From an uncultured Eubacteriales bacterium (GTDB lineage Bacteria; Acidobacteriota; Aminicenantia; Aminicenantales; Saccharicenantaceae), in assembly GCA_964574895.1 (NCBI GenBank), contig CAZNPB010000001.1:82665-146664 (forward strand): 64,000 bases of DNA. Reading direction: 5' to 3'. How positions within the stretch are numbered: position 1 is the first letter of the stretch; every line of letters begins with the position of its first letter. Shown here piece after piece: positions 1-64,000 of this stretch. The translations under genes were made by a program, and so were the position numbers. The notes below the pieces were generated by a model. That model had not been told where the DNA came from. It saw nothing but the letters and a program-made list of their open reading frames with translations, and did no database searches.

Positions 1-2
1 GC

Positions 3-722
3 CTCTACGTCGTCTTCGACATCTTCAAGGCCCTGCGCGAGGGCTATTTCACCCTGGGGGCCCTTTGGCACACCCGCCAGATCCACGCCCGGGGGCCGCA
101 CTGGTACGACACAGGTTACGACCGCATCCAGACGGCCGCCCTACCGCAGGACAAGCGCCTGCTCCTGCTCTTCCCCTCGGCGGAACCGCGCCTGGAGGGG
201 GTCGAGGCCGAAAAGCGCCATTACCAGGACGAGTGGCTCATCCACCAGTCCTGGGCCCAGCACTTCGAGCTCGGCCAGACCTGCGCCCTGGTCAGCGTCC
301 TCGTGCCCCACGACGCCTCGACCGACCCCCAAAGCTGGGTCGGCCGCGTCTCCATCGCCCCGGCCGACCCGTCGCCGGCCGCGGCCGGGGTGGTCATCGA
401 GTCCGGGGGCCGCCAGATCGTGGTCGGGGTCAAGACCGACCTGCGCCGGGACATCAGCCGGGACTTCCGGAGGCCGCGCTACACCTTCGAGGCCGGCCGG
501 ATCGCCGTCGCCGGCCTGGAGACGGACGGCGATCTCCTGTTCGCCGCAGTCCGCGACGGGGACCTGGACTATACGGTCGTCAATCTGACCAAGGCCCTCT
601 ACCGGGGCCGGACGCTCGTCGCCGCCGAGGAGGGCCAGTACGGGCTGGGGTTCGACGCCCGGCCGGACCGCGGCGGCGTCGGCAAGATGAGATACTGGCG
701 GGAGAAGGGCCGGGCCCGCTGA
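3..722 (+). CDS. hypothetical protein, 5'-truncated by the window edge
   Basis: Frame 3 is open from nt 3 to the stop at 720-722. My translation starts LYVVFDIFKALREGYF; the track lists this ORF only from the internal Met at 303. Codon use is GC3-rich like the host. I do not recognise a family. Confidence 0.55.
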   Translation, partial: LYVVFDIFKALREGYFTLGALWHTRQIHARGPHWYDTGYDRIQTAALPQDKRLLLLFPSAEPRLEGVEAEKRHYQDEWLIHQSWAQHFELGQTCALVSVLVPHDASTDPQSWVGRVSIAPADPSPAAAGVVIESGGRQIVVGVKTDLRRDISRDFRRPRYTFEAGRIAVAGLETDGDLLFAAVRDGDLDYTVVNLTKALYRGRTLVAAEEGQYGLGFDARPDRGGVGKMRYWREKGRAR

Positions 723-729
723 AACGGGA

Positions 730-1251
730 TCAGACCGGCAGGCCCTGCTGCTTGCGCTGGGCCGTCTTCTGGAGCTCCTGGCCTTCGGCGACCAGGCCGG
801 CCAGACGATCGAGGATCATGCGGATCTTGATGTTGGCCAGCTTCCGCTTGCCCGACTTCTGGGTCTCGAAGTGGGCGCCGAGATAGGCCTCGATGTCCTC
901 GGGCCGCATGAGGGTCTTGAGAAACTCGTCGTCGAGAAGCTCCTGGCGCAGTTCCTCGGCGTTCTGGCCCCGGACCACGATCCTGTTCTCGACCAGGACC
1001 CGGGAGCGCCAGACCTCGAAATCCTTGGCGGCGTAGATGGGGATGGGCCCCAACAGCTTCTTGGCGTCCTGAAGGCTCTGGTCGAAGAAGGCCTTGCCTT
1101 CCTTCAGGAGATTGCGGGCCCGATAGTACTCGGGCGAGCCGGCGGGCGACGGCGGCTCGAGGTAGGTCCGAAAGGTCTGGATGGCCTCGGTCAGGATGGC
1201 GAACGACCGGGAGGCCCGGATGTAGATCTCGCGCTCGATCTGGACCTGCAT
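730..1251 (-). CDS. hypothetical protein (173 aa)
   Basis: ATG start with GGTGGAG 5 nt upstream. Amino-acid composition is balanced rather than the Arg/Pro/Gly-rich pattern of artefact ORFs. No family recognised. Confidence 0.6.
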   Translation of the reverse strand: MQVQIEREIYIRASRSFAILTEAIQTFRTYLEPPSPAGSPEYYRARNLLKEGKAFFDQSLQDAKKLLGPIPIYAAKDFEVWRSRVLVENRIVVRGQNAEELRQELLDDEFLKTLMRPEDIEAYLGAHFETQKSGKRKLANIKIRMILDRLAGLVAEGQELQKTAQRKQQGLPV

Positions 1252-1297
1252 GCTCCACCGTTCCTTGGCGGCACCATAGCACGGGGCCGCGGCGATG

Positions 1298-2509
1298 TCA
1301 AAACGATCCGGACCGGATGGCCGCGGCCACGACGTTGGCCACCTTGCTGCGTATGGCGATGATGTCGCCCTTGTCGTCCGGGTGGACCCGGTTGGTCAGG
1401 AAGACGACCGCCGCGCCCGTCTCTGGATCGATCCAGATCGAGGTGCCCGTGTAGCCGGAATGGCCGTACGACCGGCCGCCGAAGAGGTCGCCGCGGACCG
1501 TGGCGTAGTCGGTGTCGATATCCCAGCCCAGGCCCCGGCCGGCCGAAGCCAGCCGGGGATAGATCTCGGTCATGCGCTCGACCGCGAGCCGGCTCAAGAC
1601 GCGGACGCCGTTGGCTTCCCCGCCGTTGAGGAGCATCTGGGCGAAGACGGCCAGGTCGTCGGCCGTCGAGAACAGCCCGGCGTTGCCCGAGACGCCGCCC
1701 TGAAGGCGGGCCAGGGGATCGTGGACGATGCCGCGCAGGGGCCGGCCGTCGACGACCTCGGTCGGCACGCACTGGTCCAACAGCCCGGCCGGCGGGCGGT
1801 AGAAGGTCCGGGTCAGGCCCAGGGGCTTGAAGATGTTCTCGGCGGCGAACTCGTCCAGGGGCAGCCCCGAGACCTTCTGGACGATGCCGGCCAGGGTGAT
1901 GTAGTTGAGACAGCTGTAGACGAACTCCTCGCCGACGGGCCGTTCCTTGGGGATGGCGGCGATATACTTGACCAGGTCGGCCGTGGCGCAGGGATCGCCC
2001 AGCTTCTGCCCGGCCGTCTTGGCGTCCGTATAGGGGGGCAGGCCCGAAGTGTGGGTCAGGAGGTGGTAGAGCCGGGCCTCTTCGCCGGGGAGGCCTTTCT
2101 CGCCATACCAGGTCGAGAACTCGGGAACGTACTGGCGCACCAGGTCCCAGAGCCGGATGGCGCCGCGCTCGACCAGGATCATGACCGAGGTGGCCGTGGC
2201 CACCGGCTTGGTCACGGAGGCCAGGTCGAAGATCATGTCGGCGGTCATGGGCCGGGGCTCGGGCAGCCACTGGGACATCCCGAAGGCCTTCCGGTAGACG
2301 GTCTTGCCGTTGCGGGACACGAGAAGCACGGCCCCCGGAAAGTCCTTCCGGGCCACGGCTTCGGCCATCAGACCGTCCAAGCGGGCCAACTGGGCCGAGG
2401 ACATGCCGACGGCCTCGGGCTTGGCCCTGGGCAGGGACGCGGCCGCCGCCGGGAGGGCGGCGCCCAGGGCCAGGACCGCGACGAGCGACCGGATCGACGA
2501 ATGGCGCAT
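1298..2509 (-). CDS. beta-lactamase-related serine hydrolase (class C / PBP4*-like), secreted
   Basis: N-terminal signal peptide, SxxK motif (ASVTK) and overall AmpC/EstB-like layout. Strong AGGAGGGGAGG Shine-Dalgarno site upstream. Confidence 0.8.
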   Translation of the reverse strand: MRHSSIRSLVAVLALGAALPAAAASLPRAKPEAVGMSSAQLARLDGLMAEAVARKDFPGAVLLVSRNGKTVYRKAFGMSQWLPEPRPMTADMIFDLASVTKPVATATSVMILVERGAIRLWDLVRQYVPEFSTWYGEKGLPGEEARLYHLLTHTSGLPPYTDAKTAGQKLGDPCATADLVKYIAAIPKERPVGEEFVYSCLNYITLAGIVQKVSGLPLDEFAAENIFKPLGLTRTFYRPPAGLLDQCVPTEVVDGRPLRGIVHDPLARLQGGVSGNAGLFSTADDLAVFAQMLLNGGEANGVRVLSRLAVERMTEIYPRLASAGRGLGWDIDTDYATVRGDLFGGRSYGHSGYTGTSIWIDPETGAAVVFLTNRVHPDDKGDIIAIRSKVANVVAAAIRSGSF

Positions 2510-2529
2510 CGGATCCTCCCCTCCTCCGT

Positions 2530-3681
2530 CTATTGGGCGGCCGTCCCGGCCGGCGACGTCCGCCAGACCAGGCCGTCCTGCCGGATGTGCCAGGCCTCGC
2601 CGCCCTTGGCCTCATAGACCGCTTCGAACAGGCTGGCCGTCGTCTGGATGAGCGGTGGGAACGACCAACCCTTGACCTTCAGGGCCGTCTCGCCCTTGAG
2701 GCCCAGGGCGCCGAGGTCGGAGGCGAAGGAGCACTTTTCGAACCGATAGGCCCGCTCGGCGTAGTAGATCCGCCGCAGGGCCCACCTGACCCTCTCCTCG
2801 GGCCGCTTGACGAACTTCTCCTTGCCCCGGCCCGGGAGCTTGGACGAGAACTGGACGTAGCTCCACATCTCGGGATAATGGATGTCCACGACGCCCTGCG
2901 GGGCCCAGGTCCAGTTGTCCTCCGGCAGGGCCCGGCCCGTGCCGGCGTCCTTGGCCTTGACGTAGGCGCCGTTCTCGACCTCGACGCGGTATTCGACCCG
3001 CGAGAAATTGACCCGCCACTGGTCGCCCGCCGCCGGCCGCTCCGGCTTGCCCGGAATGGCCTCGCGCAGCACGGTGAACGGCAGGGCGATCTCGACCGTC
3101 CAGGCCTTGTCCCGGTCCCCGGGGTCGTTGAGCGTGCCCTGGACGTGGACGCCCGTTTGGAGCCCCTGGATATCCCAGGCATGGACGGCCGGGCCGCCGT
3201 CGCGGTAGGGCCGGACGAGCAGCAGGTCCCAGACCGTGTTGAGGGCGTTCATCTCCAGCTCGTAGTAATCGTGGGTGTCACCGTCGGGATCGATGAAAAC
3301 CTCGAAATCATTGTCCTGGAAGATGACGGAGTCCCGGGCCGTCAGAGTGGCCCAGACGTGGGGCTCCTCCAGGTAGGCCCCGATATAGAGATACTGGTCG
3401 TCCCAGAGCATCTGGGCCCGTGTCCGGAAGCGCGGCGCGGGCTTGGCCGGGCCCTCGATGTCGCCGAAGACCTCGGTCCAATCGGCGTCGGCCCAGGCGG
3501 CCTCGTCGAGACGGCCGTCCACCTTGATCGGGCACGGGGCCCGCCGGCAGACGTACTCGAACGGCGCGAAGGCCGTCCGGGGCTCGGGGACCCGGACGCG
3601 CGGCAACGAAGCATGAACCGCCGCGGCCAGCAGCAGGCCGGCGGCGGGCAGGGTCCAGCGGAGCGCGGGCTTCCTCATCAT
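2530..3681 (-). CDS. carbohydrate-binding family 9 (CBM9/DOMON-like) domain protein, secreted
   Basis: Signal peptide. Has motifs typical of CBM9-like proteins: IKVDGRLDEAAW..W and DNDFEVFIDP..YYELE.N. GGAGG Shine-Dalgarno site. Confidence 0.7.
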   Translation of the reverse strand: MMRKPALRWTLPAAGLLLAAAVHASLPRVRVPEPRTAFAPFEYVCRRAPCPIKVDGRLDEAAWADADWTEVFGDIEGPAKPAPRFRTRAQMLWDDQYLYIGAYLEEPHVWATLTARDSVIFQDNDFEVFIDPDGDTHDYYELEMNALNTVWDLLLVRPYRDGGPAVHAWDIQGLQTGVHVQGTLNDPGDRDKAWTVEIALPFTVLREAIPGKPERPAAGDQWRVNFSRVEYRVEVENGAYVKAKDAGTGRALPEDNWTWAPQGVVDIHYPEMWSYVQFSSKLPGRGKEKFVKRPEERVRWALRRIYYAERAYRFEKCSFASDLGALGLKGETALKVKGWSFPPLIQTTASLFEAVYEAKGGEAWHIRQDGLVWRTSPAGTAAQ

Positions 3682-3696
3682 GGCACCTCCATCGGA

Positions 3697-4194
3697 TCAG
3701 AGCTCCAGCCAGCGGACGGGATTGCCCCGCCAGGCCAGGAACCTCTCGAAATCGGCCAGCGAGATCTCGAGCGTGGCCGTGTTGACATTGGGATGGAAGC
3801 CCAGGGCGGCGGCGGATCTCAAGGCCATGTCGCAGACGACCCGGACCTCGCGGGCCTGGTCGTTGACGAGCCCGAAAGGCGAAACCGAGCCGGGCTCGAC
3901 GCCCAGCCATTTCTTGAGCCGTTCGGCCGAGGCGAAGCTCAAGCGGTCCTCGCCGAGCTCGGCGGTCAGCCTTTTGAGGTTGACGCCCCGGGTGACGGGA
4001 GCGATGACCAGGTAGTGGCGGCTCCCTTTGTAGTTGCGCAGGAACAGGTTCTTGCAGTGGGCGCCTTTGAGGCCGGCCCAGTGGCGTTCGGCCTCCTCGA
4101 CGGTCGCGACCGGCGGGTGCTCGTGGCGGACATAGGGGATGCCCAGGGCGTCCAGGGCGTCGAGGACGGGGCGTTCGATCTCGGCCACGGGCAC
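3697..4194 (-). CDS. YbaK/ProX-family aminoacyl-tRNA trans-editing deacylase
   Basis: 165 aa. Matches the prolyl-tRNA-synthetase-associated (ProX/PrdX) pattern (HCKNLFL..K....YLV, GSVSPFG). GTG start with GGAGAGGAG upstream. Confidence 0.7.
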   Translation of the reverse strand: MPVAEIERPVLDALDALGIPYVRHEHPPVATVEEAERHWAGLKGAHCKNLFLRNYKGSRHYLVIAPVTRGVNLKRLTAELGEDRLSFASAERLKKWLGVEPGSVSPFGLVNDQAREVRVVCDMALRSAAALGFHPNVNTATLEISLADFERFLAWRGNPVRWLEL

Positions 4195-4241
4195 GTCAGC
4201 TCTCCTCTCCGGGCGCCGGGGCGCCGGAACGGCCGTCAGGT

Positions 4242-5156
4242 CTAGCGGCCCTCAAGGCGGACCTCGGCCAGGACGGGATTGTGATCGGAGACGAAACGGC
4301 CCCCCCAGGCGCCCGGCAGGACGCCGGCGCGGAGAACCTCGAAGGACGGGCCGACGAAGATGTGGTCGATGGGCGGGCCGGGCCGGACCTCGGGGCGGAA
4401 GCCGTTGAAGGAATAGGGCGGCCCGTAGGGCACGCCGCGGGCCGCGCCGCGGGCGTCGCGCAAGACCGAAAAGGCGCCGTTCCCGAAGACGAGCGTGCGG
4501 TAGGCGGCGTCCTCGCGGGTGCAGTTGAGATCGCCGGTCAAGACAACGGGCCGCCCGGCGGCGATGATCGGCATCCTTTGAAGGACCAGGGCGGCGCTTT
4601 CCCGCCTGGCGGTCTCCCCGATGTGATCGAAATGGGTATTGAACGCGACGAGCGTCCGGCCCGTCCAGCGGTCGCGCAGCCGGGCCCAGGTGACGACCCG
4701 GGGGCAAGCCGCGTCCCAGCCCTTGACCCCCGGCCGGTCGGGCGTCTCGCTGAGCCAGAACGTCGAGGAGGCCAGGAGCTCGAAACGGGCCTTGAGATAG
4801 AAGATGGGATTGTACTCGCCGGATTCGCGGCCGTCGTCGCGGCCGACGCCCACCCAGCCGTAGTCCGGCAGGAGGGCCTGGAGATCCAGGAGCTGATCGC
4901 GGAGGACCTCCTGGAGACCGGCAATATCGGCCTTGTGAAAAGCGATCGTCCCGGCGGCGATGTCCTTCCGGAGCGGCCAGGCGTTGTCGCCGTCCGCGGG
5001 GGTGTTCATGCGGATGTTGAAGGTCATGATCCTCAGAGCGGCCGCGGCCTCGCGGGCCGGCCCGGGCAGCCGGGCGCAGCACGCCAGGAGGGCCGCGGCC
5101 AGCCCGGCGCAGATAGCCCAGCGCTTCTCTCGCGACCTCGGTCCGGTTCGAGCCAT
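4242..5156 (-). CDS. endonuclease/exonuclease/phosphatase (EEP) family protein
   Basis: Motifs LRIMTFNIR, GLQEV and SDHNPV. I prefer the ATG at 5156 over the TTG at 5195 because TGATATAAT (an extended -10) lies 10 nt upstream of it. Confidence 0.8.
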   Translation of the reverse strand: MARTGPRSREKRWAICAGLAAALLACCARLPGPAREAAAALRIMTFNIRMNTPADGDNAWPLRKDIAAGTIAFHKADIAGLQEVLRDQLLDLQALLPDYGWVGVGRDDGRESGEYNPIFYLKARFELLASSTFWLSETPDRPGVKGWDAACPRVVTWARLRDRWTGRTLVAFNTHFDHIGETARRESAALVLQRMPIIAAGRPVVLTGDLNCTREDAAYRTLVFGNGAFSVLRDARGAARGVPYGPPYSFNGFRPEVRPGPPIDHIFVGPSFEVLRAGVLPGAWGGRFVSDHNPVLAEVRLEGR

Positions 5157-5271
5157 GACGGGGGCGATTATATCAGCCGGGCCCGGCCGGGGCAATGAGC
5201 GGCCGGCCGGGCCGGCCGGCGGCGGGGCGCGGAGAGTGTCGCGCCGGCCGCGATTCGGCTAGAATGGGCCC

Positions 5272-6360
5272 ATGAGCATCCTATTCACTCCGATCGAGAT
5301 CGGACGCCTGACCGTGCCGAACCGCTTCGCCCGTTCCGCCACGCACGCCTACCTGGCCGATGACGACGGGTCCGTCGGCGCCGGGGAGGTCGAGCTCTAC
5401 CGCCGCCTGGCCGAGGGCGAGGTCGGCCTCATCATCACCGGGCACGCCTACGTCCAGCCCTGCGGCCAGGCCAGCCCGCGCCAGATCGCCGCGTCCGACG
5501 ACCGGTTCATCGAAGGATTGGCCCGCATCCCGACGGCCGTTCACGCTTTCCCGTCGCGGATCTTCCTCCAGATCGCCCACGCCGGGCGGCAGACCAAGCC
5601 CAAGCTCTGCGGCGGCGTCCCGGTCTCCCCTTCCCCGGTCTACGACCCGGAGTCCAAGGTCATGCCGCGAGAGCTCGCCGCGGACGAGATCCGGACCCTC
5701 ATCTCCGATTTCGTCGCCGCGGCCGTCCGGGCCCGGCGGGCCGGCTTCGACGGCGTGCAGCTCCACGCGGCCCACGGCTACCTCCTCTCCGCCTTCCTTT
5801 CCCCCCACACCAACCGGCGCACCGACGAGTGGGGCGGGCCCGTCGAGAACCGGGCCCGGGCCCTGCTGGAGGCCCTGCGGGGCGTCAAGGCCGCCTGCGG
5901 CCCGGACTTCCCCGTCATCGTCAAGCTCAATTCGACGGACTTCCTCGAAGGCGGCCTGACCGTCGACGACGCGGTCCGCGTCGCCAGGATGCTCGACGAG
6001 GCCGGCATCGACGGCATCGAAGTGAGCGGCGGCATGGCCGAGGCCAAGAAGGGCTCGATATGGCCCGGCCTGCGCCGCGAAGAGGACGAGGGCTACTTCG
6101 TCGAAAACGCGGCCCGGATCAAAGGGGCCGTCCGCGTCCCGGTGTTCGGCCTGGGCGGCATCCGCACCCTGGCCGCGGCCGAGCGCATGGTCGCCGACGG
6201 CCGGGTCGACCTCATCTCCCTGAGCCGGCCGCTCATCCGGGACCCCTATCTGGTCAAGCATTTCCGGGAAGGCGCGGTGGCCAGGTCGGCGTGCATCTCC
6301 TGCAACAAGTGCCACAGCCTGCGGGGCATCCGCTGCGCCGAGCTGGCCCAGGGCCGCTAG
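5272..6360 (+). CDS. NADH:flavin oxidoreductase, Old Yellow Enzyme family
   Basis: OYE signature HAAHGYLLSAFLSP..N.R.DEWGG within a TIM-barrel-length protein. Confidence 0.85.
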   Translation: MSILFTPIEIGRLTVPNRFARSATHAYLADDDGSVGAGEVELYRRLAEGEVGLIITGHAYVQPCGQASPRQIAASDDRFIEGLARIPTAVHAFPSRIFLQIAHAGRQTKPKLCGGVPVSPSPVYDPESKVMPRELAADEIRTLISDFVAAAVRARRAGFDGVQLHAAHGYLLSAFLSPHTNRRTDEWGGPVENRARALLEALRGVKAACGPDFPVIVKLNSTDFLEGGLTVDDAVRVARMLDEAGIDGIEVSGGMAEAKKGSIWPGLRREEDEGYFVENAARIKGAVRVPVFGLGGIRTLAAAERMVADGRVDLISLSRPLIRDPYLVKHFREGAVARSACISCNKCHSLRGIRCAELAQGR

Positions 6361-6373
6361 AACGCCGGACGGC

Positions 6374-7735
6374 TCAACGAGGCCGCCAACGCCCGCCGGG
6401 GCGGCGCCTGGCGCCCTTTTGGCCCCGGCCGGGAGTCGCCGCCGCGTTCTTCTGCGGTTCCGGGCCCGGCCCGCCGCCGACCCGCCCCTTGACCGGAGGC
6501 GCCGCCCGTCGTTCGGCCTTGGCCTGGGCCCGGGCCCGATCGGCGGCCTTGCGGCTGCGGATGGAAGCGATGCGCTCGGCCAAGGGGATCTCGAGGCGCG
6601 CCGCGGGCCGGGCGCTGTAATCGAAATCGGGAAGCGTGACGCGCGGCAGCTTTTTGCCGATGGCCCGCTCGATCTGGGCCAGGTCGCCCTGCTCCTGCGG
6701 CGAGACGAAGGTGAAGGCGTCCCCCGTGGCCTCGGCGCGGGCGGTGCGGCCGACCCGGTGGATGTACTCGTCGGGGACCATCGGCACATCGAAGTTCACG
6801 ACATGGCCGAGCTCCTCCACGTCGATGCCCCGCGCGGCGATGTCGGTGGCCACGAGAACGCGGAACGTTCCCGCCTTGAATCCGGCCAGGGCCGCGGTGC
6901 GCTGCGTCTGCGAACGGTTGCCGTGGATGCGTTCGGCCTTGATGCCGTGGCGGACGAGGTGTTCCGCCAGCCGGTTGGCGCGGTGCTTGGTGCGCGTGAA
7001 GACCAGGGCGTCCCGGATCTCCCCGCGTTCGAGGAGCGCGACGAGGAGAGCGGACTTGAGGTCCTGGTCGACCGGGTAAACCGCCTGGGTGATGCCCACG
7101 GCCGGCGCCGCCGCGCGGCCCATATTGACCGTCGCCGCGTCGCGCAGCATCTCGCGGGCCAGCCCGGCGATCGGCGCGGGCATGGTGGCGCAGAAGAAGA
7201 GGGTCTGCCGGCGGGCCGGCAGGTGCCGCAGGATCCGCCGGACGTCCGGCAGGAAGCCCATGTCCAGCATGCGATCCGCCTCGTCCAGCACCAGGAATTC
7301 GAGACCGGCCAGCTTGGCGTACGGGGCCCGGAAGTGGTCGAGCAGGCGGCCGGGGGTGCCGATGATGACATCCACCCCGTTCCGGAAGGCATGTTCCTGC
7401 GGCCCCTGGGAAACGCCGCCGAAGACCGCCGCGGCGCTGATGGGCGTATGGACGGCGAGATCGTTGAGGTCCTCGAGGATCTGGGCCGCCAGCTCGCGCG
7501 TCGGCGTGATGACCAGGGCCCGCGTCGTTCCGCGAGGCCGGTCGATAAGGCGATGAAGGATCGGCAGAAGGAACGCCGCCGTCTTGCCGCTCCCGGTGAC
7601 GGCGCTGGCGAGCACATCGCGCCCGGCCAAGGCCGGCGGGATCGCGTCGGCCTGAATGGGGGTCGGCCGGCTGAACCCGAGCTCCTTGAGGGCTTTGAGA
7701 AGGGTCGGATGAAGCTGCAGATGACTGAAAGGCAT
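6374..7735 (-). CDS. rhlE: DEAD-box ATP-dependent RNA helicase, RhlE-like, with basic C-terminal tail
   Basis: Q motif (PTPIQ), Walker A (TGSGKT), DEAD box (VLDEAD), SAT-equivalent and HRVGRTAR. The N-terminus is colinear with E. coli RhlE. Confidence 0.9.
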   Translation of the reverse strand: MPFSHLQLHPTLLKALKELGFSRPTPIQADAIPPALAGRDVLASAVTGSGKTAAFLLPILHRLIDRPRGTTRALVITPTRELAAQILEDLNDLAVHTPISAAAVFGGVSQGPQEHAFRNGVDVIIGTPGRLLDHFRAPYAKLAGLEFLVLDEADRMLDMGFLPDVRRILRHLPARRQTLFFCATMPAPIAGLAREMLRDAATVNMGRAAAPAVGITQAVYPVDQDLKSALLVALLERGEIRDALVFTRTKHRANRLAEHLVRHGIKAERIHGNRSQTQRTAALAGFKAGTFRVLVATDIAARGIDVEELGHVVNFDVPMVPDEYIHRVGRTARAEATGDAFTFVSPQEQGDLAQIERAIGKKLPRVTLPDFDYSARPAARLEIPLAERIASIRSRKAADRARAQAKAERRAAPPVKGRVGGGPGPEPQKNAAATPGRGQKGARRRPGGRWRPR

Positions 7736-7747
7736 GATGTCCCCCGA

Positions 7748-8818
7748 TCAGGCCCTTAAGTCCCGGGCCGCGGCTTCCATCAGGATGAAGAAGGCCTGGC
7801 CTTCCGTGGCCGTTCCCGGCTTCTCGAAGGTCGGCGAGCCGCAGACGTCCCGGACGTAGCCCAGGGCGTCGACCTTGGCCGCGGCCGCCCGGCGCATGAC
7901 CGCCGCCTCGGCCAGATAGGAATTCGGCAGCCACCCTCCCTTGACCCCGCGGAAGATCGTATAGGACAGCATCTGGGCCAGGTTCGTTTCGACGAACGAC
8001 TTGGGATCGTCGACGACATCGTGGAACAGGCCATCCGGCCGGCGGTGCCGGAGACAGCCGTCGACGACCTCGCGGACATAGCCTATCAGGCGCTCCCGGT
8101 CCGCGCTCATGGACCCGGGCAGGGCCCGCAGGACCCGGGTCATGCCGGCCGCGGCCCAGCCATTGCCGACGCCCCAGTGGGCCTGCCGCTCGAAGGCTTT
8201 TTTCCCGTCGTCCCAGATATGCGAAAAGAGCCGGGCCCCCTTGTCCCAGAGGATGCGGCGGAGGCCCTCGATCTGCTTCACGGCTTCGGCCGGCTCTCCG
8301 GCCGCGGCCAGGAAGGGCGGGGCCATGTACATGGAGTCGATCCAGACCTGGGGCTTGTGGTCGATATGGCAGAGCGTGCCGTCGGCCGTCCGCGGCGCGG
8401 TCTTCATCAGGTAGGCCAGCATGCCGGCGGCCCCGGCCTTGTATTTCGGGTCGCCCGTTTCCCGGGCCGCGAAGAGGACGCCCTCGCCGTTGGCGGCCGG
8501 GTCGGTGACGCCATGATTGTCGGAGACCATGCCCAGCCGGCCGTCCTCGTAGACGCGCAGCACGGCGCCGTGGGCCATCCGGATGACGCCGTCCCGGTCG
8601 CCCCATTCGAGCAGGGCCTGCATGGCCGTGCCCTGCTCCCAGGCCTCCCGCTGCATGGCCAGCATCGACACCTTGACCTTCTCGACCAAGGCCGCCGGGC
8701 CCGTGCCGGCCTCATCCGGCCCCGCCGGCGCGTTCAGGACGTCGGCGCCCATCGCCGCCAGCGCGCTCGAGGCCGCCCCGGCCGTCGCGAGATGCTTGAG
8801 GGCCTGACGTCTGCGCAT
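7748..8818 (-). CDS. GH88/GH105 unsaturated (rhamno)galacturonyl/glucuronyl hydrolase, Tat-exported
   Basis: Tat-like MRRRQALKHLATAGAA signal. Motifs WIDSMYMAPPFL and WGVGNGW are typical of GH88/105. AAGGAGA Shine-Dalgarno site. Confidence 0.8.
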   Translation of the reverse strand: MRRRQALKHLATAGAASSALAAMGADVLNAPAGPDEAGTGPAALVEKVKVSMLAMQREAWEQGTAMQALLEWGDRDGVIRMAHGAVLRVYEDGRLGMVSDNHGVTDPAANGEGVLFAARETGDPKYKAGAAGMLAYLMKTAPRTADGTLCHIDHKPQVWIDSMYMAPPFLAAAGEPAEAVKQIEGLRRILWDKGARLFSHIWDDGKKAFERQAHWGVGNGWAAAGMTRVLRALPGSMSADRERLIGYVREVVDGCLRHRRPDGLFHDVVDDPKSFVETNLAQMLSYTIFRGVKGGWLPNSYLAEAAVMRRAAAAKVDALGYVRDVCGSPTFEKPGTATEGQAFFILMEAAARDLRA

Positions 8819-8981
8819 GGCCTGTCTCCTTTCGTTCTTCTTCGGCTCCAGCGGCCCCCCTTCACGCCCGAGGGGCCGGCGAGAGGGATTCTAGCCCAAC
8901 CAGGTCCGCGGGGCAAACGGCCGTCCGCAGCCCGGGCCGTGGCCATCGCCCCGGCTGGGGCCGCTGTGCTAAAATGCGGCC

Positions 8982-10793
8982 ATGAGACAGCTTTCCAAGT
9001 CCGGACGCAAGACCGGCCCGGTGGTCCTTCCCCTTTTGGCCCTCGCGGCGGCCTTGGCCGCCCCCGCGCTTTCGGCCTCCGTGCCGATCGCCAGGCGCGG
9101 CCGGGCCCTGGCCCGGATCGTCGTGGCCGCGGACGCGCCGGAGGCGGAGCGCTTCGCCGCCGACGAGCTGGCCCTGTTCCTCCGCATCGTGACCGGGGTC
9201 CGGGTCCCGATCGACAACATGCCCGGCCCGGCCGGCGGGCGCCTGCTCGTGGGTCCGAAAGCCGCCGCCCAGGCCGGCCCGGACTTCGACGCGCCAGGGC
9301 TGGGGCCGGAGGAGATCGTCGTCCGCTCGGTCGGCGGCGACCTGGTGTTGGCCGGGGGCGGCCCCCGCGGCACCCTCTACGCGGTCTACGCCTTCCTCGA
9401 GGACGTGGTCGGCTGCCGCTGGTGGACGGCCACGGCCAGCCGCATGCCCTGGCGGCCGTCCCTCACGATCGGCCCGGTCGCCATCCGCTTCCGGCCGCCC
9501 CTCGAATACCGGGAGCCCTACTGGTACGTGGCCTTCGATCCCGTCTGGGCGGCCCGCAACAAGGCCAACGGCATCCAGGCCGGCGGCGACGAGCTCCGGG
9601 GCGGACGTCAGCTCTACGAGGGCTTCGTCCACACCTTTTACCGCCTTATTCCGCCGGACAAGTATTTTGCCGCCCACCCGGAATGGTTCAGCGAGATCGA
9701 CGGCCGCAGGACCTTCGAGAACGCCCAGCTCTGCCTGACGAACGAAGACATGCGCCGGGAGCTGGTCCGGAACCTGAAGGAGCGGCTGCGGGCCAACCCG
9801 GAGGCGACCATCGCCTCCGTCTCTCAGAACGACTGCTTCGGCCCCTGCGCTTGCCCGAAATGCCGGGCCGCCGACAAAGAGGAGGGCGGGCCGGCCGGCA
9901 CGCTGCTCCGCTTCGTCAACGCCGTGGCCGCCGATATCGAAGCCGATTTCCCGAACGTGGCCGTCGACACGCTGGCCTATCAGTATACTCGCCAGCCGCC
10001 GCGCCTGGTCAAGCCCCGGCCGAACGTCATCGTCCGCCTCTGCAGCATCGAATGCTCGTTCGCCAAGCCCCTCGGCGATCCGGCCAACAAGGCCTTTTTC
10101 GAGGACCTCGACGGCTGGTCGAAGATCGCCGGCCGGCTCTACATCTGGGACTATACGACCAACTTCTCCCACTATATCCAACCCCACCCCAATTACAGCG
10201 TGCTGGCCCCCAATATCCGGTTTTTCGCGGACCGGCACGTCCGCGGCGTCTTCGAACAGGGCGCCTACCAATCCTGGGGCTCGGAGATGGCCGAGCTGCG
10301 GGCCTGGGTGCTGGCCAAGCTCCTGTGGGACCCCCGGCTCGACGAAGGCCGGCTGCGCCGGGATTTCCTGGCCGGCTATTACGGCCCGGCGGCCGGGGCC
10401 ATGGACGATTATCTGGAAGTTCTCGAGGCCGCCCTCGACAGGTCCGGCGAGGCCCTGGGATGTTACTCGCCGGCGGACGCCAAGTTCCTGTCGCTCGAGA
10501 CGCTGTCCCGGTCGTGGCGGATCCTGGAGCGGGGCCGGCGCAAAGCCGCCTTCTCGGCCGAGTACCTGCGCCGGATCGACCGGGCCCGGCTGCCGGTCGC
10601 CTACGCCGTGCTGGCCAATTGGGACGCCCTGCGGGCCCGGGCCGGAAAAACCGGGCGGCGCTGGCCCTGGCCCGAGACGCGGGACGCGTTCCTGACCTGG
10701 TTCCTCGACCGGGCCCGGGCCGAGAACGTCACCATGATCTCCGAATGGCAGACGCTCGCCGACTGGGCGGCCAAAGGCGGCCTGAAGAAATAG
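8982..10793 (+). CDS. DUF4838-like putative glycoside hydrolase, secreted
   Basis: Signal peptide, and an N-terminal ..IVVAADAPEAERFAADELALFL..TG pattern plus length typical of DUF4838 proteins. Recognised from memory only. Confidence 0.6.
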   Translation: MRQLSKSGRKTGPVVLPLLALAAALAAPALSASVPIARRGRALARIVVAADAPEAERFAADELALFLRIVTGVRVPIDNMPGPAGGRLLVGPKAAAQAGPDFDAPGLGPEEIVVRSVGGDLVLAGGGPRGTLYAVYAFLEDVVGCRWWTATASRMPWRPSLTIGPVAIRFRPPLEYREPYWYVAFDPVWAARNKANGIQAGGDELRGGRQLYEGFVHTFYRLIPPDKYFAAHPEWFSEIDGRRTFENAQLCLTNEDMRRELVRNLKERLRANPEATIASVSQNDCFGPCACPKCRAADKEEGGPAGTLLRFVNAVAADIEADFPNVAVDTLAYQYTRQPPRLVKPRPNVIVRLCSIECSFAKPLGDPANKAFFEDLDGWSKIAGRLYIWDYTTNFSHYIQPHPNYSVLAPNIRFFADRHVRGVFEQGAYQSWGSEMAELRAWVLAKLLWDPRLDEGRLRRDFLAGYYGPAAGAMDDYLEVLEAALDRSGEALGCYSPADAKFLSLETLSRSWRILERGRRKAAFSAEYLRRIDRARLPVAYAVLANWDALRARAGKTGRRWPWPETRDAFLTWFLDRARAENVTMISEWQTLADWAAKGGLKK

Positions 10794-10807
10794 ACGCGGT
10801 CTTCGGG

Positions 10808-13294
<2,487 letters not shown>

Positions 13295-13435
13295 GACCTT
13301 CACCTCTTCCTGGCATTAGAGACCAATGGCCGCGCCCCTGTCAAGAAAATGAGAGCGGCCCGCCGTCGAACCTCCGGCGCGGTTGAATTCCGGGCCTCCT
13401 TGGATTAGAGTTCCGGTTCGAGCCGAGGTGAAACC

Positions 13436-14728
13436 ATGACCCCAGACGCCCCCCGCCGCTCCCTCGAGGAGCTCCATCCCCGGATCCGGGCCCGCTTCCC
13501 GATGATCGATCGCGACTCGACCGGCCGCCCGCGGCTCTATCTCAACACGGGCGCCGGGAGCCTGACCGTCGACGCCGCCGCCGAAGCCGCCGGCCGGGCC
13601 CAGGGCCGGCTCAATCCGATGCCCGGCGCCGTGGCGGCCGGCGAGATCGAGACGGCCGCCCTCCACGCCCGGGCCCGGGACCTGGTCGCCGATTTCCTCC
13701 ATGCCGCTTCGGGCTCGGAGATCAGCTTCCACCTCTCGGCCACGGCTGCCTTGTTCGACCTGGCCTTCGGCCTGCGCGACGTCCCCGGGACCGGCGACAA
13801 CATCGTCGTCACCGACCTCGACCACATGGCCAACGTCTCGCCTTGGGAAACCGTCTTCGGCCGGGGCCGCGGCCTCGAGGTCCGCCGGGCCCGGGTGACG
13901 CCCGAGGGGACGCTCGACCTTGACCATCTCCTTTCGCTCGTCGATCGCCGGACCACGATCGTGGCCGTGACCGCGGCCTCCAACGGCACCGGCTCCCTCG
14001 TCCCGCTCGCGGAGGTGACGGCGGCCGTCCGGTCCCAGGCGCCCGGCGGCCTGGTCGTCGTCGACGCCGTCCACCAGGCCCCCCACGGCTCCCTGGACGT
14101 CCAGGCGAGCGGCGTCGATCTCCTGGTCTTCTCCGGCTACAAGGTCTTCGGCCCGATGCTGGGGGTGGCCTACGGCCGGGCCGAGGTCCTGGAACGCCTG
14201 CGCCCTTATCGCGTCGAAACGAACAAGGACGTCCCGCCGGGCCGGTTCGAGATGGGCATGCTCAACAACGCCGCTCTGGCCGCGCTCGAAGGGGCCCTGG
14301 GGTACCTGCTCTGGCTCGAGGACCTGATCGCGGGGACGCGGCCGGCCGCGCCGGACCGGGCCTCGCGTTTCCGGTCCGTCATGACCGCCATCGCCGCCTA
14401 TGAGGCCGCCCTGACCCGCCGCGTTCTCGAGGGCTTCCGCCGCGCCGCTCTCCCCGGCTTCCGCCTGTTCGGGATCGCCGACCCGGACCGGTCCGGCCGG
14501 CGCGTCCCGACCTTCGCCTTCGACGCCGCCGGCCTTTCCGCCACCGAGGCCAAGCGCCGGCTCTGGGACCGGGCCGGCATCCTGATCGCCGACGGCAACC
14601 ATTACTCGGCCGCCGTCTACCGCCATCTCGGGCGGCCGGAGGGGATCTGCCGGGCCAGCTTCGCCCATTACGACGACGCCGCCGCCGTGGACCGCTTCCT
14701 GGCCGCGCTGGCCGAACTTGGAAGTTGA
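13436..14728 (+). CDS. class V PLP-dependent aminotransferase / cysteine-desulfurase-like protein
   Basis: Class V fold pattern, including a SGYKVFGP PLP-lysine motif. GAGGTGA Shine-Dalgarno site. Confidence 0.75.
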   Translation: MTPDAPRRSLEELHPRIRARFPMIDRDSTGRPRLYLNTGAGSLTVDAAAEAAGRAQGRLNPMPGAVAAGEIETAALHARARDLVADFLHAASGSEISFHLSATAALFDLAFGLRDVPGTGDNIVVTDLDHMANVSPWETVFGRGRGLEVRRARVTPEGTLDLDHLLSLVDRRTTIVAVTAASNGTGSLVPLAEVTAAVRSQAPGGLVVVDAVHQAPHGSLDVQASGVDLLVFSGYKVFGPMLGVAYGRAEVLERLRPYRVETNKDVPPGRFEMGMLNNAALAALEGALGYLLWLEDLIAGTRPAAPDRASRFRSVMTAIAAYEAALTRRVLEGFRRAALPGFRLFGIADPDRSGRRVPTFAFDAAGLSATEAKRRLWDRAGILIADGNHYSAAVYRHLGRPEGICRASFAHYDDAAAVDRFLAALAELGS

Positions 14729-14753
14729 ACTGAAAGCCCGAAAAATCTAGAAT
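14725..14753 (+). promoter_or_regulatory. sigma70-type promoter candidate upstream of the DPP4-like gene
   Basis: TTGAAC (14725-14730), a 17-nt spacer, then TAGAAT (14748-14753). It lies about 100 nt upstream of the ATG at 14857. Confidence 0.5.
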
Positions 14754-14856
14754 GGACCTTCTCCGACATCATGAGACCGGTTGCCGACACCCTGTTCCCC
14801 GTCCGCGGGCCCGGCCCGCGCGCCGGACGACATTCCCTACCGACAAGGAGCATGAC

Positions 14857-17094
14857 ATGAGAAAGACCTCGCGGTCCGCCGCCCTGTTCGGCCTGATGAT
14901 GGCCGTCCTCTTCGTCGCCCGGGCCCTGCCCCAGGCCCAGCCCCAAACGGCGCCCGGTTCGCAGCGCCTGATCGGCAAGGCCCTCTACGAGAAGCTGTCG
15001 CGGGAAGGCCGCCGGACGATGGGCGGTCCCGGCGGCATGGGCGGCGGCGTGATGTGGACGCCCGACGGCAAGGCCACCTACGCGTTCGAAGACGGCACCT
15101 TCAAGCGGACCGACCTGGCGACGGGCGAAAAGACCCCCCTGTTCGACGACGCCAAGCTGCTGGCCGCGGTCAACGCCATGACCGGCCGCCAGGAAGCCAA
15201 GCTCTTCTTCCAGCGCTTCCAGTACCTCGACGAAGGCCGGCGGATCCAGTTCCAGGCCTTTAACAAGGTCTTCCTCTACGATCCGGCCTCCGGGAAGCTG
15301 GCCGCCTACGAGCCCGAGCGATCCGTCACCGGGGTCCGCGGCCGGGCCTATGGCGACGTCCTCTCGCCCGACCTCAAGTACCGGGCCTTCACCCGCAACT
15401 ACAACCTCTTCGTCAAGGACCTGGACGGCTCCGAGACCGCCCTGACCACGAACGGCCACGAGGACCTGCGCAACGGCTATCCCGACTGGGTCTACCCCGA
15501 GGAGCTCGGCCAGTACCAGGCCTTCTGGTGGTCGCCCGACTCGAAGAAGATCGCCTTCCTGCAGTTCGACGAGAGCCCGGTCTTCAAATATCCCATCGTC
15601 CACGACACCGCCGCCCAGCCCCGCTACGAGCTCCAGGGCTACCCCGTGCCGGGCGCGAACAACCCCATCGTCCGGCTGTTCATCGCCGACGTCGCCTCGA
15701 AGAAGCTGGTCCGCCTGGAGACGGGCGACGACCTGGACGTCTATCTCTACCGGGGCCAGTGGACGGCCGACGGCAAGGAATTCACCTACCACCGGCTCAA
15801 CCGGCTGCAAAACAAGGTCGAGCTGTTCGCCGCCGATCCGGCCACGGGCAAGACCCGCCTGTTCCTGACGGACACCGATCCCTGCTACGTCGACGAATCG
15901 ACCGACCTCGTCTTCCTGAAGGACGGCAAGCGCTTCCTCTGGACCTCCGAGCGCAGCGGCTGGCGCGAGATCTATCTCTACGACCTGGCCAGCGGCAAGC
16001 TCCTCAAGCAGCTGACCAACGCCAAGCTGCCGGTCCGCGGCCTCCAGGGCGTCGACGAAGCGCGAGGCCTGGTCTATTTCTCCGGCTTCGAGGCCAACGG
16101 CACGGAGAGCCACCTCTACCGGGTCAAGCTCGACGGCACCGGGTTCGTCAAGATGACCAAGGAGCCCGGGACGCACATGGTCAACCTGTCCCCGACCTTC
16201 GACTATTACGTCGACGGCTACTCGAATTTCGACCGGCCCATGACATCGACCCTGTACAAGACCGACGGGACGACGGTCAAGGTCCTGGCCGACGGCGCCG
16301 TCAGCCAGGAGTTCCGGGACCTCAAGCTGATCAAGCCCGAGCACTTCCTGTTCAAGTCGGCCGACGGCCAGTACGACCTCGACGGCCTCCTTTACTTCCC
16401 GGCCCATTTCGATCCCGGCGAGAAGTATCCCCTCCTCCTGACCCCCTACGGCGGCCCGGGCTCCAAGGGCGTCAGCAACTCCTATAAGATGGCCGACGGC
16501 AACCAGGCCCTGGCCCAGCTGGGCTTCCTGGTCGCGGTCTGCGACTACCGCGGCGTCTCGGGCCGCGGCAAGGCCTTCCAGAACCTCCACTACATGAAGC
16601 TCGGCCAGGTCGAGATCGACGATCACGTCGCCTTTGTCAAGGCCCTCGGCCAGCGGCCCTACGTCGACACCTCGCGCGTCGGCGTCACCGGCCACTCTTA
16701 CGGCGGCTACTTCACCTGCCTGGCCCTGTTGCGCTACCCCGACGTCTTCCATGTCGGGGTGGCCGGCGCGCCCGTCACCGATTGGCGGAACTACGACTCG
16801 ATCTACACCGAGCGCTACATGCGGCGCCCCCAGGACAACCCGGACGGCTACGACAAGGGCTCCTGCCTGGCCTACGCCAAGGCCCTCAAGGGGCGCCTGG
16901 CCATCCATCACGGCACGGTCGACGACAACGTCCATCCGACCAATACGATCCAGCTCGTCCAGGCCCTTCTCAAGGAGAACAAGAAATTCGACTTGATGAT
17001 GTACCCGGAGCAGCAGCACGGCATCGGCTTCCAGCGCTATCCGGAATCGCGGGTCGAGTATTTCGTCGAACACCTGAAGCCGGTCGTCAAGTAG
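14857..17094 (+). CDS. dipeptidyl-peptidase IV / S9B family serine peptidase, secreted
   Basis: DPPIV N-terminal propeller motifs (WSPDSKKIAF) and the catalytic GHSYGGY. The start at 14857 has AAGGAG 6 nt upstream and gives a signal peptide. The track ORF starts at 14752, inside the predicted promoter. Confidence 0.85.
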   Translation: MRKTSRSAALFGLMMAVLFVARALPQAQPQTAPGSQRLIGKALYEKLSREGRRTMGGPGGMGGGVMWTPDGKATYAFEDGTFKRTDLATGEKTPLFDDAKLLAAVNAMTGRQEAKLFFQRFQYLDEGRRIQFQAFNKVFLYDPASGKLAAYEPERSVTGVRGRAYGDVLSPDLKYRAFTRNYNLFVKDLDGSETALTTNGHEDLRNGYPDWVYPEELGQYQAFWWSPDSKKIAFLQFDESPVFKYPIVHDTAAQPRYELQGYPVPGANNPIVRLFIADVASKKLVRLETGDDLDVYLYRGQWTADGKEFTYHRLNRLQNKVELFAADPATGKTRLFLTDTDPCYVDESTDLVFLKDGKRFLWTSERSGWREIYLYDLASGKLLKQLTNAKLPVRGLQGVDEARGLVYFSGFEANGTESHLYRVKLDGTGFVKMTKEPGTHMVNLSPTFDYYVDGYSNFDRPMTSTLYKTDGTTVKVLADGAVSQEFRDLKLIKPEHFLFKSADGQYDLDGLLYFPAHFDPGEKYPLLLTPYGGPGSKGVSNSYKMADGNQALAQLGFLVAVCDYRGVSGRGKAFQNLHYMKLGQVEIDDHVAFVKALGQRPYVDTSRVGVTGHSYGGYFTCLALLRYPDVFHVGVAGAPVTDWRNYDSIYTERYMRRPQDNPDGYDKGSCLAYAKALKGRLAIHHGTVDDNVHPTNTIQLVQALLKENKKFDLMMYPEQQHGIGFQRYPESRVEYFVEHLKPVVK

Positions 17095-17124
17095 GCGGCC
17101 CGGCGAGAGAAAAGGAGCAACCCG

Positions 17125-18213
17125 ATGGCCAAGTTCGAAGGCGTGAAATGGTCCCCGCGGCAGATGCGTTATCTCCTGCCGGGGAAGCAGTTCGCCATCC
17201 TGGCGTCCGACGCCCAGGTCTACAGCGTCAACCGGTCGATCTTCTACGCCAACTTCCTCTGTTTCGAGGGGGTGCGCTTCTTCGTCAAGAAGGGCGCCGC
17301 CGGGCGCCTGGAGGTCAACTTCCTCAACTGGCACAAGAACCTGGAGCGGCTGCGCCGGGGCATGGCCTTCAATCTGAGCCAGTCGCAGGCCGAGCTCATC
17401 CCTTCGGTCGAGGAGCTCGAAGGCCTCATCATCCATCAGTACTTCAAGGATCCGGCCATCCGGGCCTTCCTCGAGAACATGGCCGAGAACGGCCAGCAGG
17501 GCTACCTCCGGCCCTACACGGTCGACGAAGAGCAGTCCATGGGCGTGACCTTCCCCGGCCAGCCGGCCCTGCGGGCCATCTTCTGCAGCTACGACAATTA
17601 CCTCGGCGAGCCGTTCACCGGCGTCATCATCCCCCACCTGGTGCGCGCCGTCGGGCTGAACAAGACCGGCTGCCTCAAGCTGGGCATCAACTATCTCATC
17701 AGCCTGAAGGCCCTCGAGGCGGCCAAAGAGGTCGATCCCAAGGCCGCCGCGGCCCTGTTCCTCGACGACCAGACCCATCGGCCCCTGGCCGAGCGGCGCA
17801 TCACCGAATGGGACTCGTCCTGTTGCTTGTTCGGGCTGCGGGACGGGACGGTCGTCAAGATCCCGGAGAGCGAGCTCATCCTGCCCTCGGTCACCATCCA
17901 GGGCCTGGTCGCCATTCTCAAGGACATGGGCGTCAAGATCGAGGAGCGCCACGTCGCCTACGGCGAGCTCGTCGAGTGGGTCAAAGCCAGGGAGCTCGTC
18001 GTGGCCGCCAGCATCGGCACGGCCGGCATCATGAACCGCTGCCAGAAGCTGATCTGCGTCGACGAGAAGAACGCGGCCGCGGCCACCCACGTCCCCGACA
18101 CCGGCCACCCGCTCTACGCCAAGCTGGCCGAAGCCAAGGCCGCTTATTGGGACATCTACAGGGAGAAGACCAAGCTGCCGGCCGGAATGAATCTCTACAA
18201 GTATTCGCTCTAG
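17125..18213 (+). CDS. class IV (BCAT/D-amino-acid) aminotransferase-like protein with extended N-terminus
   Basis: CLKLGINYLISLKALEAAKE resembles the fold-type IV catalytic-Lys motif (AAKAGGNYL.S). ILPSVT and SIGTAG segments resemble ILPGITR and TGTA. AAGGAG Shine-Dalgarno site. Confidence 0.6.
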   Translation: MAKFEGVKWSPRQMRYLLPGKQFAILASDAQVYSVNRSIFYANFLCFEGVRFFVKKGAAGRLEVNFLNWHKNLERLRRGMAFNLSQSQAELIPSVEELEGLIIHQYFKDPAIRAFLENMAENGQQGYLRPYTVDEEQSMGVTFPGQPALRAIFCSYDNYLGEPFTGVIIPHLVRAVGLNKTGCLKLGINYLISLKALEAAKEVDPKAAAALFLDDQTHRPLAERRITEWDSSCCLFGLRDGTVVKIPESELILPSVTIQGLVAILKDMGVKIEERHVAYGELVEWVKARELVVAASIGTAGIMNRCQKLICVDEKNAAAATHVPDTGHPLYAKLAEAKAAYWDIYREKTKLPAGMNLYKYSL

Positions 18214-18423
18214 AAGATAATAAAGAGGTTCTTCTCCCGATTCCGGGAGAATCCCTCTCTCCGGCTTTGCTCAGGGCATTGCCTCTGGGTCCCCGGCCCC
18301 CCTGGGAACCAGTTTGCACGGTTCCCCCCCGCTGCACGGGCCCCCCTCTCCAGCCACGGGGACCTTCGAGGCAACGCCCTTCGCCGCCGCGAGAGGGAAA
18401 CCCGGAAATGGGAGAAGAACCAT

Positions 18424-18483
18424 AAAAAAGAGACGCTCCCGTTCTTCCCGGCCGGGCGGCCGGCGCGGAAGAGAGGGAGCGTC
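18424..18483 (-). terminator. rho-independent terminator candidate downstream of the C69 peptidase gene
   Basis: On the minus strand, GACGCTCCC (long GC-rich loop) GGGAGCGTC is followed by TCTTTTTTAT. The stem arms lie at 18432-18440 and 18475-18483. Confidence 0.5.
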
Positions 18484-18505
18484 CCCTGTGTTTTGGGCCT
18501 TCCCT

Positions 18506-20230
18506 TTACAGGGACATGGCGATGAGCATCCAGAACTTGTCGCCGAGCTCCATGTACCTCTGAACAGCCGAGCGGGCCATGTCGTTGGTGTACTTGGTCA
18601 GATAGCGCTCGACCGTGAAGGGCTCCTTATCGGGGGTCTTGCTGGCCAGGATGTCCTGGACCTTCTTCTCCAGGAAAGGCAGGTCGGCGAAGGCCTTGTC
18701 CTCGAACTCGGCGATGACGCCCTCGACCGTCTTGCGGGTCTGGCCCCATTTCAGCGTGGCCAGGCGGTTGGCCCGGCGGAAGGCCCAGGCCGCCGAATCC
18801 AGGCGGAAGTTGTGCTGGGCGCAGATCTCGAAGCCGGGCGGCAGCTCGGTCGTGCCGGCGAAGATGGGGATGCGGGCGCTCATGGCCGGGTTGTCGAGGG
18901 CGAACCAGCAGATGGCGCCGACGGACGGGGGCAGCCAGCCGCGGACCTGGAGGACGGTGGCGTAGGCGCAGCCGGAGATGGGGATGGTCCGCTGGGGGAC
19001 GATCGTCCCGGGCTTGAGATTGTTGACGATATTGATCAGGTCCCGGGGCATCCAGGCGCTGACGATGCTGCTGGGGGCCATCTGCGGCGGGGCCGCGGGC
19101 TGGGCCGGCGGCGCGTTGCCGGGCCGGCGGCGCTGGCCCTGCGGGAAGAGGGGCATGTTCTTGGTCAGGTCGAGGTCGGTCCCCTCGTAGGGGTTGCGGT
19201 AGATGGCCAGGACGTCGCGGACCGAGAGCTTCTTCTCGGGCTTGACGGAGAAGGGCAGCTCGGGCATATCCATGGTCAGCTTGAGGGAGGGGGCCAGCGT
19301 GCTCAGGACGAAGAACTCGCGGGTGGAGAAGGGCCGGCGGCCGTTGTAGGCCTCCCAGAACTTGAACGGCTTGCCGCTCTTGGGGTCCCACCAGCCCATG
19401 TCCTGGGCCAGCTGGAAGACGTTCTCCGAGGCCATGTAGCGGTCGGGGTTCTTGAGGTCGATCTCGGCGATGCGGGGGATGTTGGCCGAGATGCCGACGT
19501 GGTCGTCCGGGATGCGGACGGCCGCCCAGACGGCGCCTTTCTCCAGGGGCCCGGCGCCCATGAGCTCGAAGTGCCAGACCTCCTTGCCGTCGGCGATGGT
19601 GAGGCACTCGCCGAAGTCGCCGTAGCCGTACTGCTTGACCAGGTCGCCGATCAGCCGGATGGCCTCCCGGGCCGTCTTGCAGCGCTCCAGGGCCAGGCGC
19701 TCGAGCTCCTCGATCATGAACATGCCCTCGTTGTTGACCAGCTCCTGGCGGCCGCCGATGGTCGTCTCGCCGATGGCCAGTCCCATCTCGTTGAGGGCCG
19801 GATAGGCCGTGTTCAGGAACCGGTAGGTCTCCGCGACCTGGGGGATCTCGCCGGTCTGGACGATGCCCCGCAGGTCGGTCGAGGTCTCCGTGTGCATCTT
19901 GCCGGAATAGATCTTGTTCATGGCCTTGTCCGGCCATTTCTGGCGGGGCACGATGTTGACCCACTGGCGGTAGGGGCCGTCGCAGGTGTGGCAGGTGATG
20001 ACCGAGCCGTCCACCGTGGCCAGGCGGCCGACCTGGATGGACGTGCAGCTGTCCGGCTCCTCGACCCAGGCCTTGGCGGCCGGGCCGGCGGGCGACGAGG
20101 ACGTTTGGGCGGCGGCCAGGCCGAGGGCGGCGACGAACGCCAGTCCGGCGGCCAGGCCGAGGCCCAGCACCTTCTTCGACCGTTTACGATTCACGAGGAC
20201 CTCCTCTTCGGGTGTTGGATTAGCGGACAT
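18506..20230 (-). CDS. C69-family dipeptidase (Ntn cysteine peptidase), secreted
   Basis: Signal region followed by CTSIQVG..DGSVI..H..D, typical of the peptidase C69 N-terminal nucleophile. Length and motifs are consistent throughout. Confidence 0.8.
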   Translation of the reverse strand: MSANPTPEEEVLVNRKRSKKVLGLGLAAGLAFVAALGLAAAQTSSSPAGPAAKAWVEEPDSCTSIQVGRLATVDGSVITCHTCDGPYRQWVNIVPRQKWPDKAMNKIYSGKMHTETSTDLRGIVQTGEIPQVAETYRFLNTAYPALNEMGLAIGETTIGGRQELVNNEGMFMIEELERLALERCKTAREAIRLIGDLVKQYGYGDFGECLTIADGKEVWHFELMGAGPLEKGAVWAAVRIPDDHVGISANIPRIAEIDLKNPDRYMASENVFQLAQDMGWWDPKSGKPFKFWEAYNGRRPFSTREFFVLSTLAPSLKLTMDMPELPFSVKPEKKLSVRDVLAIYRNPYEGTDLDLTKNMPLFPQGQRRRPGNAPPAQPAAPPQMAPSSIVSAWMPRDLINIVNNLKPGTIVPQRTIPISGCAYATVLQVRGWLPPSVGAICWFALDNPAMSARIPIFAGTTELPPGFEICAQHNFRLDSAAWAFRRANRLATLKWGQTRKTVEGVIAEFEDKAFADLPFLEKKVQDILASKTPDKEPFTVERYLTKYTNDMARSAVQRYMELGDKFWMLIAMSL

Positions 20231-20278
20231 CCACTCTAAGCAATCCCCGGCCGGGCTGTCAACCGATTCCTGGCCGGA

Positions 20279-21379
20279 TCAGCGCGGACGGCCCGGCCCC
20301 TCCTCTTTGCGCATGGACAGGACGAGCGTGACGACCGTGCCGACGATGAGGGCCGGAAAGACGAGATCGAACATGACCCGGTTGAAGACCGGAAGGGCCG
20401 GGCTGGCCCCGGCCCGCATCAGGGTCCAGACGATGTAAAGGACATAGCTGCCCAGGAACAGGGCCCCTTTCCAACGCGTCAGGCGATAGCCGGTCCGGAA
20501 CAGGGGCAGACAGGCCAGGGCCACGACGACCATGAGCGGGATATCGGCCGTCAGGAGGCCCGGGGCGACTTGGAGCTTCCCGCCGACGGCCAGCCCGCTG
20601 AAGCCCAGGACGGAGAAGATGTTGAAGATATTGCTGCCGACGATGTTGCCGATGGCGATATCGCGGGCGCCTTTGAAAGCCGCGACGACCGAGGTGGCCA
20701 GCTCGGGCAGGGACGTCCCGGCGGCCACGATGGTCAGGCCGATGACCGCGTCGCTGACCCCGAAGGCCCGGGCTAGACCGGTAGCGGCCCAGACCAGGGC
20801 CCGGGAGCCGAGGACGAGGGCCCCGATCCCCAGGACGATCAAGCCCAGGTTCGGCAGGAGGGCCAGGCGCCGGGCCGTCGAAGGGCCGGCGGCCTCCGGC
20901 TCCTCTTCCACCCCGGCCGCGGCGATCCTCTCTCGCCGGGCCTCGGAGACCAGGAAAAGCGTATAGGCGACGACAAGCGAGGCCAGGAGCAGGCTGTCGA
21001 GAAATCCGACGGCGCCATCGGCGGCCAGGACATAGAGCAGGACCGAGGCTCCGATCATGACCGGCACGTCGAGGCGGACCAGTTGACGATCGACGGCCAG
21101 CGGCGCGACCAGCGCCGAGAGGCCCAGGATGGCCAGGACATTGAAGATATTGCTGCCGACGACGTTGGCCACGCTCAAGGTCGAGGCCCCCGAGAAGGCC
21201 GCGGCCACGCTGACGGCCAGCTCGGGGGCGCTGGTGCCGAAGGCGACGATGGTCAACCCGATGACGAGCGGCGTGACTCCGGCGGCCAAGGCCAGGCGCG
21301 AGGCGCCCTTGACCAGCGCGTCCGCTCCCAGGACGAGAACGGCCAGCCCCGCGGCCAGGACGGCGAAATGGGCCATCAT
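20279..21379 (-). CDS. CaCA-family Na+/Ca2+ (YrbG-like) antiporter
   Basis: Two alpha-repeat motifs (GTSAPE and GTSLPE) in a polytopic protein. The real start is ATGATG at 21379, with GAGGAGG upstream. It overlaps the upstream stop by ATGA. The 610-aa track ORF is an over-extension. Confidence 0.85.
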
Positions 21380-22023
21380 CCGGGCCTCCTCTCCCCTGTC
21401 AGGACCGAATACATCTCCGCGGCCGTGGTCGCCGGCCCGACCGGCACCGTCAGGACCTCGGCGCCCCGTTCGCGGTAGTACCCGACGAGGGGCGCCGTCC
21501 GCTGCCGGAAGATCTCGAGCCGGCGGCCGACGGAGGCGGGGTCGTCGTCCGCCCGCCCGGCCCGGTCGCGCCCGGGATCGAGCCGCAGCCGTTCGATCAG
21601 CGCGGCGGGGTCCGCTTCGAGCGAAACGACGGCCCCGACGGAGATCAAGCCGGACAGGGCCTCGGCCTGGCTCCGATGCCGGGGCAGGCCGTTGAGCGCC
21701 AGTCCGTCGCCGGGGGCCCGGAGACGTTCCGCCGCGAAACGGGACAGGATCTTGAGGATCAGGGGCAGGTCTCCGGCCTCGAACAGGGCGCCCGTCGCGA
21801 GCGAGTTCCGGATGGCCGCCAATTCCGCGGGCGCGAGACCGCTGGCCGCGTCCGTCAGGCCGGCCTGGGCCCGGAGCCGGGCCCCGAAATCGAAATGGAC
21901 GAACCGGCGGCCCCGGAAGCCGCGCCGCTCGATCTCCTCGCCGAGCGGGGTTTTGCCCGAGCCCGTCGGGCCGACGAGAAGGAGGGCCGGCCAGGGCGGG
22001 GACGGCGCCGGGCCGCGACTCAA
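21376..22023 (-). CDS. adenylate-kinase-like P-loop NMP kinase (divergent)
   Basis: P-loop [13 protein letters not shown] resembles the Adk DGFPR motif. [27 protein letters not shown] resembles the Adk R.DD..E.v.kRL.vY...T.PlidyY motif. ATGA overlaps at both ends. Confidence 0.6.
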
Positions 22024-24029
22024 GCCCCGCCGCCCGGGGCGACCGGGGGCTCCAGCGGCCCCTTCGCCAGGTAGTCGAAGGCCCGGTCCATGTCCCTGTG
22101 GTTGGCCACAAGGACCAGGGTATCCTGCTCCCGGAGCTCGAAGTCCGCGCCCGGGCTGGCGAAGGAACGGTCGTCGCGGACCACGGCGATGACCGTGGCC
22201 CCGGTCCGGCCCCTCAGGTCAAGCGCGGCCAGCGTTTGGCCGGCCGGCCAGGCCCCGTGCCCGAGATAATAGGTCTCGGTCGTCCCGGCCGTCAACAGGT
22301 CGGCGATCCGCTCGGCCGCCGGCCGGACGGCGTCGCAGGTGCCGCGGAGCATGCCGTAGCATTCGCCGCGAACGACCTTGACCTGGGCCTCGATGATGTT
22401 CCGGGGGATATGGAAGCGGTCGAGCACCCGGGCGAAGATCTCGATGGAGGTCTCGAACTCCTCGGGAATGACCACGTCCGCGCCGAGCGCCGCGATCTCG
22501 TCGACATCGGCGGCGAAGCGGGCCCGGGCGATGATGTAGAGGTCCGGCGCCATGTCCCGGGCCGCCCGGACGGCCCGCCGGGTGGCATTGGAGTCCGAGA
22601 TGGCCACGACCATGACCCGGGCCCGGCCGACCCCGGCCTCGCGCAGGACGGTCCGGCTAGCCACGTCACCGAAGATGACCGGCTCCCCTTCGGCCTGGGA
22701 GGACCGGACGGTTTCGGGATTGAGCTCCAGGACGACATAGGGGATGCCCGCTTCCTTCAGGACCTTGGCCAGGTTGCGGCCGTTCAAGCCGAACCCGGCG
22801 ACGACCACATGCCCTTCCAACGGGACCGCCGCCCCGCCCTTGGGCGTCCGGGCCTCCCGCCACTTGAAGCGGCGCCCCAGCCAGTCGGCCCAGCGGTCGC
22901 CGCGCTCCAGGAGCAGGGGCGTGATCAAAATGGTCAGGATCGAGGTGGTCATGAAGGCCTGGAAGGGGGCTTCGGCGAGCAGGCCGGCCGTCCGGGCGAT
23001 GCCGGCCAGGGCGAACGAGAACTCGCCCAGGGGGACGAGCCCGATGCCGGTCAGGAACGAGGTCCGCGGCGGCAACCGCAGGGCCCGCCCCGCCCAGTAG
23101 CCCGTCACGAGCTTGAGGACGACCGCGACGGGGATGAGAAAGACGATGATGTTCCGGGCCGCCCAGGCGTCCCGGGCGTTGAACAGCAGCCCGATGGAGA
23201 CGAATAGGAGGCTGCTGAAGACGTCCTTGAACGGCAGGATGTCGGAGACCACCTGGTGGCTGTAGGGGGATTCGGCGATGACGATCCCGGCCAGGAACGC
23301 GCCCAGGGCCAGCGACAGGCCCAGGGCCGAGGACAGCAGCGACATCCCCAGGCAGATGAAGAGCGACATCAGCAGGAACAGCTCCCGGAGGCGGGTCCCG
23401 ACGATCTTGAAGAGGACCTCGGAGATGATGATCCGGGTCACGAAGAACACCGCCGCCAGGACGACGAAGCTGACGGCCAGGCCGCCGGCGGTCCGGCCGA
23501 GCGTGGAGCCCCCGGCCCTGGCCAGGACGGGCACCAGGGCGGCCATGGGGACGAAGCCGATATCCTGGAACAGGCTGATGCCCAGGGCCGTCCGGACGGG
23601 CGGGGCGTTGACCTCGCCCCGGTCGCCGGCGACCTTCAACAGCACGGTCGTGCTGGTGTGGGACAACAGCAGCCCGAACATGAGGGCCTCGGCCGGCGGG
23701 CGGCCCAACAGCATCAGGCCGCCGAAGACCAGGCTGATGGTCAGCAGGACCTGGACGCTGCCCCCGAGGAGGAAGATCTTGCGGATCCGGCGGACCGTTT
23801 CCGGCGTGAACTCGAGGCCGACGGTGAACAGGAGCATGACCACACCGATCTCGGCCAGAGCCCAGATCTCCCGGGCGTCGCCGACGACCTTCAGGGTGCT
23901 CGGCCCGAGGAGCATGCCGGTCAGGAGGAACCCGATCACGGTGGGCAGCTTGAGCTTATTGAAGACGTAGGTGATGAGGACCGAGGCCCCCAGGACGATA
24001 ACGAGTTCCTTGAGCAGGGGGACGTTCAT
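22020..24029 (-). CDS. CPA2 monovalent cation:proton antiporter (KefB/KefC-like) with RCK (TrkA-N/TrkA-C) domains
   Basis: Membrane domain of about 380 aa, followed by a Rossmann-type [14 protein letters not shown] segment and a C-terminal TrkA-C-like segment. Confidence 0.85.
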
Positions 24030-24185
24030 GTCATTCCTGATCGGCAGAGTTTGAGGGCGCTGTGGTCATCATCGGGATCATGTCCTTTTATAACAGGCCC
24101 GGACGGAACGGTCAACCGGCGGTAGTGGGTCAGTTTGAAAAAGGAAAGACTAGACAACGGGGATAGCGGATGTTATATTTAGGGT

Positions 24186-24413
24186 ATGCAAGAACGCTCA
24201 AGCAAGGACACGAAGGACATAAACCAGCTGGCGGCCTCGATAGTAGATCAAGCAACGGGCCAGGAAAGGCCCAAGAACCCCGCCGCTGTGGCCCTTGGGA
24301 AGCTCGGGGGCCTAAAAGGCGGCAGGGCCAGGGCAGAGAAGCTATCCCCCGAGAAGCGGCGGAGAATAGCCAAGAAGGCGGCCGCGGCAAGGTGGGGGAA
24401 GCCTCGCCCCTAG
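24186..24413 (+). CDS. small basic protein (75 aa) with GG(K/R)ARA...AAAARW motif, unknown function
   Basis: The C-terminus LGKLGGLKGGRARAEKLSPEKRRRIAKKAAAARW matches a motif I have repeatedly seen in small phage- or plasmid-borne proteins. It lies at the left edge of the AT-richer islet. The Shine-Dalgarno site is weak. Confidence 0.45.
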   Translation: MQERSSKDTKDINQLAASIVDQATGQERPKNPAAVALGKLGGLKGGRARAEKLSPEKRRRIAKKAAAARWGKPRP

Positions 24414-24460
24414 GGGCTATTGACTTTAGCAAACTTAAGGGATATTTATAGGGCGTCTAA

Positions 24461-24545
24461 TGGGCGGCACGAGATTCGAACTCGTAAGAGGCTACGCCTC
24501 GCTACCGTGCAAGAGTAGTGCGTATGCCGATTTCGCCAGCCGCCC
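24461..24545 (-). tRNA. class II (long variable arm, Leu-type D arm, A73) tRNA with anticodon UGC (alanine codon GCA)
   Basis: The reverse complement is GGGCGGCTGGCGAAATCGGCATACGCACTACTCTTGCACGGTAGCGAGGCGTAGCCTCTTACGAGTTCGAATCTCGTGCCGCCCA (85 nt). It folds with a 7-bp acceptor, a 3-bp D stem with a GG loop, anticodon arm CTACT/CTTGCAC/GGTAG, variable arm GAGGC-GTA-GCCTC, and T arm ACGAG/TTCGAAT/CTCGT. No CCA is encoded, which is also true of the native tRNA-Arg. Confidence 0.8.
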
Positions 24546-24560
24546 ACTAGGCGTCCAAAG

Positions 24561-24650
24561 TGCGGAGGGAGCAGGAATCGAACCTGTTGCCCGGGCAGAG
24601 CAAAGGAGTTTATAGGACTCCCGCCACTACCAAGTGGCCCCTCCCTCCGC
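24561..24650 (-). tRNA. non-canonical tRNA-like gene (tRNASec/allo-tRNA-type cloverleaf), anticodon loop CCUAUAA (UAU if read conventionally)
   Basis: The 90-nt reverse complement is GCGGAGGGAGGGGCCACTTGGTAGTGGCGGGAGTCCTATAAACTCCTTTGCTCTGCCCGGGCAACAGGTTCGATTCCTGCTCCCTCCGCA. It has a 9-10 bp acceptor, a 6-bp D stem with a 4-nt loop, a 5-6 bp anticodon stem, a 6-bp variable arm and a 4-bp T stem with a GGTTCGATTCC core. It lies 15 nt upstream of the other tRNA. Confidence 0.65.
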
Positions 24651-24662
24651 GCTTTCTTTTTT

Positions 24663-25067
24663 TCAAAACGATGGAAAATCATCCGCTTTCGGATACTCCT
24701 CTTTCTCAACTAAATCGTATGTCCCCTTGCCGACCCGCTTGAATATATCCCGGTGAAGGCTCAGGGTGGCCGTCATGGTAGCCCCCTGGTCCTTCGCCCC
24801 CTCAAATTTCTCGGCCCCGGTTTCAATTAGCCGAGATATGATCTCCTTGTAGTGCATGGGCCTTCCCGCTTCTCTCAAAACGGCGATGGTCTTCTGAACC
24901 CTCCCCGCCGACGCCGGTTCGGTCTTTGTCCTCCCCGGTTCTTTCCCCTCTGCCCTGGCGTAGTCCAGGCGGACCCTTTCCAGGGCGGAAATCCGGCGGT
25001 CTAGGGATTCCCGTTCTCTGGTGAGTTTCTTGATTTCCCGCTCAATCTGACTCAGGAAACTAGCCAT
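24663..25067 (-). CDS. coiled-coil + HARE-HTH domain protein (134 aa)
   Basis: ATG at 25067 with GGAGG 5 nt upstream. The N-terminus looks coiled-coil (IEREIKKLTRERESLDRRISALE). The C-terminus IAVLREAGRPMHYKEIISRLIE...ATMTATLSLHRDIFKRVGKGTYDL fits the HARE-HTH (RpoE-delta/restriction-associated) pattern. Confidence 0.6.
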   Translation of the reverse strand: MASFLSQIEREIKKLTRERESLDRRISALERVRLDYARAEGKEPGRTKTEPASAGRVQKTIAVLREAGRPMHYKEIISRLIETGAEKFEGAKDQGATMTATLSLHRDIFKRVGKGTYDLVEKEEYPKADDFPSF

Positions 25068-25100
25068 TTTCGCCTCCGCAATAATTCCCCGGATGGCATT

Positions 25101-25129
25101 ATGATAGCAATTGCGGATTGCCTTGTCAA
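25101..25129 (-). promoter_or_regulatory. near-consensus sigma70 promoter for the HARE-HTH/tRNA unit
   Basis: Read on the minus strand: TTGACA (25129-25124), a 17-nt spacer, then TATCAT (25106-25101). It lies about 30 nt upstream of the Shine-Dalgarno site and ATG. Confidence 0.55.
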
Positions 25130-25226
25130 GTTGTGAAATGCGAATTATTCGCCGTATAGTTAACATAATAAATTGATAAAATTATGTAAACCACAAATAA
25201 TATCTATTGCGAATTGTAGAAAATGC

Positions 25227-25255
25227 TTGACAATGCTTGAGCGGTCATGTATTAT
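25227..25255 (+). promoter_or_regulatory. near-consensus sigma70 promoter for the transposase (probably a leaderless transcript)
   Basis: TTGACA (25227-25232), a 17-nt spacer, then TATTAT (25250-25255). The ATG at 25262 lies 6 nt after the -10 box and has no Shine-Dalgarno site. Confidence 0.55.
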
Positions 25256-25261
25256 ATAGGC

Positions 25262-26104
25262 ATGAATCAGCTGAGCAAGGATAAGCGCGTTGCTGTTATC
25301 TCTGCCTTGGTAGAGGGGAATTCGATCAGGGCCACCAGCCGGATTACGGGGGTAGCCAAGGGGACGGTCTTGAAGCTCCTCCGCGATGTCGGCAGGGCTT
25401 GTGCCGAATACCAATGGGGAACCATTAAAGATATCGCTTGCCACCGGGTCCAATGCGATGAGATTTGGTCTTTCTGCTACGCCAAAGAGAAGAATGTTCC
25501 CAAAGACAAGAAGGGCGTATTTGGATTCGGCGATGTTTATACATGGACGGCGATCTGTGCTGAATCCAAACTGATTTTAAGTTGGTTCGTGGGGAGGCGT
25601 GATGCGATCTCGGCCCATTGGTTTATCAAGGACGTAGCCTCCCGCCTCAAGAATCGCGTCCAGCTGACAACGGACGGCCACAAGGTCTATCTAGAGGCCG
25701 TCGAGGCCGCCTTTGGCGCGGATATTGATTACGCCATGCTGGTGAAGATATACGGCGGAGAGGACAAGGAGGGGGCCGTCAGGTATAGCCCCGCTCCGTT
25801 TATTGACCAAATAAAAACCGGGATTATCGGGAACCCTGACCCCAAGCATATCTCTACCAGCTATGTAGAGCGGCAGAATCTTACCATGCGGATGAACATG
25901 AGGAGATTCACCCGTCTTACTAATGGGTTCTCAAAGAAGGTTGAAAACCTGGAATACGCCGTAGCCCTGCACTTTATGTATTACAATTTCTGTCGAATCC
26001 ACCAGACGTTACGGGTTACGCCCGCTATGGAGGCGAGGATTACAGATCACGTTTGGGATATTGGGGATATCTTAAGCTTGATGAATGTTTCGCAAATCGA
26101 ATGA
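25262..26104 (+). CDS. IS1-family DDE transposase (single ORF)
   Basis: N-terminal HTH (NSIRATSRITGVAKGTV). Catalytic-region motifs CDEIWSF, TDGHKVY and ERQNLTMRMNMRRFTRLTNGFSKK are characteristic of IS1-family transposases. Confidence 0.8.
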   Translation: MNQLSKDKRVAVISALVEGNSIRATSRITGVAKGTVLKLLRDVGRACAEYQWGTIKDIACHRVQCDEIWSFCYAKEKNVPKDKKGVFGFGDVYTWTAICAESKLILSWFVGRRDAISAHWFIKDVASRLKNRVQLTTDGHKVYLEAVEAAFGADIDYAMLVKIYGGEDKEGAVRYSPAPFIDQIKTGIIGNPDPKHISTSYVERQNLTMRMNMRRFTRLTNGFSKKVENLEYAVALHFMYYNFCRIHQTLRVTPAMEARITDHVWDIGDILSLMNVSQIE

Positions 26105-26898
26105 TTAAGCCGGTCATTTGCCAAGCGGATCGCTTCCAATTCTTCTTTTTTTAACCTTTCCGGTCGCGACCCCGGCTGAATGGTGGCAAGGCGAATCTCT
26201 CCGCCCACGGCAGTATTCGTGGCGGCGGTTTCGGCTATCATTCTATAGGCCAGGAGGGACGCCCTCTCCCTGGAGAGAGATTCATCAAAATGCCTCATGC
26301 TGAGATATTGGACATTTTCTCCGTGGCCAGAAAAGGCCGGTGATTTACCCTGGGGGGCTGGATGGAATCCCTCCGCGCTGTCTAGGGAGTATATTACTGG
26401 CTCCTCGTTCTTATAGCCAGCCAAAAGAATAGCTAGGCCGGGTTGCTGAAGGCCAGAACCAAAGGGGAACCACTCTTGATATGAGCCAGAAAAAAGACGC
26501 CAAATTTCTGAGGCGGCCTCATCTATGGTCTGAAAGTTGCCTCGCAATTTCTCGTCGTGCTTCCTCAGAAGGCCCATGCCAGTATTCCCTCGTCCCGCCA
26601 TGCCCAGTATATAGCTGTCGTACAGGAATAATTTTTCAGCGCCGTCTAAAAACTGATTCTTGGGGTTCAATTCCCGGCTATCGCTCCCCATAACAATAGC
26701 CCCTTGGGCCTTAATCCCGACAACGAGGGTCATGTCTTGGTTCACCCAGGATATATCTTCGCTAATACTATTTCCGCCATCGCCCCGTGTCAACAAGATG
26801 TTCTCGCCGCGATCACCGGCGCGGCACCCGGATTCAAACTGACCCATTACCCAACCGGCCCTCCCCTCCCCCGATGAGGCGGCCAGGGGGAATTTCAC
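26047..26898 (-). CDS. proteasome beta-subunit / HslV-like Ntn threonine hydrolase (orphan)
   Basis: Counting from the internal MT at 26733, the sequence is TLVVGIKAQGAIVMGSDSRELNPKNQFLDGAEKLF. This places Thr1, Asp17 and Lys33 at canonical proteasome spacing. Later matches include LLAGY..EEPVIYSLD and FSGHG. The start is either GTG 26898 (giving a 55-aa propeptide) or ATG 26733 (Thr exposed after Met removal). The last 19 codons overlap the 3' end of the transposase gene. Confidence 0.7.
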   Translation of the reverse strand: MKFPLAASSGEGRAGWVMGQFESGCRAGDRGENILLTRGDGGNSISEDISWVNQDMTLVVGIKAQGAIVMGSDSRELNPKNQFLDGAEKLFLYDSYILGMAGRGNTGMGLLRKHDEKLRGNFQTIDEAASEIWRLFSGSYQEWFPFGSGLQQPGLAILLAGYKNEEPVIYSLDSAEGFHPAPQGKSPAFSGHGENVQYLSMRHFDESLSRERASLLAYRMIAETAATNTAVGGEIRLATIQPGSRPERLKKEELEAIRLANDRLNHSICETFIKLKISPISQT

Positions 26899-27002
26899 CC
26901 CGGCTTACCCCCCGAGGGGCGATGGCGTCGATATCCGGCGGATCTAGACTGGGGACGACCGCCGAGAGCGGTGAATCTCAAAAGTTCCTTTAGGAGGCTG
27001 AT

Positions 27003-27623
27003 ATGAAGAAGTTCCTGGTCGTTGCCCTGGCCGCTCTTTGCGTGGCCGCCGTTCTGCCCCAGACCCTGTCCGCCGGCGTCGGCATCAAGGGCGGGCTGTC
27101 CCTGTCCAAGTATACCTACACCTCCCCGGATCCCATGCCGTTCGCCATGGAGAACCTGACCGGCCTGGTCGGGGGCGTCTACTTCAACATGGGCCTGGGC
27201 CCGCTGTCCTTCCAGCCCGAGATCCTCTACGCCCGGATGGGCATGAAATACTCCTTCGAGGGCGCGACGATCGAGTATCAGACCAACTATATCCAGGTGC
27301 CCCTGCTCCTCAAGGTCAGCGTTATCCCGGCCGGCCCCATCCGCCCGGTCGTCTACGCCGGCGGCTACGGCTCCTACCTGCTCAGCGCCAAGGGCGTCAT
27401 GACCTCCGAAGAGGGCTCCGATTCCGGCGACCTCGACGACATATACGAGAAGTACGATTACGGCCTCGTCGGCGGCGCGGGCGTCGAGTTCAAGCTGCCC
27501 GGCATCAAGATGTCCCTCGAGGGCCGCTACAACCTCGGCCTGGCCAATGTCCTGAAGGAAGCGGAGTCGGACACGTCCCTCAAGAACCGCTCCATCATGG
27601 TCCTGGTGGGCGTCGGCTTCTGA
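27003..27623 (+). CDS. outer-membrane beta-barrel protein (OMP_b-brl_2/porin-like)
   Basis: Signal peptide, alternating beta-strand pattern, YIQVPLLLKV and a terminal ..LVGVGF. TAGGAGG Shine-Dalgarno site. Confidence 0.8.
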   Translation: MKKFLVVALAALCVAAVLPQTLSAGVGIKGGLSLSKYTYTSPDPMPFAMENLTGLVGGVYFNMGLGPLSFQPEILYARMGMKYSFEGATIEYQTNYIQVPLLLKVSVIPAGPIRPVVYAGGYGSYLLSAKGVMTSEEGSDSGDLDDIYEKYDYGLVGGAGVEFKLPGIKMSLEGRYNLGLANVLKEAESDTSLKNRSIMVLVGVGF

Positions 27624-27653
27624 TCCCGACCGACAACCAAGTTCCCTCCTGTC

Positions 27654-27687
27654 GCCCCACCCCCCGCGGGGTGGGGCGTTTTTTTTT
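27654..27687 (+). terminator. rho-independent terminator
   Basis: GCCCCACCCC-CCGC-GGGGTGGGGC hairpin followed by G and then nine T residues (27679-27687). Confidence 0.85.
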
Positions 27688-27755
27688 GGCGGGCGGCCGT
27701 CCGTCACGTTCCGTGGTAAAATGGAGCCGGGGTTAAGGCAACGGAGGTGGCGCAG

Positions 27756-28379
27756 ATGAAGAAACTTATCCCGCTTTGCCTTTTGGCGGCCTTATTGGCC
27801 GGGGTCACGCCGCCGGCCTTCGGGGCGGGCGTCGGGCTCAAGCTCGGCTTCTCCCTCTCCAAGCTGGTCCAGGGATCGGCCGTCCCGCCCGCGCTCGAAT
27901 GGGCCAACGTGCCGTTCTTCGCCGGCGGACTGTCCTTCGAGAGCCGCTGGGGCCATCTGTCGCTTCAGCCCGAGATCCTGTTCGTCCGCATGGGCGGCCG
28001 CTACGAGATCGACGCCGACAACGGATTCGAGAATCGCTTCACCTACATCCAGGTGCCCCTGCTGATCAAGGTCAACGCCCTGCCGCGCGGCTCGCTGGAC
28101 CCGTTCATCTGCGCCGGGGGCTATGGCGCCTACCTGATCAAGGCCCAGGGGGTCCTCGAGGCCGCGGGCGAAACGACCAAGGCCGACCTGACGGACGAAT
28201 ATGAGCGGTTCGATTTCGGAGTGGTCGGCGGGGCCGGCCTGACCCTGCGCGTCCGGGGTCTGGCCCTATCGATCGAAGGCCGCTACGTCCACGGCTTGGC
28301 CAACGTCTTCAAGGACCCCGGCGAGGGCGAGACCCTGAAGAACCGCAGCCTGATGGCCCTGGTCACCATCGTCTACTGA
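27756..28379 (+). CDS. outer-membrane beta-barrel protein, paralog of 27003..27623
   Basis: Colinear with the upstream OMP (GVGLKLGFSLSK, YIQVPLLIKV, GRYVHGLANVF). I prefer the ATG at 27756, which has GGAGG 8 nt upstream, over the GTG at 27747. Confidence 0.8.
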   Translation: MKKLIPLCLLAALLAGVTPPAFGAGVGLKLGFSLSKLVQGSAVPPALEWANVPFFAGGLSFESRWGHLSLQPEILFVRMGGRYEIDADNGFENRFTYIQVPLLIKVNALPRGSLDPFICAGGYGAYLIKAQGVLEAAGETTKADLTDEYERFDFGVVGGAGLTLRVRGLALSIEGRYVHGLANVFKDPGEGETLKNRSLMALVTIVY

Positions 28380-28453
28380 AGATCGGCCGGCCGGGGCCCC
28401 TCCTTTACCTGCGGCCTTCGGTTGATCTATCCTGTCGGAGAGCGGAGGTCACC

Positions 28454-29608
28454 ATGTCGTCGATCAAGATCGGGCTTGTCGGGACCGGCTATATCGGCCT
28501 GGTCCATCTGGAGATGCTGCGCCGCCTCGGCGGCGTCGAGGTCGTGGCGGTCGCCGACGCCAATGAGGCGCTGGCCCGCGCCGCGGCCGAGCGGTTCGCC
28601 GTCGGCCGGATCTACGGCCGGGCCGAGGATCTCATCGCCGATCCGGCGGTGGAGGTCGTCCATGACTGCGCGCCGAACAACGCCCATTTCGACATCAACG
28701 CCAGGGCCATCCGGGCCGGCAAGGAGCTCCTGTCAGAAAAGCCGCTGGCCCTGGACTCCCGGGAGTCGGCCGAGCTGGCGGAGCTGGCGGCCCGGCACGG
28801 CACGCTGACGGCCATCGATTTCTGCTATCGCTATTACCCCGTCGTCCAGGAGGCGGCCGCCCGGGCCCGGCGGGGCGGCCTCGGCGACGTCCGGGCCTTC
28901 ATGGGCCACTTCCTCCAGGACTGGCTTTTTCTCGAGACCGACTGGACCTGGCGCCTGGATCCCCGGGTGGCCGGCCGGGCCAACGTCGTGGCCGACCTGG
29001 GCAGCCACTGGTTCGACCTGATCCAGTTCGTCACCGGGCAGAGGATCGTCGAGGTCATGGCCGAGCTCCACACCTGCCTGCCCAAAAGGCGCCGGCCCAA
29101 GGGCGGGGTCCTGTCGTTCGGCGCGGGCGGGGCCGGGGAGACGGAAGAGGTGGCCGTCACGCTCGACGATTACGCGTCGGTCTTCCTCAAGCTCGAGAAC
29201 GGGGCCCGGGGCAGCTTCACGACCTGCCAGGCCGCGGCGGGCCGCAAGGTCGACCTGGAGTTCCAGGTCTTCGGATCGAAGGAATCCTACGCCTGGAGCC
29301 ACGTCCACCCGAACGCCTTATGGATCGGGCACCGGGAAAAGGCCAACGAGGTTTTCTACGAGTCGCCGCAGCTTCAGACAGAGGAGACGCGGCGCTACGC
29401 CCTGCTGCCGACGGGCCACCCCATCGGCTATCACGACGCGCTCTTCAACCTGTTCCGGGATTATTACGAGGCGCTGGCGGCCAAGCGGGACGGCCGGCCC
29501 TATCGGGCTACGTTCCCCGATATCCGGACCGGCCACGAGATGATGTGCGTCATCGACGCGGCCGTCGAATCGGACCGGGCCGGGCGCTGGGTCCCGGTCC
29601 GGAGATAG
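28454..29608 (+). CDS. Gfo/Idh/MocA-family NAD(P)-dependent oxidoreductase
   Basis: N-terminal Rossmann motif IKIGLVGTGYIG and the EKPLAL motif. GGAGG Shine-Dalgarno site. Confidence 0.85.
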   Translation: MSSIKIGLVGTGYIGLVHLEMLRRLGGVEVVAVADANEALARAAAERFAVGRIYGRAEDLIADPAVEVVHDCAPNNAHFDINARAIRAGKELLSEKPLALDSRESAELAELAARHGTLTAIDFCYRYYPVVQEAAARARRGGLGDVRAFMGHFLQDWLFLETDWTWRLDPRVAGRANVVADLGSHWFDLIQFVTGQRIVEVMAELHTCLPKRRRPKGGVLSFGAGGAGETEEVAVTLDDYASVFLKLENGARGSFTTCQAAAGRKVDLEFQVFGSKESYAWSHVHPNALWIGHREKANEVFYESPQLQTEETRRYALLPTGHPIGYHDALFNLFRDYYEALAAKRDGRPYRATFPDIRTGHEMMCVIDAAVESDRAGRWVPVRR

Positions 29609-29626
29609 GCGGAGGGCTTCCGGGCC

Positions 29627-30025
29627 TTATTCGGCCTTGGCCGGCTCGGCCTTCTTCTCTTCGGCTTTCTTCTTGGCGGGCTTGGCCTCGCCCTTGGCGC
29701 CTTCGGCCTTCGGCTTCTTGGCCTTGCCTTCCGCCGGCGCGCTCTTCTTCTGGGCCTTGGCGCCCTCGTCCTTGGGCTTCTTGGGGGCGGCGGCCTTCTC
29801 GGCCTTGATCCGGGCCATCTCCTCGGTCCGCTTCCCGATCTCGGCGATGCGGGCCAGGCGGCGGTTGACGGCCTTGACCGAGGCCTTCAGGCTCCGGACG
29901 ATGGGGTCGCGGTCGGTCTGCGGGGCGGCGACGCCTTTGCCGGCCAGGAGCGCCAGCCTGTCCTTGAGCTTCTGTTCGAACGCCGCTTTCTGGCGGGTGA
30001 CGATCTCTTTCCTCATGATGCCCAT
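29627..30025 (-). CDS. Lys/Ala-rich histone-H1-like / nucleoid-type small basic protein (132 aa)
   Basis: ATG at 30025 with GGAGG 5 nt upstream. The C-terminal half is made of AKKP/KAEG-type low-complexity repeats (KAEKAAAPKKPKDEGAKAQKKSAPAEGKAKKPKAEGAKGEAKPAKKKAEEKKAEPAKAE). Confidence 0.6.
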   Translation of the reverse strand: MGIMRKEIVTRQKAAFEQKLKDRLALLAGKGVAAPQTDRDPIVRSLKASVKAVNRRLARIAEIGKRTEEMARIKAEKAAAPKKPKDEGAKAQKKSAPAEGKAKKPKAEGAKGEAKPAKKKAEEKKAEPAKAE

Positions 30026-30185
30026 GTGGTCCTCCGTGAGAGTCTCTCGAGGGCCGGAAAGCTCGTTCCGGCTTTGTTCTTGACGCTCTTTTATAGCAGG
30101 AATCCGGCCAAAAAGCCACAAGAAGCGTCGCCGCGGCTCAACGGGGACGAGGAAAAAGAAGATCGCACCCGGTGTGACTCGAAAG

Positions 30186-30200
30186 GGCGCGATTACCGCC
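30186..30200. repeat. GC-rich 15-nt motif, copy 1 (GGCGCGATTACCGCC)
   Basis: Lies 3' of propeller paralog 1. Consensus is GGCGCGAT-NN-CCGCC, with GGCG/CGCC dyad ends. Confidence 0.5.
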
Positions 30201-30270
30201 GTTCTTCGTAACCGCATATGCTTAACGGGACGTCCGACTTGAAAATCAGAAAGATGTCGGTGCCATTTTC

Positions 30271-31389
30271 CTAATATTTCCACACGACAGAATAGCGCTT
30301 CACGACCTCATAGCCTTCGTCATCGGCTTCGACGGTGTATAACTTGTTGCCTTTGAGAATGGTCGGCGTCGGGTTGATGAGATCGGGATGGGCGTTTAGT
30401 GGGAGCTGTCCGATAAACCGTCCTTCAGCATCATAAACGTCGTGAATGTCTTGTCTGCCGTTTGGAGTACGCTCCCAGGTCTGCACGAAGAGTCTGCCGT
30501 GATCATCGCCGAAAAAACTGCGAAAGGCCGCATGAACCGAGGGGCAAGGGAATCTCGGCGGGGCGGATGATCCCGGCGGGTTGGATCGCTTCAGGTATAT
30601 CTTCCTATCTTCATCCGTCACTTTGGCTGGTTCATATTCCCGGCGGATCCTTTTGACTTCCTTAAAATGTCTATCATAGAGAGAGATTTCATAGGTTTTG
30701 GGATATCCGAAGATCAGTTGGTCTTGAGGATCAAGGATCCAAAACTCCCGTGGCGAATATAAGTTCAAATCGGGGGGCTGGGGAATGGTGGCTATATCGG
30801 CAAGGACCGTCGCCATGTCAGAGCCGAAAATGCGATAAACAACCCGTCTTTCACGAGGGTCACGAATGCTGAGATAAACGTTTCCCCGTCCGTCGGCGAA
30901 TCCCGAAGAAAGGAAGCCCTTGGTCGCTATGTTCTTTTTAAATCGCCCTTGAAGATCGAATACGACCAGCTTGCCGATATCACCGACGACGAGTTCCTGT
31001 CTCTCCTGGCTGATGGTGATAGAATCCACCAAGCTCAGTTCACCCGGCCCTTGTCCTCCTCGGCCGATCGTCCTTATATATGCACCGGCTTTGTCAAAAA
31101 CCTTAATGCATGATCGCTGAAGATCACCGACGTAAATATTGCCCTCGTTATCGACGGCAATTCTCCAAGCCCTGGAAAATACGGCTTCTCCCTGAGCTTT
31201 TGCCCCACCCAAAGCCAAGTCCTCTTTGAGGATCAGAATCGGTTCCTTGTAGATTGGCTCTCGTGGATTCAGGACGATCGTGACATCGCCCTCTTTGACG
31301 ATCTTGCCCTTCCACTTGAGCTGAGCGGCGGAGGTGGCCATTAAAGCCAATAGGAGGATGGCTGCGGCAATTCCCTTGCTCTTTTTCAT
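30271..31389 (-). CDS. 6-bladed beta-propeller (NHL-like) family protein, paralog 1, secreted
   Basis: MKKSKGIAAAILLLALMATSAAQ signal peptide. GGQGPGEL motif. C-terminal KGNKLYTVE..GYEVVKRY is shared with the neighbouring genes. AT-richer codon use. Confidence 0.8.
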   Translation of the reverse strand: MKKSKGIAAAILLLALMATSAAQLKWKGKIVKEGDVTIVLNPREPIYKEPILILKEDLALGGAKAQGEAVFSRAWRIAVDNEGNIYVGDLQRSCIKVFDKAGAYIRTIGRGGQGPGELSLVDSITISQERQELVVGDIGKLVVFDLQGRFKKNIATKGFLSSGFADGRGNVYLSIRDPRERRVVYRIFGSDMATVLADIATIPQPPDLNLYSPREFWILDPQDQLIFGYPKTYEISLYDRHFKEVKRIRREYEPAKVTDEDRKIYLKRSNPPGSSAPPRFPCPSVHAAFRSFFGDDHGRLFVQTWERTPNGRQDIHDVYDAEGRFIGQLPLNAHPDLINPTPTILKGNKLYTVEADDEGYEVVKRYSVVWKY

Positions 31390-31441
31390 GTATGACCCCC
31401 TTTGTCTCCTTTGCCCTGCTTCCGAGCGTCCTACTAGATAA

Positions 31442-31456
31442 GGCGCGATCACCGCC
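31442..31456. repeat. GC-rich 15-nt motif, copy 2 (GGCGCGATCACCGCC)
   Basis: Part of a 30-nt block (31441-31470) with 25/30 identity to 32649-32677. It lies immediately 3' of paralog 2. Confidence 0.55.
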
Positions 31457-31468
31457 CTTAACCTGCGT

Positions 31469-32614
31469 CTAATTGATCAATCGGGCCCAGCTGGGGAGCC
31501 CCGACAGTGAATAGCGAACCAGCTCCAGGGTTTCGGTCTCGGTCGGAACAAGCACATACAATCCATGGTCATGAAGGGTCAGAGGCGCATAGCTGAGCCG
31601 CATCCACTCGAGCCCTCGGGGTAAGGGGAGCATCAGGGATCCCAGGAAGGAGCCTTTCAAGTCATAGATATCGATTCGGGCGAGCCGCCGCGCCTCATCG
31701 AAGGTCGAGGTAAGGACCCAGATCCTCCCGTTCAGGACCCAAATCCTCAGCACGTCGTCCAGCGTCTCATGTTCGAAGGATTTGACCTCGCTCCCGCTCA
31801 GCGTCAGACTGGGCGCGTAGAACTTATCTCGGGGCGACTTCCATTCGGGCCGAATCTTGACCTTCGGATAGTCCCGGCTGATGAAGGGCGAGATCTCCAT
31901 CCGGCCCAGGTCCAGGCGTCGAATGTCGTAGCCCCCGTTATCCGCGATAAGGAATGTCGATTCATCGGCTCTGGCGATCTGAACGTAGCACACGTTCTTG
32001 AGATAGCTCGTATCGCGGACAAAATAGCGCTTGGGGAACCAGGGGCCTTCCGTGCGGGCTTCCGCGTCGCCGGGCGCGGCGGACAACAGACGCACCGGGA
32101 CATCAAGGAACGTCGCTTGCCCGCCAGTATTCTGGAAAAATTCGCGGAAAAAGAAGAAGCGCCCGTCCCGGCCGCCGAGCAGACCGGCATGTCCGAGCGT
32201 CGAGGGCATCGATGCTTCCTGCAGGACGTTTCCCTCGCGGCCGAAGATGATCATCTTGTTCGGATTCCGGTTGAAAACGAGAACGCGGTCGTTTTCCGGG
32301 ATAAATCCGGCGAGATCGCTCAGCTCTCCAGGTCCCTGGCCTCTCTTGAAGAAATTGCGCAAGAATCTCCCCTGAGGAGAGAAAAGGAGCAACTGTCCTT
32401 CGTCGGCGACCCAGACAAAGCCGCGCTCGTCGATCTGGGGCGGATCGGGAGAGGAAAAATAGAAGGCGCCGGGCCGGTCGACGACCCGCCACGTCTCCTC
32501 CAGAACGACAACAGGGACTTTATCTGCGCCGGGGATACCATTGCCTAGACAAAGAAAGGCAAGGAAGGAGCATGCCCCAGTCCGGACGATACTCTGCCAT
32601 CTTGATTCTCGCAA
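31469..32614 (-). CDS. 6-bladed beta-propeller family protein, paralog 2
   Basis: RGQGPGELS motif and family-wide colinearity. Only a TTG start (32614) is available, so the start is uncertain. Confidence 0.7.
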   Translation of the reverse strand: MRESRWQSIVRTGACSFLAFLCLGNGIPGADKVPVVVLEETWRVVDRPGAFYFSSPDPPQIDERGFVWVADEGQLLLFSPQGRFLRNFFKRGQGPGELSDLAGFIPENDRVLVFNRNPNKMIIFGREGNVLQEASMPSTLGHAGLLGGRDGRFFFFREFFQNTGGQATFLDVPVRLLSAAPGDAEARTEGPWFPKRYFVRDTSYLKNVCYVQIARADESTFLIADNGGYDIRRLDLGRMEISPFISRDYPKVKIRPEWKSPRDKFYAPSLTLSGSEVKSFEHETLDDVLRIWVLNGRIWVLTSTFDEARRLARIDIYDLKGSFLGSLMLPLPRGLEWMRLSYAPLTLHDHGLYVLVPTETETLELVRYSLSGLPSWARLIN

Positions 32615-32649
32615 TATTCTCTCTCTCCCAGGAACGTCTCTCGCTATGA

Positions 32650-32664
32650 GGCGCGATATCCGCC
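32650..32664. repeat. GC-rich 15-nt motif, copy 3 (GGCGCGATATCCGCC)
   Basis: Lies immediately 3' of paralog 3. See copies 1 and 2. Confidence 0.55.
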
Positions 32665-32683
32665 CTGACCGGCGTCTCGGTAG

Positions 32684-33859
32684 CTACTCCCATTTCATTT
32701 TATAAACTGTTAGCGCCACGTAGCCGCTGTCCTTTTCTCTGAGGCAGTAGAGGTGGTCGCCCTTCGCAAGAACCCCCAGAGGACTGGCACTGTATCTTCC
32801 GCCATCGACGTACTGAATCCGGACGTTATCGAGCTGGAACCTTCCGATGAATACGCCGCCGTTTGTGAAGATATCGTACCAATACTCGCGTTCCCCTTCC
32901 CACTCGTTGCTCATGACGTATAGACGGCCTTGATCGTCTGCGAACAGAAAGCGGAAAGGTGGCAGATACGTTGCCCAGTCAAGCTTGTTCAGCATCTCCT
33001 GCCCGTGGGTGACGCGGCTCATGACCTTCACGAGAAGCTCTTTATATTGCTCGGGAACAGGGACGGGGCGATATTCCTTGCGGAGCTTCCTCACGAGTCT
33101 CCCGGAGAAATCGAAGACGGAGATCTCGTAGCCCCCCGTAGAGTCCCCGACGAAAATGCGGTCGTTTGAAGCGCCAACGATTAATGCCCCGCCGACTGGT
33201 CTCCAACGGGGAGCCTTCAGCGCATCTTCAAACTCATAAGTGTAGAATTCCCGATTCTCGGTAAGAGCATCGTTAGAAATGTAATAGTGATTCCTGAGCA
33301 CAGGTTCCGCTGGGTCCTGTTCCTGCCACCAGGTCAGGTACTTGTTGCTGCCCAAATATTGCCCAAGCGAAATATTCTTGCTGAGCTTTGTCTCTTGAAG
33401 TAGGAGGCCTTCTCCGCTGAAGGCATAGAACTCCTTCTTGGTCATGTCTTTGGCGAGAACGCGGTTCTGCTCATCGATCAAGATATCCCCGCCCCAGTCG
33501 AACTCACCGGGTCCCTGACCCTTACGCCCGAAGGACATCAGGAACTTCCCCGATTTATCGAATTTATAGATAAAATTCTCGGGACTCTGCCGCATCATGC
33601 AATAGATGTTTCCGTCGCGGTCCAGGCAAAATGACTCGATCATGGTCAAGCCTGTCTGCACGATGCTGTCTTTCTCGGTGTCGATGGAAAAGACCTCCTC
33701 GAGTTTGAGGGTGGAAGGCACGCCCGGAAGAGAATAGGGCTCGACATGATTGACAATGACCTCGACCCCGTCTTCGATGATCTTGTCGACCTGGGACTGT
33801 TTGGCTTTACAGGACACGAGGAGAGCAATGGCCAGAAAACAAGCAGGTATTTTCCTCAT
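32684..33859 (-). CDS. 6-bladed beta-propeller family lipoprotein, paralog 3
   Basis: Lipobox LLVSC. KGQGPGEF motif. C-terminal KGDHLYCLREKDSGYVALTVY. Confidence 0.8.
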   Translation of the reverse strand: MRKIPACFLAIALLVSCKAKQSQVDKIIEDGVEVIVNHVEPYSLPGVPSTLKLEEVFSIDTEKDSIVQTGLTMIESFCLDRDGNIYCMMRQSPENFIYKFDKSGKFLMSFGRKGQGPGEFDWGGDILIDEQNRVLAKDMTKKEFYAFSGEGLLLQETKLSKNISLGQYLGSNKYLTWWQEQDPAEPVLRNHYYISNDALTENREFYTYEFEDALKAPRWRPVGGALIVGASNDRIFVGDSTGGYEISVFDFSGRLVRKLRKEYRPVPVPEQYKELLVKVMSRVTHGQEMLNKLDWATYLPPFRFLFADDQGRLYVMSNEWEGEREYWYDIFTNGGVFIGRFQLDNVRIQYVDGGRYSASPLGVLAKGDHLYCLREKDSGYVALTVYKMKWE

Positions 33860-34030
33860 CTCTGCCGTTCCCCTTGGATAACCCGATTATTGATCAGCTC
33901 CGTCCGGAATACAATCCCTCTCCCCGTCCGATTCTGGGGCCCTATATCCTCCTTGGGAAGGGTCTCTCTATATGCCTCGCAATACCCGCACCAATCGGCG
34001 ATCATGGAGCCGGGTCCCATGATCAGGACC

Positions 34031-35221
34031 TCACTTCCACATCATTCGATAGGCTACAAGCTCCTTATAGCCGCTGGGTTTTTCGCGGATGGCATAGAGA
34101 CGGTTCTTCTTGGAAATGATCCACGAGTCCATCGGACTGCCTGGCGCAAAAGGATCGGCTGAGAGGTAAGCGTTAACGCTCGTCCTGGCAAAGAATATTC
34201 CCTCAGGAGTGAAGATGTCGAAGATGTATTCCCCCGGTTTCTCTCCGGCTTCATAGGTCATGACGAACAATCGTCCTCTGTCATCACAAAAAAGGTGCTG
34301 AAAAGGAGGGCTGGCCTTGGGAAAATCCAGCTTGGCCTTGAGAGAAGAAAGCTGGGGGGAATCAAGCGCCTTGAGTATTCCCTGTCTCTTACTCTCCGGG
34401 AAAGGCGCTTCGACGAATTCTTTCCTAATCTTTCCAACAAGATTTCCGCTCTGGTCATAGACACGGATTTCATAGCCCTTGTCGGGATTCCCCAAATAGA
34501 TCCGGTCCCGCGCCACAGCCCAGCAAGTGAGCGAATAAGGAATCTGGATCTTCGAGACACCGAACGGATGTGGTAAAACGACCCGATCGAGCTCGCAAAT
34601 GTTCCGTAACTCACGGTCGATCAGGGAATATCCCATGACAAGGCCTGGAAATCCTTTACCCGCCTCCAATCCGGTCTTTCGGTAGAGATTGTTCCCGGAA
34701 GCTAATTGAAGAAGAAGGAAGCCGCCTTTGATATCGAGAGGCAATTCGGCCTCTCGCAAAATGGCGCCATGTTGGTCAAAGACAAAGAGCTTCTTCGTCA
34801 TCATATCCATTAAGGAGAGTTCTTCATCGACAGTAATCCTTTGGTAGATCGGCCATTGGATCTCACCCGGTCCCTGGCCTTTCGGGGCAAAAGACCTAAG
34901 AAATCGTCCCGACGCATCGAATTGGGAAATGAATGTACCATTGCTCAGCGGAGACTGGTAAACATAGATGTCGCCCAGAGAAGTCACATCAAAACCCCAG
35001 ATATCGACAATACCCTTTTCGGCTAGATCAGAACGCTCCGTGTCGATTGAGAATTCCCGTTCCAAGGACAGGGACAAAGGCGCTCCCTCAACAAGATATG
35101 GCTGGGTGTGATTGACAATGATTTCAACGCCATTCTCGACTATCCTATCGACTTGAGCATGTTGGGATCTACAGGAAACAAGTAGAGCGATTGGCACAAG
35201 GAAAGCGGCTAACCTCTTCAT
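34031..35221 (-). CDS. 6-bladed beta-propeller family lipoprotein, paralog 4
   Basis: Lipobox LLVSC. KGQGPGEI motif. C-terminal KKNRLYAIREKPSGYKELVAY. GGGAGAGGG Shine-Dalgarno site. Confidence 0.8.
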   Translation of the reverse strand: MKRLAAFLVPIALLVSCRSQHAQVDRIVENGVEIIVNHTQPYLVEGAPLSLSLEREFSIDTERSDLAEKGIVDIWGFDVTSLGDIYVYQSPLSNGTFISQFDASGRFLRSFAPKGQGPGEIQWPIYQRITVDEELSLMDMMTKKLFVFDQHGAILREAELPLDIKGGFLLLQLASGNNLYRKTGLEAGKGFPGLVMGYSLIDRELRNICELDRVVLPHPFGVSKIQIPYSLTCWAVARDRIYLGNPDKGYEIRVYDQSGNLVGKIRKEFVEAPFPESKRQGILKALDSPQLSSLKAKLDFPKASPPFQHLFCDDRGRLFVMTYEAGEKPGEYIFDIFTPEGIFFARTSVNAYLSADPFAPGSPMDSWIISKKNRLYAIREKPSGYKELVAYRMMWK

Positions 35222-35366
35222 CTCGGCCCTCTCCCAATAGTCACGCCCTCAACGAGCCTAATGTCCGGTTCTTCTCTTTTCGCGCGAGCCCATTCCGTTC
35301 TCCGCATTAGCCGAGCCCAGGATTTACAGAGCCACCCCGCTCGAATCCTGTTCTTCGTCTCGGGCA

Positions 35367-36518
35367 TTAGAAACCGAAGCTCACGGAATACCTGACGATA
35401 GACGGAAATCCGGCCTCATCCTGTTCGACAGTGTAGAATTTCCCGCCTTTCCACAACATTGGCTTCTCGATGAGTGCTGTAAATGGGTGGCGGATCATAG
35501 CGATATAGCGGCCTTCTTGATCAAAGACATCGAAGACCGTCTTCCTCTCCTTGCTCGGATCATCCGCTATACTGGAGAAGGAAAGGACGAAAAGCCGCCC
35601 CGAATCATCACATTTCACGACACGATAAGGAGGATGGAACCGAGGGAATTCGAGATGGATGGGATCGGACGGATTTCGCTTCTTATGCTCGTTGACGATC
35701 GCTTGTTTTTCTTCATCGGCAACAGGATTGGGATCCCAGTCCTTGAGTATCCTCTTCTGCAAGTGCCCTCGGGCGTCGAATATTCGTATCTCATATCCTT
35801 CGGTCGGACAGCCATAAACGAGCCGATCGTCGGGCATCACCGCGAAAGACATGATTGGATCGAAGATACTCACTCTTTTGGGATCAGGCATCGGCAGCGG
35901 CCACGTCGCGAGAACTGCGGCTTCTTCCGTCCTGCTGTCGAGACGGGACAACTTGAAACCGGGGGGCTCCATGGAAAAATCCATGATGTAATACACGCCC
36001 TTGGAATCGTAGTCCACTTTGATGGGAGAGAAGGCCTTGAGCAAATACTGCCTCAGATATAGTCCGTCCGGAGCGAAATATTCAATACTCCTATTTCCTT
36101 CGCAAGTAACCATGGTCTCGCCGTTCGAGCTGACGTGAAGGTTGCCGGCGCCGCTGAATTCGCCGGGACCCTGCCCTGGACGACCTACTGTCCTTAAGAA
36201 ACGGCCATTTCTGTCGAACACTCGGACGTCATCACCTTTGAGGTCGATAGCGTAGATACTGCCGTCGTCGCCCACGGCGAGATCTGTGATCTCCGTAAAC
36301 AAGTATTCCTGATCCCCTTCGGGCGCGCCGATCTTTAGATCTTGGACGATTTTGATTTCCGCGTTTTCATACAAGGGGTTCTTTGGATTGCTGACTATAA
36401 CAACGCCATCCTTCTCGGTAATCGTGCCTTCCCACGCGCCCCTATTTCCCCCACAAGCAGCGCAGGCCCATAGAAGAAGAATCGTAGCCCGCCATCCGAC
36501 GGAGTGCTTGAATGCCAT
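35367..36518 (-). CDS. 6-bladed beta-propeller family lipoprotein, paralog 5
   Basis: Lipobox-like LLWACAAC. PGQGPGEF motif. C-terminal KGGKFYTVEQDEAGFPSIVRY. Confidence 0.8.
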   Translation of the reverse strand: MAFKHSVGWRATILLLWACAACGGNRGAWEGTITEKDGVVIVSNPKNPLYENAEIKIVQDLKIGAPEGDQEYLFTEITDLAVGDDGSIYAIDLKGDDVRVFDRNGRFLRTVGRPGQGPGEFSGAGNLHVSSNGETMVTCEGNRSIEYFAPDGLYLRQYLLKAFSPIKVDYDSKGVYYIMDFSMEPPGFKLSRLDSRTEEAAVLATWPLPMPDPKRVSIFDPIMSFAVMPDDRLVYGCPTEGYEIRIFDARGHLQKRILKDWDPNPVADEEKQAIVNEHKKRNPSDPIHLEFPRFHPPYRVVKCDDSGRLFVLSFSSIADDPSKERKTVFDVFDQEGRYIAMIRHPFTALIEKPMLWKGGKFYTVEQDEAGFPSIVRYSVSFGF

Positions 36519-36698
36519 CGCCCACCCCCTATTCTGAATACGCCCGACTGGCCTCCAAATCCCTCTCGATTTCGGTTAATTGGAATATTAACATCGCAGA
36601 CCTTCAAAAGCCAATCTCCCGCCGCTGTTGGAATCGAAATGAGAAAGAATTAAGAGGCGTGACCGATAAAGGTATGAAAATAAAGAGGAATAGGAGAG

Positions 36699-36772
36699 CG
36701 CGCCCGGGGTGACTCGAACACCCGACCTGCTGATTCGTAGTCAGACGCTCTATCCAACTGAGCTACGGGCGC
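36699..36772 (-). tRNA. tRNA-Arg (anticodon ACG), canonical class I
   Basis: The reverse complement is GCGCCCGTAGCTCAGTTGGATAGAGCGTCTGACTACGAATCAGCAGGTCGGGTGTTCGAGTCACCCCGGGCGCG. It has a 7/5 acceptor/T branch and anticodon loop CTACGAA. No CCA is encoded. Confidence 0.9.
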
Positions 36773-36835
36773 GCAGGGCGGAAAAGCGGGGATAATATAA
36801 CCGAAATCGACCGGCTTTGCAACGGGCCGGCGGCG

Positions 36836-37840
36836 TCAGCCGGCCACGATCAGGACGGCGGCGGCGTCCAGGCGCCCGGAGCGGAGGTCGTCCAGGGCCT
36901 CGTTGGCCGCCTCGAGAGGATAGGTCCTGACGGTCGTCTGGACCGGGATCTCGGCCGCGACCGCCAAAAGCTCCTCGCCGTCCCGGCGGGTGGCGTTGGC
37001 GACGCTCGACATCCGGCGCTCGTGATAAAGAAGGCGGTCGTAATCCAGCTCGGGAACGGGCGACATGTGAATGCCGGCCGAGACGACCGTCCCGCCCCGG
37101 TCCATGACCCGCAGGGCGTCGAGATAGAGGCGTCCGGCCGGGGCGAAGATGACGGCGTTGGTCAGCCGGGCCGGCGGTTCGTCCCCGGCCGTGCCGACCC
37201 AGTCCGCGCCCAGCTCCCGGGCCAGCGCCTGGTGGCGCGCGCTCCGGGTGAAGACGAAGGCGCGGGCGCCTTGATGCCGGGCGATCTGGAGGGCGATGTG
37301 GGCCGAGCCGCCGAAGCCGTAGAGGCCCAGGACGCCGCCCGGCTCGATGCCGCTCAAGCGCAGGGCCCGGTAGCCGACGATGCCGGCGCACAGGAGCGGC
37401 GCCGCTTCGGCGTCCCCGAAGCGGTCCGGCACGGCGTAGGCGTATCGTTCGCCGACGGCCATGTATTCGGCGTAGCCGCCGTCGGCGTGGTAGCCGTTGA
37501 AGCGGGCCGACTCGCAGAGGTTCTCGCGGCCTGTGGCGCAGAACCGGCAGGTCCCGTCCGTCGAGCGCAGCCAGGCCGCGCCGACGCGCTGCCCGATCGC
37601 GAACCGGCCTGCCCTCTCCCCTTTCCGCTCGACCCGGCCGACGACCTCGTGGCCCGGGATGAGCGGCGGGCGGGCGTCCGGAAGCTCGCGCTCGACCAGG
37701 TGCAGGTCGGTGTGGCAGACGCCGCAGCAAAGGACCTTGATGAGGATGTCGTCCGGCCCGATGCCGGGGACCGGAACGTCCCGCATCTCGAGCGGCCGCT
37801 CGGCCGGCGGCCGGAAGCCCGCCAGGACCATGGCCTTCAT
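36836..37840 (-). CDS. zinc-dependent alcohol dehydrogenase (MDR superfamily)
   Basis: GVCHTDLH and GHEVVGRV zinc motifs, a structural-zinc Cys cluster (C..C..G..NLC) and GLYGFGGSAH Rossmann motif. The ATG at 37840 overlaps the upstream stop by ATGA. The 555-aa track ORF is an over-extension. Confidence 0.85.
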   Translation of the reverse strand: MKAMVLAGFRPPAERPLEMRDVPVPGIGPDDILIKVLCCGVCHTDLHLVERELPDARPPLIPGHEVVGRVERKGERAGRFAIGQRVGAAWLRSTDGTCRFCATGRENLCESARFNGYHADGGYAEYMAVGERYAYAVPDRFGDAEAAPLLCAGIVGYRALRLSGIEPGGVLGLYGFGGSAHIALQIARHQGARAFVFTRSARHQALARELGADWVGTAGDEPPARLTNAVIFAPAGRLYLDALRVMDRGGTVVSAGIHMSPVPELDYDRLLYHERRMSSVANATRRDGEELLAVAAEIPVQTTVRTYPLEAANEALDDLRSGRLDAAAVLIVAG

Positions 37841-39186
37841 GGCCGCGCCGGACCCTTCCCCTTGGCCATTTTGCCCCGGAGGCGGGTGATGCGCTTCTCG
37901 AAGTCCTTCTCCGCTCCGAGGGAGCGGCCCTTGGCCACAGCCAGCCCTTCGGTGGCGACCCGGATGGCCTCGCCGAAGTCCTTGGCCGTGTGCTCGAAAT
38001 ACATCGACAGCTCCCGGAAGCAGTCGCAGTCGACCGCCTCCCCGGCCGCCATCTCCTGCCAGAACGGCAGGGCCTTGTCCCAGTCCTTGGCCTTCTTGAA
38101 GTGATGGGACAGCTTCTTGCGGGCGACGTGCGACGCTTCGGCCGTCAGGCCGCCGCTCCCCGACAGGGCCTGCTGGAGCAGCGCGGCCGAGGTCGCCGTG
38201 TCCCCCGACCGCTCGAACAGGTTGGCCACCCCGTAGAGGTCCATGGGATCGCCCGGGCCCGACTTCGCGGCCTCGCGATGGCGCTCGACCAGGATGGCCC
38301 CGGCCACGACGACGCCCAGGAGCGACAGCAGGTCCTCCTGGTTGTGGTAAATGATCGGATCGATGAGCGAGAAATCGCCGTTGCGGATGTATTGGAAATA
38401 GCGGAGCGGGATCTGCTCGCCCGGAATGTCCTCGGACCGCTCGGCCTGGACGACCTGCTGGGCCAGGTGGAACAGCCGGCAGCTGTCGTGCTTGTGCTTC
38501 CACAGGCTCCGGGCCGAGAACAGGAAGTCGAGGTGCGGCAGGCCCCGCAGGGGGCAGGGCGTGCGGTGCAGGGCGAAGCGGGTCTCGACCAGAGGCACGT
38601 CATAGGCCTTGCCGTTGTAGGTGACGAGGGACTTGAAGCCCATCTCCCGGACGAACCGGTCCAGCTCGCGGATCATCCGGTCCTCCTCGGCCATCTCGTG
38701 GAGGAAGAACTGGGTGACCTTGAACCGGTCGTCGTGGTAGTAGGCCAGCCCGACCAGGAACGGCAGCGTGCCGGTCCCCCCGGCCAGGCCGGTCGTCTCG
38801 AGATCGAGGAACAGGGCCGTCGAGAGGTCGAGGCCTTCGAACGCGGCGTCGCGGCTCAAGAAGCCGACGACATCGGCCGGGATCTGCAGCCCCATGGAGA
38901 TGGGGATCTGCCCGTAGCGGGACCCGAGGGCGAAGGCGTTCTCGAAGACCTGGACGGGCTCGCGCCGCTTGGCCTCGACCGGGCGCTCCCTGGCCCCGGC
39001 GGCCGGACCGCGGCCCTTGTCGGTCAACGCGATCAGGCGCTCGAGCCTCTGCTTGACCGTCAAGCCGGCGTCCTGGCCGATCTTTTCCCAGGCCGACTCG
39101 ACCGTCGTGCCGGCCGGGGACGCCTGGGACCGCGAGCGGGCCTCGCGCTCGCGGCGCAGCTGCTTCAACTTGTCTTCGAGTGCCAT
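37837..39186 (-). CDS. RNase H-like (YprB/PF13482-type) exonuclease-fold protein with C-terminal TPR-like region
   Basis: FLDLETTGL (DxE exonuclease motif), YNGKAYDVP, and a helical repeat tail. I prefer the ATG at 39186 (MALEDKLKQ). Confidence 0.65.
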   Translation of the reverse strand: MALEDKLKQLRREREARSRSQASPAGTTVESAWEKIGQDAGLTVKQRLERLIALTDKGRGPAAGARERPVEAKRREPVQVFENAFALGSRYGQIPISMGLQIPADVVGFLSRDAAFEGLDLSTALFLDLETTGLAGGTGTLPFLVGLAYYHDDRFKVTQFFLHEMAEEDRMIRELDRFVREMGFKSLVTYNGKAYDVPLVETRFALHRTPCPLRGLPHLDFLFSARSLWKHKHDSCRLFHLAQQVVQAERSEDIPGEQIPLRYFQYIRNGDFSLIDPIIYHNQEDLLSLLGVVVAGAILVERHREAAKSGPGDPMDLYGVANLFERSGDTATSAALLQQALSGSGGLTAEASHVARKKLSHHFKKAKDWDKALPFWQEMAAGEAVDCDCFRELSMYFEHTAKDFGEAIRVATEGLAVAKGRSLGAEKDFEKRITRLRGKMAKGKGPARP

Positions 39187-39343
39187 GGAACCTCTGGGAG
39201 CGTGTCGTCGATGTCCGCAGGACATTGTAGAAGAAACGGCCCGGTTTTCAAAGGGCCCGGGGAACGAAACCCGGCGGGCCCGTCCTCGGTTTTTCCTTGA
39301 AATGGCGGGGCGTTGCGAATATATAAGGGGTCCGGGTTAATCC

Positions 39344-40843
39344 ATGCCGCCCACGAACGACGCCGCCCACTTCCTGGCCTTCGACCTCGGCGCGGAGAGC
39401 GGCCGGGCCGTGCTCGGCGCCCTGGCCGGCGGCCGCCTGGCGGTCCACGAGGTCCGGCGCTTCCCCAACACGCCCCTGCCCCTGGCCGGGCACATCCACT
39501 GGAACGTTTACGCCCTGTTCGACGAGATGAAGGCGGCCATGCGCGACGCCGCCGCGGCCATCGGGCGCCGGCCGACCAGCCTGGGCGTCGACACCTGGGG
39601 CGTCGATTTCGGCTTGTTGGCCCGGGACGGCAGCCTCCTCGGCCTGCCGTTCTGCTACCGCGACCACCGCAACGCCGGAGCCATGGAGGAGTATTTCAAG
39701 ATCGTGCCCCGGCCGGCGCTCTACGAAGCGACGGGCATCCAGTTCATGCCCTTCAACTCTCTCTTTCAGATCTACGCCCTGGTCCGGGAGCGTTCGCCGT
39801 TGCTCGACGCCGCGTCGGACCTGTTGTTCATGCCCGATCTGTTCAACTTCCTTCTGACCGGCCGGAAGGCGGCCGAGGCCACCATCGCCTCGACCTCCCA
39901 GTGTCTCGATCCCCGGACGAAGGGCTGGATCCCCGGCCTGTTCCAGGCCATGGGCCTGTCGAAGAGGATCCTCCAGGACCTCGTCGAGCCGGCCACCGTC
40001 CTCGGCGAATTGACGGAGACCCTGGCCGCGGCCACCGGCCTGCGGCACGTGCCGGTCGTGGCCACGGCCGGCCATGACACGGCGGCCGCCGTGGCCGCCG
40101 TGCCGGCCGAAGGCGGGGCCTGGGCCTACATCTCGTCGGGGACCTGGTCGCTCGTCGGCGTCGAGCGGCGGGAGCCATTGATCACCGAGGCGTCGCGGGA
40201 GGCCAACTTCACCAACGAGATCGGCTTGGGCGGGACCATCCGCTTCCTCAAGAACGTCTCCGGTCTCTGGCTCGTCCAGGGCTGCCGCCAGGCCTGGTCG
40301 GCCGAAGCCCCGGCGACGTATGACGACCTGACCCGGGCGGCCATGGACGCCCCGCCGTTCGCCGCCCTGATCGACCCCGACGATCCGTCGTTCCTCAATC
40401 CGCCCGACATGCCGGCGGCCATCACGGCCTTCTGCCGCCGGACGAAGCAGTCTCCGCCCGCGACGAAGGGGGCCATCGTCCGGTCGCTGCTCGAGAGCCT
40501 GGCCCTGAAGTACCGCTTCGTCATCGAGCAGCTCGGGGCGGTCCTGGGCCGCCCGGTCGAGACGATCCACGTCATCGGCGGCGGCTCGCGCAACGCCCTG
40601 CTCTGCCAGCTGACGGCCGACGCGACGGGCCGGCCGGTCGTGGCCGGGCCGGCCGAGGCCACGGCCATCGGCAACATCCTGGTCCAGGCCCTGGCCATGG
40701 GCCGCGTCGGATCGCCGGCCGAGATCAGGACCGTCGTCCGCGAATCGTTCCAGCCCCGGACCTTCGCGCCGGCCGCCCGGACCGGGGACTGGGACCGGGC
40801 CGCGGCCCGGTTCCGGGACGCCCTGGAGCTTGACAGCCCCTGA
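39344..40843 (+). CDS. rhaB: rhamnulokinase
   Basis: Colinear with E. coli RhaB: DLGAESGR, DTWGVDFGLL, YRDHRN, GIQFMPFNSL, SSGTWSL and IGGGSRNALLCQLTADATGRPVVAGPAEATAIGN. Confidence 0.9.
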   Translation: MPPTNDAAHFLAFDLGAESGRAVLGALAGGRLAVHEVRRFPNTPLPLAGHIHWNVYALFDEMKAAMRDAAAAIGRRPTSLGVDTWGVDFGLLARDGSLLGLPFCYRDHRNAGAMEEYFKIVPRPALYEATGIQFMPFNSLFQIYALVRERSPLLDAASDLLFMPDLFNFLLTGRKAAEATIASTSQCLDPRTKGWIPGLFQAMGLSKRILQDLVEPATVLGELTETLAAATGLRHVPVVATAGHDTAAAVAAVPAEGGAWAYISSGTWSLVGVERREPLITEASREANFTNEIGLGGTIRFLKNVSGLWLVQGCRQAWSAEAPATYDDLTRAAMDAPPFAALIDPDDPSFLNPPDMPAAITAFCRRTKQSPPATKGAIVRSLLESLALKYRFVIEQLGAVLGRPVETIHVIGGGSRNALLCQLTADATGRPVVAGPAEATAIGNILVQALAMGRVGSPAEIRTVVRESFQPRTFAPAARTGDWDRAAARFRDALELDSP

Positions 40844-40886
40844 CGGGCGGCATATAACCATGGCGTTCCTTCGAGGAGGGGTGAGG

Positions 40887-42152
40887 ATGGATCCGAGCGC
40901 GATAGAAAAGAACTATCTTCTGGCCCGCGAGCGCTATGCCGAGCGCGGCGTCGATACCGAGAAGGCGCTGGCCCGCCTCCAGATCCTCCCTCTGTCCCTG
41001 CATTGCTGGCAGGGCGACGACGTCGGCGGCTTCGAAAAGCAGGCCGGCGGCCTGGACGGCAGCGGCCTCCAGGTCACGGGAGGGGCTCCCGGCAAGGCCC
41101 GGACCGTGGACGAGCTGCGGGCCGACCTGGAGCAGGCCTTCGCCCTCATCCCCGGCCGCCACCGGGTCAACCTCCACGCCATGTACGGCGAATTCGGCGA
41201 CCGGCCCGTCGACCGCGACGCCATCGAGCCCGAGCACTTCCGCGGCTGGACCGAGTGGGCCAAGCGCCGGGGCCTGAAGCTCGATTTCAACGCCACCTGT
41301 TTCGCCCACCCCAGAGCGGCCTCGGGCCTCACCTTGAGCTGCCGCGAGAACGGCATCCGCAAGTTCTGGGTCGATCACGTCAAATGCTGCCGCCGGATCG
41401 CCGCCTCGATCGGCCGGGAGCAGCAGGCCTCCTGCCTCCACAACCTCTGGATCCCCGACGGCTCCAAGGACGTTCCCACGGACCGCTGGGGGGCCCGGGC
41501 CGCCCTGCTCAAGTCCCTCGACGAGATCTACGAAATCGAATACAGCCCTCAGCAGATGAAGGACGCGGTCGAGAGCAAGCTGTTCGGCATCGGCAGCGAG
41601 TCGTTCGTCGTCGGTTCGCACGAGTTCTACCTCGGCTACGCCCTGACCCACGGCAAGATCGTCTGCCTCGACCTCGGCCATTTCCATCCCACCGAGTCGG
41701 TGGCCGACAAGATTTCGGCCCTCCTGCCGTTCACCGGCGAGATCCTGCTCCACGTCAGCCGCGGCGTCCGTTGGGACAGCGACCACGTCGTCCTGCTCAA
41801 CGACGAGGTCCGGGAGCTCTGCGCCGAGGTTGTCCGCAGCCAGGCCCTCGACCGCATCCATCTGGCCCTCGATTATTTCGACGCCAGCTTCAACCGCGTC
41901 GGGGCCTGGGTGCTCGGGGCCCGGTCGGTGCTGAAGGGCCTCCTGCTGGCCCTGCTCGAGCCGGCCGACAAGGCCCGGGAGCTGGACCGGCCGTCCAAGG
42001 CCCTGCAGCGCCTGGCCTTCCTCGAGGACCTGAAGGCCCTGCCCTTCGGCCCCGTCTGGGACGCCTACTGCCTGCGCCACGGCGTCCCGCCGGGCGAGGA
42101 CTGGCTGCGCGAGGTCGAGGCCTACGAGCGCCGGGTTTTGAGCCGGCGCTGA
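40887..42152 (+). CDS. rhaA: L-rhamnose isomerase
   Basis: Colinear with E. coli RhaA: LHCWQGDDVGGFE, GKARTVDELRADLEQA, VESKLFGIGSESF, GHFHPTE and LLHVSRGVRWDSDHVVLLNDE. The ATG at 40887 is preceded by GAGGAGG. Confidence 0.92.
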   Translation: MDPSAIEKNYLLARERYAERGVDTEKALARLQILPLSLHCWQGDDVGGFEKQAGGLDGSGLQVTGGAPGKARTVDELRADLEQAFALIPGRHRVNLHAMYGEFGDRPVDRDAIEPEHFRGWTEWAKRRGLKLDFNATCFAHPRAASGLTLSCRENGIRKFWVDHVKCCRRIAASIGREQQASCLHNLWIPDGSKDVPTDRWGARAALLKSLDEIYEIEYSPQQMKDAVESKLFGIGSESFVVGSHEFYLGYALTHGKIVCLDLGHFHPTESVADKISALLPFTGEILLHVSRGVRWDSDHVVLLNDEVRELCAEVVRSQALDRIHLALDYFDASFNRVGAWVLGARSVLKGLLLALLEPADKARELDRPSKALQRLAFLEDLKALPFGPVWDAYCLRHGVPPGEDWLREVEAYERRVLSRR

Positions 42153-42212
42153 CGCCCGTCCGCCGCGCCGCAACGGCGGCCCGCCCAAGAACCATTTGAC
42201 GCCCGGGCCGAA

Positions 42213-44069
42213 TTGAATAAACTGAGGGCGATGATCCCTGCTCCGACCGACATGTCCGACGCCGCCCGGCTCGAGAAGGCCAAGGACCTCCTCCACAGCC
42301 TGGCCAACACCGTCTCGGCCATGAAGATCTTCCCCAACGAGCACGCCACGGTCGTCCATTTCGTCGACCAGCTGACCCGGAGGTTCACGGATTTCCTGGA
42401 TGTCCATCAGAAGCTCCAGATCGGGATCGAGGAATACACCTTCACCTATGACGGCAAGGCCGTTTACACCGACGAGGTGGCCGTCAAGAGCCTGCCTTTC
42501 TTTTTCTTCAAGGACGGCCTGCAGATCCTCTTTTTTTATCAGGGCCTGGACCGGTCCGAGATCCTGGAGCTCCTCGAGCTGATCAAAACCGAGGCCCAGA
42601 AGCCGGCCGAGGACGCCGACATCGTCGTGGCCCTGTGGGAGCGCGACTTCCCCAACATCCAGTATTACGCGCCGGACGAATTCCTGGAGAACCGCATCCT
42701 GGGCGAGACGCGCGAAGCGCGGGCCATGCGGAACGCGCCCGACCTGCCCGATGACCTGGCCTCGGAAACGATCGAGATCCGGGTGGACACCTCCAAGTTC
42801 AGCCAGGGCCGCATCGAGCTCGGCCCGGAGGACCGGGAAGCGGTCGCCGAAGCCGCGGCCCGTCCGGCCGAGGACGACCCTGACCTGGCCCCGGGGCCCG
42901 CGGAGGCCGGGGCGCCGCCGCCGGCCGCGCCCGAGGAGAAAGGCCTGATCAGCCCGGCCGCGGCCATGGACCCGACCCTGACCGAGGACGAGCTGCTGTC
43001 GCTCGAGTCCATGGTCCGGGCCAACCGGACCATCTCGCCCCAGGAAGAGTATGTCAACCTGATGGTCGAGATCGTCTACCTGGAAGCGGATCCGGCCAAC
43101 GGCCAGGCCACTCTGGACACCCTCCTGGAGTACCATTTCGACCAGATCCAACACGGCCGCTTCGACGTCGCCGTGCTGATCATCCAGAAGATCCACGAGC
43201 TGCGCCGCCATCTGGACGGCCAGCCCGAAAAGGCCGCGCTGCTCGACGGGTTCCTCGTCCGCACGGTCAGCCCCCAGACGGTCGAGGCCGTCAAAGCCCT
43301 GCTGGCCCAGAAGAAGGCTCCGGACTGGGAATCGCTCCTCGGCTTCTTCGGCCTGCTCGGCCCGCCCGGCCTGGGCTTGGCGGCCGACCTCTATGAAGTG
43401 GCTCCCGACGGCCAGGCCCGCGCCAGGATCGTCGAGTTCATGGGCGGGACCGGCGCCGCCCAGCCGGCCCTTCTGGCCGGTCTGGCCGAGCGCGCCCGGC
43501 CCGGCCTGGCCCGGGAGATCGTCGGCCTGCTGGCCCGCGTGCCGGGAGGGCGGGGCATCCCCCACCTGGCCGCTTTCCTGAACTTCCCCAATAACGAGAT
43601 CAAGTCCGCCGCCATCCGGGCCCTGAGCCGTTCCGGGGGCGCGACGGCCCATCACATCCTGGCCGGCTTCCTCAACGATCCCGACGAGGAGATCAGGATC
43701 CAGGCCATCATGACCCTCGATCCGGCCCAGGGCGGCGGCCGGGTCCGTCAGATCCTGCAGGAAGCCACGGCCAGGGAGTTCCGCTCGAAAAGCCTGAAGG
43801 AAAAAGAGGCCCTGCTGGCCTTCCTCGGCCGGACGAGGTCGGCCGAGGCGCTCGGCTTCCTCCGGGGCGCCCTTCTCCGCGCGCCGCTGTTCCCGTCGAA
43901 GGGGACCTTGGAGACGCGCCTGGCCGCGGTGGCCGGGCTCGAAAGCATGGTCACGCCGGAAGCCCTCGCGGCCCTGCAGAAGGGCGCCATCGGGCGGACC
44001 CGGAAGGTCCGGGAGGCTTGCGCCGCGGCCCTTCTGCGCCTGCCGTCGACCGGGGAGCCGGGGACCTAG
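42213..44069 (+). CDS. HEAT-repeat protein, unknown function
   Basis: The C-terminal third contains HEAT/PBS-lyase-type repeats (..IKSAAIRALSRSGG.., DPDEEIRIQAIMTL, ..RLAAVAGLE..). The start is ambiguous (TTG 42213 or ATG 42231). Confidence 0.6.
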   Translation: MNKLRAMIPAPTDMSDAARLEKAKDLLHSLANTVSAMKIFPNEHATVVHFVDQLTRRFTDFLDVHQKLQIGIEEYTFTYDGKAVYTDEVAVKSLPFFFFKDGLQILFFYQGLDRSEILELLELIKTEAQKPAEDADIVVALWERDFPNIQYYAPDEFLENRILGETREARAMRNAPDLPDDLASETIEIRVDTSKFSQGRIELGPEDREAVAEAAARPAEDDPDLAPGPAEAGAPPPAAPEEKGLISPAAAMDPTLTEDELLSLESMVRANRTISPQEEYVNLMVEIVYLEADPANGQATLDTLLEYHFDQIQHGRFDVAVLIIQKIHELRRHLDGQPEKAALLDGFLVRTVSPQTVEAVKALLAQKKAPDWESLLGFFGLLGPPGLGLAADLYEVAPDGQARARIVEFMGGTGAAQPALLAGLAERARPGLAREIVGLLARVPGGRGIPHLAAFLNFPNNEIKSAAIRALSRSGGATAHHILAGFLNDPDEEIRIQAIMTLDPAQGGGRVRQILQEATAREFRSKSLKEKEALLAFLGRTRSAEALGFLRGALLRAPLFPSKGTLETRLAAVAGLESMVTPEALAALQKGAIGRTRKVREACAAALLRLPSTGEPGT

Positions 44070-44078
44070 GATCCGGAC

Positions 44079-45560
44079 ATGAACGATAAGGCCCTCCTCC
44101 GCGCCGCCGGGGGCGCGGCCAAGCTCCGGCAGAGGGCCGGGGTCGAGCTGCTGACCCGCTTCCACGTCGTCGACAAGATCGCCAAGATCTACGATACCCG
44201 GAACAAGGCCTTCCAGGTCCAGGGCCGGCTCCTGTTCGAGACGCTGACCGCCCTCCTCGAAACCGGGGGCGAGGCCTCCCTCCGCCTCCGCCACGGCGTC
44301 CTCCTCCTCGACGGCGTCCGGCTCAAGTTCGGCGTCGGGACCTACGGCATGTTCAAGTCGGTCATCGAGGAGTTCCGGGCCCGGAGCGTCGAAGCCGTCA
44401 CCTTCCTGTCCGGTCTGACGCTCGACGAGCTCTACGCCTTCATGTCCGTCTTCGCCAAGCGCGACAAGGCCGAGGGGGACGTCTTCGCCCGCCTCCAGGC
44501 CGACCTCTCGGCGGCCGGCATCGACCACGTCGAGCTCGAGAAGTCCGCGGGCGAGGAAGCGCCCCAGGGCCTGCACCAGAGCTCGACCCGGCTGTTCTTC
44601 CTGAGCATCATCCATCTCAAGGAGTCGTTCGCCCGCGACCAGCGCAACGAGCCGATCAAGATCAGCACGACCCGGCGCCTGATGCAGTCCATCTACAACC
44701 ACATCGTCGAGGACGAGGGCTTTGTCTACGGCCTGACCAACATCAAGAACCACGACGAGTACACGCTCAATCACTCCGTCAACGTCTGCCTGCTGGCCAC
44801 GGCCCTGGGCCGGCGGCTGGGCTTGAGCCGGGCCGAGCTCGTGGACCTGGGCATGGCCGCTTTCTTCCACGACCTGGGCAAGACCGAGACGCCGCTCGAG
44901 ATCCTGAACAAGCCGGGCCGGCTGACGGACGAAGAACGCGGCATCATGGAGCAGCACCCCTTCCACGGCGCCCAGAAGCTGGCCCTGCTCAAGGAGTTCC
45001 GCCGCCTGCCCCTGCGGGCCATCCACGTCGCCATGGAGCACCACATCAAGGAGGACCTGTCCGGCTATCCCCACTACTTCAAGAAGGACGACGTCAACCT
45101 GTTCAGCAAGATCGTCAAGGTCGTCGACGTCTTCGACGCCATCACGACCCGCCGGATCTACCGGGCCAAGGACTTCACCCGGGCCGAGGCCTTGAGCCTG
45201 ATGCTCGAGCAGAGCGGCACCGAGTTCAATCCCGTCATCCTCAAGGCCTTCGTCAACATGATGGGCGTCTTCCCCATCGGCACGCTGGTGGCCCTGTCGA
45301 CCGGCGAGCTGGCCATCGTCCAGGACCTCAATCCCGACCCCAAGCTCGTCCTGCGGCCGGCCGCCAAGCTCATCACCGACCCGGACGGCAACAGGATCGA
45401 CGGCCCGGTCGTCGATCTGGCCGAGCGCGACCCGGCCAGCGGACGCTTCCGCCGGACTATCGCCACGCCGCTCGATCCGTCCAAGTACGGCATCGAAGTC
45501 TCCGACTACTTCCTGGCCCAGGCCGCCGCCGCCCCGCCGCCGCCGCCCGCCGCCGCGTGA
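44079..45560 (+). CDS. HD-GYP domain protein (putative c-di-GMP phosphodiesterase)
   Basis: HSVNV...FFHDLGK (HD motif) and HHIKEDLSGYPH (HHExxDGxGYP-like). Confidence 0.8.
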   Translation: MNDKALLRAAGGAAKLRQRAGVELLTRFHVVDKIAKIYDTRNKAFQVQGRLLFETLTALLETGGEASLRLRHGVLLLDGVRLKFGVGTYGMFKSVIEEFRARSVEAVTFLSGLTLDELYAFMSVFAKRDKAEGDVFARLQADLSAAGIDHVELEKSAGEEAPQGLHQSSTRLFFLSIIHLKESFARDQRNEPIKISTTRRLMQSIYNHIVEDEGFVYGLTNIKNHDEYTLNHSVNVCLLATALGRRLGLSRAELVDLGMAAFFHDLGKTETPLEILNKPGRLTDEERGIMEQHPFHGAQKLALLKEFRRLPLRAIHVAMEHHIKEDLSGYPHYFKKDDVNLFSKIVKVVDVFDAITTRRIYRAKDFTRAEALSLMLEQSGTEFNPVILKAFVNMMGVFPIGTLVALSTGELAIVQDLNPDPKLVLRPAAKLITDPDGNRIDGPVVDLAERDPASGRFRRTIATPLDPSKYGIEVSDYFLAQAAAAPPPPPAAA

Positions 45561-45567
45561 GGCCTCT

Positions 45568-48270
45568 ATGACGCCCCTGCCGCCGGTCCGGCTTCGCTGC
45601 GAGTACCTGGTCGAGCCCCTCGGCGTCGACACCGCCGCCCCGCGCCTCTTCTGGCACGTCGAGAGCCCGGAGCGGGGCGAACGATCGACGGCCTTCCAGG
45701 TCCTGGTTTCGTCTTCCCCGGAGCTTCTCCGCCGCGACACCGGCGACTTCTGGGACACGGGCCGAGCGGACGCCGCGGCCGGCCCCGGCCTCGCCTACGC
45801 CGGCCAGCCGCTGGAGAGCCGCGCCCGCTACTTTTGGAAAGTCCGCTGGTGGGACCGCGAGGGCCGGGTCAGCGCCTGGAGCGAGCCGGCCTCCTTCGTC
45901 ACCGGCTTTCTCCGGCCCGGGGACTGGGAGGCCAAATGGATCGGCGCGGCCCGGGTCACGGAGTTCCGGACCAAGGGGACGGTCCTGCTCGGCCACCCGG
46001 GCCCCGACGAGACCCAGGCGTGCGCCGTCTATCTGCGCCGCGAGTTCGCCCTCCATGGCCGGCCCGCGCTGGCCCTCGTCTTCATCTCCGGGCTCGGCCA
46101 TTACGAGCTCCGGCTGAACGGGGACAAGGTCGGCGCCAGCGTCCTCGACCCCGGCTGGACGGACTACCGCAAAAAAGCCCTCTACGCCACGCACGACGTC
46201 ACCGCGCTCGTCCGCGACCGGAACGCCGTCGGCGTCATCCTCGGCAACGGCCGCCACATCCGGAGCTTCGGCTACGACGCGCCGAAGCTGGCCTGCCGCA
46301 TCGAGGTCGAGTACGAGAGCGGCGGCCGGGAGATCGTCTTCGCCGACGAGACCTGGCGGACGGCGGACGGCCCGGTTCGGGAGAACGGCCTCTATTACGG
46401 CGAGCGCTGCGACGCCCGCATCCTGATCGACGGCTGGGACCGGCCCGGCTTCGACGACCGGGGCTGGGCGCCGGCCCTCCCGGTCCCCGGGCCCCCTCTG
46501 GCCTCCCAGATGCTGCCGCCCGTCCGGGTCGTGGAGACCCTGGCGCCGCGGTCGGTGCGCCGGCTGCCGAACGGCGCGGCCATCTTCGATTTCGGGCAGA
46601 ACTTCTCCGGCTGGGCCCGGCTGAAGGTCGAGGGGCCGATGGGCGCCGAGGTGCGTCTCCGGCACGCCGAGCTCCTCCGCGAGGACGGCACGCTCAACCT
46701 CGGCCCGAACGAGAACGCCGAGGCCACGGACGTCTACATCCTCCGCGGCGGCGGGCCCGAGATCTACGAACCCAGGTTCACCTATCACGGCTTCCGTTAC
46801 GTCGAGATGACCGGCTACCCGGGCGAACCCGGGCCCGATGCCCTGGAGGGGCGGTTCGTCCATTCGGACGTCGGGCGAACGGGAGCGTTCCGCTCGTCCA
46901 ACGCGCTCATCGACGCCGTCCACCGCAACGTCCTTTGGGGCCAGCTGTCGAACCTCATGAGCGTCCCGACCGACTGCCCCCAGCGGGACGAGCGCCACGG
47001 CTGGCTCGGCGACGCCCATCTCTCGGCCGAGGAGGCCGTCTTCAACTTCGACATGGCCGCCTTCTACGCCAAGTTCCTCGACGACATCCGCCTGGCCCAG
47101 CGCGAGGACGGCAGCCTGCCCGACGTCGCGCCGGCCTACCTGCCCCGCCTCTACCCGGCCGACCCGGCCTGGAGCTCGGCTTACGCCACGCTCGTCGAGC
47201 TCGTCTGGGACCATTACGGCGACCGGCGGGCCGTCGACGCGCATTACGCCCCGCTGAAGCGCTATCTCGATTTCCTCGGGCGGAACGCCGACGGCCACAT
47301 CATCCGCGGGCTCGGCAAGTACGGCGACTGGTGCCCGCCCGGCGGCGTCGTGCCCAAGAAAACACCCGTCGAGCTGACCTCGACCTGGTATTATTACCAC
47401 GACGTCCTGATCGTGGCCCGCCTGGCCGGGGTGCTGGGCCGCGAAGCCGAGGCCCGGGAGTACGGCCGGCTGGCCGAGTCGATCAAGGAGGCTTTCAACC
47501 GGGCCTTTCTGGGCGAAAGCCAGTACGCGGCCATCCGGGTCAGCCCGGTCGACAACCTCCCCAATCAGACCTCCAACGCCCTGCCCCTGTATCTCGGCAT
47601 GGTCCCCGACGACCGCAAGGACCGGATCGTGGCCAGTCTCGTCCAGAGCGTCGTCCGGGTGCAGGACGATCATGTCGATACCGGCATCCTCGGCACCCGC
47701 TACATCCTGGACGTCCTGACCGAGAACGGCCAGGCCGAGACCGCCTTCCGCATGGCCACCCACAAGAGCTATCCGGGCTGGGGCTACATGCTGGCCGAGG
47801 GCGCCACGACGCTCTGGGAGCGCTGGGAAAAACTGACCGGGTTCGCCATGAACTCGCAGAACCACATCATGTTCGGCAGCATCGACGCCTGGTTCTACCG
47901 GGTCCTGGCCGGCCTCTCCCCGCTCCGGCCGGGCTGGCGCGCCGTCCGGGTCCGGCCGCACGTCCTCGGCGACCTGACATCCGTCGAAGCCGCCTTGGAG
48001 ACCGTGGCCGGCCGGGTCTCGGCGGCCTGGCGCAGGGACGGCGAAGGGCTCTCGCTCGAGTTCGCGATCCCCGTCGGCGCCGTCGGCGAGGTCCATGTGC
48101 CCCTGCTCGGGACCGGGGCCGTGGTCTTCGAGTCCGGACGACCGCTTTGGCGGGCCGGCCGGACCGTCGGCCAAGCGCGGGGGGTCGAGCCGGCCGGGGA
48201 CGAGGCCGGCCGGGCCGTCTTCAGGGTTGAGAGCGGGACCTACAGGTTCGAGTCGAGAAAGCCGGATTGA
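45568..48270 (+). CDS. alpha-L-rhamnosidase (GH78)
   Basis: N-terminal LRCEYLVEPLGVDT..PRLFW, Y.WKVRVWD-type motif (YFWKVRWWDREG), a central six-hairpin domain with DCPQRDERHGWLGD, and a length of 900 aa. Confidence 0.88.
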   Translation: MTPLPPVRLRCEYLVEPLGVDTAAPRLFWHVESPERGERSTAFQVLVSSSPELLRRDTGDFWDTGRADAAAGPGLAYAGQPLESRARYFWKVRWWDREGRVSAWSEPASFVTGFLRPGDWEAKWIGAARVTEFRTKGTVLLGHPGPDETQACAVYLRREFALHGRPALALVFISGLGHYELRLNGDKVGASVLDPGWTDYRKKALYATHDVTALVRDRNAVGVILGNGRHIRSFGYDAPKLACRIEVEYESGGREIVFADETWRTADGPVRENGLYYGERCDARILIDGWDRPGFDDRGWAPALPVPGPPLASQMLPPVRVVETLAPRSVRRLPNGAAIFDFGQNFSGWARLKVEGPMGAEVRLRHAELLREDGTLNLGPNENAEATDVYILRGGGPEIYEPRFTYHGFRYVEMTGYPGEPGPDALEGRFVHSDVGRTGAFRSSNALIDAVHRNVLWGQLSNLMSVPTDCPQRDERHGWLGDAHLSAEEAVFNFDMAAFYAKFLDDIRLAQREDGSLPDVAPAYLPRLYPADPAWSSAYATLVELVWDHYGDRRAVDAHYAPLKRYLDFLGRNADGHIIRGLGKYGDWCPPGGVVPKKTPVELTSTWYYYHDVLIVARLAGVLGREAEAREYGRLAESIKEAFNRAFLGESQYAAIRVSPVDNLPNQTSNALPLYLGMVPDDRKDRIVASLVQSVVRVQDDHVDTGILGTRYILDVLTENGQAETAFRMATHKSYPGWGYMLAEGATTLWERWEKLTGFAMNSQNHIMFGSIDAWFYRVLAGLSPLRPGWRAVRVRPHVLGDLTSVEAALETVAGRVSAAWRRDGEGLSLEFAIPVGAVGEVHVPLLGTGAVVFESGRPLWRAGRTVGQARGVEPAGDEAGRAVFRVESGTYRFESRKPD

Positions 48271-48298
48271 CGTCCGGGCCGGCCGCGGCGCCGGGCGG

Positions 48299-49699
48299 TC
48301 AATCCAGCGAGGCCGCGAAGAGCCTGGCCGCCGCCGCATAGGCGGCCAGGGTGGCCTCGATCTCCTTCGGGCCGTGGGCGGCCGAGACCGCCCCGCCGCC
48401 GTGGACGACATTGACCCCGTTGACGAGCAGGGCCAGCTTGAGCAGGTCCTCGCGCATCGGGATGTCCGAGCGGTCGGGATCGTGGATGTCCTCGGGCCGG
48501 TCGTAGGCCAAGCCGGCCCGGAGCGGGAAATGGATCATGAACAGGGAGCTCCCGGGGACCACGTCGTTGCCGTCGCCGGTCGCCCGGACGGCCAGCCCTT
48601 CCTTGGCGAAGGCCGCCTCGATGCCGCGGCGCAGGCGCTCGCCGAGCGCCCCGATCCGGGGATAGACGGTCCCGGCCCGGGCCGCCAGCTGGCCGAGCAT
48701 GATCAGCCCGGCCTTCATGTATTCGGCGTGGGCCGAGAAGGTCCCGCCCTCGAAATAGACGCGCCCGCCCCCGTCGCGGCCGTGCTCGCACTCGTCCATG
48801 ATCTCCCCCGGCCCGGCGACCGCGGCCACGGCGTGTCCGCCGCCGATGATCTTGCCCATCGTGGTCAGGTCCGGGCGGAGTCCGTAAAGGGTCTGCACGC
48901 CGCCGGGACAGAATCGATAGCCGGAGATGATCTCGTCGAAGATGAGGAGCGCGCCATGCTTCCGGGTCAGGCGGCGGGCGGTCTCCAGATAGGCCCGGCT
49001 GGCGGCCAGGAAGCCGCCCACCCCCAGATAGGGCTCGACGATGAAGCAGGCGATGCGGTCGCCGTGCTCGGCCATGACCCGCTCGAGGTCGTCGACGTCG
49101 TTATAGCGGGTGACCAGTGTGCGGCGGACGATGTCGTCGAGCAGGCCGGCCGATTCGCGGCCTTCGAAGCCCTGGCCCCGGCGGTACTTGACGCCTTTGA
49201 GGAGGTAGGGCGACGCCCCGTGCCAGCCGCCGCCGACCTTGAGGACCAGGTCCCGCCCGGTCAATCCCTGGGCCATCATGACGGCGTACATCGTGGCCAG
49301 CGTCCCGGAGGTGGTGAAGCGGACCCGGGTCCCGCGGCCGCCGAGCCCGCGCACCAGGGTCTCGGCCAGCTCGATCTGGGCCCCGGCCTCGAAACCGGTG
49401 TGCAGGGTGCCGCGGGACAGGGCGGCGGCCATGCCCCGGCGCACGACCCGGGGGTTGTGGCCCAGGATGTTGGCGTAGTGGCCCTGCCAGTAGTCGATAT
49501 AGGCGTTGCCGTCGAGATCGCGGACGCACGGGCCTTCGGCCGTCGCGGTCGAGAACGGATAGGGGCGCCACAGCCGGATGGTGTGACTGCCGCCGGCCAC
49601 CATGACCTTCCCAGCCCGGCGGAACATTGCCCGGCTGCGGGGGGTCTTGGCCTCGTATTCCCGGACCAACCGGGCCCGGAGCTTGTCGAATCCTCTCAT
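48299..49699 (-). CDS. class III aminotransferase (glutamate-1-semialdehyde aminomutase-like)
   Basis: GSH/GTFS-type class III layout. DEIISGYR resembles DEV.TGFR. KIIGGGH contains the PLP-lysine region. Confidence 0.75.
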   Translation of the reverse strand: MRGFDKLRARLVREYEAKTPRSRAMFRRAGKVMVAGGSHTIRLWRPYPFSTATAEGPCVRDLDGNAYIDYWQGHYANILGHNPRVVRRGMAAALSRGTLHTGFEAGAQIELAETLVRGLGGRGTRVRFTTSGTLATMYAVMMAQGLTGRDLVLKVGGGWHGASPYLLKGVKYRRGQGFEGRESAGLLDDIVRRTLVTRYNDVDDLERVMAEHGDRIACFIVEPYLGVGGFLAASRAYLETARRLTRKHGALLIFDEIISGYRFCPGGVQTLYGLRPDLTTMGKIIGGGHAVAAVAGPGEIMDECEHGRDGGGRVYFEGGTFSAHAEYMKAGLIMLGQLAARAGTVYPRIGALGERLRRGIEAAFAKEGLAVRATGDGNDVVPGSSLFMIHFPLRAGLAYDRPEDIHDPDRSDIPMREDLLKLALLVNGVNVVHGGGAVSAAHGPKEIEATLAAYAAAARLFAASLD

Positions 49700-49818
49700 G
49701 GGTCCTCTTTTTGGGCCTCATTAAACAACTGCCGCCCCCCGCTTGTCAACCCGAAAGGCATTGACCGGGCCCGTATCTTAAGGTAAAATTGGCATTTCCG
49801 GGACAAGAAATACCGACC

Positions 49819-51110
49819 ATGGCCGTTCTCAAAACGAAAAAAACCGAGCGCGCCTGCGTCATCGGCCTCGACGGCGTCCCCTACGGCATGATCGTCGAGC
49901 TGGCCCGGCGCGGCGTCATGTCGACCATGGCCCGGCTGATGGACATCGGCAAGATCCATCAGATGCGGGCCAGCCTGCCCGAGATCTCCTCGGTCTCCTG
50001 GACCGATTTCATGACCGGGACCAACTCGGGCACGCACGGCATCTTCGGCTTCACCGACTTCAAGCCCAAGTCGTACGGCATCCGCTTCCCCAACTTCCTC
50101 GACGTCAAGGCCCCCACCCTGTGGGACAAGCTCGGGGCCAAGGGCAAGAGGAGCATCGTCATCAACCAGCCCTCGACCTATCCGGCCCGCAAGACCGACG
50201 GGGTCCTCATCTCCGGCTTCGTGGCCTTGGAGCTGGCCCGGGCCGTCTGGCCCTTGAGCTACCGGGCCGCCCTGGAACAGATGGGCTACCAGATCGACAT
50301 CGACATCCTCAAATGCCGGGAGCGGCCCGAGTTGCTGTGGCAGGAGCTCAACAAGACCATGGCCGGCGGCCAAAAGGCCCTCAACTTCCTCTGGGAGGAG
50401 GGTTGGGACTACTTCGAATACGTCGTCACCGGCACCGACCGGCTGCATCACCTGCTCTGGCGGGCCTACGAGGACCCGGACCACCCGGCCCACCAGACCT
50501 TCCTCGATTTCTACCGCCACATCGACCGCCTCATCGGCAAGATCGTGGCCGCTTATCACAAGCTGACGAACAGCTACGCCGGGTTCTACATCCTGTCCGA
50601 CCACGGCTTCTGCCGGGCCGACCGCGAGGTCTATCTCAACGCCTGGCTGGAGCAGAACGGCTACCTGCGCTTCCTCAAGCCCGAGCCGGAATCGCTCGAG
50701 GACATCCACGGCCGGTCCCGGGCCTTCGCCCTCGATCCCAACCGCATCTACCTGAATTATAAGGGCAAGTTCCCGAAGGGCTCCGTCGAGCGCACCGCCC
50801 GCCGGGCCCTCAAGGACGAGATCGCGGCCAAGCTGTCCAAGCTCGAATGCCAGGGCCACCGGGTCGTCCGGAAGGTCTTCACGGCCGAAGAGGCCTACGC
50901 CGGGCCGCAAGCCTCCAAAGGTCCGGACCTCATCGTCGTGGCCGAGCCGGGCTTCGACATGAAAGGTTCGGTCCGTAAGAAGGAGATCTTCGGGCGCCCC
51001 GGCCTGCAGGGCATGCACACCTGGGACGACGCCTTCTTCTGGGCCTCCGAGGACCTCGGCGACGGCCTCAAGATCTCCGACGTCGCCCCCATCATCCTCA
51101 AGAATTTCTG

Positions 51111-51111
<1 letters not shown>
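49819..51111 (+). CDS. alkaline-phosphatase superfamily / NPP-type phosphodiesterase family protein (no signal peptide)
   Basis: GLDGVP metal site, SVSW..FMTG...G.HGIFGF and LSDHGF. I prefer the ATG at 49819 over the TTG at 49789. Confidence 0.75.
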
Positions 51112-53239
<2,128 letters not shown>

Positions 53240-53243
<4 letters not shown>

Positions 53244-55255
53244 GCGAAGATATCCGCCCGGCCCTCACCCGCCGGGAATTCCTCAAGGCCGGGATGGCCG
53301 CCACGGCCGCCGTCGGCCTGGGCGGCCCGGCCCTTTTGTCCCCCAAGGCCTACGGCCGGGGGCGCTCGGCGGCCAAGATGATCGTCCTGGGCCTGGACGG
53401 GCTCGACCCGGTCCTGACCCGGCGCTGGATCGACGAGGGCCGCCTGCCGGCCTTCCGCCGCCTCCTCGAAAAGGGCGGGGACTTCCGGCCTCTGGGGACG
53501 AGCCTGCCGCCCCAAACGCCCGTGGCCTGGTCGAACTTCATCACCGGCATGGACCCGGGCGGCCACGGCATCTTCGACTTCATCCACCGCGACCCCAAGT
53601 CCTATCTGCCGATCTTCTCGGCGACCGAAACGACCGGCGCGGCCAAAACGGTCCGCATCGGCAAAACGATCTTCCCGCTGTCCGGCGGGCAGGTCCGCAA
53701 CCTGCGCCGCGGCCAGGCCTTCTGGCAGCTGCTGGAGCAGGCCGACGTGCCGGCCACGGTCTTCAAGATGCCCTCCAACTATCCCCCCGTCGAAAGCCGC
53801 CAGAGGACGCTGGCCGGCATGAACACGCCCGACATCAAGGGCTCCTACGGCATCTTCAACTACTACACCAACGCGGGGACGACGGTCGTCCAGGAGGCCG
53901 GCGGCGGCGGCCGGGTCCACGACGTCTTCGTCGTCGGCAACCGGGTCGAAGCGGAGCTGCCCGGCCCGACCAACACCTTCCGCACGGACGCGCCCGAGGC
54001 GGTCCTCCCCTTCCAGGTCTTCCTCGATCCGTCCAACGCGGCGGCCAAGATCGTCATCCAGGGCCAGGAGTTCGTCCTGAAAGAGCGGGAGTGGAGCGGC
54101 TGGGTCCGCGTCCGCTTCAACCTCATCCCGACGCAGAGCGTCCACGGCATCTGCCTCTTCTACCTCAAGGAGGTCCGGCCCCAGTTCAAGCTCTACGTCT
54201 CGCCCGTCCACATCGACCCGGCCCGGCCGGCCCTGCCGCTCTCGACGCCCGAGTCCTACGCCCGCGAGCTCGAACGGCGCTTCGGCCCGTTCTTCACCAA
54301 GGGCCTGCCGGCCGACACCAGCGCCCTGGAGAACGGCGTCCTGGACGAGGAGGAGTTCCTCCATCTCGACAACCGGGTCTACGAAGAGAGCATGGCCATG
54401 CTCGAATACGAGCTCGGCCGCTTCGACGACGGCCTGCTCTTCTATTACTTCTCCAACGCCGACCAGCGCCAGCACATGTTCTGGCGCCTGACCGATCCCG
54501 GCCATCCGGCCTACGACGAGAAGCTGGCCGCCCGTTTCGGGGACGTCATCGCCCGGACCTACGGCGAGATGGACCGGGCCCTCGACCTGGCCCTCCGCAA
54601 GGCCGACGAGGACACGGTCGTCCTGGTTATGTCCGACCACGGCTTCAACACCTTCCGCCGCGGCCTGAACCTCAACACCTGGCTGCTGCGGGAGGGCTAT
54701 CACCGGCTGAAGAGACCCTGGAAGCAGGAAGAATCGGCGCTCTTCGACAACACCGACTGGGGCAAGACCCGGGCCTACGGCGTCGGCCTCAACGGCCTGT
54801 ACATCAACGAACGGGGCCGCGAGGCCGAGGGCACGGTCGCGCCCGGCGCGGACAAGGACAACCTCGTCCGCGAGATCGCCCGCAAGCTCGAGGCCATGGT
54901 CGATCCACAGACGGGCGAACGGCCGGTCCTGCGGGCCTTCGTGGCCAAGGACACCTACCGGGGCACCCACCTGGAGCACGCCCCCGACATCGTCCTCGGC
55001 TTCAACCGCGGCTACCGCATCTCGTGGCAGTCCCCGCTCGGCGGCTTCCCGAAGGAGACCGTCGAGGACAACACCCAGCGGTGGAGCGGCGACCACATGT
55101 CGGCGCCCGACGTCCTGCCGGGCATCGCCTTCTGCAGCCGCGCCTTCACGGCCGAGGCCCCGGCCCTGCACGACCTGACGGCGTCCGTCCTGGGCGTTTT
55201 CGGCGTCGCGCCGCCGCCGGAGATGATCGGCCGGGACGTCCTGGCGAAGGGTTGA
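53240..55255 (+). CDS. alkaline-phosphatase superfamily / NPP-type protein, Tat-exported
   Basis: Tat-like TRREFLKAGMAATAAVGLGG signal. GLDGLDP, PVAWSNFITG...HGIFDF, MSDHGF and WSGDH. ATGA overlap with the upstream gene. Confidence 0.78.
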
Positions 55256-55269
55256 GAAAGGAGCATCCG

Positions 55270-55461
55270 ATGGCCAGCGTGAAGGTCAAGGTCGACAAGG
55301 ACCTGTTCGACAAGATCAAGAAGCTCGCCGAGATGTCCGGCTACTCCTCGGCCGACGAGTTCGTCGGCCACTGCCTGGAAAAGGAAGTGGCCAAGTTCGA
55401 GGAGGCCGATTCGGAGGAGGAGATCAAGAAGAAGCTGAAAGGGCTCGGCTACCTCTCCTGA
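55270..55461 (+). CDS. ribbon-helix-helix (CopG/Arc-like) small protein (63 aa)
   Basis: AAAGGAG Shine-Dalgarno site 7 nt upstream. VKVKVDKDLFDKIKKLAEMSGYSSADEFVGHCLEKEV fits a beta-strand/helix/helix RHH layout, followed by an acidic/basic tail. Confidence 0.6.
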   Translation: MASVKVKVDKDLFDKIKKLAEMSGYSSADEFVGHCLEKEVAKFEEADSEEEIKKKLKGLGYLS

Positions 55462-55466
55462 TCGTC

Positions 55467-56294
55467 ATGGCCATCGTCAACCTCGTCTTCGGCGCGATCG
55501 TCGGGGCCCTGCTGTGGCCCTTCCGGGGCCTGTCGCCCTGGGCCGGGATGATCGCCGTCTCGTTCCTGACGGCCCTGCTGATGCTGGCGGTCTACAAATG
55601 GACCTCCGACCAGGCGGCCATCCGCCGGGCCAAGGACCGCATCAAGGCCCACCTCTACGAGATGCGGCTGTACAAGGACAACATGCGGGTCACCCTGGCC
55701 TCGCAGCGCGCCATCCTCAAGGCCAACCTGTCCTATCTGGCCGCCAACCTCAAGCCGCTGCTGGTCATGATCGTGCCGCTCGTCCTCATCCTGGCCCAGT
55801 TGAGCGTTTGGTACGACCGGGCCCCGCTCGTCCCGGGCGACGAGACCCTGGTCAAGGCCGCGCTCGAACCCTCGGCCGACCCCGTCGCGGCGGGCCTCGA
55901 GCTCGAGGTCCCGCCCGGCCTGGAGATCACCGCTCCGGCCGTGCGCGTGGCCGATCTCCACGAGGTCGTTTGGCGGATCAAGGCCCTCTCGCCGGGCTCC
56001 GGCCGGCTGATCCTGCGGGCCGGAGGGACGAACCTCGAGAAAACCGTCGTCGTCGGCGGCGGACCGATGGGCCGGGTTTCGGGCCTGGCCTCGCGCGGGT
56101 CCTTTTGGCGGCGGCTCCTCTATCCCGGCGAGCCGCCCCTGCCGTCCGGCACGCCCGTCCGGGCCATCGAGGTCCTCTACCCGGCCCGGAGCCTGCCGGC
56201 CTTCGGTCTGAACGTCCACTGGCTCGTCGCCTACCTCGTCCTGTCCGTCGTCTTCGGCTTCGCCTTCAAAGGCGTGTTCAAGGTCGAGATCTGA
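55467..56294 (+). CDS. integral membrane protein, possibly DUF106/EMC3-like
   Basis: TM1, then an amphipathic basic coiled segment (QAAIRRAKDRIKAHLYEMRLYKDNMRV..QRAILKANL), then further TM segments. This topology is reminiscent of archaeal DUF106/YidC-like proteins. There is an extra C-terminal region of about 150 aa. The family call is tentative. Confidence 0.5.
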   Translation: MAIVNLVFGAIVGALLWPFRGLSPWAGMIAVSFLTALLMLAVYKWTSDQAAIRRAKDRIKAHLYEMRLYKDNMRVTLASQRAILKANLSYLAANLKPLLVMIVPLVLILAQLSVWYDRAPLVPGDETLVKAALEPSADPVAAGLELEVPPGLEITAPAVRVADLHEVVWRIKALSPGSGRLILRAGGTNLEKTVVVGGGPMGRVSGLASRGSFWRRLLYPGEPPLPSGTPVRAIEVLYPARSLPAFGLNVHWLVAYLVLSVVFGFAFKGVFKVEI

Positions 56295-56319
56295 ACATCC
56301 CCCGAGCGAGAGGTTTCCC

Positions 56320-57432
56320 ATGCACATCGACACCTTCAAGATGGAGCGCATGCAGTCCACCTGGGAGAACGTCGTCGACTACAACCTGTCCGAGAGCGGC
56401 GTCCATCCCCTGACCCTCAAGGAGCTCCTGACCCCGGCCGAGATCGAGTCCCTGACCGGGGTCGAGCTCGGCTATACCCAGACCAACGGCACCCTGCCCC
56501 TGCGCCAGGCCATCGCCCGCCTCTATCCCGGCCTCGGCCTGGAGCAGATCCTGACCACGGCCGGCTCGTCGGAGGCCAACTTCCTGCTCATCTGGAGCCT
56601 CATCGAGCCCGGCGACGAGGTCCTGTTCGAGCTGCCGAACTATATGCAGATGGCCGGCCTGCTCAAGGCCTTCGGGGCCCGGGTCAAGACCTTCCGGCTG
56701 CGCGAGGAGCTGGGCTGGCAGCCCGATCTCGACGAGATGAGGGCCCTTGTCACGCCCAAAACCAAGATGATCGTCCTGACCAACCCCAACAATCCGACGG
56801 GCGCCGTGCTCTCTCCCGAAGCCATGAAGGGCATCGTCGACCTGGCCGCCGGCTCCGGCGCCTGGATCCTGGCCGACGAGGTCTATCAGGGCGCCGAGCT
56901 CTCGGGCCCGACGACGCCGAGCTTCTGGGGGCTCTGGGAGAAGACGCTGGTCGTCAGCGGCCTGTCCAAAGCCTACGGCCTGCCCGGCCTGCGGGTCGGC
57001 TGGATCGTCGGCCCCGAGGAGATCGTCAAACGAACCTGGCCCTATCACGACTACACCACCATCTCGCCTTCCGCCTTGAGCGATCGTCTGGCCGCGCTGG
57101 TCCTCGCGCCGGGGACCCGCGAGCGCATCCTGGCCCGGACCCGCGGCATCCTGAACGCCAATCTCCCGGTCCTGTCGACCTGGCTCGGCGACCACGGCGG
57201 CCTGTTCACGTTCCGGCCGCCCCAGGCCGGGGCCATCTGTTTCGCCCGTTACGGCCTGGCGGTCAATTCGACCGAGCTGGTCGAGCGCCTGATCCGGGAA
57301 AGGAGCGTCCTGGCCGTTCCCGGCGACCACTTCGAGACGGACGGCTACCTCCGCTTCGGCTACGGCCCCGAGAAGGGCTATCTTCTGCGGGCTCTGGGCC
57401 GGATCGACGAGACCCTTAAAAAAATCGCCTAA
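56320..57432 (+). CDS. class I/II PLP-dependent aminotransferase
   Basis: NPNNPTG, and SGLSKAYGLPGLRVGW (PLP-lysine motif). Confidence 0.85.
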   Translation: MHIDTFKMERMQSTWENVVDYNLSESGVHPLTLKELLTPAEIESLTGVELGYTQTNGTLPLRQAIARLYPGLGLEQILTTAGSSEANFLLIWSLIEPGDEVLFELPNYMQMAGLLKAFGARVKTFRLREELGWQPDLDEMRALVTPKTKMIVLTNPNNPTGAVLSPEAMKGIVDLAAGSGAWILADEVYQGAELSGPTTPSFWGLWEKTLVVSGLSKAYGLPGLRVGWIVGPEEIVKRTWPYHDYTTISPSALSDRLAALVLAPGTRERILARTRGILNANLPVLSTWLGDHGGLFTFRPPQAGAICFARYGLAVNSTELVERLIRERSVLAVPGDHFETDGYLRFGYGPEKGYLLRALGRIDETLKKIA

Positions 57433-57503
57433 TCGTGGTAAGATACCGCATCCATTCCCGGGCGGAATGAGTTCATGGTATTACGGACTTGAGGAGGCCG
57501 CAT

Positions 57504-58052
57504 ATGAAAAGAATCCGGGCCATCGCCCCACTCGTCATCCTGGCCGTCTTGGCCGTCGCCGGCGCGTCCTACGCCCAGCAGGTGTCCAAGATCGCCATCA
57601 TCAACTCCCAGAAGGCGTTCGAGACCTCGACCGAGGGCAAGAAGGCCCTGGCCCAGCTCCAGGACCTCGACACCAAGATCAAGGCCGACATCCAGAAGAT
57701 GGACGACGCCATCCGGCTGCTCGAGAACCGGATGAACACCGGCCGGCTGACCATGACCCAGGAGGCCCTGCTGGCCCTGCAGGCCGACATCGACAAGAAG
57801 ACGACCGAGCGCAAGCGCTACGAAGAGGATAAGGCCCGCGAGGCCCAGACCCTGTCGACCAACCTGATCCAGAAGATCCGCGTCGAGATGGTCGCCGTCA
57901 TCGAGGGCCTGGCCAAGGAACGGGGCATCGACCTGGTCCTGGACGGGGCCACCAGCGGCGTCGTCACGGCCGCCCCGACCATCGACATCACCGACGAAGT
58001 CGTGGTCCGCTACAACCAGACCCGCGCCGGGACGCCCCCCGTCAAGAAGTAA
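57504..58052 (+). CDS. skp: OmpH/Skp-family periplasmic chaperone
   Basis: Signal peptide, then IAIINSQKAFETSTEGKKA and a long coiled-coil typical of Skp. GAGGAGG Shine-Dalgarno site before the ATG at 57504. Confidence 0.8.
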   Translation: MKRIRAIAPLVILAVLAVAGASYAQQVSKIAIINSQKAFETSTEGKKALAQLQDLDTKIKADIQKMDDAIRLLENRMNTGRLTMTQEALLALQADIDKKTTERKRYEEDKAREAQTLSTNLIQKIRVEMVAVIEGLAKERGIDLVLDGATSGVVTAAPTIDITDEVVVRYNQTRAGTPPVKK

Positions 58053-58151
58053 GCCCGCGCCCCGATCCCGGGGGGAGAGGGGCCGTCCCTTTCTCCCCGG
58101 TTCCCTATTCCTCCCCGGCCCCCCGTGCCAGACCCGGGCGCGGCGCGTCCG

Positions 58152-59321
58152 TCAATCCGCTTCGGTCTTGAACGCGATCCTGAAGCGGACGATCTCGGCC
58201 CGGCTGCCGATCCGCAGGGGCGGCCCCCAGGTCCCCGCCCCGCTGGTGACATAATACTGCGTCCCGCCTTTTCGTTTGAATCCCCAGTTGACCTCGTAGA
58301 TCAGGCTGTTGATGAGCCCGATCGGGAACATCTGCCCGTCGTGGGTGTGACCCGAGATCTGAAGGGCCGCCCCGGCCCGTTCGGCCTCCTCGAGATGGAC
58401 CGGCTGGTGATCGAGGACGACCACGGGCAGGCCGGCCGCCAGGCCGCTCCCAGCCAGGATGGCCCCGATCGGACGCCGCACTTCGCCCCGCGGCAGCGAG
58501 CCGGCGTCCCGCCTCCCGACCAGGAGGAACGCTCCGCCGACGGCCGCGGCCTCGTCCTGGAGCACGGTGATGCCGCAGGCCCGCAGGCAGGCCACGTTCC
58601 GTTCGAGGCCGCTGTAGGTCTCGTGATTGCCGGGGCAGGCGTAGAGGCCCAGCGGGGCCCGCAGCCGGCCCATGATGCCGGAGAGCTTGGCCTCGATGGC
58701 TTCGGTCACGGTCTCGTCGACGATGTCGCCGGCCATGAGGACGACGTCCGGCGCCAGGGTGTTGATCCGGGCGATCACTTTTTCCAGGCGGGAAGGCCCG
58801 ACCAGGGCGCCGAGGTGGAGATCGGAGACCGCCACCACGGTCAGGCGATCCACGGTCCCCGCCCCGCGCGGCAGCTCGAGGTCGAGGTCGACCGTCCGCA
58901 GCCGGGTCGCGTTCCAGATCCCCGCCGCGATGGTCAGCAGGACCGCCCCGGCCACGGCGGCGAAGAGGACCGGGCCCGTCTTCGAGCTCGCCGGGAGCGA
59001 CTTCGGGAGGAACGGCACGATGGCGTTGGCCAGGCGGACGAGGTCGACGGCGACAACGGCCATGAATCCGTAGAGCATGACGCCCATGTGGTAGGTCCCG
59101 GCCTCGACCAGGAGCGAGGCCAGCCGGCCCGGGGCCGCGCTCATGAGGATCCGCCCGACCGGGAACAGGAGGGCGGCGAAGATGAAGACGGCCAGGAAGG
59201 CGCGCCGCGCCCCCGGGACGGTCGACAGCGCCTGGCCGCCCCGGCGGGCGATATAGAAGTTGATCAGGCCCCAGACCGTGAAGGCGATGGCCAGGAAGGC
59301 GAACATTCGCTGTCCTTTCAT
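58152..59321 (-). CDS. membrane-anchored metallophosphoesterase
   Basis: About 4 N-terminal TM segments, then the calcineurin-like motifs VAVSDLHLG, GDIVD, GNHE and GHTH. The ATG at 59321 overlaps the upstream stop by ATGA. The 968-aa track ORF is an over-extension. Confidence 0.85.
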   Translation of the reverse strand: MKGQRMFAFLAIAFTVWGLINFYIARRGGQALSTVPGARRAFLAVFIFAALLFPVGRILMSAAPGRLASLLVEAGTYHMGVMLYGFMAVVAVDLVRLANAIVPFLPKSLPASSKTGPVLFAAVAGAVLLTIAAGIWNATRLRTVDLDLELPRGAGTVDRLTVVAVSDLHLGALVGPSRLEKVIARINTLAPDVVLMAGDIVDETVTEAIEAKLSGIMGRLRAPLGLYACPGNHETYSGLERNVACLRACGITVLQDEAAAVGGAFLLVGRRDAGSLPRGEVRRPIGAILAGSGLAAGLPVVVLDHQPVHLEEAERAGAALQISGHTHDGQMFPIGLINSLIYEVNWGFKRKGGTQYYVTSGAGTWGPPLRIGSRAEIVRFRIAFKTEAD

Positions 59322-59899
59322 TCGGGCGGCACCTCGTTCGACGCGGCGATGCCTTCGAGCGTCCGGCGCGGCGGCTCCCGCAGCGGCCGCTTCTCGGCGT
59401 ACCCGAGCGGCATGAGGGCCACCAGCCGGTAGGACTTGGGGATCCCCAGGGACCGGCGGACCCGGCGATAATTGAACCAGCCCATCCAACACGTGGCCAG
59501 GCCCAGCTCCTCGGCCTGCAGGACGATGTGCTCGCCGGCGATGCCCATGTCCAGCAGATAGAAGGGCACGCCCTGGATGCGCGAGCCAAGCCGGACGACG
59601 GCCCGGCCGGGCCGGGCCAGCAGGACCAGGACGACCGGCGCCTGGGCCGCGAACCGCGAGGTCTTGTACAATCCGCCGAAGGCCGCATCGGCCAGCTTGG
59701 CCTTGAGGGCCGGGTCGTCGACGACCATGATCCGCCAGGGCTGGACGTTGTGGGCCGAGGGGGCCAGGCGCGCCGCCTCGAGGCAGGCCCGGAGCTTTTC
59801 GGGCTCGACGGGCGCCGGCGAGAAGCGGCGGATGCTGCGCCGGCCGCGGAGGATCGTCTGGAACGGCGTCGGTTCGAACAGCCTGTTTTCGTCCGTCAT
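59318..59899 (-). CDS. nitroreductase-family protein
   Basis: RRSIRRF...LEAARLAPSAHNVQPW signature. Confidence 0.85.
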   Translation of the reverse strand: MTDENRLFEPTPFQTILRGRRSIRRFSPAPVEPEKLRACLEAARLAPSAHNVQPWRIMVVDDPALKAKLADAAFGGLYKTSRFAAQAPVVLVLLARPGRAVVRLGSRIQGVPFYLLDMGIAGEHIVLQAEELGLATCWMGWFNYRRVRRSLGIPKSYRLVALMPLGYAEKRPLREPPRRTLEGIAASNEVPPE

Positions 59900-59929
59900 G
59901 GCCTCCGGCCTCCTCGTCCGCCGGTCCTC

Positions 59930-61249
59930 CTACTTGACCAGGATGAGCTCGGTCTGGCGCCGGTCGAGAAAACGCGGGCCGTTCGCGGTGAAGGCCGCGT
60001 CCTGTTCCAGGGCGATCTGGGCGTCCTGGCCGCCCCACTCGGCGACCGCGGCCCGGACGTTGAGCTCGATCGAGTGGACGGTGTCGGGGTAGAGCGGATA
60101 ATCGCCGGCGCCCGGCACACCGCCCTGCTTGTCCCACAGGCCGATCGTCGGACCGGCGGCGTGGCCGTGGAGGCCGAGCGGATGGGTGTAGATGCTCGGC
60201 CGCAGGCCTTCGGCCTTGGCCTTGGCCAGCGCGGCGGCCAGGATCTGGTTGCCGGTCCGCCCGGCCGCCATCTCGCCCAGGAGGATATCCTGGAGCCGGT
60301 TGCCCTGGGCCAGCCCGGCCCGCAGCCCGGCCGGGGCCTCGGTCTCGCCCGGCCGCAGGACGTAGGCGTGCTGTTGGGTGTCCGTATCGAGCCGCAGGTA
60401 GTTGAAGCCGATGTCGCAGTGGAGGAGGTCGCCGGGATGGATGACCGGGCTGTCCTTGAAGGGGCTCGAAGCCGGCCGCTGCAGCGAGATGCCGGGGCCG
60501 AACCAGGCCGTCTGGCCGAGGGAGCGGAACTTCTCCCAGATCCACCACTCGACGTCGGCGGTCGTGGTCAGGCCGGGGGTGATGACCTGGCGGGAGAAGG
60601 CCTCGGCGATGACGGCGTGGGCCACGGCGCAGATGTGGTCGTAGACCTCGATCTCCTCGGGCAGCCGGCGCTCGAGCCAGCCCACGGCCAGGCGCTCGGC
60701 GCTGACCAGCCGTTTGGCGTATTCGGGGCCGAGGGCCTGGACCAGGCGCGTCTTCATCGTCGAGCTCAAGCCGTCGCCGAAGGCGAAGACCTCGGACTCG
60801 TCGATCCCGATGCGCCGGGGGTCGCGGGCCTTGACCGCCCTGGCCAAGGCCTGCCATTGGCCCTCCTGGTCGGCCTTCCAGACGGTCGGATAGAGATCGC
60901 CGACGCCGTAGCGGCTGACGGCGAAGCGCTCCACGCCTTTGTCCGGGCCCCGGTCGAAGAAGACGAGCAGGCTCAGGCGCCGGGCCGACAGGCTGGCGAA
61001 GGGCACCAGCGAGAGATAGACCGGGTCCTCGTTGTATTCCTCGCAGAGCACGAGCCACATGTCGATCTTCTCCCGGCGCATGAGCTCGGGCAGGACCCGG
61101 TCCAGCTTGACCTTGAGCCAGCCGTCGCAGATCGCGGCCTGCTCCTTGAGGCCGAGGACGGCCGGGATCTCGGCGCCTTTAGCGGCCGGCCCGAGGGCCG
61201 TCAGGACGAGGAGTCCGAGGAGGAGGGACGGGAAGAGGCGGCGCGTCAT
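59930..61249 (-). CDS. M24-family metallopeptidase (Xaa-Pro aminopeptidase-like), secreted
   Basis: Signal peptide. Pita-bread fold motifs (GDLLHCDIG, HPLG.HGH). Typical length. Confidence 0.75.
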   Translation of the reverse strand: MTRRLFPSLLLGLLVLTALGPAAKGAEIPAVLGLKEQAAICDGWLKVKLDRVLPELMRREKIDMWLVLCEEYNEDPVYLSLVPFASLSARRLSLLVFFDRGPDKGVERFAVSRYGVGDLYPTVWKADQEGQWQALARAVKARDPRRIGIDESEVFAFGDGLSSTMKTRLVQALGPEYAKRLVSAERLAVGWLERRLPEEIEVYDHICAVAHAVIAEAFSRQVITPGLTTTADVEWWIWEKFRSLGQTAWFGPGISLQRPASSPFKDSPVIHPGDLLHCDIGFNYLRLDTDTQQHAYVLRPGETEAPAGLRAGLAQGNRLQDILLGEMAAGRTGNQILAAALAKAKAEGLRPSIYTHPLGLHGHAAGPTIGLWDKQGGVPGAGDYPLYPDTVHSIELNVRAAVAEWGGQDAQIALEQDAAFTANGPRFLDRRQTELILVK

Positions 61250-61453
61250 GGTTCGTGCTCCTTTTCGTTCCCGGCCGCTCGAGGCCGGACCGGGGCCCTT
61301 ATAAATATCTCAAATCGGTCCGGCGGGCAACCCGGAGAAGGCCCGGAGCGCCCGCCGCGGCTTCCTCTCCGGCCGCCTCTCCCCCGCCGCGGTCGGTTGC
61401 CGCCTGGCCGCCGATAGTGGTATAGTCCGAGCACCCCCAAGGAGGTTCCAGCT

Positions 61454-62488
61454 ATGAAAAGAGCGACGGCGATCGGTTCGGTCCTGCTTCTGGCGGTCTT
61501 TTGCGCCGCCTGCGCCTCGAGCACGGGGCTCAAGTCCGGCGCGGCGGCCGGCGAGGCCCTGACCAAGATGATCCCGGCGTCGGCGACGGGCGTCGTGGCC
61601 ATCGACGTCCAGCGGCTCATGGGGACCGACGGGGCCCGCAAGGCCCTCCAGGATCCCAAGGCCAAGGAGAAGCTCGCCGAATTCGTCCGCATGAGCGGCA
61701 TCGATCCGGCCAAGGACATCTCCTATATCGGCATCGGGCTCTCCGGCGCCCCGGCCGGCGGGACCAAGGGATTGGACGGCGGCGTCGTCGTCAGCCTCAA
61801 GTACGACAAGGCCAAGCTTCAGGGCCTGATCAAGGAGAAGGCCCCCGAGGTCAAGGAAGAGATCTACGACGGCGTCACGATCTATACGAATCTCGACGGC
61901 GGCCAGGGCGCCAAGCAGACCATGCGGGCCGCCTTCCTCGACGACTCCCATATCATCCTGGGCTCCGAGGGCGGCCTCAAAGGCCTCATCGACGTCCACA
62001 GGAAAAAGGCCGCCTCGCTGGCCAAGAACGCGGAGATGGCGGCCATCCTCAAAACGGTCGACAAGTCCGGCCTGCTCTGGGGCGCCGTCGCCATCCCGCA
62101 GGAGCTCCTCCAAAAGGGCCTCGAATCCAGCCCCCAGCTCAAGGCCCTCGAAGGCGTCAAGGCCGTGACCCTGATGTTCGACGACCGGGTCTCGGGCGTC
62201 GTGGCCGACATCCGGACGCTCGGCGGCACCAAGGACCAGAACGCCAACCTGGCCGCCGCCCTCAACGGCCTCAAGGCCCTGGGCGCGATGTCCGCGGCCC
62301 AGCGACCGGCCTTCGGCGAGGCCCTGAACGGGATCCAGATCACCTCGGGCGACGACTACACCCGCCTGGAGCTCACCATCTCCCACGAGGTCCTGGACAA
62401 GCTCGGCGAAATGGCCAAGGCCAAGGCCGGCGATCTCATGAAGGACAGGAAGAGGGACGAGCCCCCGGCCGAGGGCGCGATCAAATAG
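61454..62488 (+). CDS. hypothetical lipoprotein
   Basis: Lipobox (AVFCAAC). Balanced composition. No family recognised. Confidence 0.6.
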   Translation: MKRATAIGSVLLLAVFCAACASSTGLKSGAAAGEALTKMIPASATGVVAIDVQRLMGTDGARKALQDPKAKEKLAEFVRMSGIDPAKDISYIGIGLSGAPAGGTKGLDGGVVVSLKYDKAKLQGLIKEKAPEVKEEIYDGVTIYTNLDGGQGAKQTMRAAFLDDSHIILGSEGGLKGLIDVHRKKAASLAKNAEMAAILKTVDKSGLLWGAVAIPQELLQKGLESSPQLKALEGVKAVTLMFDDRVSGVVADIRTLGGTKDQNANLAAALNGLKALGAMSAAQRPAFGEALNGIQITSGDDYTRLELTISHEVLDKLGEMAKAKAGDLMKDRKRDEPPAEGAIK

Positions 62489-62493
62489 CCGGG

Positions 62494-63291
62494 CTAATCT
62501 TCGGGCAGGTATTCCTTCGTCCGGAAGACCCAGACGGCCAGCGCCAGCAGCGCGGCCGTCAGGGCGGCCAGGATCAGCACGGCCGCCAGGGGCTTGCTCG
62601 GCTCCAGCCGGAACAGCAGCAGGGCCACGCCGCGTCCGCCCCCCGCTCCGGCGGGCGCCGGGTGGTACGGCAGGAGCGACTTCAGGTAATGGACGATGGA
62701 GAACTTCTGCGTCGAGCCGGGGAAGTACTGGATGACGTTCTCCCAGCCGAAGCCGAACACCAGCCCGACGATGATGGAGCGCTTGAGGACCGCGCCCAGG
62801 AACGTGAAGAAGGCCATATAGGCCAGGACCCCCAGGACCAGGACCCCCAGATAGCGCAGGAAGGTGGCGTAGAGGTCCGCCTGCCCCAGCCGGGCCGCGT
62901 TCAGGACGAAATAGGAAACGGCCAGGCTGACCGCGACCAGGACGGCGATAAGCGAGGCGTAGGCGGCGGTCTTGCCCACGAGGATGGCCGACTTGGGCAG
63001 GGGCCGGGTGACGAGATACGACAGGGTCCGGTTCTCGACCTCTTCGGCCGCCACCGAGGTGCCGTAGAAGAGCGACAGCAGGACGATGTAGAACTGCAGG
63101 AAGAAGACCATCAGGATCTCGGTGAAGACGTCGGCCATGAGGCCCGTCCGGCCCCGGAGGAATATGCGGGCCATGATCGCCAGGGCCACCGGGATGAGGC
63201 CCAGGACGGCGAAGACCCGGGTTCGCCCCGTCCTCCGGCCGAGAAAGGCGAAGAACCCGAAGACGCGGCGGGCGGCGTTCGCGGCGCTCAT
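62494..63291 (-). CDS. ABC-2-type transporter permease
   Basis: Six predicted TM segments. It lies directly downstream (2 nt) of an ABC ATPase gene. Confidence 0.75.
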   Translation of the reverse strand: MSAANAARRVFGFFAFLGRRTGRTRVFAVLGLIPVALAIMARIFLRGRTGLMADVFTEILMVFFLQFYIVLLSLFYGTSVAAEEVENRTLSYLVTRPLPKSAILVGKTAAYASLIAVLVAVSLAVSYFVLNAARLGQADLYATFLRYLGVLVLGVLAYMAFFTFLGAVLKRSIIVGLVFGFGWENVIQYFPGSTQKFSIVHYLKSLLPYHPAPAGAGGGRGVALLLFRLEPSKPLAAVLILAALTAALLALAVWVFRTKEYLPED

Positions 63292-63292
63292 G

Positions 63293-64000
63293 TCACTTCT
63301 CCACCAGGTACTCGAAGACGGACTGCAGGTTGTCGTCCGGCGAGGAGATCTCGTCGACCTCGATCCCGGTCTCGAGGACGGCGCCGGTCAGCCGGCCGAA
63401 GAACTCGTCCCGCTTGTGCGTCTCGACGACCAGGGTCCGGCCGTCGGCCCCGAAGGTCATCTTCTGGATGGACCGGTCGCCGACGAAACGGGCCGCCAGG
63501 GCCCGCGGATCGCTCGAGCGGACCGAGATCTGGTGCGGGTGGGACTCGATGAGGTCGCGGATGAACGGGATGTCGCCCTGGGCCAGGATCTTGCCCTGGT
63601 GGATGAGGACGATCCGCGAGGTCAGGGCCTCGATCTCCGGCAGGACGTGGCTGGAGACGAGGACCGTCCGGCCCTGGTCCCGGAAGCCCTTGATGAGCCG
63701 GATGAGCTTGCGCTTGCCCAGCGGGTCGAGACCGCTCAGCGGCTCGTCGAGGACGAGGATGTCGGGGTCGTGGGCCACGGCCTGGGCCAGCTTGATCCGC
63801 TGGCGCATGCCCCGGCTGTAGCCGCGGATGAGGCGGTCCTGGGCCCCGGCCAGATCGACGACGTCGAGGGCCCGTCCGGCCCGTTCGGCGGCCTCGGCCC
63901 GGGAATACCCGGACAGCCGCAGCAGGCCCCGCAGGAACTCGGCGCCGGTGACGTCCTCGTAAAAGGCGTCCGGCTCGGGGCAGAAGCCGATCGTCCGGAA
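63293..64000 (-). CDS. ABC transporter ATP-binding protein, 5' end outside the window
   Basis: The frame stays open to nt 64000 (my translation FRTIGFCPEPDAFYEDVTGAEFL...). ABC signature YSRGMRQR, Walker B ILVLDEP and an H-loop SSH. Confidence 0.85.
   Translation of the reverse strand, partial: FRTIGFCPEPDAFYEDVTGAEFLRGLLRLSGYSRAEAAERAGRALDVVDLAGAQDRLIRGYSRGMRQRIKLAQAVAHDPDILVLDEPLSGLDPLGKRKLIRLIKGFRDQGRTVLVSSHVLPEIEALTSRIVLIHQGKILAQGDIPFIRDLIESHPHQISVRSSDPRALAARFVGDRSIQKMTFGADGRTLVVETHKRDEFFGRLTGAVLETGIEVDEISSPDDNLQSVFEYLVEK

Follow-up and report, generated by a model that had tools for sequence, protein, structure and literature searches.

The window, by which we mean the whole 64,000-nt stretch of DNA analysed, contains a 2,731-bp transposon at 24121–26851 that is, judged by its sequence, probably a member of the IS1 family. 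It is bounded by 19-bp terminal inverted repeats: the left, GGTAGTGGGTCAGTTTGAA, lies at 24121–24139 on the plus strand (no matches expected by chance), and the right, located by repeat search at 26833–26851 on the minus strand, has one mismatch. Comparison of the flanks identified an 8-bp target-site duplication, CAACCGGC, at 24113–24120 and again at 26852–26859. The GC content around the tRNA gene that concerns us here is 52%, against 69% in the flanks, which agrees with the first-pass annotation of this gene as part of AT-rich mobile DNA.

The transposase gene (DDE type; 25262–26104, plus strand) was recognised by tblastn, with 55–57% identity to annotated IS1 family transposases; profile scores were low (NCBIfam IS1, 54 bits for a cut-off of 100; Pfam IS1, below cut-off; Pfam DDE, weak matches). 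A cargo gene on the minus strand at 26047–26847 encodes a proteasome-beta-like protein (Ntn hydrolase; Pfam PF00227, E = 6e-6; TIGR03634, weak), and in relatives this slot holds a DUF2299 or NYN gene. At 24186–24413 on the plus strand, convergent with the tRNA genes, the list of open reading frames gives a small basic ORF of 75 aa that is kept in all elements. It belongs to the backbone of this IS family; its product is 57% identical to a protein of a Mesorhizobium loti plasmid, and the Mesorhizobium copy is annotated ‘histone H1’.

The remaining genes form an apparent operon on the minus strand, comprising a HARE-HTH protein gene, an 8/4 allo-tRNA gene with anticodon UAU and a tRNA gene with anticodon UGC, separated by gaps of 14 nt and about 16 nt. 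The HARE-HTH gene (24663–25067; Pfam PF05066, E = 7e-8) encodes 134 aa with a coiled-coil N-terminus, and four assemblies yielded exactly this product. The locus is present in samples SRR14585992, SRR8925769, SRR8925802 and SRR27955120. The gene stops 14 nt before the allo-tRNA at 24562–24648, which was identified by the Rfam tRNA-Sec model (54.4 bits, gathering score 47), an MFE fold and ARAGORN, and which belongs to the allo-tRNA(UAU) class of PMC5389517. In this allo-tRNA the acceptor stem is 8 bp long, the D stem 6 bp (capped by a tetraloop), the anticodon stem 6 bp and the T stem 4 bp; the variable arm is long, and the anticodon loop, CCUAUAA, carries C33. The gap to the UGC tRNA had been given as 15 nt, and we measure 16–18 nt depending on where the allo-tRNA ends. 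Upstream of the operon, a consensus scan found a sigma-70-like promoter motif at 25101–25129 (minus strand; TTGACA-17-TATCAT with TG, 11/12 positions, a motif match only), and the HARE-HTH gene is probably co-transcribed with both tRNAs. A putative second promoter-like motif, TTGACW-17-TATnnA, lies at 24420–24448 on the plus strand, is conserved in an alignment (A4) of six elements, and points antisense into the tRNA genes. Searches of PADLOC, NCBIfam and PDB sequences gave no function for the HARE-HTH or 75-aa proteins; Pfam, NCBIfam, PADLOC and a comparison of cargo found no toxin or nuclease partner conserved across the element family, and Pfam and NCBIfam found no synthetase gene within the element.

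The UGC tRNA gene at 24461–24545 (minus strand) is 85 nt long and specifies a well-formed class II (7/5) tRNA, leucine-type by sequence, without an encoded CCA. ARAGORN called it tRNA-Ala(tgc) at 24460–24546 on the minus strand, and the Rfam tRNA model (RF00005) matched 24461–24545 over its full length with 48.7 bits (gathering score 29, E = 2.3e-7); a custom model, R1, scored it at 90.7 bits. Direct reading of the minus strand gives an acceptor stem GGGCGGC/GCCGCCC with G:C at 3:70, then U8, G9 and a 3-bp D stem GCG/CGC closing the D loop AAAUCGGCAUA. The anticodon stem, CUACU/GGUAG, has 5 bp and a 7-nt loop, CUUGCAC, in which the anticodon UGC occupies window positions 24509–24511 and both U33 and A37 are kept. 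The variable region, C-GAGGC-GUA-GCCUC-UU, is 16 nt long with a 5-bp stem, the T arm is ACGAG-UUCGAAU-CUCGU, and the discriminator is A73. All invariant tertiary nucleotides of the cloverleaf are present. The anticodon loop, in the form YUUGCAN with A37, copies that of tRNA-Ala(UGC). These readings bear out the first-pass description of an essentially perfect class II tRNA in each structural detail (acceptor, 3-bp D stem, variable arm, T arm, A73, loop, UGC and G3:C70), except that the D arm matches the quoted E. coli tRNA-Leu string at 15 of 20 positions on recount, not 16.

A single-sequence MFE fold did not reproduce the cloverleaf of the UGC tRNA, so covariance models and covariation were relied on instead. 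Among seven class II UGC tRNAs, 98.8% of the cells in the alignment were paired, compensatory changes occurred in 20 of 24 pairs, and none of 500 shuffles was as good, which supports the cloverleaf. Folds of the window copy and of three related elements (L012, L143 and L273), in which the tRNA flanks covary, further show that the 5′ leader (24546–24556, minus strand) pairs with the 3′ trailer (24451–24460, minus strand), lengthening the acceptor helix by approximately 9 bp. Both the allo-tRNA and the UGC tRNA lie within such extended, covarying leader/trailer helices. Bacterial pre-tRNAs that are processed efficiently do not usually have a helix of this length.

On the sequence evidence, the body of the UGC tRNA is of leucine type, and not of alanine, serine or tyrosine type. 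The identity elements recognised by E. coli LeuRS are A73, the A15:U48 pair, G18G19, A20a, U8:A14 and T-loop residues U54, U55, C56 and A58 (PMC9976931). The UGC tRNA has A73, an A15:U48 Levitt pair, G18G19, A20a, U8:A14 and U54/U55/C56/A58, the full leucine identity set of the E. coli type as far as sequence can show it. A single unpaired nucleotide, U, separates the variable stem from U48, as in the leucine-type arm orientation, a rule that reportedly comes from the work of Asahara and Himeno. When the combined D-arm and T-arm pattern was searched against the genome collection it was found at no fewer than 120 loci, and among the matches listed, 120 of 120 were canonical tRNA-Leu, specifically tRNA-Leu(GAG). 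The nearest of 259 reference tRNAs is likewise a tRNA-Leu, identical at 67 of 85 positions, with serine and alanine tRNAs at 53–54. What departs from a leucine tRNA is the anticodon, UGC in place of NAG or YAA; a leucine anticodon sets the isoacceptor family and is no part of LeuRS identity.

With bacterial tRNA-Ala the molecule shares an alanine anticodon (NGC) and A73. It lacks the G3:U70 wobble pair, the major determinant for AlaRS, which is also missing in all seven other class II UGC tRNAs, and it is not class I with a short variable loop. Bacterial tRNA-Ser has G73, a D arm of serine type and a variable stem that leaves no base unpaired ahead of position 48, in place of which we find A73, a leucine-type D arm and one unpaired U. 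The UGC tRNA does have the SerRS-favourable pair G2:C71. In E. coli tRNA-Leu, C2:G71 acts as an anti-determinant against SerRS (PMC9976931), and with G2:C71 in its place some charging with serine is possible.

Transposons of this kind are bounded by the terminal sequence GGTAGTGGGTCAGTTTGA. Five further insertions of related elements share the repeats, and in four of the five both ends lie within the contig, flanked by an 8-bp duplication particular to that insertion; 19-bp repeats with perfect 8-bp duplications are seen in five independent insertions. All five related insertions carry pairs of tRNAs in which body and anticodon disagree. The scaffolds of these partner and sister tRNAs are of alanine type (G3:U70 and A73), leucine type (class II with A73) or serine type (allo-tRNAs, and class II tRNAs with G73). 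LeuRS, AlaRS and SerRS are the three synthetases that do not read the anticodon. The confinement of the scaffolds to these three anticodon-blind identities argues for selection to remain chargeable.

The leucine-body UGC tRNA occurs in four element lineages whose proteins are 25–66% identical, with compensatory changes in its stems and an unchanged anticodon. Three of these, the window, L012 and L273, are HARE-HTH lineages that keep the pair of allo-tRNA(UAU) and leucine-body UGC tRNA; they were found through the protein, independently of tRNA sequence, and among them the acceptor stem has changed from C4:G69 to U4:A69 and from G2:C71 to A2:U71. Where HARE-HTH homologues were found, one always precedes the tRNA pair. 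The fourth, L143, combines the leucine-body UGC tRNA with a different partner, so that a leucine body reading an alanine codon stands beside an alanine body reading a leucine codon. These compensatory changes, together with the constancy of UGC across the four lineages, speak against a pseudogene, the outcome that the first-pass annotation had itself named as fatal to its reading. One family member has C33 in place of U33 in its UGC tRNA. The leucine scaffold also occurs with UGG in L165, a related element with a target-site duplication, with UUA (ochre) in L254, between paired repeats without a clean 8-bp duplication, and with UCC in L174, just outside the sole repeat found there. In the HARE-HTH subfamily the cargo anticodons are UAU, UGC, UAG and UGG, each of which reads a codon that ends in A and is scarce in GC-rich hosts.

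Several candidates were set aside. Three metagenome matches (L140, L141 and L145) look from their sequences like tRNA-Leu(UAA) genes interrupted by group I introns, two (L138 and L144) are not tRNAs, and three tandem leucine-like matches in L231 and one in L259, considered as cargo, are ordinary host tRNA-Leu genes beside the insertion. The same terminal repeats and the small ORF are present in an M. loti plasmid copy; neither ARAGORN nor Rfam found a tRNA in related plasmid IS1 copies, blastn of the tRNA pair against plasmids found nothing, and two tRNA patterns had no match in viral contigs.

The codon that the UGC tRNA would read is nearly missing from the host, with GCA accounting for two of 1,430 alanine codons in host genes; the host GC3 is 0.9. 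In the element genes, GCA falls at conserved alanine columns and AUA at conserved isoleucine columns (four protein families, from elements with differing tRNA cargo), so the element is not recoded, and recoding of its own genes was rejected as an explanation. GCA made up 16 of 139 alanine codons in UGC-bearing elements and 28 of 145 in the others, a difference short of significance (p = 0.07) and confounded with GC content. If GCA were read as leucine, the element’s own proteins would be harmed.

The reading we favour, to which we give roughly even chances on the sequence evidence, is that this is a functional leucine-type tRNA gene with a complete tRNA-Ala(UGC) anticodon loop, carried as cargo by an IS1-family transposon and producing a leucine-charged missense tRNA. 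Transcription of the HARE-HTH gene and both tRNAs would start at the promoter preceding the operon, and the UGC tRNA would be excised from a precursor with paired leader and trailer. Its CCA would be added post-transcriptionally, as the host’s own tRNA-Arg, likewise without an encoded CCA, requires. LeuRS, ignoring the anticodon, would then charge it, and AlaRS would not, because G3:U70 is missing. Leucine would be inserted at GCA and, if the modification of U34 allows, perhaps at GCG or GCU too. A leucine body with an alanine anticodon thus probably places the wrong amino acid at a codon that the host almost never uses, and since host genes are nearly free of GCA, its effects would fall chiefly on DNA of lower GC content in the cell, the element included. 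The molecule would be a natural missense tRNA of the allo-tRNA kind. Of the interpretation given in the first-pass annotation, the leucine-type body, the missing G3:U70 and the mobile DNA stand; what it overlooked is the main context, as the UGC tRNA is one member of a family of transposon-borne anticodon-swapped tRNAs, the allo-tRNA part of which has already been published. Counting against the favoured reading are the negative tests of allo-tRNA(UAU), the element’s own use of GCA, the long leader/trailer helix, the family member with C33, and G2:C71.

The serious rival, which we regard as a real possibility though not the probable one, is that the gene encodes a conserved tRNA-shaped RNA, possibly charged, that works outside decoding. 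It might serve as an RNase P/RNase III module for processing and 3′-end formation of the HARE-HTH mRNA, as a regulatory or toxin–antitoxin-like RNA of the transposon, or as a decoy for anticodon nucleases, modification enzymes or other enzymes recognising the tRNA-Ala(UGC) loop. It could also act as an aminoacyl donor that stays off the ribosome because its codon is nearly missing from host genes (two of 1,430). A role outside decoding is favoured by the position of the gene approximately 16 nt after an allo-tRNA that itself follows the ORF by 14 nt, by the covarying leader/trailer helices around both tRNAs, by the conserved antisense promoter-like motif, by the scarcity of GCA in host genes and by the position of the element’s GCA codons at conserved alanines, as well as by the published data: Mukai et al. 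describe six allo-tRNA(UAU) species that gave no suppression in E. coli once converted to CUA, and two irregular G-1 tRNAs (tRNA1 species) of similar polycistrons that were charged and yet unused in translation (PMC5389517). However, a processing signal or a decoy needs no full set of LeuRS identity elements and gives no reason for the limitation of the family to three anticodon-blind scaffolds. The window copy also keeps U33 and A37 in an anticodon arm of normal size (7-nt loop, 5-bp stem), a tandem pair of tRNAs exceeds what a 3′-end signal needs, and the search for a toxin or nuclease partner conserved across the family found none.

Charging by SerRS, alone or alongside LeuRS, would make the product a serine-inserting missense tRNA like the allo-tRNAs. 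The 5-bp variable stem, the G2:C71 pair in place of the E. coli tRNA-Leu anti-determinant C2:G71, and the serine-like allo type of the neighbouring tRNA all point this way, but A73 instead of G73, the leucine-type D arm and the single unpaired base before U48 point to leucine. Converting E. coli tRNA-Leu to serine identity is reported, in work cited by PMC9976931, to have taken eight changes, and we consider serine charging quite improbable.

Still harder to sustain is the idea of a true alanine tRNA that AlaRS charges in some non-canonical way and that supplies a rare GCA decoder to an AT-richer transposon in a host with a GC3 of 0.9. The anticodon loop copied from tRNA-Ala(UGC), the A73 common to tRNA-Ala, the element’s GCA codons at conserved alanines against near-zero GCA in the host, and the HARE-HTH subfamily’s preference for anticodons reading host-rare A-ending codons would fit such a role. 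Against it, none of the eight class II UGC tRNAs found has G3:U70, and sister elements place G3:U70 bodies under non-alanine anticodons. A hidden substitute for G3:U70, a G·U pair two pairs beyond the acceptor stem in the leader/trailer helix of three elements, was also considered and rejected, being A-U in L273. The L143 pair, leucine body on an alanine codon and alanine body on a leucine codon, is the opposite of what codon supply needs. We regard this explanation as very improbable. Least credible is a decaying tRNA-Leu copy with a drifted anticodon riding passively in mobile DNA, for which an allo-tRNA(UAU) pseudogene in a transposon-related ORF offers a precedent in Mukai et al. (PMC5389517), but the stems are all intact, compensatory changes span the four lineages with proteins only 25–66% identical, UGC and A37 are constant, and any leucine anticodon would need at least two substitutions to become UGC.

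Returning to the leucine-charged missense tRNA, a more speculative extension, which we think unlikely, is that the mis-wired but chargeable tRNAs of these IS1-family transposons (with leucine, alanine or serine bodies) make up a translational weapon or an addiction module whose selectivity comes from codon usage. Where host genes are essentially without GCA and AUA, only proteins from lower-GC DNA, such as that of phages, plasmids and rival elements, would be corrupted. Two restraints would act on the tRNAs, namely the HARE-HTH regulator and antisense transcripts begun at the conserved promoter-like motif. If true, the genetic code itself would serve to tell self from non-self. More generally, the mismatch between cargo anticodons and host codon usage yields concrete hypotheses (toxin, defence or codon supply).

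Among known molecules, the UGC tRNA resembles canonical bacterial tRNA-Leu in architecture, LeuRS identity elements, and D and T arms, and differs in its tRNA-Ala loop (UGC, A37 and C38), its transposon location, and its paired leader and trailer. As an insertion sequence, the carrier resembles the IS1 family in its terminal repeats starting GGT and its 8-bp duplication, and its transposase has 55–57% identity with annotated members. Classical IS1, however, is 768 bp long with insA/insB and a frameshift, whereas these elements measure 2.5–3.3 kb and have one transposase ORF plus a cargo slot, which holds tRNA genes in this subgroup and an XRE/M78 gene in plasmid IS1 copies.

The closest precedent is the work of Mukai et al. 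(Nucleic Acids Res 2017; PMC5389517), whose main text describes polycistrons in which allo-tRNA-like genes are followed by irregular 7/5 tRNAs, non-cognate anticodons on serine or alanine identities, and a suspected link to transposable elements and toxin–antitoxin loci. In E. coli such tRNAs can insert serine or alanine at the wrong codons, and allo-tRNAs with leucine anticodons inserted serine and were toxic (PMC5389517). The arrangement here is the same, with an allo-tRNA-like gene and a close irregular 7/5 tRNA on one strand. The neighbour at 24562–24648 has the allo-tRNA features (an 8/4 or 9/3 division of the 12-bp acceptor/T branch, a tetraloop capping a long D stem, and an anticodon stem of 6 bp), whereas the UGC tRNA is a canonical 7/5 class II leucine type with a 3-bp D stem; with allo-tRNAs it shares a non-cognate anticodon on a predicted anticodon-blind identity in mobile DNA. 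The main text of PMC5389517 makes no mention of a leucine-identity scaffold, and that text merely suspects the transposon association, which here takes the form of an IS1-family element with terminal repeats and target duplications. The phenomenon thereby gains a defined vehicle, whose exact ends make the complete 2.7-kb unit accessible to cloning and testing.

The tRNAProX and tRNAProA of Streptomyces likewise combine the body of one amino acid with an anticodon reading alanine or other codons, and cause regulated mistranslation (PMC10404621; PMC11415595). They have a proline body with AGC, are class I and chromosomal, and are served by a dedicated ProRSx paralogue, since ProRS reads the anticodon. 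Our element has a leucine-type body and no synthetase, and none should be needed. In the yeast CUG reassignments, tRNA-Ser(CAG) in Candida and tRNA-Ala(CAG) in Pachysolen show that serine, alanine and leucine bodies accept anticodon swaps because their synthetases ignore the anticodon, and in some of these tRNAs an unusual residue 33 tempers decoding (PMC11415595, PMC6041473). Those changes are eukaryotic and genome-wide with adapted codon usage, whereas the genes of this element show no recoding. Natural tRNAs that uncouple anticodon from amino acid are very rare, and bear on code change and on deliberate mistranslation by cells or selfish elements. For genetic-code engineering, the leucine-type variants with UGC, UGG and UUA (ochre) are parts ready to use, and the locus adds leucine as a third anticodon-blind scaffold beside the serine and alanine of allo-tRNAs, with proline known from tRNAProX.

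Of the three tRNA genes that ARAGORN identified in the window, a 'tRNA-Ala (tgc)' (24460–24546) and a 'tRNA-Ile (tat)' (24562–24645) are adjacent and both on the minus strand. At the Rfam gathering threshold, the general tRNA model covers the first of these (24461–24545, minus strand; hereafter the UGC tRNA) at full length with 48.7 bits, and its neighbour (24562–24648, minus strand) is assigned to the selenocysteine-tRNA model with 54.4 bits. Read from the minus strand, the UGC tRNA has the acceptor stem GGGCGGC/GCCGCCC, in which 3:70 is G:C, a D stem of 3 bp, the anticodon stem CUACU/GGUAG with loop CUUGCAC (anticodon at 24509–24511), a variable arm with a 5-bp stem, the T arm ACGAG-UUCGAAU-CUCGU and the discriminator A73. 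Every feature that the first-pass annotation had listed for this class II tRNA (G3:C70, A73 and loop CUUGCAC among them) is present. Two of its figures needed correction: the D arm matches the quoted E. coli tRNA-Leu string at 15 of 20 positions, not 16, and the spacing to the neighbouring tRNA is 16–18 nt, not 15 nt.

Escherichia coli LeuRS recognises A73, the A15:U48 Levitt pair, G18G19, A20a and the D/T-loop tertiary pairs, with U8:A14 also a determinant, as shown for Aquifex; the enzyme is indifferent to the anticodon and to variable-arm sequence, and G73 of tRNA-Ser is an anti-determinant against it (PMC9976931). All of these determinants are present in the UGC tRNA, from which both G73 and the G3:U70 pair required by AlaRS are missing, the latter as first proposed. 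A pattern comprising only the D and T arms of the UGC tRNA, run against one genome per species, matched at least 120 loci; all of the matches listed are canonical tRNA-Leu(GAG). Among 259 reference tRNAs from those listed loci, the closest is also a leucine tRNA (67 of 85 positions, with Ser and Ala at 53–54). Judged on these sequence features, the body is of the leucine type, confirming the original observation of a leucine-type tRNA with an alanine anticodon.

The gene also appears to be maintained. In an alignment of seven class II UGC tRNAs, 98.8% of stem cells are paired and 20 of 24 pairs show compensatory changes, the D stem and anticodon being pre-set by the search pattern in four of the seven; no shuffle or register shift approaches the real alignment. 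The unbiased cases, found via protein, are those of the window and of two related loci on other contigs, L012 and L273. These differ at 8–15% of positions, with double changes from C4:G69 to U4:A69 and from G2:C71 to A2:U71, and all three keep the UGC anticodon and A37. Since the stems change in a compensatory manner while the anticodon and A37 are kept, a pseudogene is very unlikely. In the window, L012, L143 and L273, the leader of the UGC tRNA pairs with its trailer, lengthening the acceptor helix by 8–10 bp, and these flanks covary; the neighbouring tRNA has the same pairing (inverted repeat I6). The host's own tRNA-Arg has no encoded CCA, so the missing CCA in the cargo tRNAs is no obstacle to function.

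The mobile, lower-GC setting described in the first-pass annotation was borne out. The tRNA-bearing patch has 52% GC against 69% for the enclosing DNA, and is bounded at 24121 and 26851 by 19-bp inverted repeats (GGTAGTGGGTCAGTTTGAA), outside which lies a perfect 8-bp direct repeat (CAACCGGC). A 75-aa basic ORF (plus strand) comes first in the element, followed by the UGC tRNA, its neighbour and a 134-aa HARE-HTH gene (all minus), the transposase (plus) and a proteasome-beta-like Ntn-hydrolase ORF (26047–26847, minus). This last ORF is transposon cargo with its start codon inside the right terminal repeat; in sister elements its slot is filled by a DUF2299 gene or by one for a NYN-domain nuclease. 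The transposase is 55–57% identical to annotated IS1 family transposases of alphaproteobacterial plasmids, and the HARE-HTH homologues (25–66% identity) all lie within the same module. Four further insertions, at L012, L005, L008 and L143, share these terminal repeats, and each lies in unrelated flanking DNA within a perfect 8-bp duplication of its own; on the contigs of L010 and L273 the module is accompanied by a single repeat. The repeat sequence is common, matching at least 120 stretches in a viral-contig collection; among the matches listed were 32 paired elements of 0.6–4.8 kb, of which 15 are flanked by a clean 8-bp duplication. A copy on a plasmid of a cultured Mesorhizobium loti strain (L149 796–4165, CP050295.1) has terminal repeats identical to those of the element and shares the small ORF (57% identity, annotated 'histone H1'). 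It contains no tRNA, its cargo slot being occupied by an XRE/M78-peptidase gene and a hypothetical gene, and would be a useful tRNA-less comparator.

Between the terminator-like hairpin of the small ORF and the tRNA 3′ end is a conserved TTGACW-17-TATnnA motif, antisense to the tRNA genes. In the window it is a sigma-70-like TTGACT-17-TATTTA (24420–24448, plus strand), kept in six elements, from which transcription could produce an RNA antisense to both tRNAs and to the HARE-HTH gene. Separately, ordinary host tRNA-Leu genes are found no more than 2 bp and 78 bp away from two insertions of this IS family (L231 1289–1552; L259 1235–1395), a proximity that may reflect coincidence or target preference. 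A second low-GC island (30000–36800, about 50–58% GC) contains a series of paralogous DUF5128/NHL beta-propeller genes. Its end coincides exactly with the 3′ side of tRNA-Arg(ACG) (36698–36772), and it resembles a genomic island inserted at this tRNA.

Mismatched tRNAs recur across the family. The window, L012 and L273 carry an allo-tRNA(UAU) followed by the leucine body with UGC; in L005 and L010 an allo-tRNA(UAG) precedes a G3:U70 body with anticodon UGG and CAA, respectively, and in L008 an allo-like tRNA precedes a G3:U70 body with UAU. In L143 (455–636, minus), the leucine body with UGC comes first and a class I tRNA with G3:U70, A73 and anticodon UAG second: on paper a reciprocal swap, with a Leu-type body for GCA (Ala) and an Ala-type body for CUA (Leu). 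Other loci with the terminal repeats of this family carry leucine-type class II tRNAs. One has the proline anticodon UGG (L165 4994–5076, minus) and lies in a 1,128-bp mini-element with a target-site duplication and no transposase; another, which could act as a natural nonsense suppressor, has UUA (ochre; L254 10817–10900, plus), and the paired repeats around it lack a clean 8-bp duplication. A leucine-type body with UCC lies outside the sole repeat found at L174. Loci with the same repeats hold a canonical-looking tRNA-Ala body with GUC (L170) and serine-type class II bodies with GAG (L214) and CAA (L206). A metagenome scan with the pattern 'Leu D arm plus UUGCA' added four class II UGC tRNAs (L142, L146, L147 and L148); on sequence inspection, two adjoin G3:U70 tRNA-like genes and one is beside an IS1595 transposase. 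Three loci (L140, L141 and L145) were rejected as chance mimics of the pattern, appearing from sequence alone to be tRNA-Leu(UAA) genes with group I introns after U34 that begin GCA. The cargo scaffolds are those of the three synthetases indifferent to the anticodon. This restriction, the strongest indirect argument available, points to selection for cargo RNAs to stay chargeable, and so to a function, most simply decoding, for which they must be aminoacylated.

The codons concerned are almost absent from the 12,430 codons of 26 host reading frames, whose GC3 is about 0.9: GCA accounts for 2 of 1,430 Ala codons, AUA for 5 of 522 Ile, CUA for 2 of 1,290 Leu and CCA for 10 of 752 Pro. GCG makes up 19% of host Ala codons. 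In the element's three conserved genes there are four GCA and eight AUA codons, which align with conserved Ala and Ile across the family; the element is therefore not recoded. Decoding of GCA as leucine would hurt mainly lower-GC genes, the element's own included; wobble at U34, if it occurs, would expose host GCG codons as well. The pattern can be taken to mean that the tRNA is of low toxicity to the host, that it selectively damages foreign DNA or that it is an attempt at codon supply. L143, where Leu and Ala bodies each read the other's codon, argues against simple codon supply.

The best-supported mechanism, resting on identity rules and comparative logic, is that the UGC tRNA would be charged with leucine and read alanine codons; we give this about an even chance. 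Its main rival, a conserved tRNA-shaped RNA with a non-translational role, is less likely yet still serious: the leader/trailer helix and antisense motif are compatible with it, as they are with close regulation of a harmful RNA, but the scaffolds of three anticodon-ignoring synthetases point to a role that depends on aminoacylation. Charging with serine, towards which only G2:C71 leans, is highly improbable.

In the fold of the neighbouring tRNA, the acceptor, D, anticodon and T stems measure 8, 6, 6 and 4 bp, respectively; the D arm ends in a tetraloop and the variable arm is long. In its anticodon loop, CCUAUAA, C33 replaces the near-universal U33; in L273, C33 sits in the UGC tRNA instead. 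Because the rest of the neighbour's loop reproduces that of tRNA-Ile (CUNAUAA), IleRS may charge this tRNA through its anticodon. The window pair (24461–24648), an Ile-codon reader then an Ala UGC reader, has the same anticodon order as the tRNA-Ile/tRNA-Ala pair of bacterial rRNA operon spacers, and both pairs lie within long processing-stem-like helices, a likeness that may be coincidence.

The neighbour shares its 8/4 architecture with the allo-tRNAs of Mukai et al. 2017 (PMC5389517). In that paper UAU is the commonest anticodon of the 8/4 class, and 'polycistrons' of allo-tRNA-like and irregular 7/5 tRNAs are recorded, which the authors suspect to be linked with transposable elements and toxin–antitoxin loci. 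According to the same study, some allo-tRNAs cause Ser or Ala to be misinserted in E. coli, six amber suppressors derived from allo-tRNA(UAU) failed, and two irregular tRNAs are charged yet unused in translation. Natural mistranslating tRNAs were reviewed in 2024, with no mention of a bacterial tRNA that joins a leucine body to an alanine anticodon. The UGC tRNA system belongs with the allo-tRNAs and irregular-tRNA polycistrons, to which it adds a canonical leucine-type scaffold and an exactly bounded vehicle, probably of the IS1 family.

Follow-up and report, generated by a model that had tools for sequence, protein, structure and literature searches.

An allo-tRNA(UAU) gene carried as a passenger by an IS1-type transposon in a GC-rich, Aminicenantes-like chromosome

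The window, i.e., the whole analysed stretch of 64,000 nucleotides of the contig CAZNPB010000001.1, contains an IS1-family transposon of 2,731 bp (positions 24121-26851) that holds two tRNA genes together with a gene for a HARE-HTH protein. The first of the tRNA genes, for which the original prediction had proposed an architecture of the tRNASec or allo-tRNA type, is an allo-tRNA(UAU) gene and an intact passenger of this 2.73-kb element, which is inserted in a chromosome of approximately 70% GC that resembles those of Aminicenantes. The prediction had overlooked the second, irregular tRNA at 24460-24546 and the transposon enclosing both. The features of the locus, with the basis of each assignment, are as follows.

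24113-24120, no strand: target-site duplication of 8 bp, left copy, CAACCGGC, identical to 26852-26859 and lying just outside the inverted repeats.
24121-24139, plus strand: left terminal inverted repeat, GGTAGTGGGTCAGTTTGAA, pairing with 26833-26851.
24151-24179: sigma-70-like promoter near the small ORF.
24186-24413, plus strand: small ORF of 75 aa (containing KNPAAVALGKLGGLKGGRARAEKLSPEKRRRIAKKAAAARW), with homologues at the same position.
24400-24418, no strand: hairpin rich in GC where the small ORF and the tRNA cassette converge, from a terminator scan.
24460-24546, minus strand: second tRNA gene, 7/5, class II (long variable arm), anticodon UGC, A73, G3:C70; from ARAGORN, RF00005 (48.7 bits) and homologues.
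24561-24650, minus strand: allo-tRNA-type gene, anticodon UAU at 24612-24614 in the loop CCUAUAA (C33); from the fold, ARAGORN, RF01852, covariation and covariance model R1.
24563-24648, minus strand: probable mature 8/4 form with G73, from the 8-bp acceptor reading.
24663-25067, minus strand: HARE-HTH protein gene, 134 aa; Pfam PF05066, 33 bits.
25101-25129, minus strand: putative sigma-70-like promoter ahead of the HARE-HTH gene, TTGACA-17-TGnTATCAT, agreeing with the consensus at 11 of 12 positions.
25262-26104, plus strand: DDE transposase encoded in a single ORF, probably of the IS1 family, with 280 aa if counted from the ATG at 25262 and another ATG upstream at 25247; from NCBIfam IS1 and the names of relatives.
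26047-26847, minus strand: variable cargo gene, proteasome-beta/Ntn-hydrolase-like, 266 aa; Pfam Proteasome 26 bits, TIGR03634 27 bits.
26833-26851, minus strand: right terminal inverted repeat, which reads GGTAATGGGTCAGTTTGAA along this strand, pairing with 24121-24139.
26852-26859, no strand: right copy of the target-site duplication, CAACCGGC, a perfect 8-bp match.

The terminal repeats, of 19 bp with 18 positions matching, occur in the window at these two places alone, where chance would give 0.01 matches, and the DNA similarity to sister elements ends exactly at the left repeat. The repeat core TGGGTCAGTTTGA is conserved across the clade and bounds elements in about 40 other loci. The best NCBIfam match of the transposase is transpos_IS1, at 54 bits and under the cut-off of 100, accompanied by weak Pfam matches to DDE_Tnp_IS240 and DDE_Tnp_IS1, while at least 8000 relatives were found under the source name 'IS1 family transposase' (the close ones in NCBI and JGI). 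The element is like IS1-family elements in its IS1-related DDE transposase, its 8-bp target duplication, within the 8-9 bp of that family, and its repeats starting with GGTRRTG, similar to the GGTRATG of IS1 ends, and unlike them in the single-ORF transposase, in the HARE-HTH gene, two tRNAs and small basic protein carried as passengers, and in a variable cargo slot. In the sister elements this slot is filled by DUF2299, by a 96-aa ORF or by toxin-antitoxin genes (DUF4258/DUF2283, SocA_Panacea). Homologues of the small ORF, of 76-88 aa, lie at the same position in five related loci (L171, L179, L180, L182 and L208); the 75-aa product itself had no match in Pfam, NCBIfam, PADLOC or PDB and only a weak one to a PHROG of unknown function, and neither it nor the HARE-HTH protein obtained a functional lead from Pfam, NCBIfam, PADLOC, PHROGs or PDB. 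In other metagenomes, comparison shows the same module at unrelated sites, with differing anticodons. A literature search found no paper that describes this IS1-like element.

The stems and loops of the tRNA-like gene were found base for base as had been listed from the letters alone, and the minimum free energy fold of 24561-24650 (minus strand) is the same cloverleaf, with -49.5 kcal/mol and z = -4.49, equalled by 0 of 200 shuffles. From the 5' end, the acceptor helix of 10 bp is followed by the linker GG; the D stem has 6 bp and the loop UGGU, the anticodon stem 6 bp and the loop CCUAUAA, and the variable stem 6 bp and a loop of 5 nt. The T stem, CAGG/CCUG, has 4 bp and the loop UUCGAUU, and the last base is A. 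ARAGORN calls it a tRNA-Ile(tat) at 24562-24645; the Rfam tRNA-Sec model RF01852 gives it 54.4 bits, above the gathering score of 47 (E = 3e-8), over a span, 24564-24648, that corresponds to an 8-bp acceptor, and the custom covariance model R1 gives it 105.6 bits. The proposed architecture, with the anticodon UAU and no identity as a Sec tRNA, is upheld.

The homologous allo-tRNA genes were compared across eight element variants from metagenomes, namely the gene of the window and seven sisters. Paired cells amount to 96.5%, and 16 of the 32 pairs are changed on both sides, which none of 500 shuffles matched, while controls with slid partners drop to about 50% paired; compensatory changes keep all five helices. 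The gene is also more conserved than its neighbour, its DNA identity to relatives being 98, 94 and 89%, against 79, 79 and 77% for the transposase gene. The cloverleaf is shown to be real and held by selection. In the acceptor, the inner 8 bp covary (five pairs), the outer G:C and C:G are invariant, and the helix runs these 2 bp, and up to 4 more, past the 8-bp stem. The 6-bp D stem with its UGGU loop has four covarying pairs; the variable stem is of 6 bp and the anticodon stem of 5-6 bp. The T stem has 4 bp in all eight variants, two of its pairs covarying, a length in keeping with a branch of 12 bp whose acceptor has 8 bp; because of this stem length the branch has 12 or 14 bp, and not 13. 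Geometries of 9/4 or 9/5 were rejected, a fifth T-stem pair never being possible (A.C or U.C). The base next to the 8-bp stem is G (24563) in all eight variants, and the base after the 10-bp helix is A in seven of them and G in one (L221). The acceptor of 9-10 bp that had been described from the sequence is encoded as a 10-bp helix and probably represents an 8-bp stem with G73 on a leader-trailer processing stalk. The 8-9 linker is RR, without U8.

C33, which the original prediction had singled out in place of U33, is present, but not peculiar to this gene: it occurs in four of the eight variants, the window's gene included, and alternates with U33, and an independently diverged element (L221) has exactly the same C33 anticodon arm. 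Between the window and L208, the C33 and U33 alleles are just 2 nt apart. Judged from this alignment, C33 is a recurrent polymorphism and not a private mutation. The allo-tRNA anticodon in the sister elements is UAU or UAG on an otherwise unchanged body, the loop positions 32, 34, 35 and 38 being invariant and 33 and 36 flipping (C-Y-U-A-K-R-A). Further searches added no variant. In related or viral loci amounting to about 580 kb, model R1 found no member beyond the eight. The pattern TGGT..CCTATAA..GGTTCRANTCC, which was too strict as it required C33, gave 47 matches in a 185k-species genome set, all of them chance or unrelated tRNAs. A structure-aware pattern, which in a trial on 1.4 Mb of sequence picked out the five variants known by then without any other match, yielded from a metagenome collection two already known contigs and unrelated sequences, with no new variant, and from viral contigs two matches, both false.

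The allo-tRNA opens a cassette of two tRNA genes directly behind the HARE-HTH gene, whose stop codon lies 12 nt upstream of it and whose 134-aa call recurs in identical public contigs. Among the HARE-HTH homologues with contig past the stop codon, the allo-tRNA comes next in five of five and a further confidently called tRNA follows in four of five; a sixth homologue, the contig of which ends 35 nt beyond the stop codon, stands outside this count. In L221, a SoFic-like Fic gene replaces HARE-HTH directly upstream of the allo-tRNA. The promoter at 25101-25129, recognised by its consensus match, presumably drives a HARE-HTH-tRNA-tRNA transcript. The second tRNA begins 14 nt downstream of the allo-tRNA, lacks both an encoded CCA (as does a host tRNA-Arg gene) and the alanine element G3:U70, and has homologues in L171 and L208 with compensatory changes in the acceptor, anticodon and variable stems. 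Its leader and trailer lengthen the acceptor helix by 9-11 bp; since this normal 7/5 tRNA also stands on such a stalk, it is usual in this tRNA operon for the helix to extend beyond the mature stem. Its anticodon in sister elements is UGC, UGG, UAU or UUA (the last in L220), with a pyrimidine at position 37, and the anticodons of the cassettes (UAU, UAG, UGC, UGG, UUA and UCC) all have U first. The hairpin at 24400-24418, the sequence of which recurs past the second tRNA in L171, L177, L180 and L208, is a likely bidirectional terminator.

The host DNA is of about 70% GC, as had been estimated, and the island of about 52%. The in-frame ATA codons reported at 25748-25750 and 33848-33850 are both there. 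The carrier is a discrete 2.7-kb IS1-family transposon apart from the island of propeller genes. ATA accounts for 1 of 95 Ile codons in host genes vs 15 of 52 (29%) in element genes, and GCA for 1 of 252 Ala codons in host genes. Long ORFs in the host DNA that had been taken as taxonomic markers proved to be spurious high-GC frames, and the flanking antiporter served in their place. The suggestion that such a tRNA supplies codons to AT-richer genes drew a mixed answer across the variants. A weak trend exists for CTA, the share of which among Leu codons is 23% in the UAG-carrying and 14.5% in the UAU-carrying elements, while GCA usage runs opposite to the trend expected from the cassette anticodon, and GC content confounds both comparisons. 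Codon usage of the elements and their anticodon thus do not appear to track each other convincingly.

The gene belongs to the already described allo-tRNA(UAU) class and matches the (8/4) group of Mukai et al. (Nucleic Acids Res 2017, PMC5389517), to which the prediction had rightly referred; allo-tRNA(UAU) is not a curiosity. Marks of that group include a G73 or U73 discriminator, charging with Ser or Ala and use by the ribosome. Like its members, the gene is found with a tRNASec model and has the non-Sec and non-serine anticodon UAU, which predominates in the (8/4) group. Also in common are the long variable arm, the D stem of 6 bp with its tetraloop, the 6 bp of the anticodon stem and 4 bp of the T stem, the G past the 8-bp stem, an acidobacterial-type affiliation and a linkage to transposons or toxin-antitoxin genes (PMC5389517). 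It differs in having no broken pairs, in the helix that continues past the 8-bp stem, in the alternation of C33 and U33, and in a carrier defined as an IS1-family transposon, with repeats, target duplication and HARE-HTH upstream (PMC5389517); the main text of that paper makes no mention of IS1, HTH, U33 or C33. The polycistrons tRNA0/1/2 of soil metatranscriptomes, as described there, likewise contain an allo-type tRNA closely followed by a second odd tRNA, with anticodons that imply missense or nonsense suppression (here UGC on a class II body, and UUA in L220), but their partners have G-1 or an extra loop and the anticodons GGU or GCU (PMC5389517), where the partner here is, by description, a 7/5 class II tRNA with UGC. 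The nematode nev-tRNAs (Hamashima et al. 2012, PMC3333845) are class II tRNAs with Ile (UAU) or Gly anticodons for rare codons and are charged with Leu according to their body and not their anticodon; they share the long variable arm and the UAU-type anticodon matching a rare codon, while they are eukaryotic, of the ordinary 7/5 form, derived from tRNA-Leu and located off mobile elements. The phage tRNA arrays resemble the element as AT-richer mobile DNA that carries tRNAs for codons rare in the host, and long-V-arm UAU tRNAs, some of them 8/4, are common in IMG/VR contigs; these phage versions differ by U33, a 4-bp D stem and a conserved variable loop CAGAUURG, and reach only 20-34 bits with model R1. 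Bacterial tRNASec has the anticodon UCA, reads UGA and is of the 8/5 form, with a 13-bp acceptor branch; the overall architecture and the above-threshold score with RF01852 are alike, while UCA is absent and the T stem is of 4 instead of 5 bp. With a canonical AUA-reading tRNA-Ile (7/5, short variable loop, U33, anticodon CAU with lysidine or UAU), which was rejected as a candidate, only UAU fits, the body being class II and tRNASec-like, with C33.

The explanation that we favour, at a confidence somewhat short of even, is that the allo-tRNA(UAU) is a mobile missense or rare-codon tRNA, carried as transposon cargo, charged blindly to its anticodon and reading AUA. The HARE-HTH gene and both tRNAs would form one transcript, from which RNase P and 3' nucleases would free each tRNA from its leader-trailer stalk, with CCA then added, to give a mature 8/4 form with a 12-bp acceptor branch, G73 and the long variable arm. 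A synthetase blind to the anticodon would charge it, most likely SerRS by analogy with other allo-tRNAs; LeuRS would suit if the mature form were the 10-bp stem with the A discriminator. A tRNA of this kind, if it reads AUA, would be tolerated because AUA is almost unused by the host, while AT-richer mobile DNA uses it often. In the work of Mukai et al. in E. coli, allo-tRNAs with G73 or U73 and a long variable arm accepted serine and placed it at Leu codons, while of six allo-tRNA(UAU) species converted to amber suppressors none was active and two were lethal (PMC5389517). The inactivity of those suppressors, C33 in four of the eight variants, the RR linker without U8, and the poor tracking of anticodon and codon usage count against the favoured explanation. 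U33 is near-universal in tRNAs. The insertion of Ser or Leu at AUA would moreover mistranslate the element itself, its genes being rich in ATA, which also counts against the favoured explanation.

The most serious alternative, less likely than not, is that the gene makes a tRNA-like RNA with no part in translation, which works for the transposon and never enters the ribosome. Through recognition by RNase P and the CCA enzyme it may fix the 3' end of the HARE-HTH (or Fic) mRNA upstream and make that end stable. Alternatively, it may be a regulator, or a decoy or antidote directed at toxins or defence enzymes that target tRNAs. The polymorphism of Y33, R8 in place of U8 and the extended leader-trailer stalks would fit such a role, as would an anticodon loop in which 32, 34, 35 and 38 are invariant and 33 and 36 flip, as though a protein reads C-Y-U-A-K-R-A; further support comes from the SoFic-like Fic gene that can take the upstream gene's place (L221), from the toxin-antitoxin cargo (DUF4258/DUF2283, SocA_Panacea) and from pyrimidine 37 in the second tRNAs of sister elements. 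Mukai et al. saw inactive allo-tRNA(UAU) and proposed exactly such a role (PMC5389517). However, compensatory change preserves the anticodon stem, the loop keeps its 7 nt, the 8/4 geometry of 12 bp needed by EF-Tu and the ribosome is retained, the anticodon switches cleanly between two sense triplets, and the partner tRNAs show a spread of U34 anticodons, like a decoding set.

A bolder proposal, which we consider unlikely, is that the transposons of this IS1-like clade spread an exchangeable cassette of two tRNAs as a mobile module by which the genetic code is altered, the tRNAs being charged independently of the anticodon and reading A-ending codons that the 70% GC host leaves unused, in the service of conflict or defence and not of housekeeping decoding. 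The anticodons are diversified on both bodies (UAU/UAG on the allo body; UGC, UGG, UAU and the ochre-reading UUA on the partner). Were this so, the effect would be selective for AT-rich DNA, i.e., the element itself, phages and rival mobile elements, and the Y33 polymorphism, the processing stalks and the HARE-HTH/SoFic-type swap would be marks of conflict or defence.

It is quite improbable that the gene is a true helper tRNA-Ile, charged by IleRS through the UAU-A37-A38 loop and the A discriminator on a 10-bp stem, and decoding AUA cognately for AT-richer mobile genes in a host with little AUA capacity. The share of ATA, 29% of the Ile codons of the element against 1% in host genes, agrees with it, A37, A38 and the A past the 10-bp helix are all there, and long-V-arm UAU tRNAs are the only AUA reader in phage tRNA arrays (L013). 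However, neither IleRS nor EF-Tu is known to accept a tRNA with a class II variable arm, a D arm like that of tRNASec and a branch of 14 bp. The G instead of A past the helix in L221 also speaks against this reading, and the swap of UAU and UAG without other change of the body argues for an anticodon-independent identity and therefore against this function.

A decaying tRNA pseudogene or a chance fold is very improbable and effectively refuted by covariation: C33 could be read as decay, and an Edaphobacter allo-tRNA(UAU) pseudogene with broken pairs is reported by Mukai et al. (PMC5389517), but 96.5% of the pair cells are intact, 16 pairs are changed on both sides with the stems compensated, z is -4.5, the exact C33 anticodon arm is common to the independently diverged L221, and the identity of the gene, 94-98%, stands against 79% for the transposase DNA. 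A selenocysteine tRNA, to which the RF01852 score over the gathering threshold might point, is refuted by its anticodon, UAU or UAG and not UCA, and by a branch of 12 (or 14) instead of 13 bp; its place on a transposon also speaks against it, and Mukai et al. classed such matches as false positives of the tRNASec model (PMC5389517).

Annotation pipelines will call such genes tRNA-Sec or tRNA-Ile, which deserves a warning. The allo-tRNAs are the clearest natural case of disagreement between the body of a tRNA and its anticodon and a widely used chassis for genetic-code expansion, most of them having been seen only as isolated metagenomic genes. At the present locus, an intact allo-tRNA(UAU) lies within a mobile element that is delimited at both ends, with a promoter, a partner tRNA, conserved companions and seven sister variants; the codon that the tRNA would read is nearly absent from the host's own genes. 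With an element of 2.7 kb so delimited, the processing and charging of the allo-tRNA, the role of C33 and U33, and the need of the transposon for this tRNA become directly testable.

The reverse complement of positions 24561-24650, called here the allo-type gene, reads GCGGAGGGAG GG GCCACU UGGU AGUGGC GGGAGU CCUAUAA ACUCCU UUGCUC UGCCC GGGCAA CAGG UUCGAUU CCUG CUCCCUCCGC A, and the tRNASec-like cloverleaf drawn for it in the original prediction was reproduced exactly by RNAfold (-49.5 kcal/mol, z = -4.49), with 0 of 200 shuffles folding equally well. ARAGORN called the gene as tRNA-Ile(tat) at 24562-24645, and the Rfam tRNA-Sec model (gathering score 47) matched it with 54.4 bits over 24564-24648, with an 8-bp acceptor stem in the alignment. 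A tRNASec identity, which had already been denied in that prediction, is ruled out, as neither the anticodon nor the branch length (the sum of acceptor and T-stem pairs) is that of tRNASec.

Two DNA-pattern scans of large collections were unproductive for allo-type relatives, and the relatives were gathered via the neighbouring proteins, a HARE-HTH protein and a transposase. Six HARE-HTH homologues (54-66% identity) were found on metagenome contigs (L-numbers below), and in all five of those contigs that reach past the stop codon an allo-type tRNA follows it directly, accompanied in four by a second confidently called tRNA and in L180 by a weak, degenerate match only; the sixth, L209, ends 35 nt past the stop, within the apparent start of another allo-type gene. 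With two further variants from close transposase relatives, eight distinct allo-type sequences are available, 68-98% identical to the window copy. In the MAFFT alignment of six sequences 94.8% of the cells were paired and 15 of 32 pairs showed double-sided changes, and in the model-based alignment of eight sequences the values were 96.5% and 16 of 32; 0 of 500 shuffles reached either result, a count not to be read as a probability because the sequences share descent and the second alignment was fitted to the covariance model. The controls, in which sliding the 3' partners lowered the pairing of the model-based alignment to 44-57%, and the independent MAFFT result agree in direction with the model-based covariation, whose double changes are distributed over every helix (acceptor 5, D 4, anticodon 3, V 2, T 2). 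Among close variants, conservation is also higher in the allo-type gene than in the transposase gene next to it (98, 94 and 89% vs 79, 79 and 77% DNA identity). This covariation and conservation therefore exclude both a chance fold and a decaying pseudogene, the latter having been allowed for in the original prediction.

A 10-bp helix, GC + N8 … N8 + GC, is possible in all eight variants and is followed by A, except for G in L221. The inner eight acceptor pairs covary, while the outer two are constant and, since they never vary, uninformative. All eight have a T stem of exactly 4 bp, to which no fifth pair can be added; with a T stem of this length, an 8-bp acceptor is needed to reach the 12 bp of the branch in working tRNAs and in published allo-tRNAs. 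The adjoining tRNA has the usual 7/5 geometry (acceptor/T-stem pairs), and its leader and trailer pair for 9-11 bp beyond the mature stem, with a C.A to U:A compensation in the corresponding stalk of L171. Because of the 4-bp T stem and this long leader-trailer pairing of the neighbour, we infer that the mature allo-type RNA is somewhat more probably an 8/4 molecule (24563-24648) with discriminator G73, carried on a processing stalk; a 10/4 form with discriminator A is a plausible but less favoured alternative. The lack of an encoded CCA is uninformative, since the host tRNA-Arg gene lacks one too.

The carrier is a transposon (24121-26851), probably of the IS1 family, with the following features.

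24113-24120 and 26852-26859: perfect 8-bp direct repeat CAACCGGC, flanking the inverted repeats
24121-24139 (GGTAGTGGGTCAGTTTGAA) and 26833-26851: 19-nt terminal inverted repeats, 18/19 positions matching
24186-24413 (+): conserved 75-aa basic protein, motif …LGGLKGGxARAEKLSPxxRRxIAxKAAxxRW…
24400-24418: GC hairpin after the second tRNA
24460-24546 (-): second tRNA, 14 nt downstream of the allo-type gene (ARAGORN; RF00005, 48.7 bits)
24663-25067: HARE-HTH gene, 134 aa, ending 12 nt upstream of the allo-type gene
25129-25101: predicted near-consensus sigma-70 promoter in front of the HARE-HTH gene
25262-26104: transposase, best match NCBIfam IS1 model (54 bits, below the 100-bit cut-off)

The inverted-repeat sequence occurs in the window at these two places only, against 0.01 expected, and also at the ends of the sister elements, whose DNA similarity to the window runs from the transposase gene up to 24121 and ends there; a near-perfect duplication, GGTGGCGG, lies on either side of the repeats in L171. 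At least 8000 relatives of the transposase, named 'IS1 family transposase' by NCBI and JGI, come from Acidobacteria, Aminicenantes, Methylomirabilis and others, and nearly all loci with such relatives contain elements of 2.2-4.1 kb that are delimited by the repeat core TGGGTCAGTTTGA. The flanking genes differ (antiporter and OMP in the window, SpoU/ACCase in L180, ferredoxin in L177), which indicates independent insertions. Every named top match of the flanking CPA2 antiporter is from Aminicenantes; the host is thus Aminicenantes-like. The GC contrast of the original prediction holds, with 52% GC in the element and 67-70% in the flanks. Elsewhere in the window, five tandem paralogous DUF5128 six-bladed beta-propeller genes (30271-36518, minus strand) form a second low-GC (53%) island, which ends beside a normal tRNA-Arg(ACG) gene (36698-36772, minus strand); this island may have integrated separately. 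In the ~70% GC parts (1-24000 and 37000-64000), many of the longest ORFs are spurious antisense frames (none of the 8 minus-strand ORFs tested matched Pfam); real genes are poorly predicted by ORF length there.

The second tRNA, the HARE-HTH gene, the promoter and the hairpin are absent from the original prediction. The second tRNA combines a long V arm (class II) and discriminator A73 with the anticodon UGC, for the alanine codon GCA, and has G3:C70 in place of the alanine identity pair G3:U70; since its body and anticodon conflict, it is itself a candidate missense tRNA, and it is kept in L171 and L208 with compensatory changes. Folded whole, the 223-nt stretch gives two cloverleaves with a leader-trailer stalk under each (z = -5.3). 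The 75-aa protein, overlooked in the default ORF listing because it is shorter than 80 aa, occurs in all 7 of the allo-tRNA-carrying elements that were checked for it (the eight except L177), and searches of Pfam, NCBIfam, PADLOC and PDB gave no match.

Besides these genes, the element has a variable cargo slot, occupied by a proteasome-like protein in the window and by DUF2299, a 96-aa ORF or a DUF4258/DUF2283 toxin-antitoxin pair in sister elements; in L221 a Fic protein (SoFic defence model, 137 bits) replaces the HARE-HTH gene and the second tRNA is absent. Across the IS1-like clade (L215, L216-L219, L221-L249) the cargo is highly variable, including SoFic-like Fic, DUF4258/DUF2283, SocA_Panacea with P63C, proteasome-like and DUF2299 proteins, and passenger tRNAs of ordinary look occur in L225 (GCU, 73 nt), L226 (CGG) and L241 (CGC). 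Partner tRNAs of sister elements include a 76-nt one with the ochre-reading anticodon UUA (L220:2309-2384, minus strand) and a pair in which a class II tRNA with UCC precedes a UAG tRNA (L212:2777-2971, minus strand); among those of L220, L212 and L177 (4529-4600), the UAG and UGG ones have the pyrimidine C37. In Acidiferrales-type elements, the 94-nt 'tRNA-Met(CAU)' that ARAGORN called a short way downstream of the transposase (L216-L219:4358-4451) has no Rfam support, folds as a long irregular hairpin and is probably not a tRNA.

In elongator tRNAs U33 is almost universal, and C33 is known from the vertebrate initiator tRNA. The allo-type anticodon is UAU with C33 in the window and L221, UAU with U33 and a C.A mismatch at 31.39 in L208 and L171, UAG with U33 in L177 and L180, and UAG with C33 in L220 and L182; positions 32, 34, 35 and 38 of the loop are invariant, position 33 is a pyrimidine (Y33), position 36 is either U or G and position 37 is a purine. 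The window copy is not alone in having C33: the whole anticodon arm, GGGAGU CCUAUAA ACUCCU, recurs unchanged in L221, an element with only 79% DNA identity in the transposase gene, and the second tRNA of L208 likewise has C33. Given the near universality of U33, its replacement in 50% of the variants is a real oddity, and this frequency weakens a purely conventional decoding role.

ATA accounts for 15 of 52 Ile codons in the element genes vs 1 of 95 in the host high-GC genes, CTA for 7 of 60 vs 2 of 265 Leu codons, GCA for 5 of 71 vs 1 of 252 Ala codons, and CCA for 4 of 26 vs 1 of 107 Pro codons; both ATA codons cited in the original prediction are in frame. The cassette anticodons are all U-first, for A-ending codons (UAU, UAG, UGC, UGG, UCC, and the stop-reading UUA in L220), which fits either rare-codon supply or a tolerated missense role, and across the variants no convincing tracking of the element codon use with its own anticodon was found. 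The long V arm with G73 or A73 points to SerRS or LeuRS, not IleRS, and such charging would mean mistranslation of the ATA codons in the element's genes.

As far as the text of Mukai et al. (PMC5389517) goes, the window gene, in its favoured 8/4 form, has the structure defining their (8/4) allo-tRNA(UAU) group and shares its transposon and toxin-antitoxin association and polycistronic habit. The experiments described there cut both ways for a translational role: in E. coli, standard allo-tRNAs were toxic and put Ser in at Leu codons, and no activity was seen for six UAU-type species assayed as amber suppressors. The nematode nev-tRNAs, with class II bodies and UAU or CCC anticodons, are a functional analogue and are charged with Leu (PMC3333845). 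More than 120 viral contigs (IMG/VR, L001-L120) carry 88-95-nt tRNAs with anticodon UAU in the loop CUUAUAA (e.g., L013:3872-3961, L003:1771-1858, L002:3570-3664), a 4-bp D stem with UGGU tetraloop, an anticodon stem of 6-7 bp and a long V arm whose loop, CAGAU(U/G)RG, is conserved; some lie within large phage tRNA arrays (35 tRNAs in L013), one subgroup (L002, L020, L024, L031, L037, L061, L111) has the 8/4 fold, and the model from the window family gives them 20-34 bits only.

With modest confidence, the allo-type gene is read as a putative tRNA that would be processed from the transcript, charged regardless of its anticodon and used to read AUA, a codon nearly unused by the host; close behind comes the reading as a tRNA-like RNA that would serve the transposon outside translation. 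The new points are the exact carrier (a transposon of IS1 type that has terminal repeats and a target duplication), the conserved operon of HARE-HTH gene, two tRNAs and small-protein gene, and the Y33 polymorphism, the stalks and the Aminicenantes-like host of an allo-tRNA; no description of these was found in the literature, the main text of Mukai et al. (2017) included. The main value of the locus is that it offers a compact, testable system.
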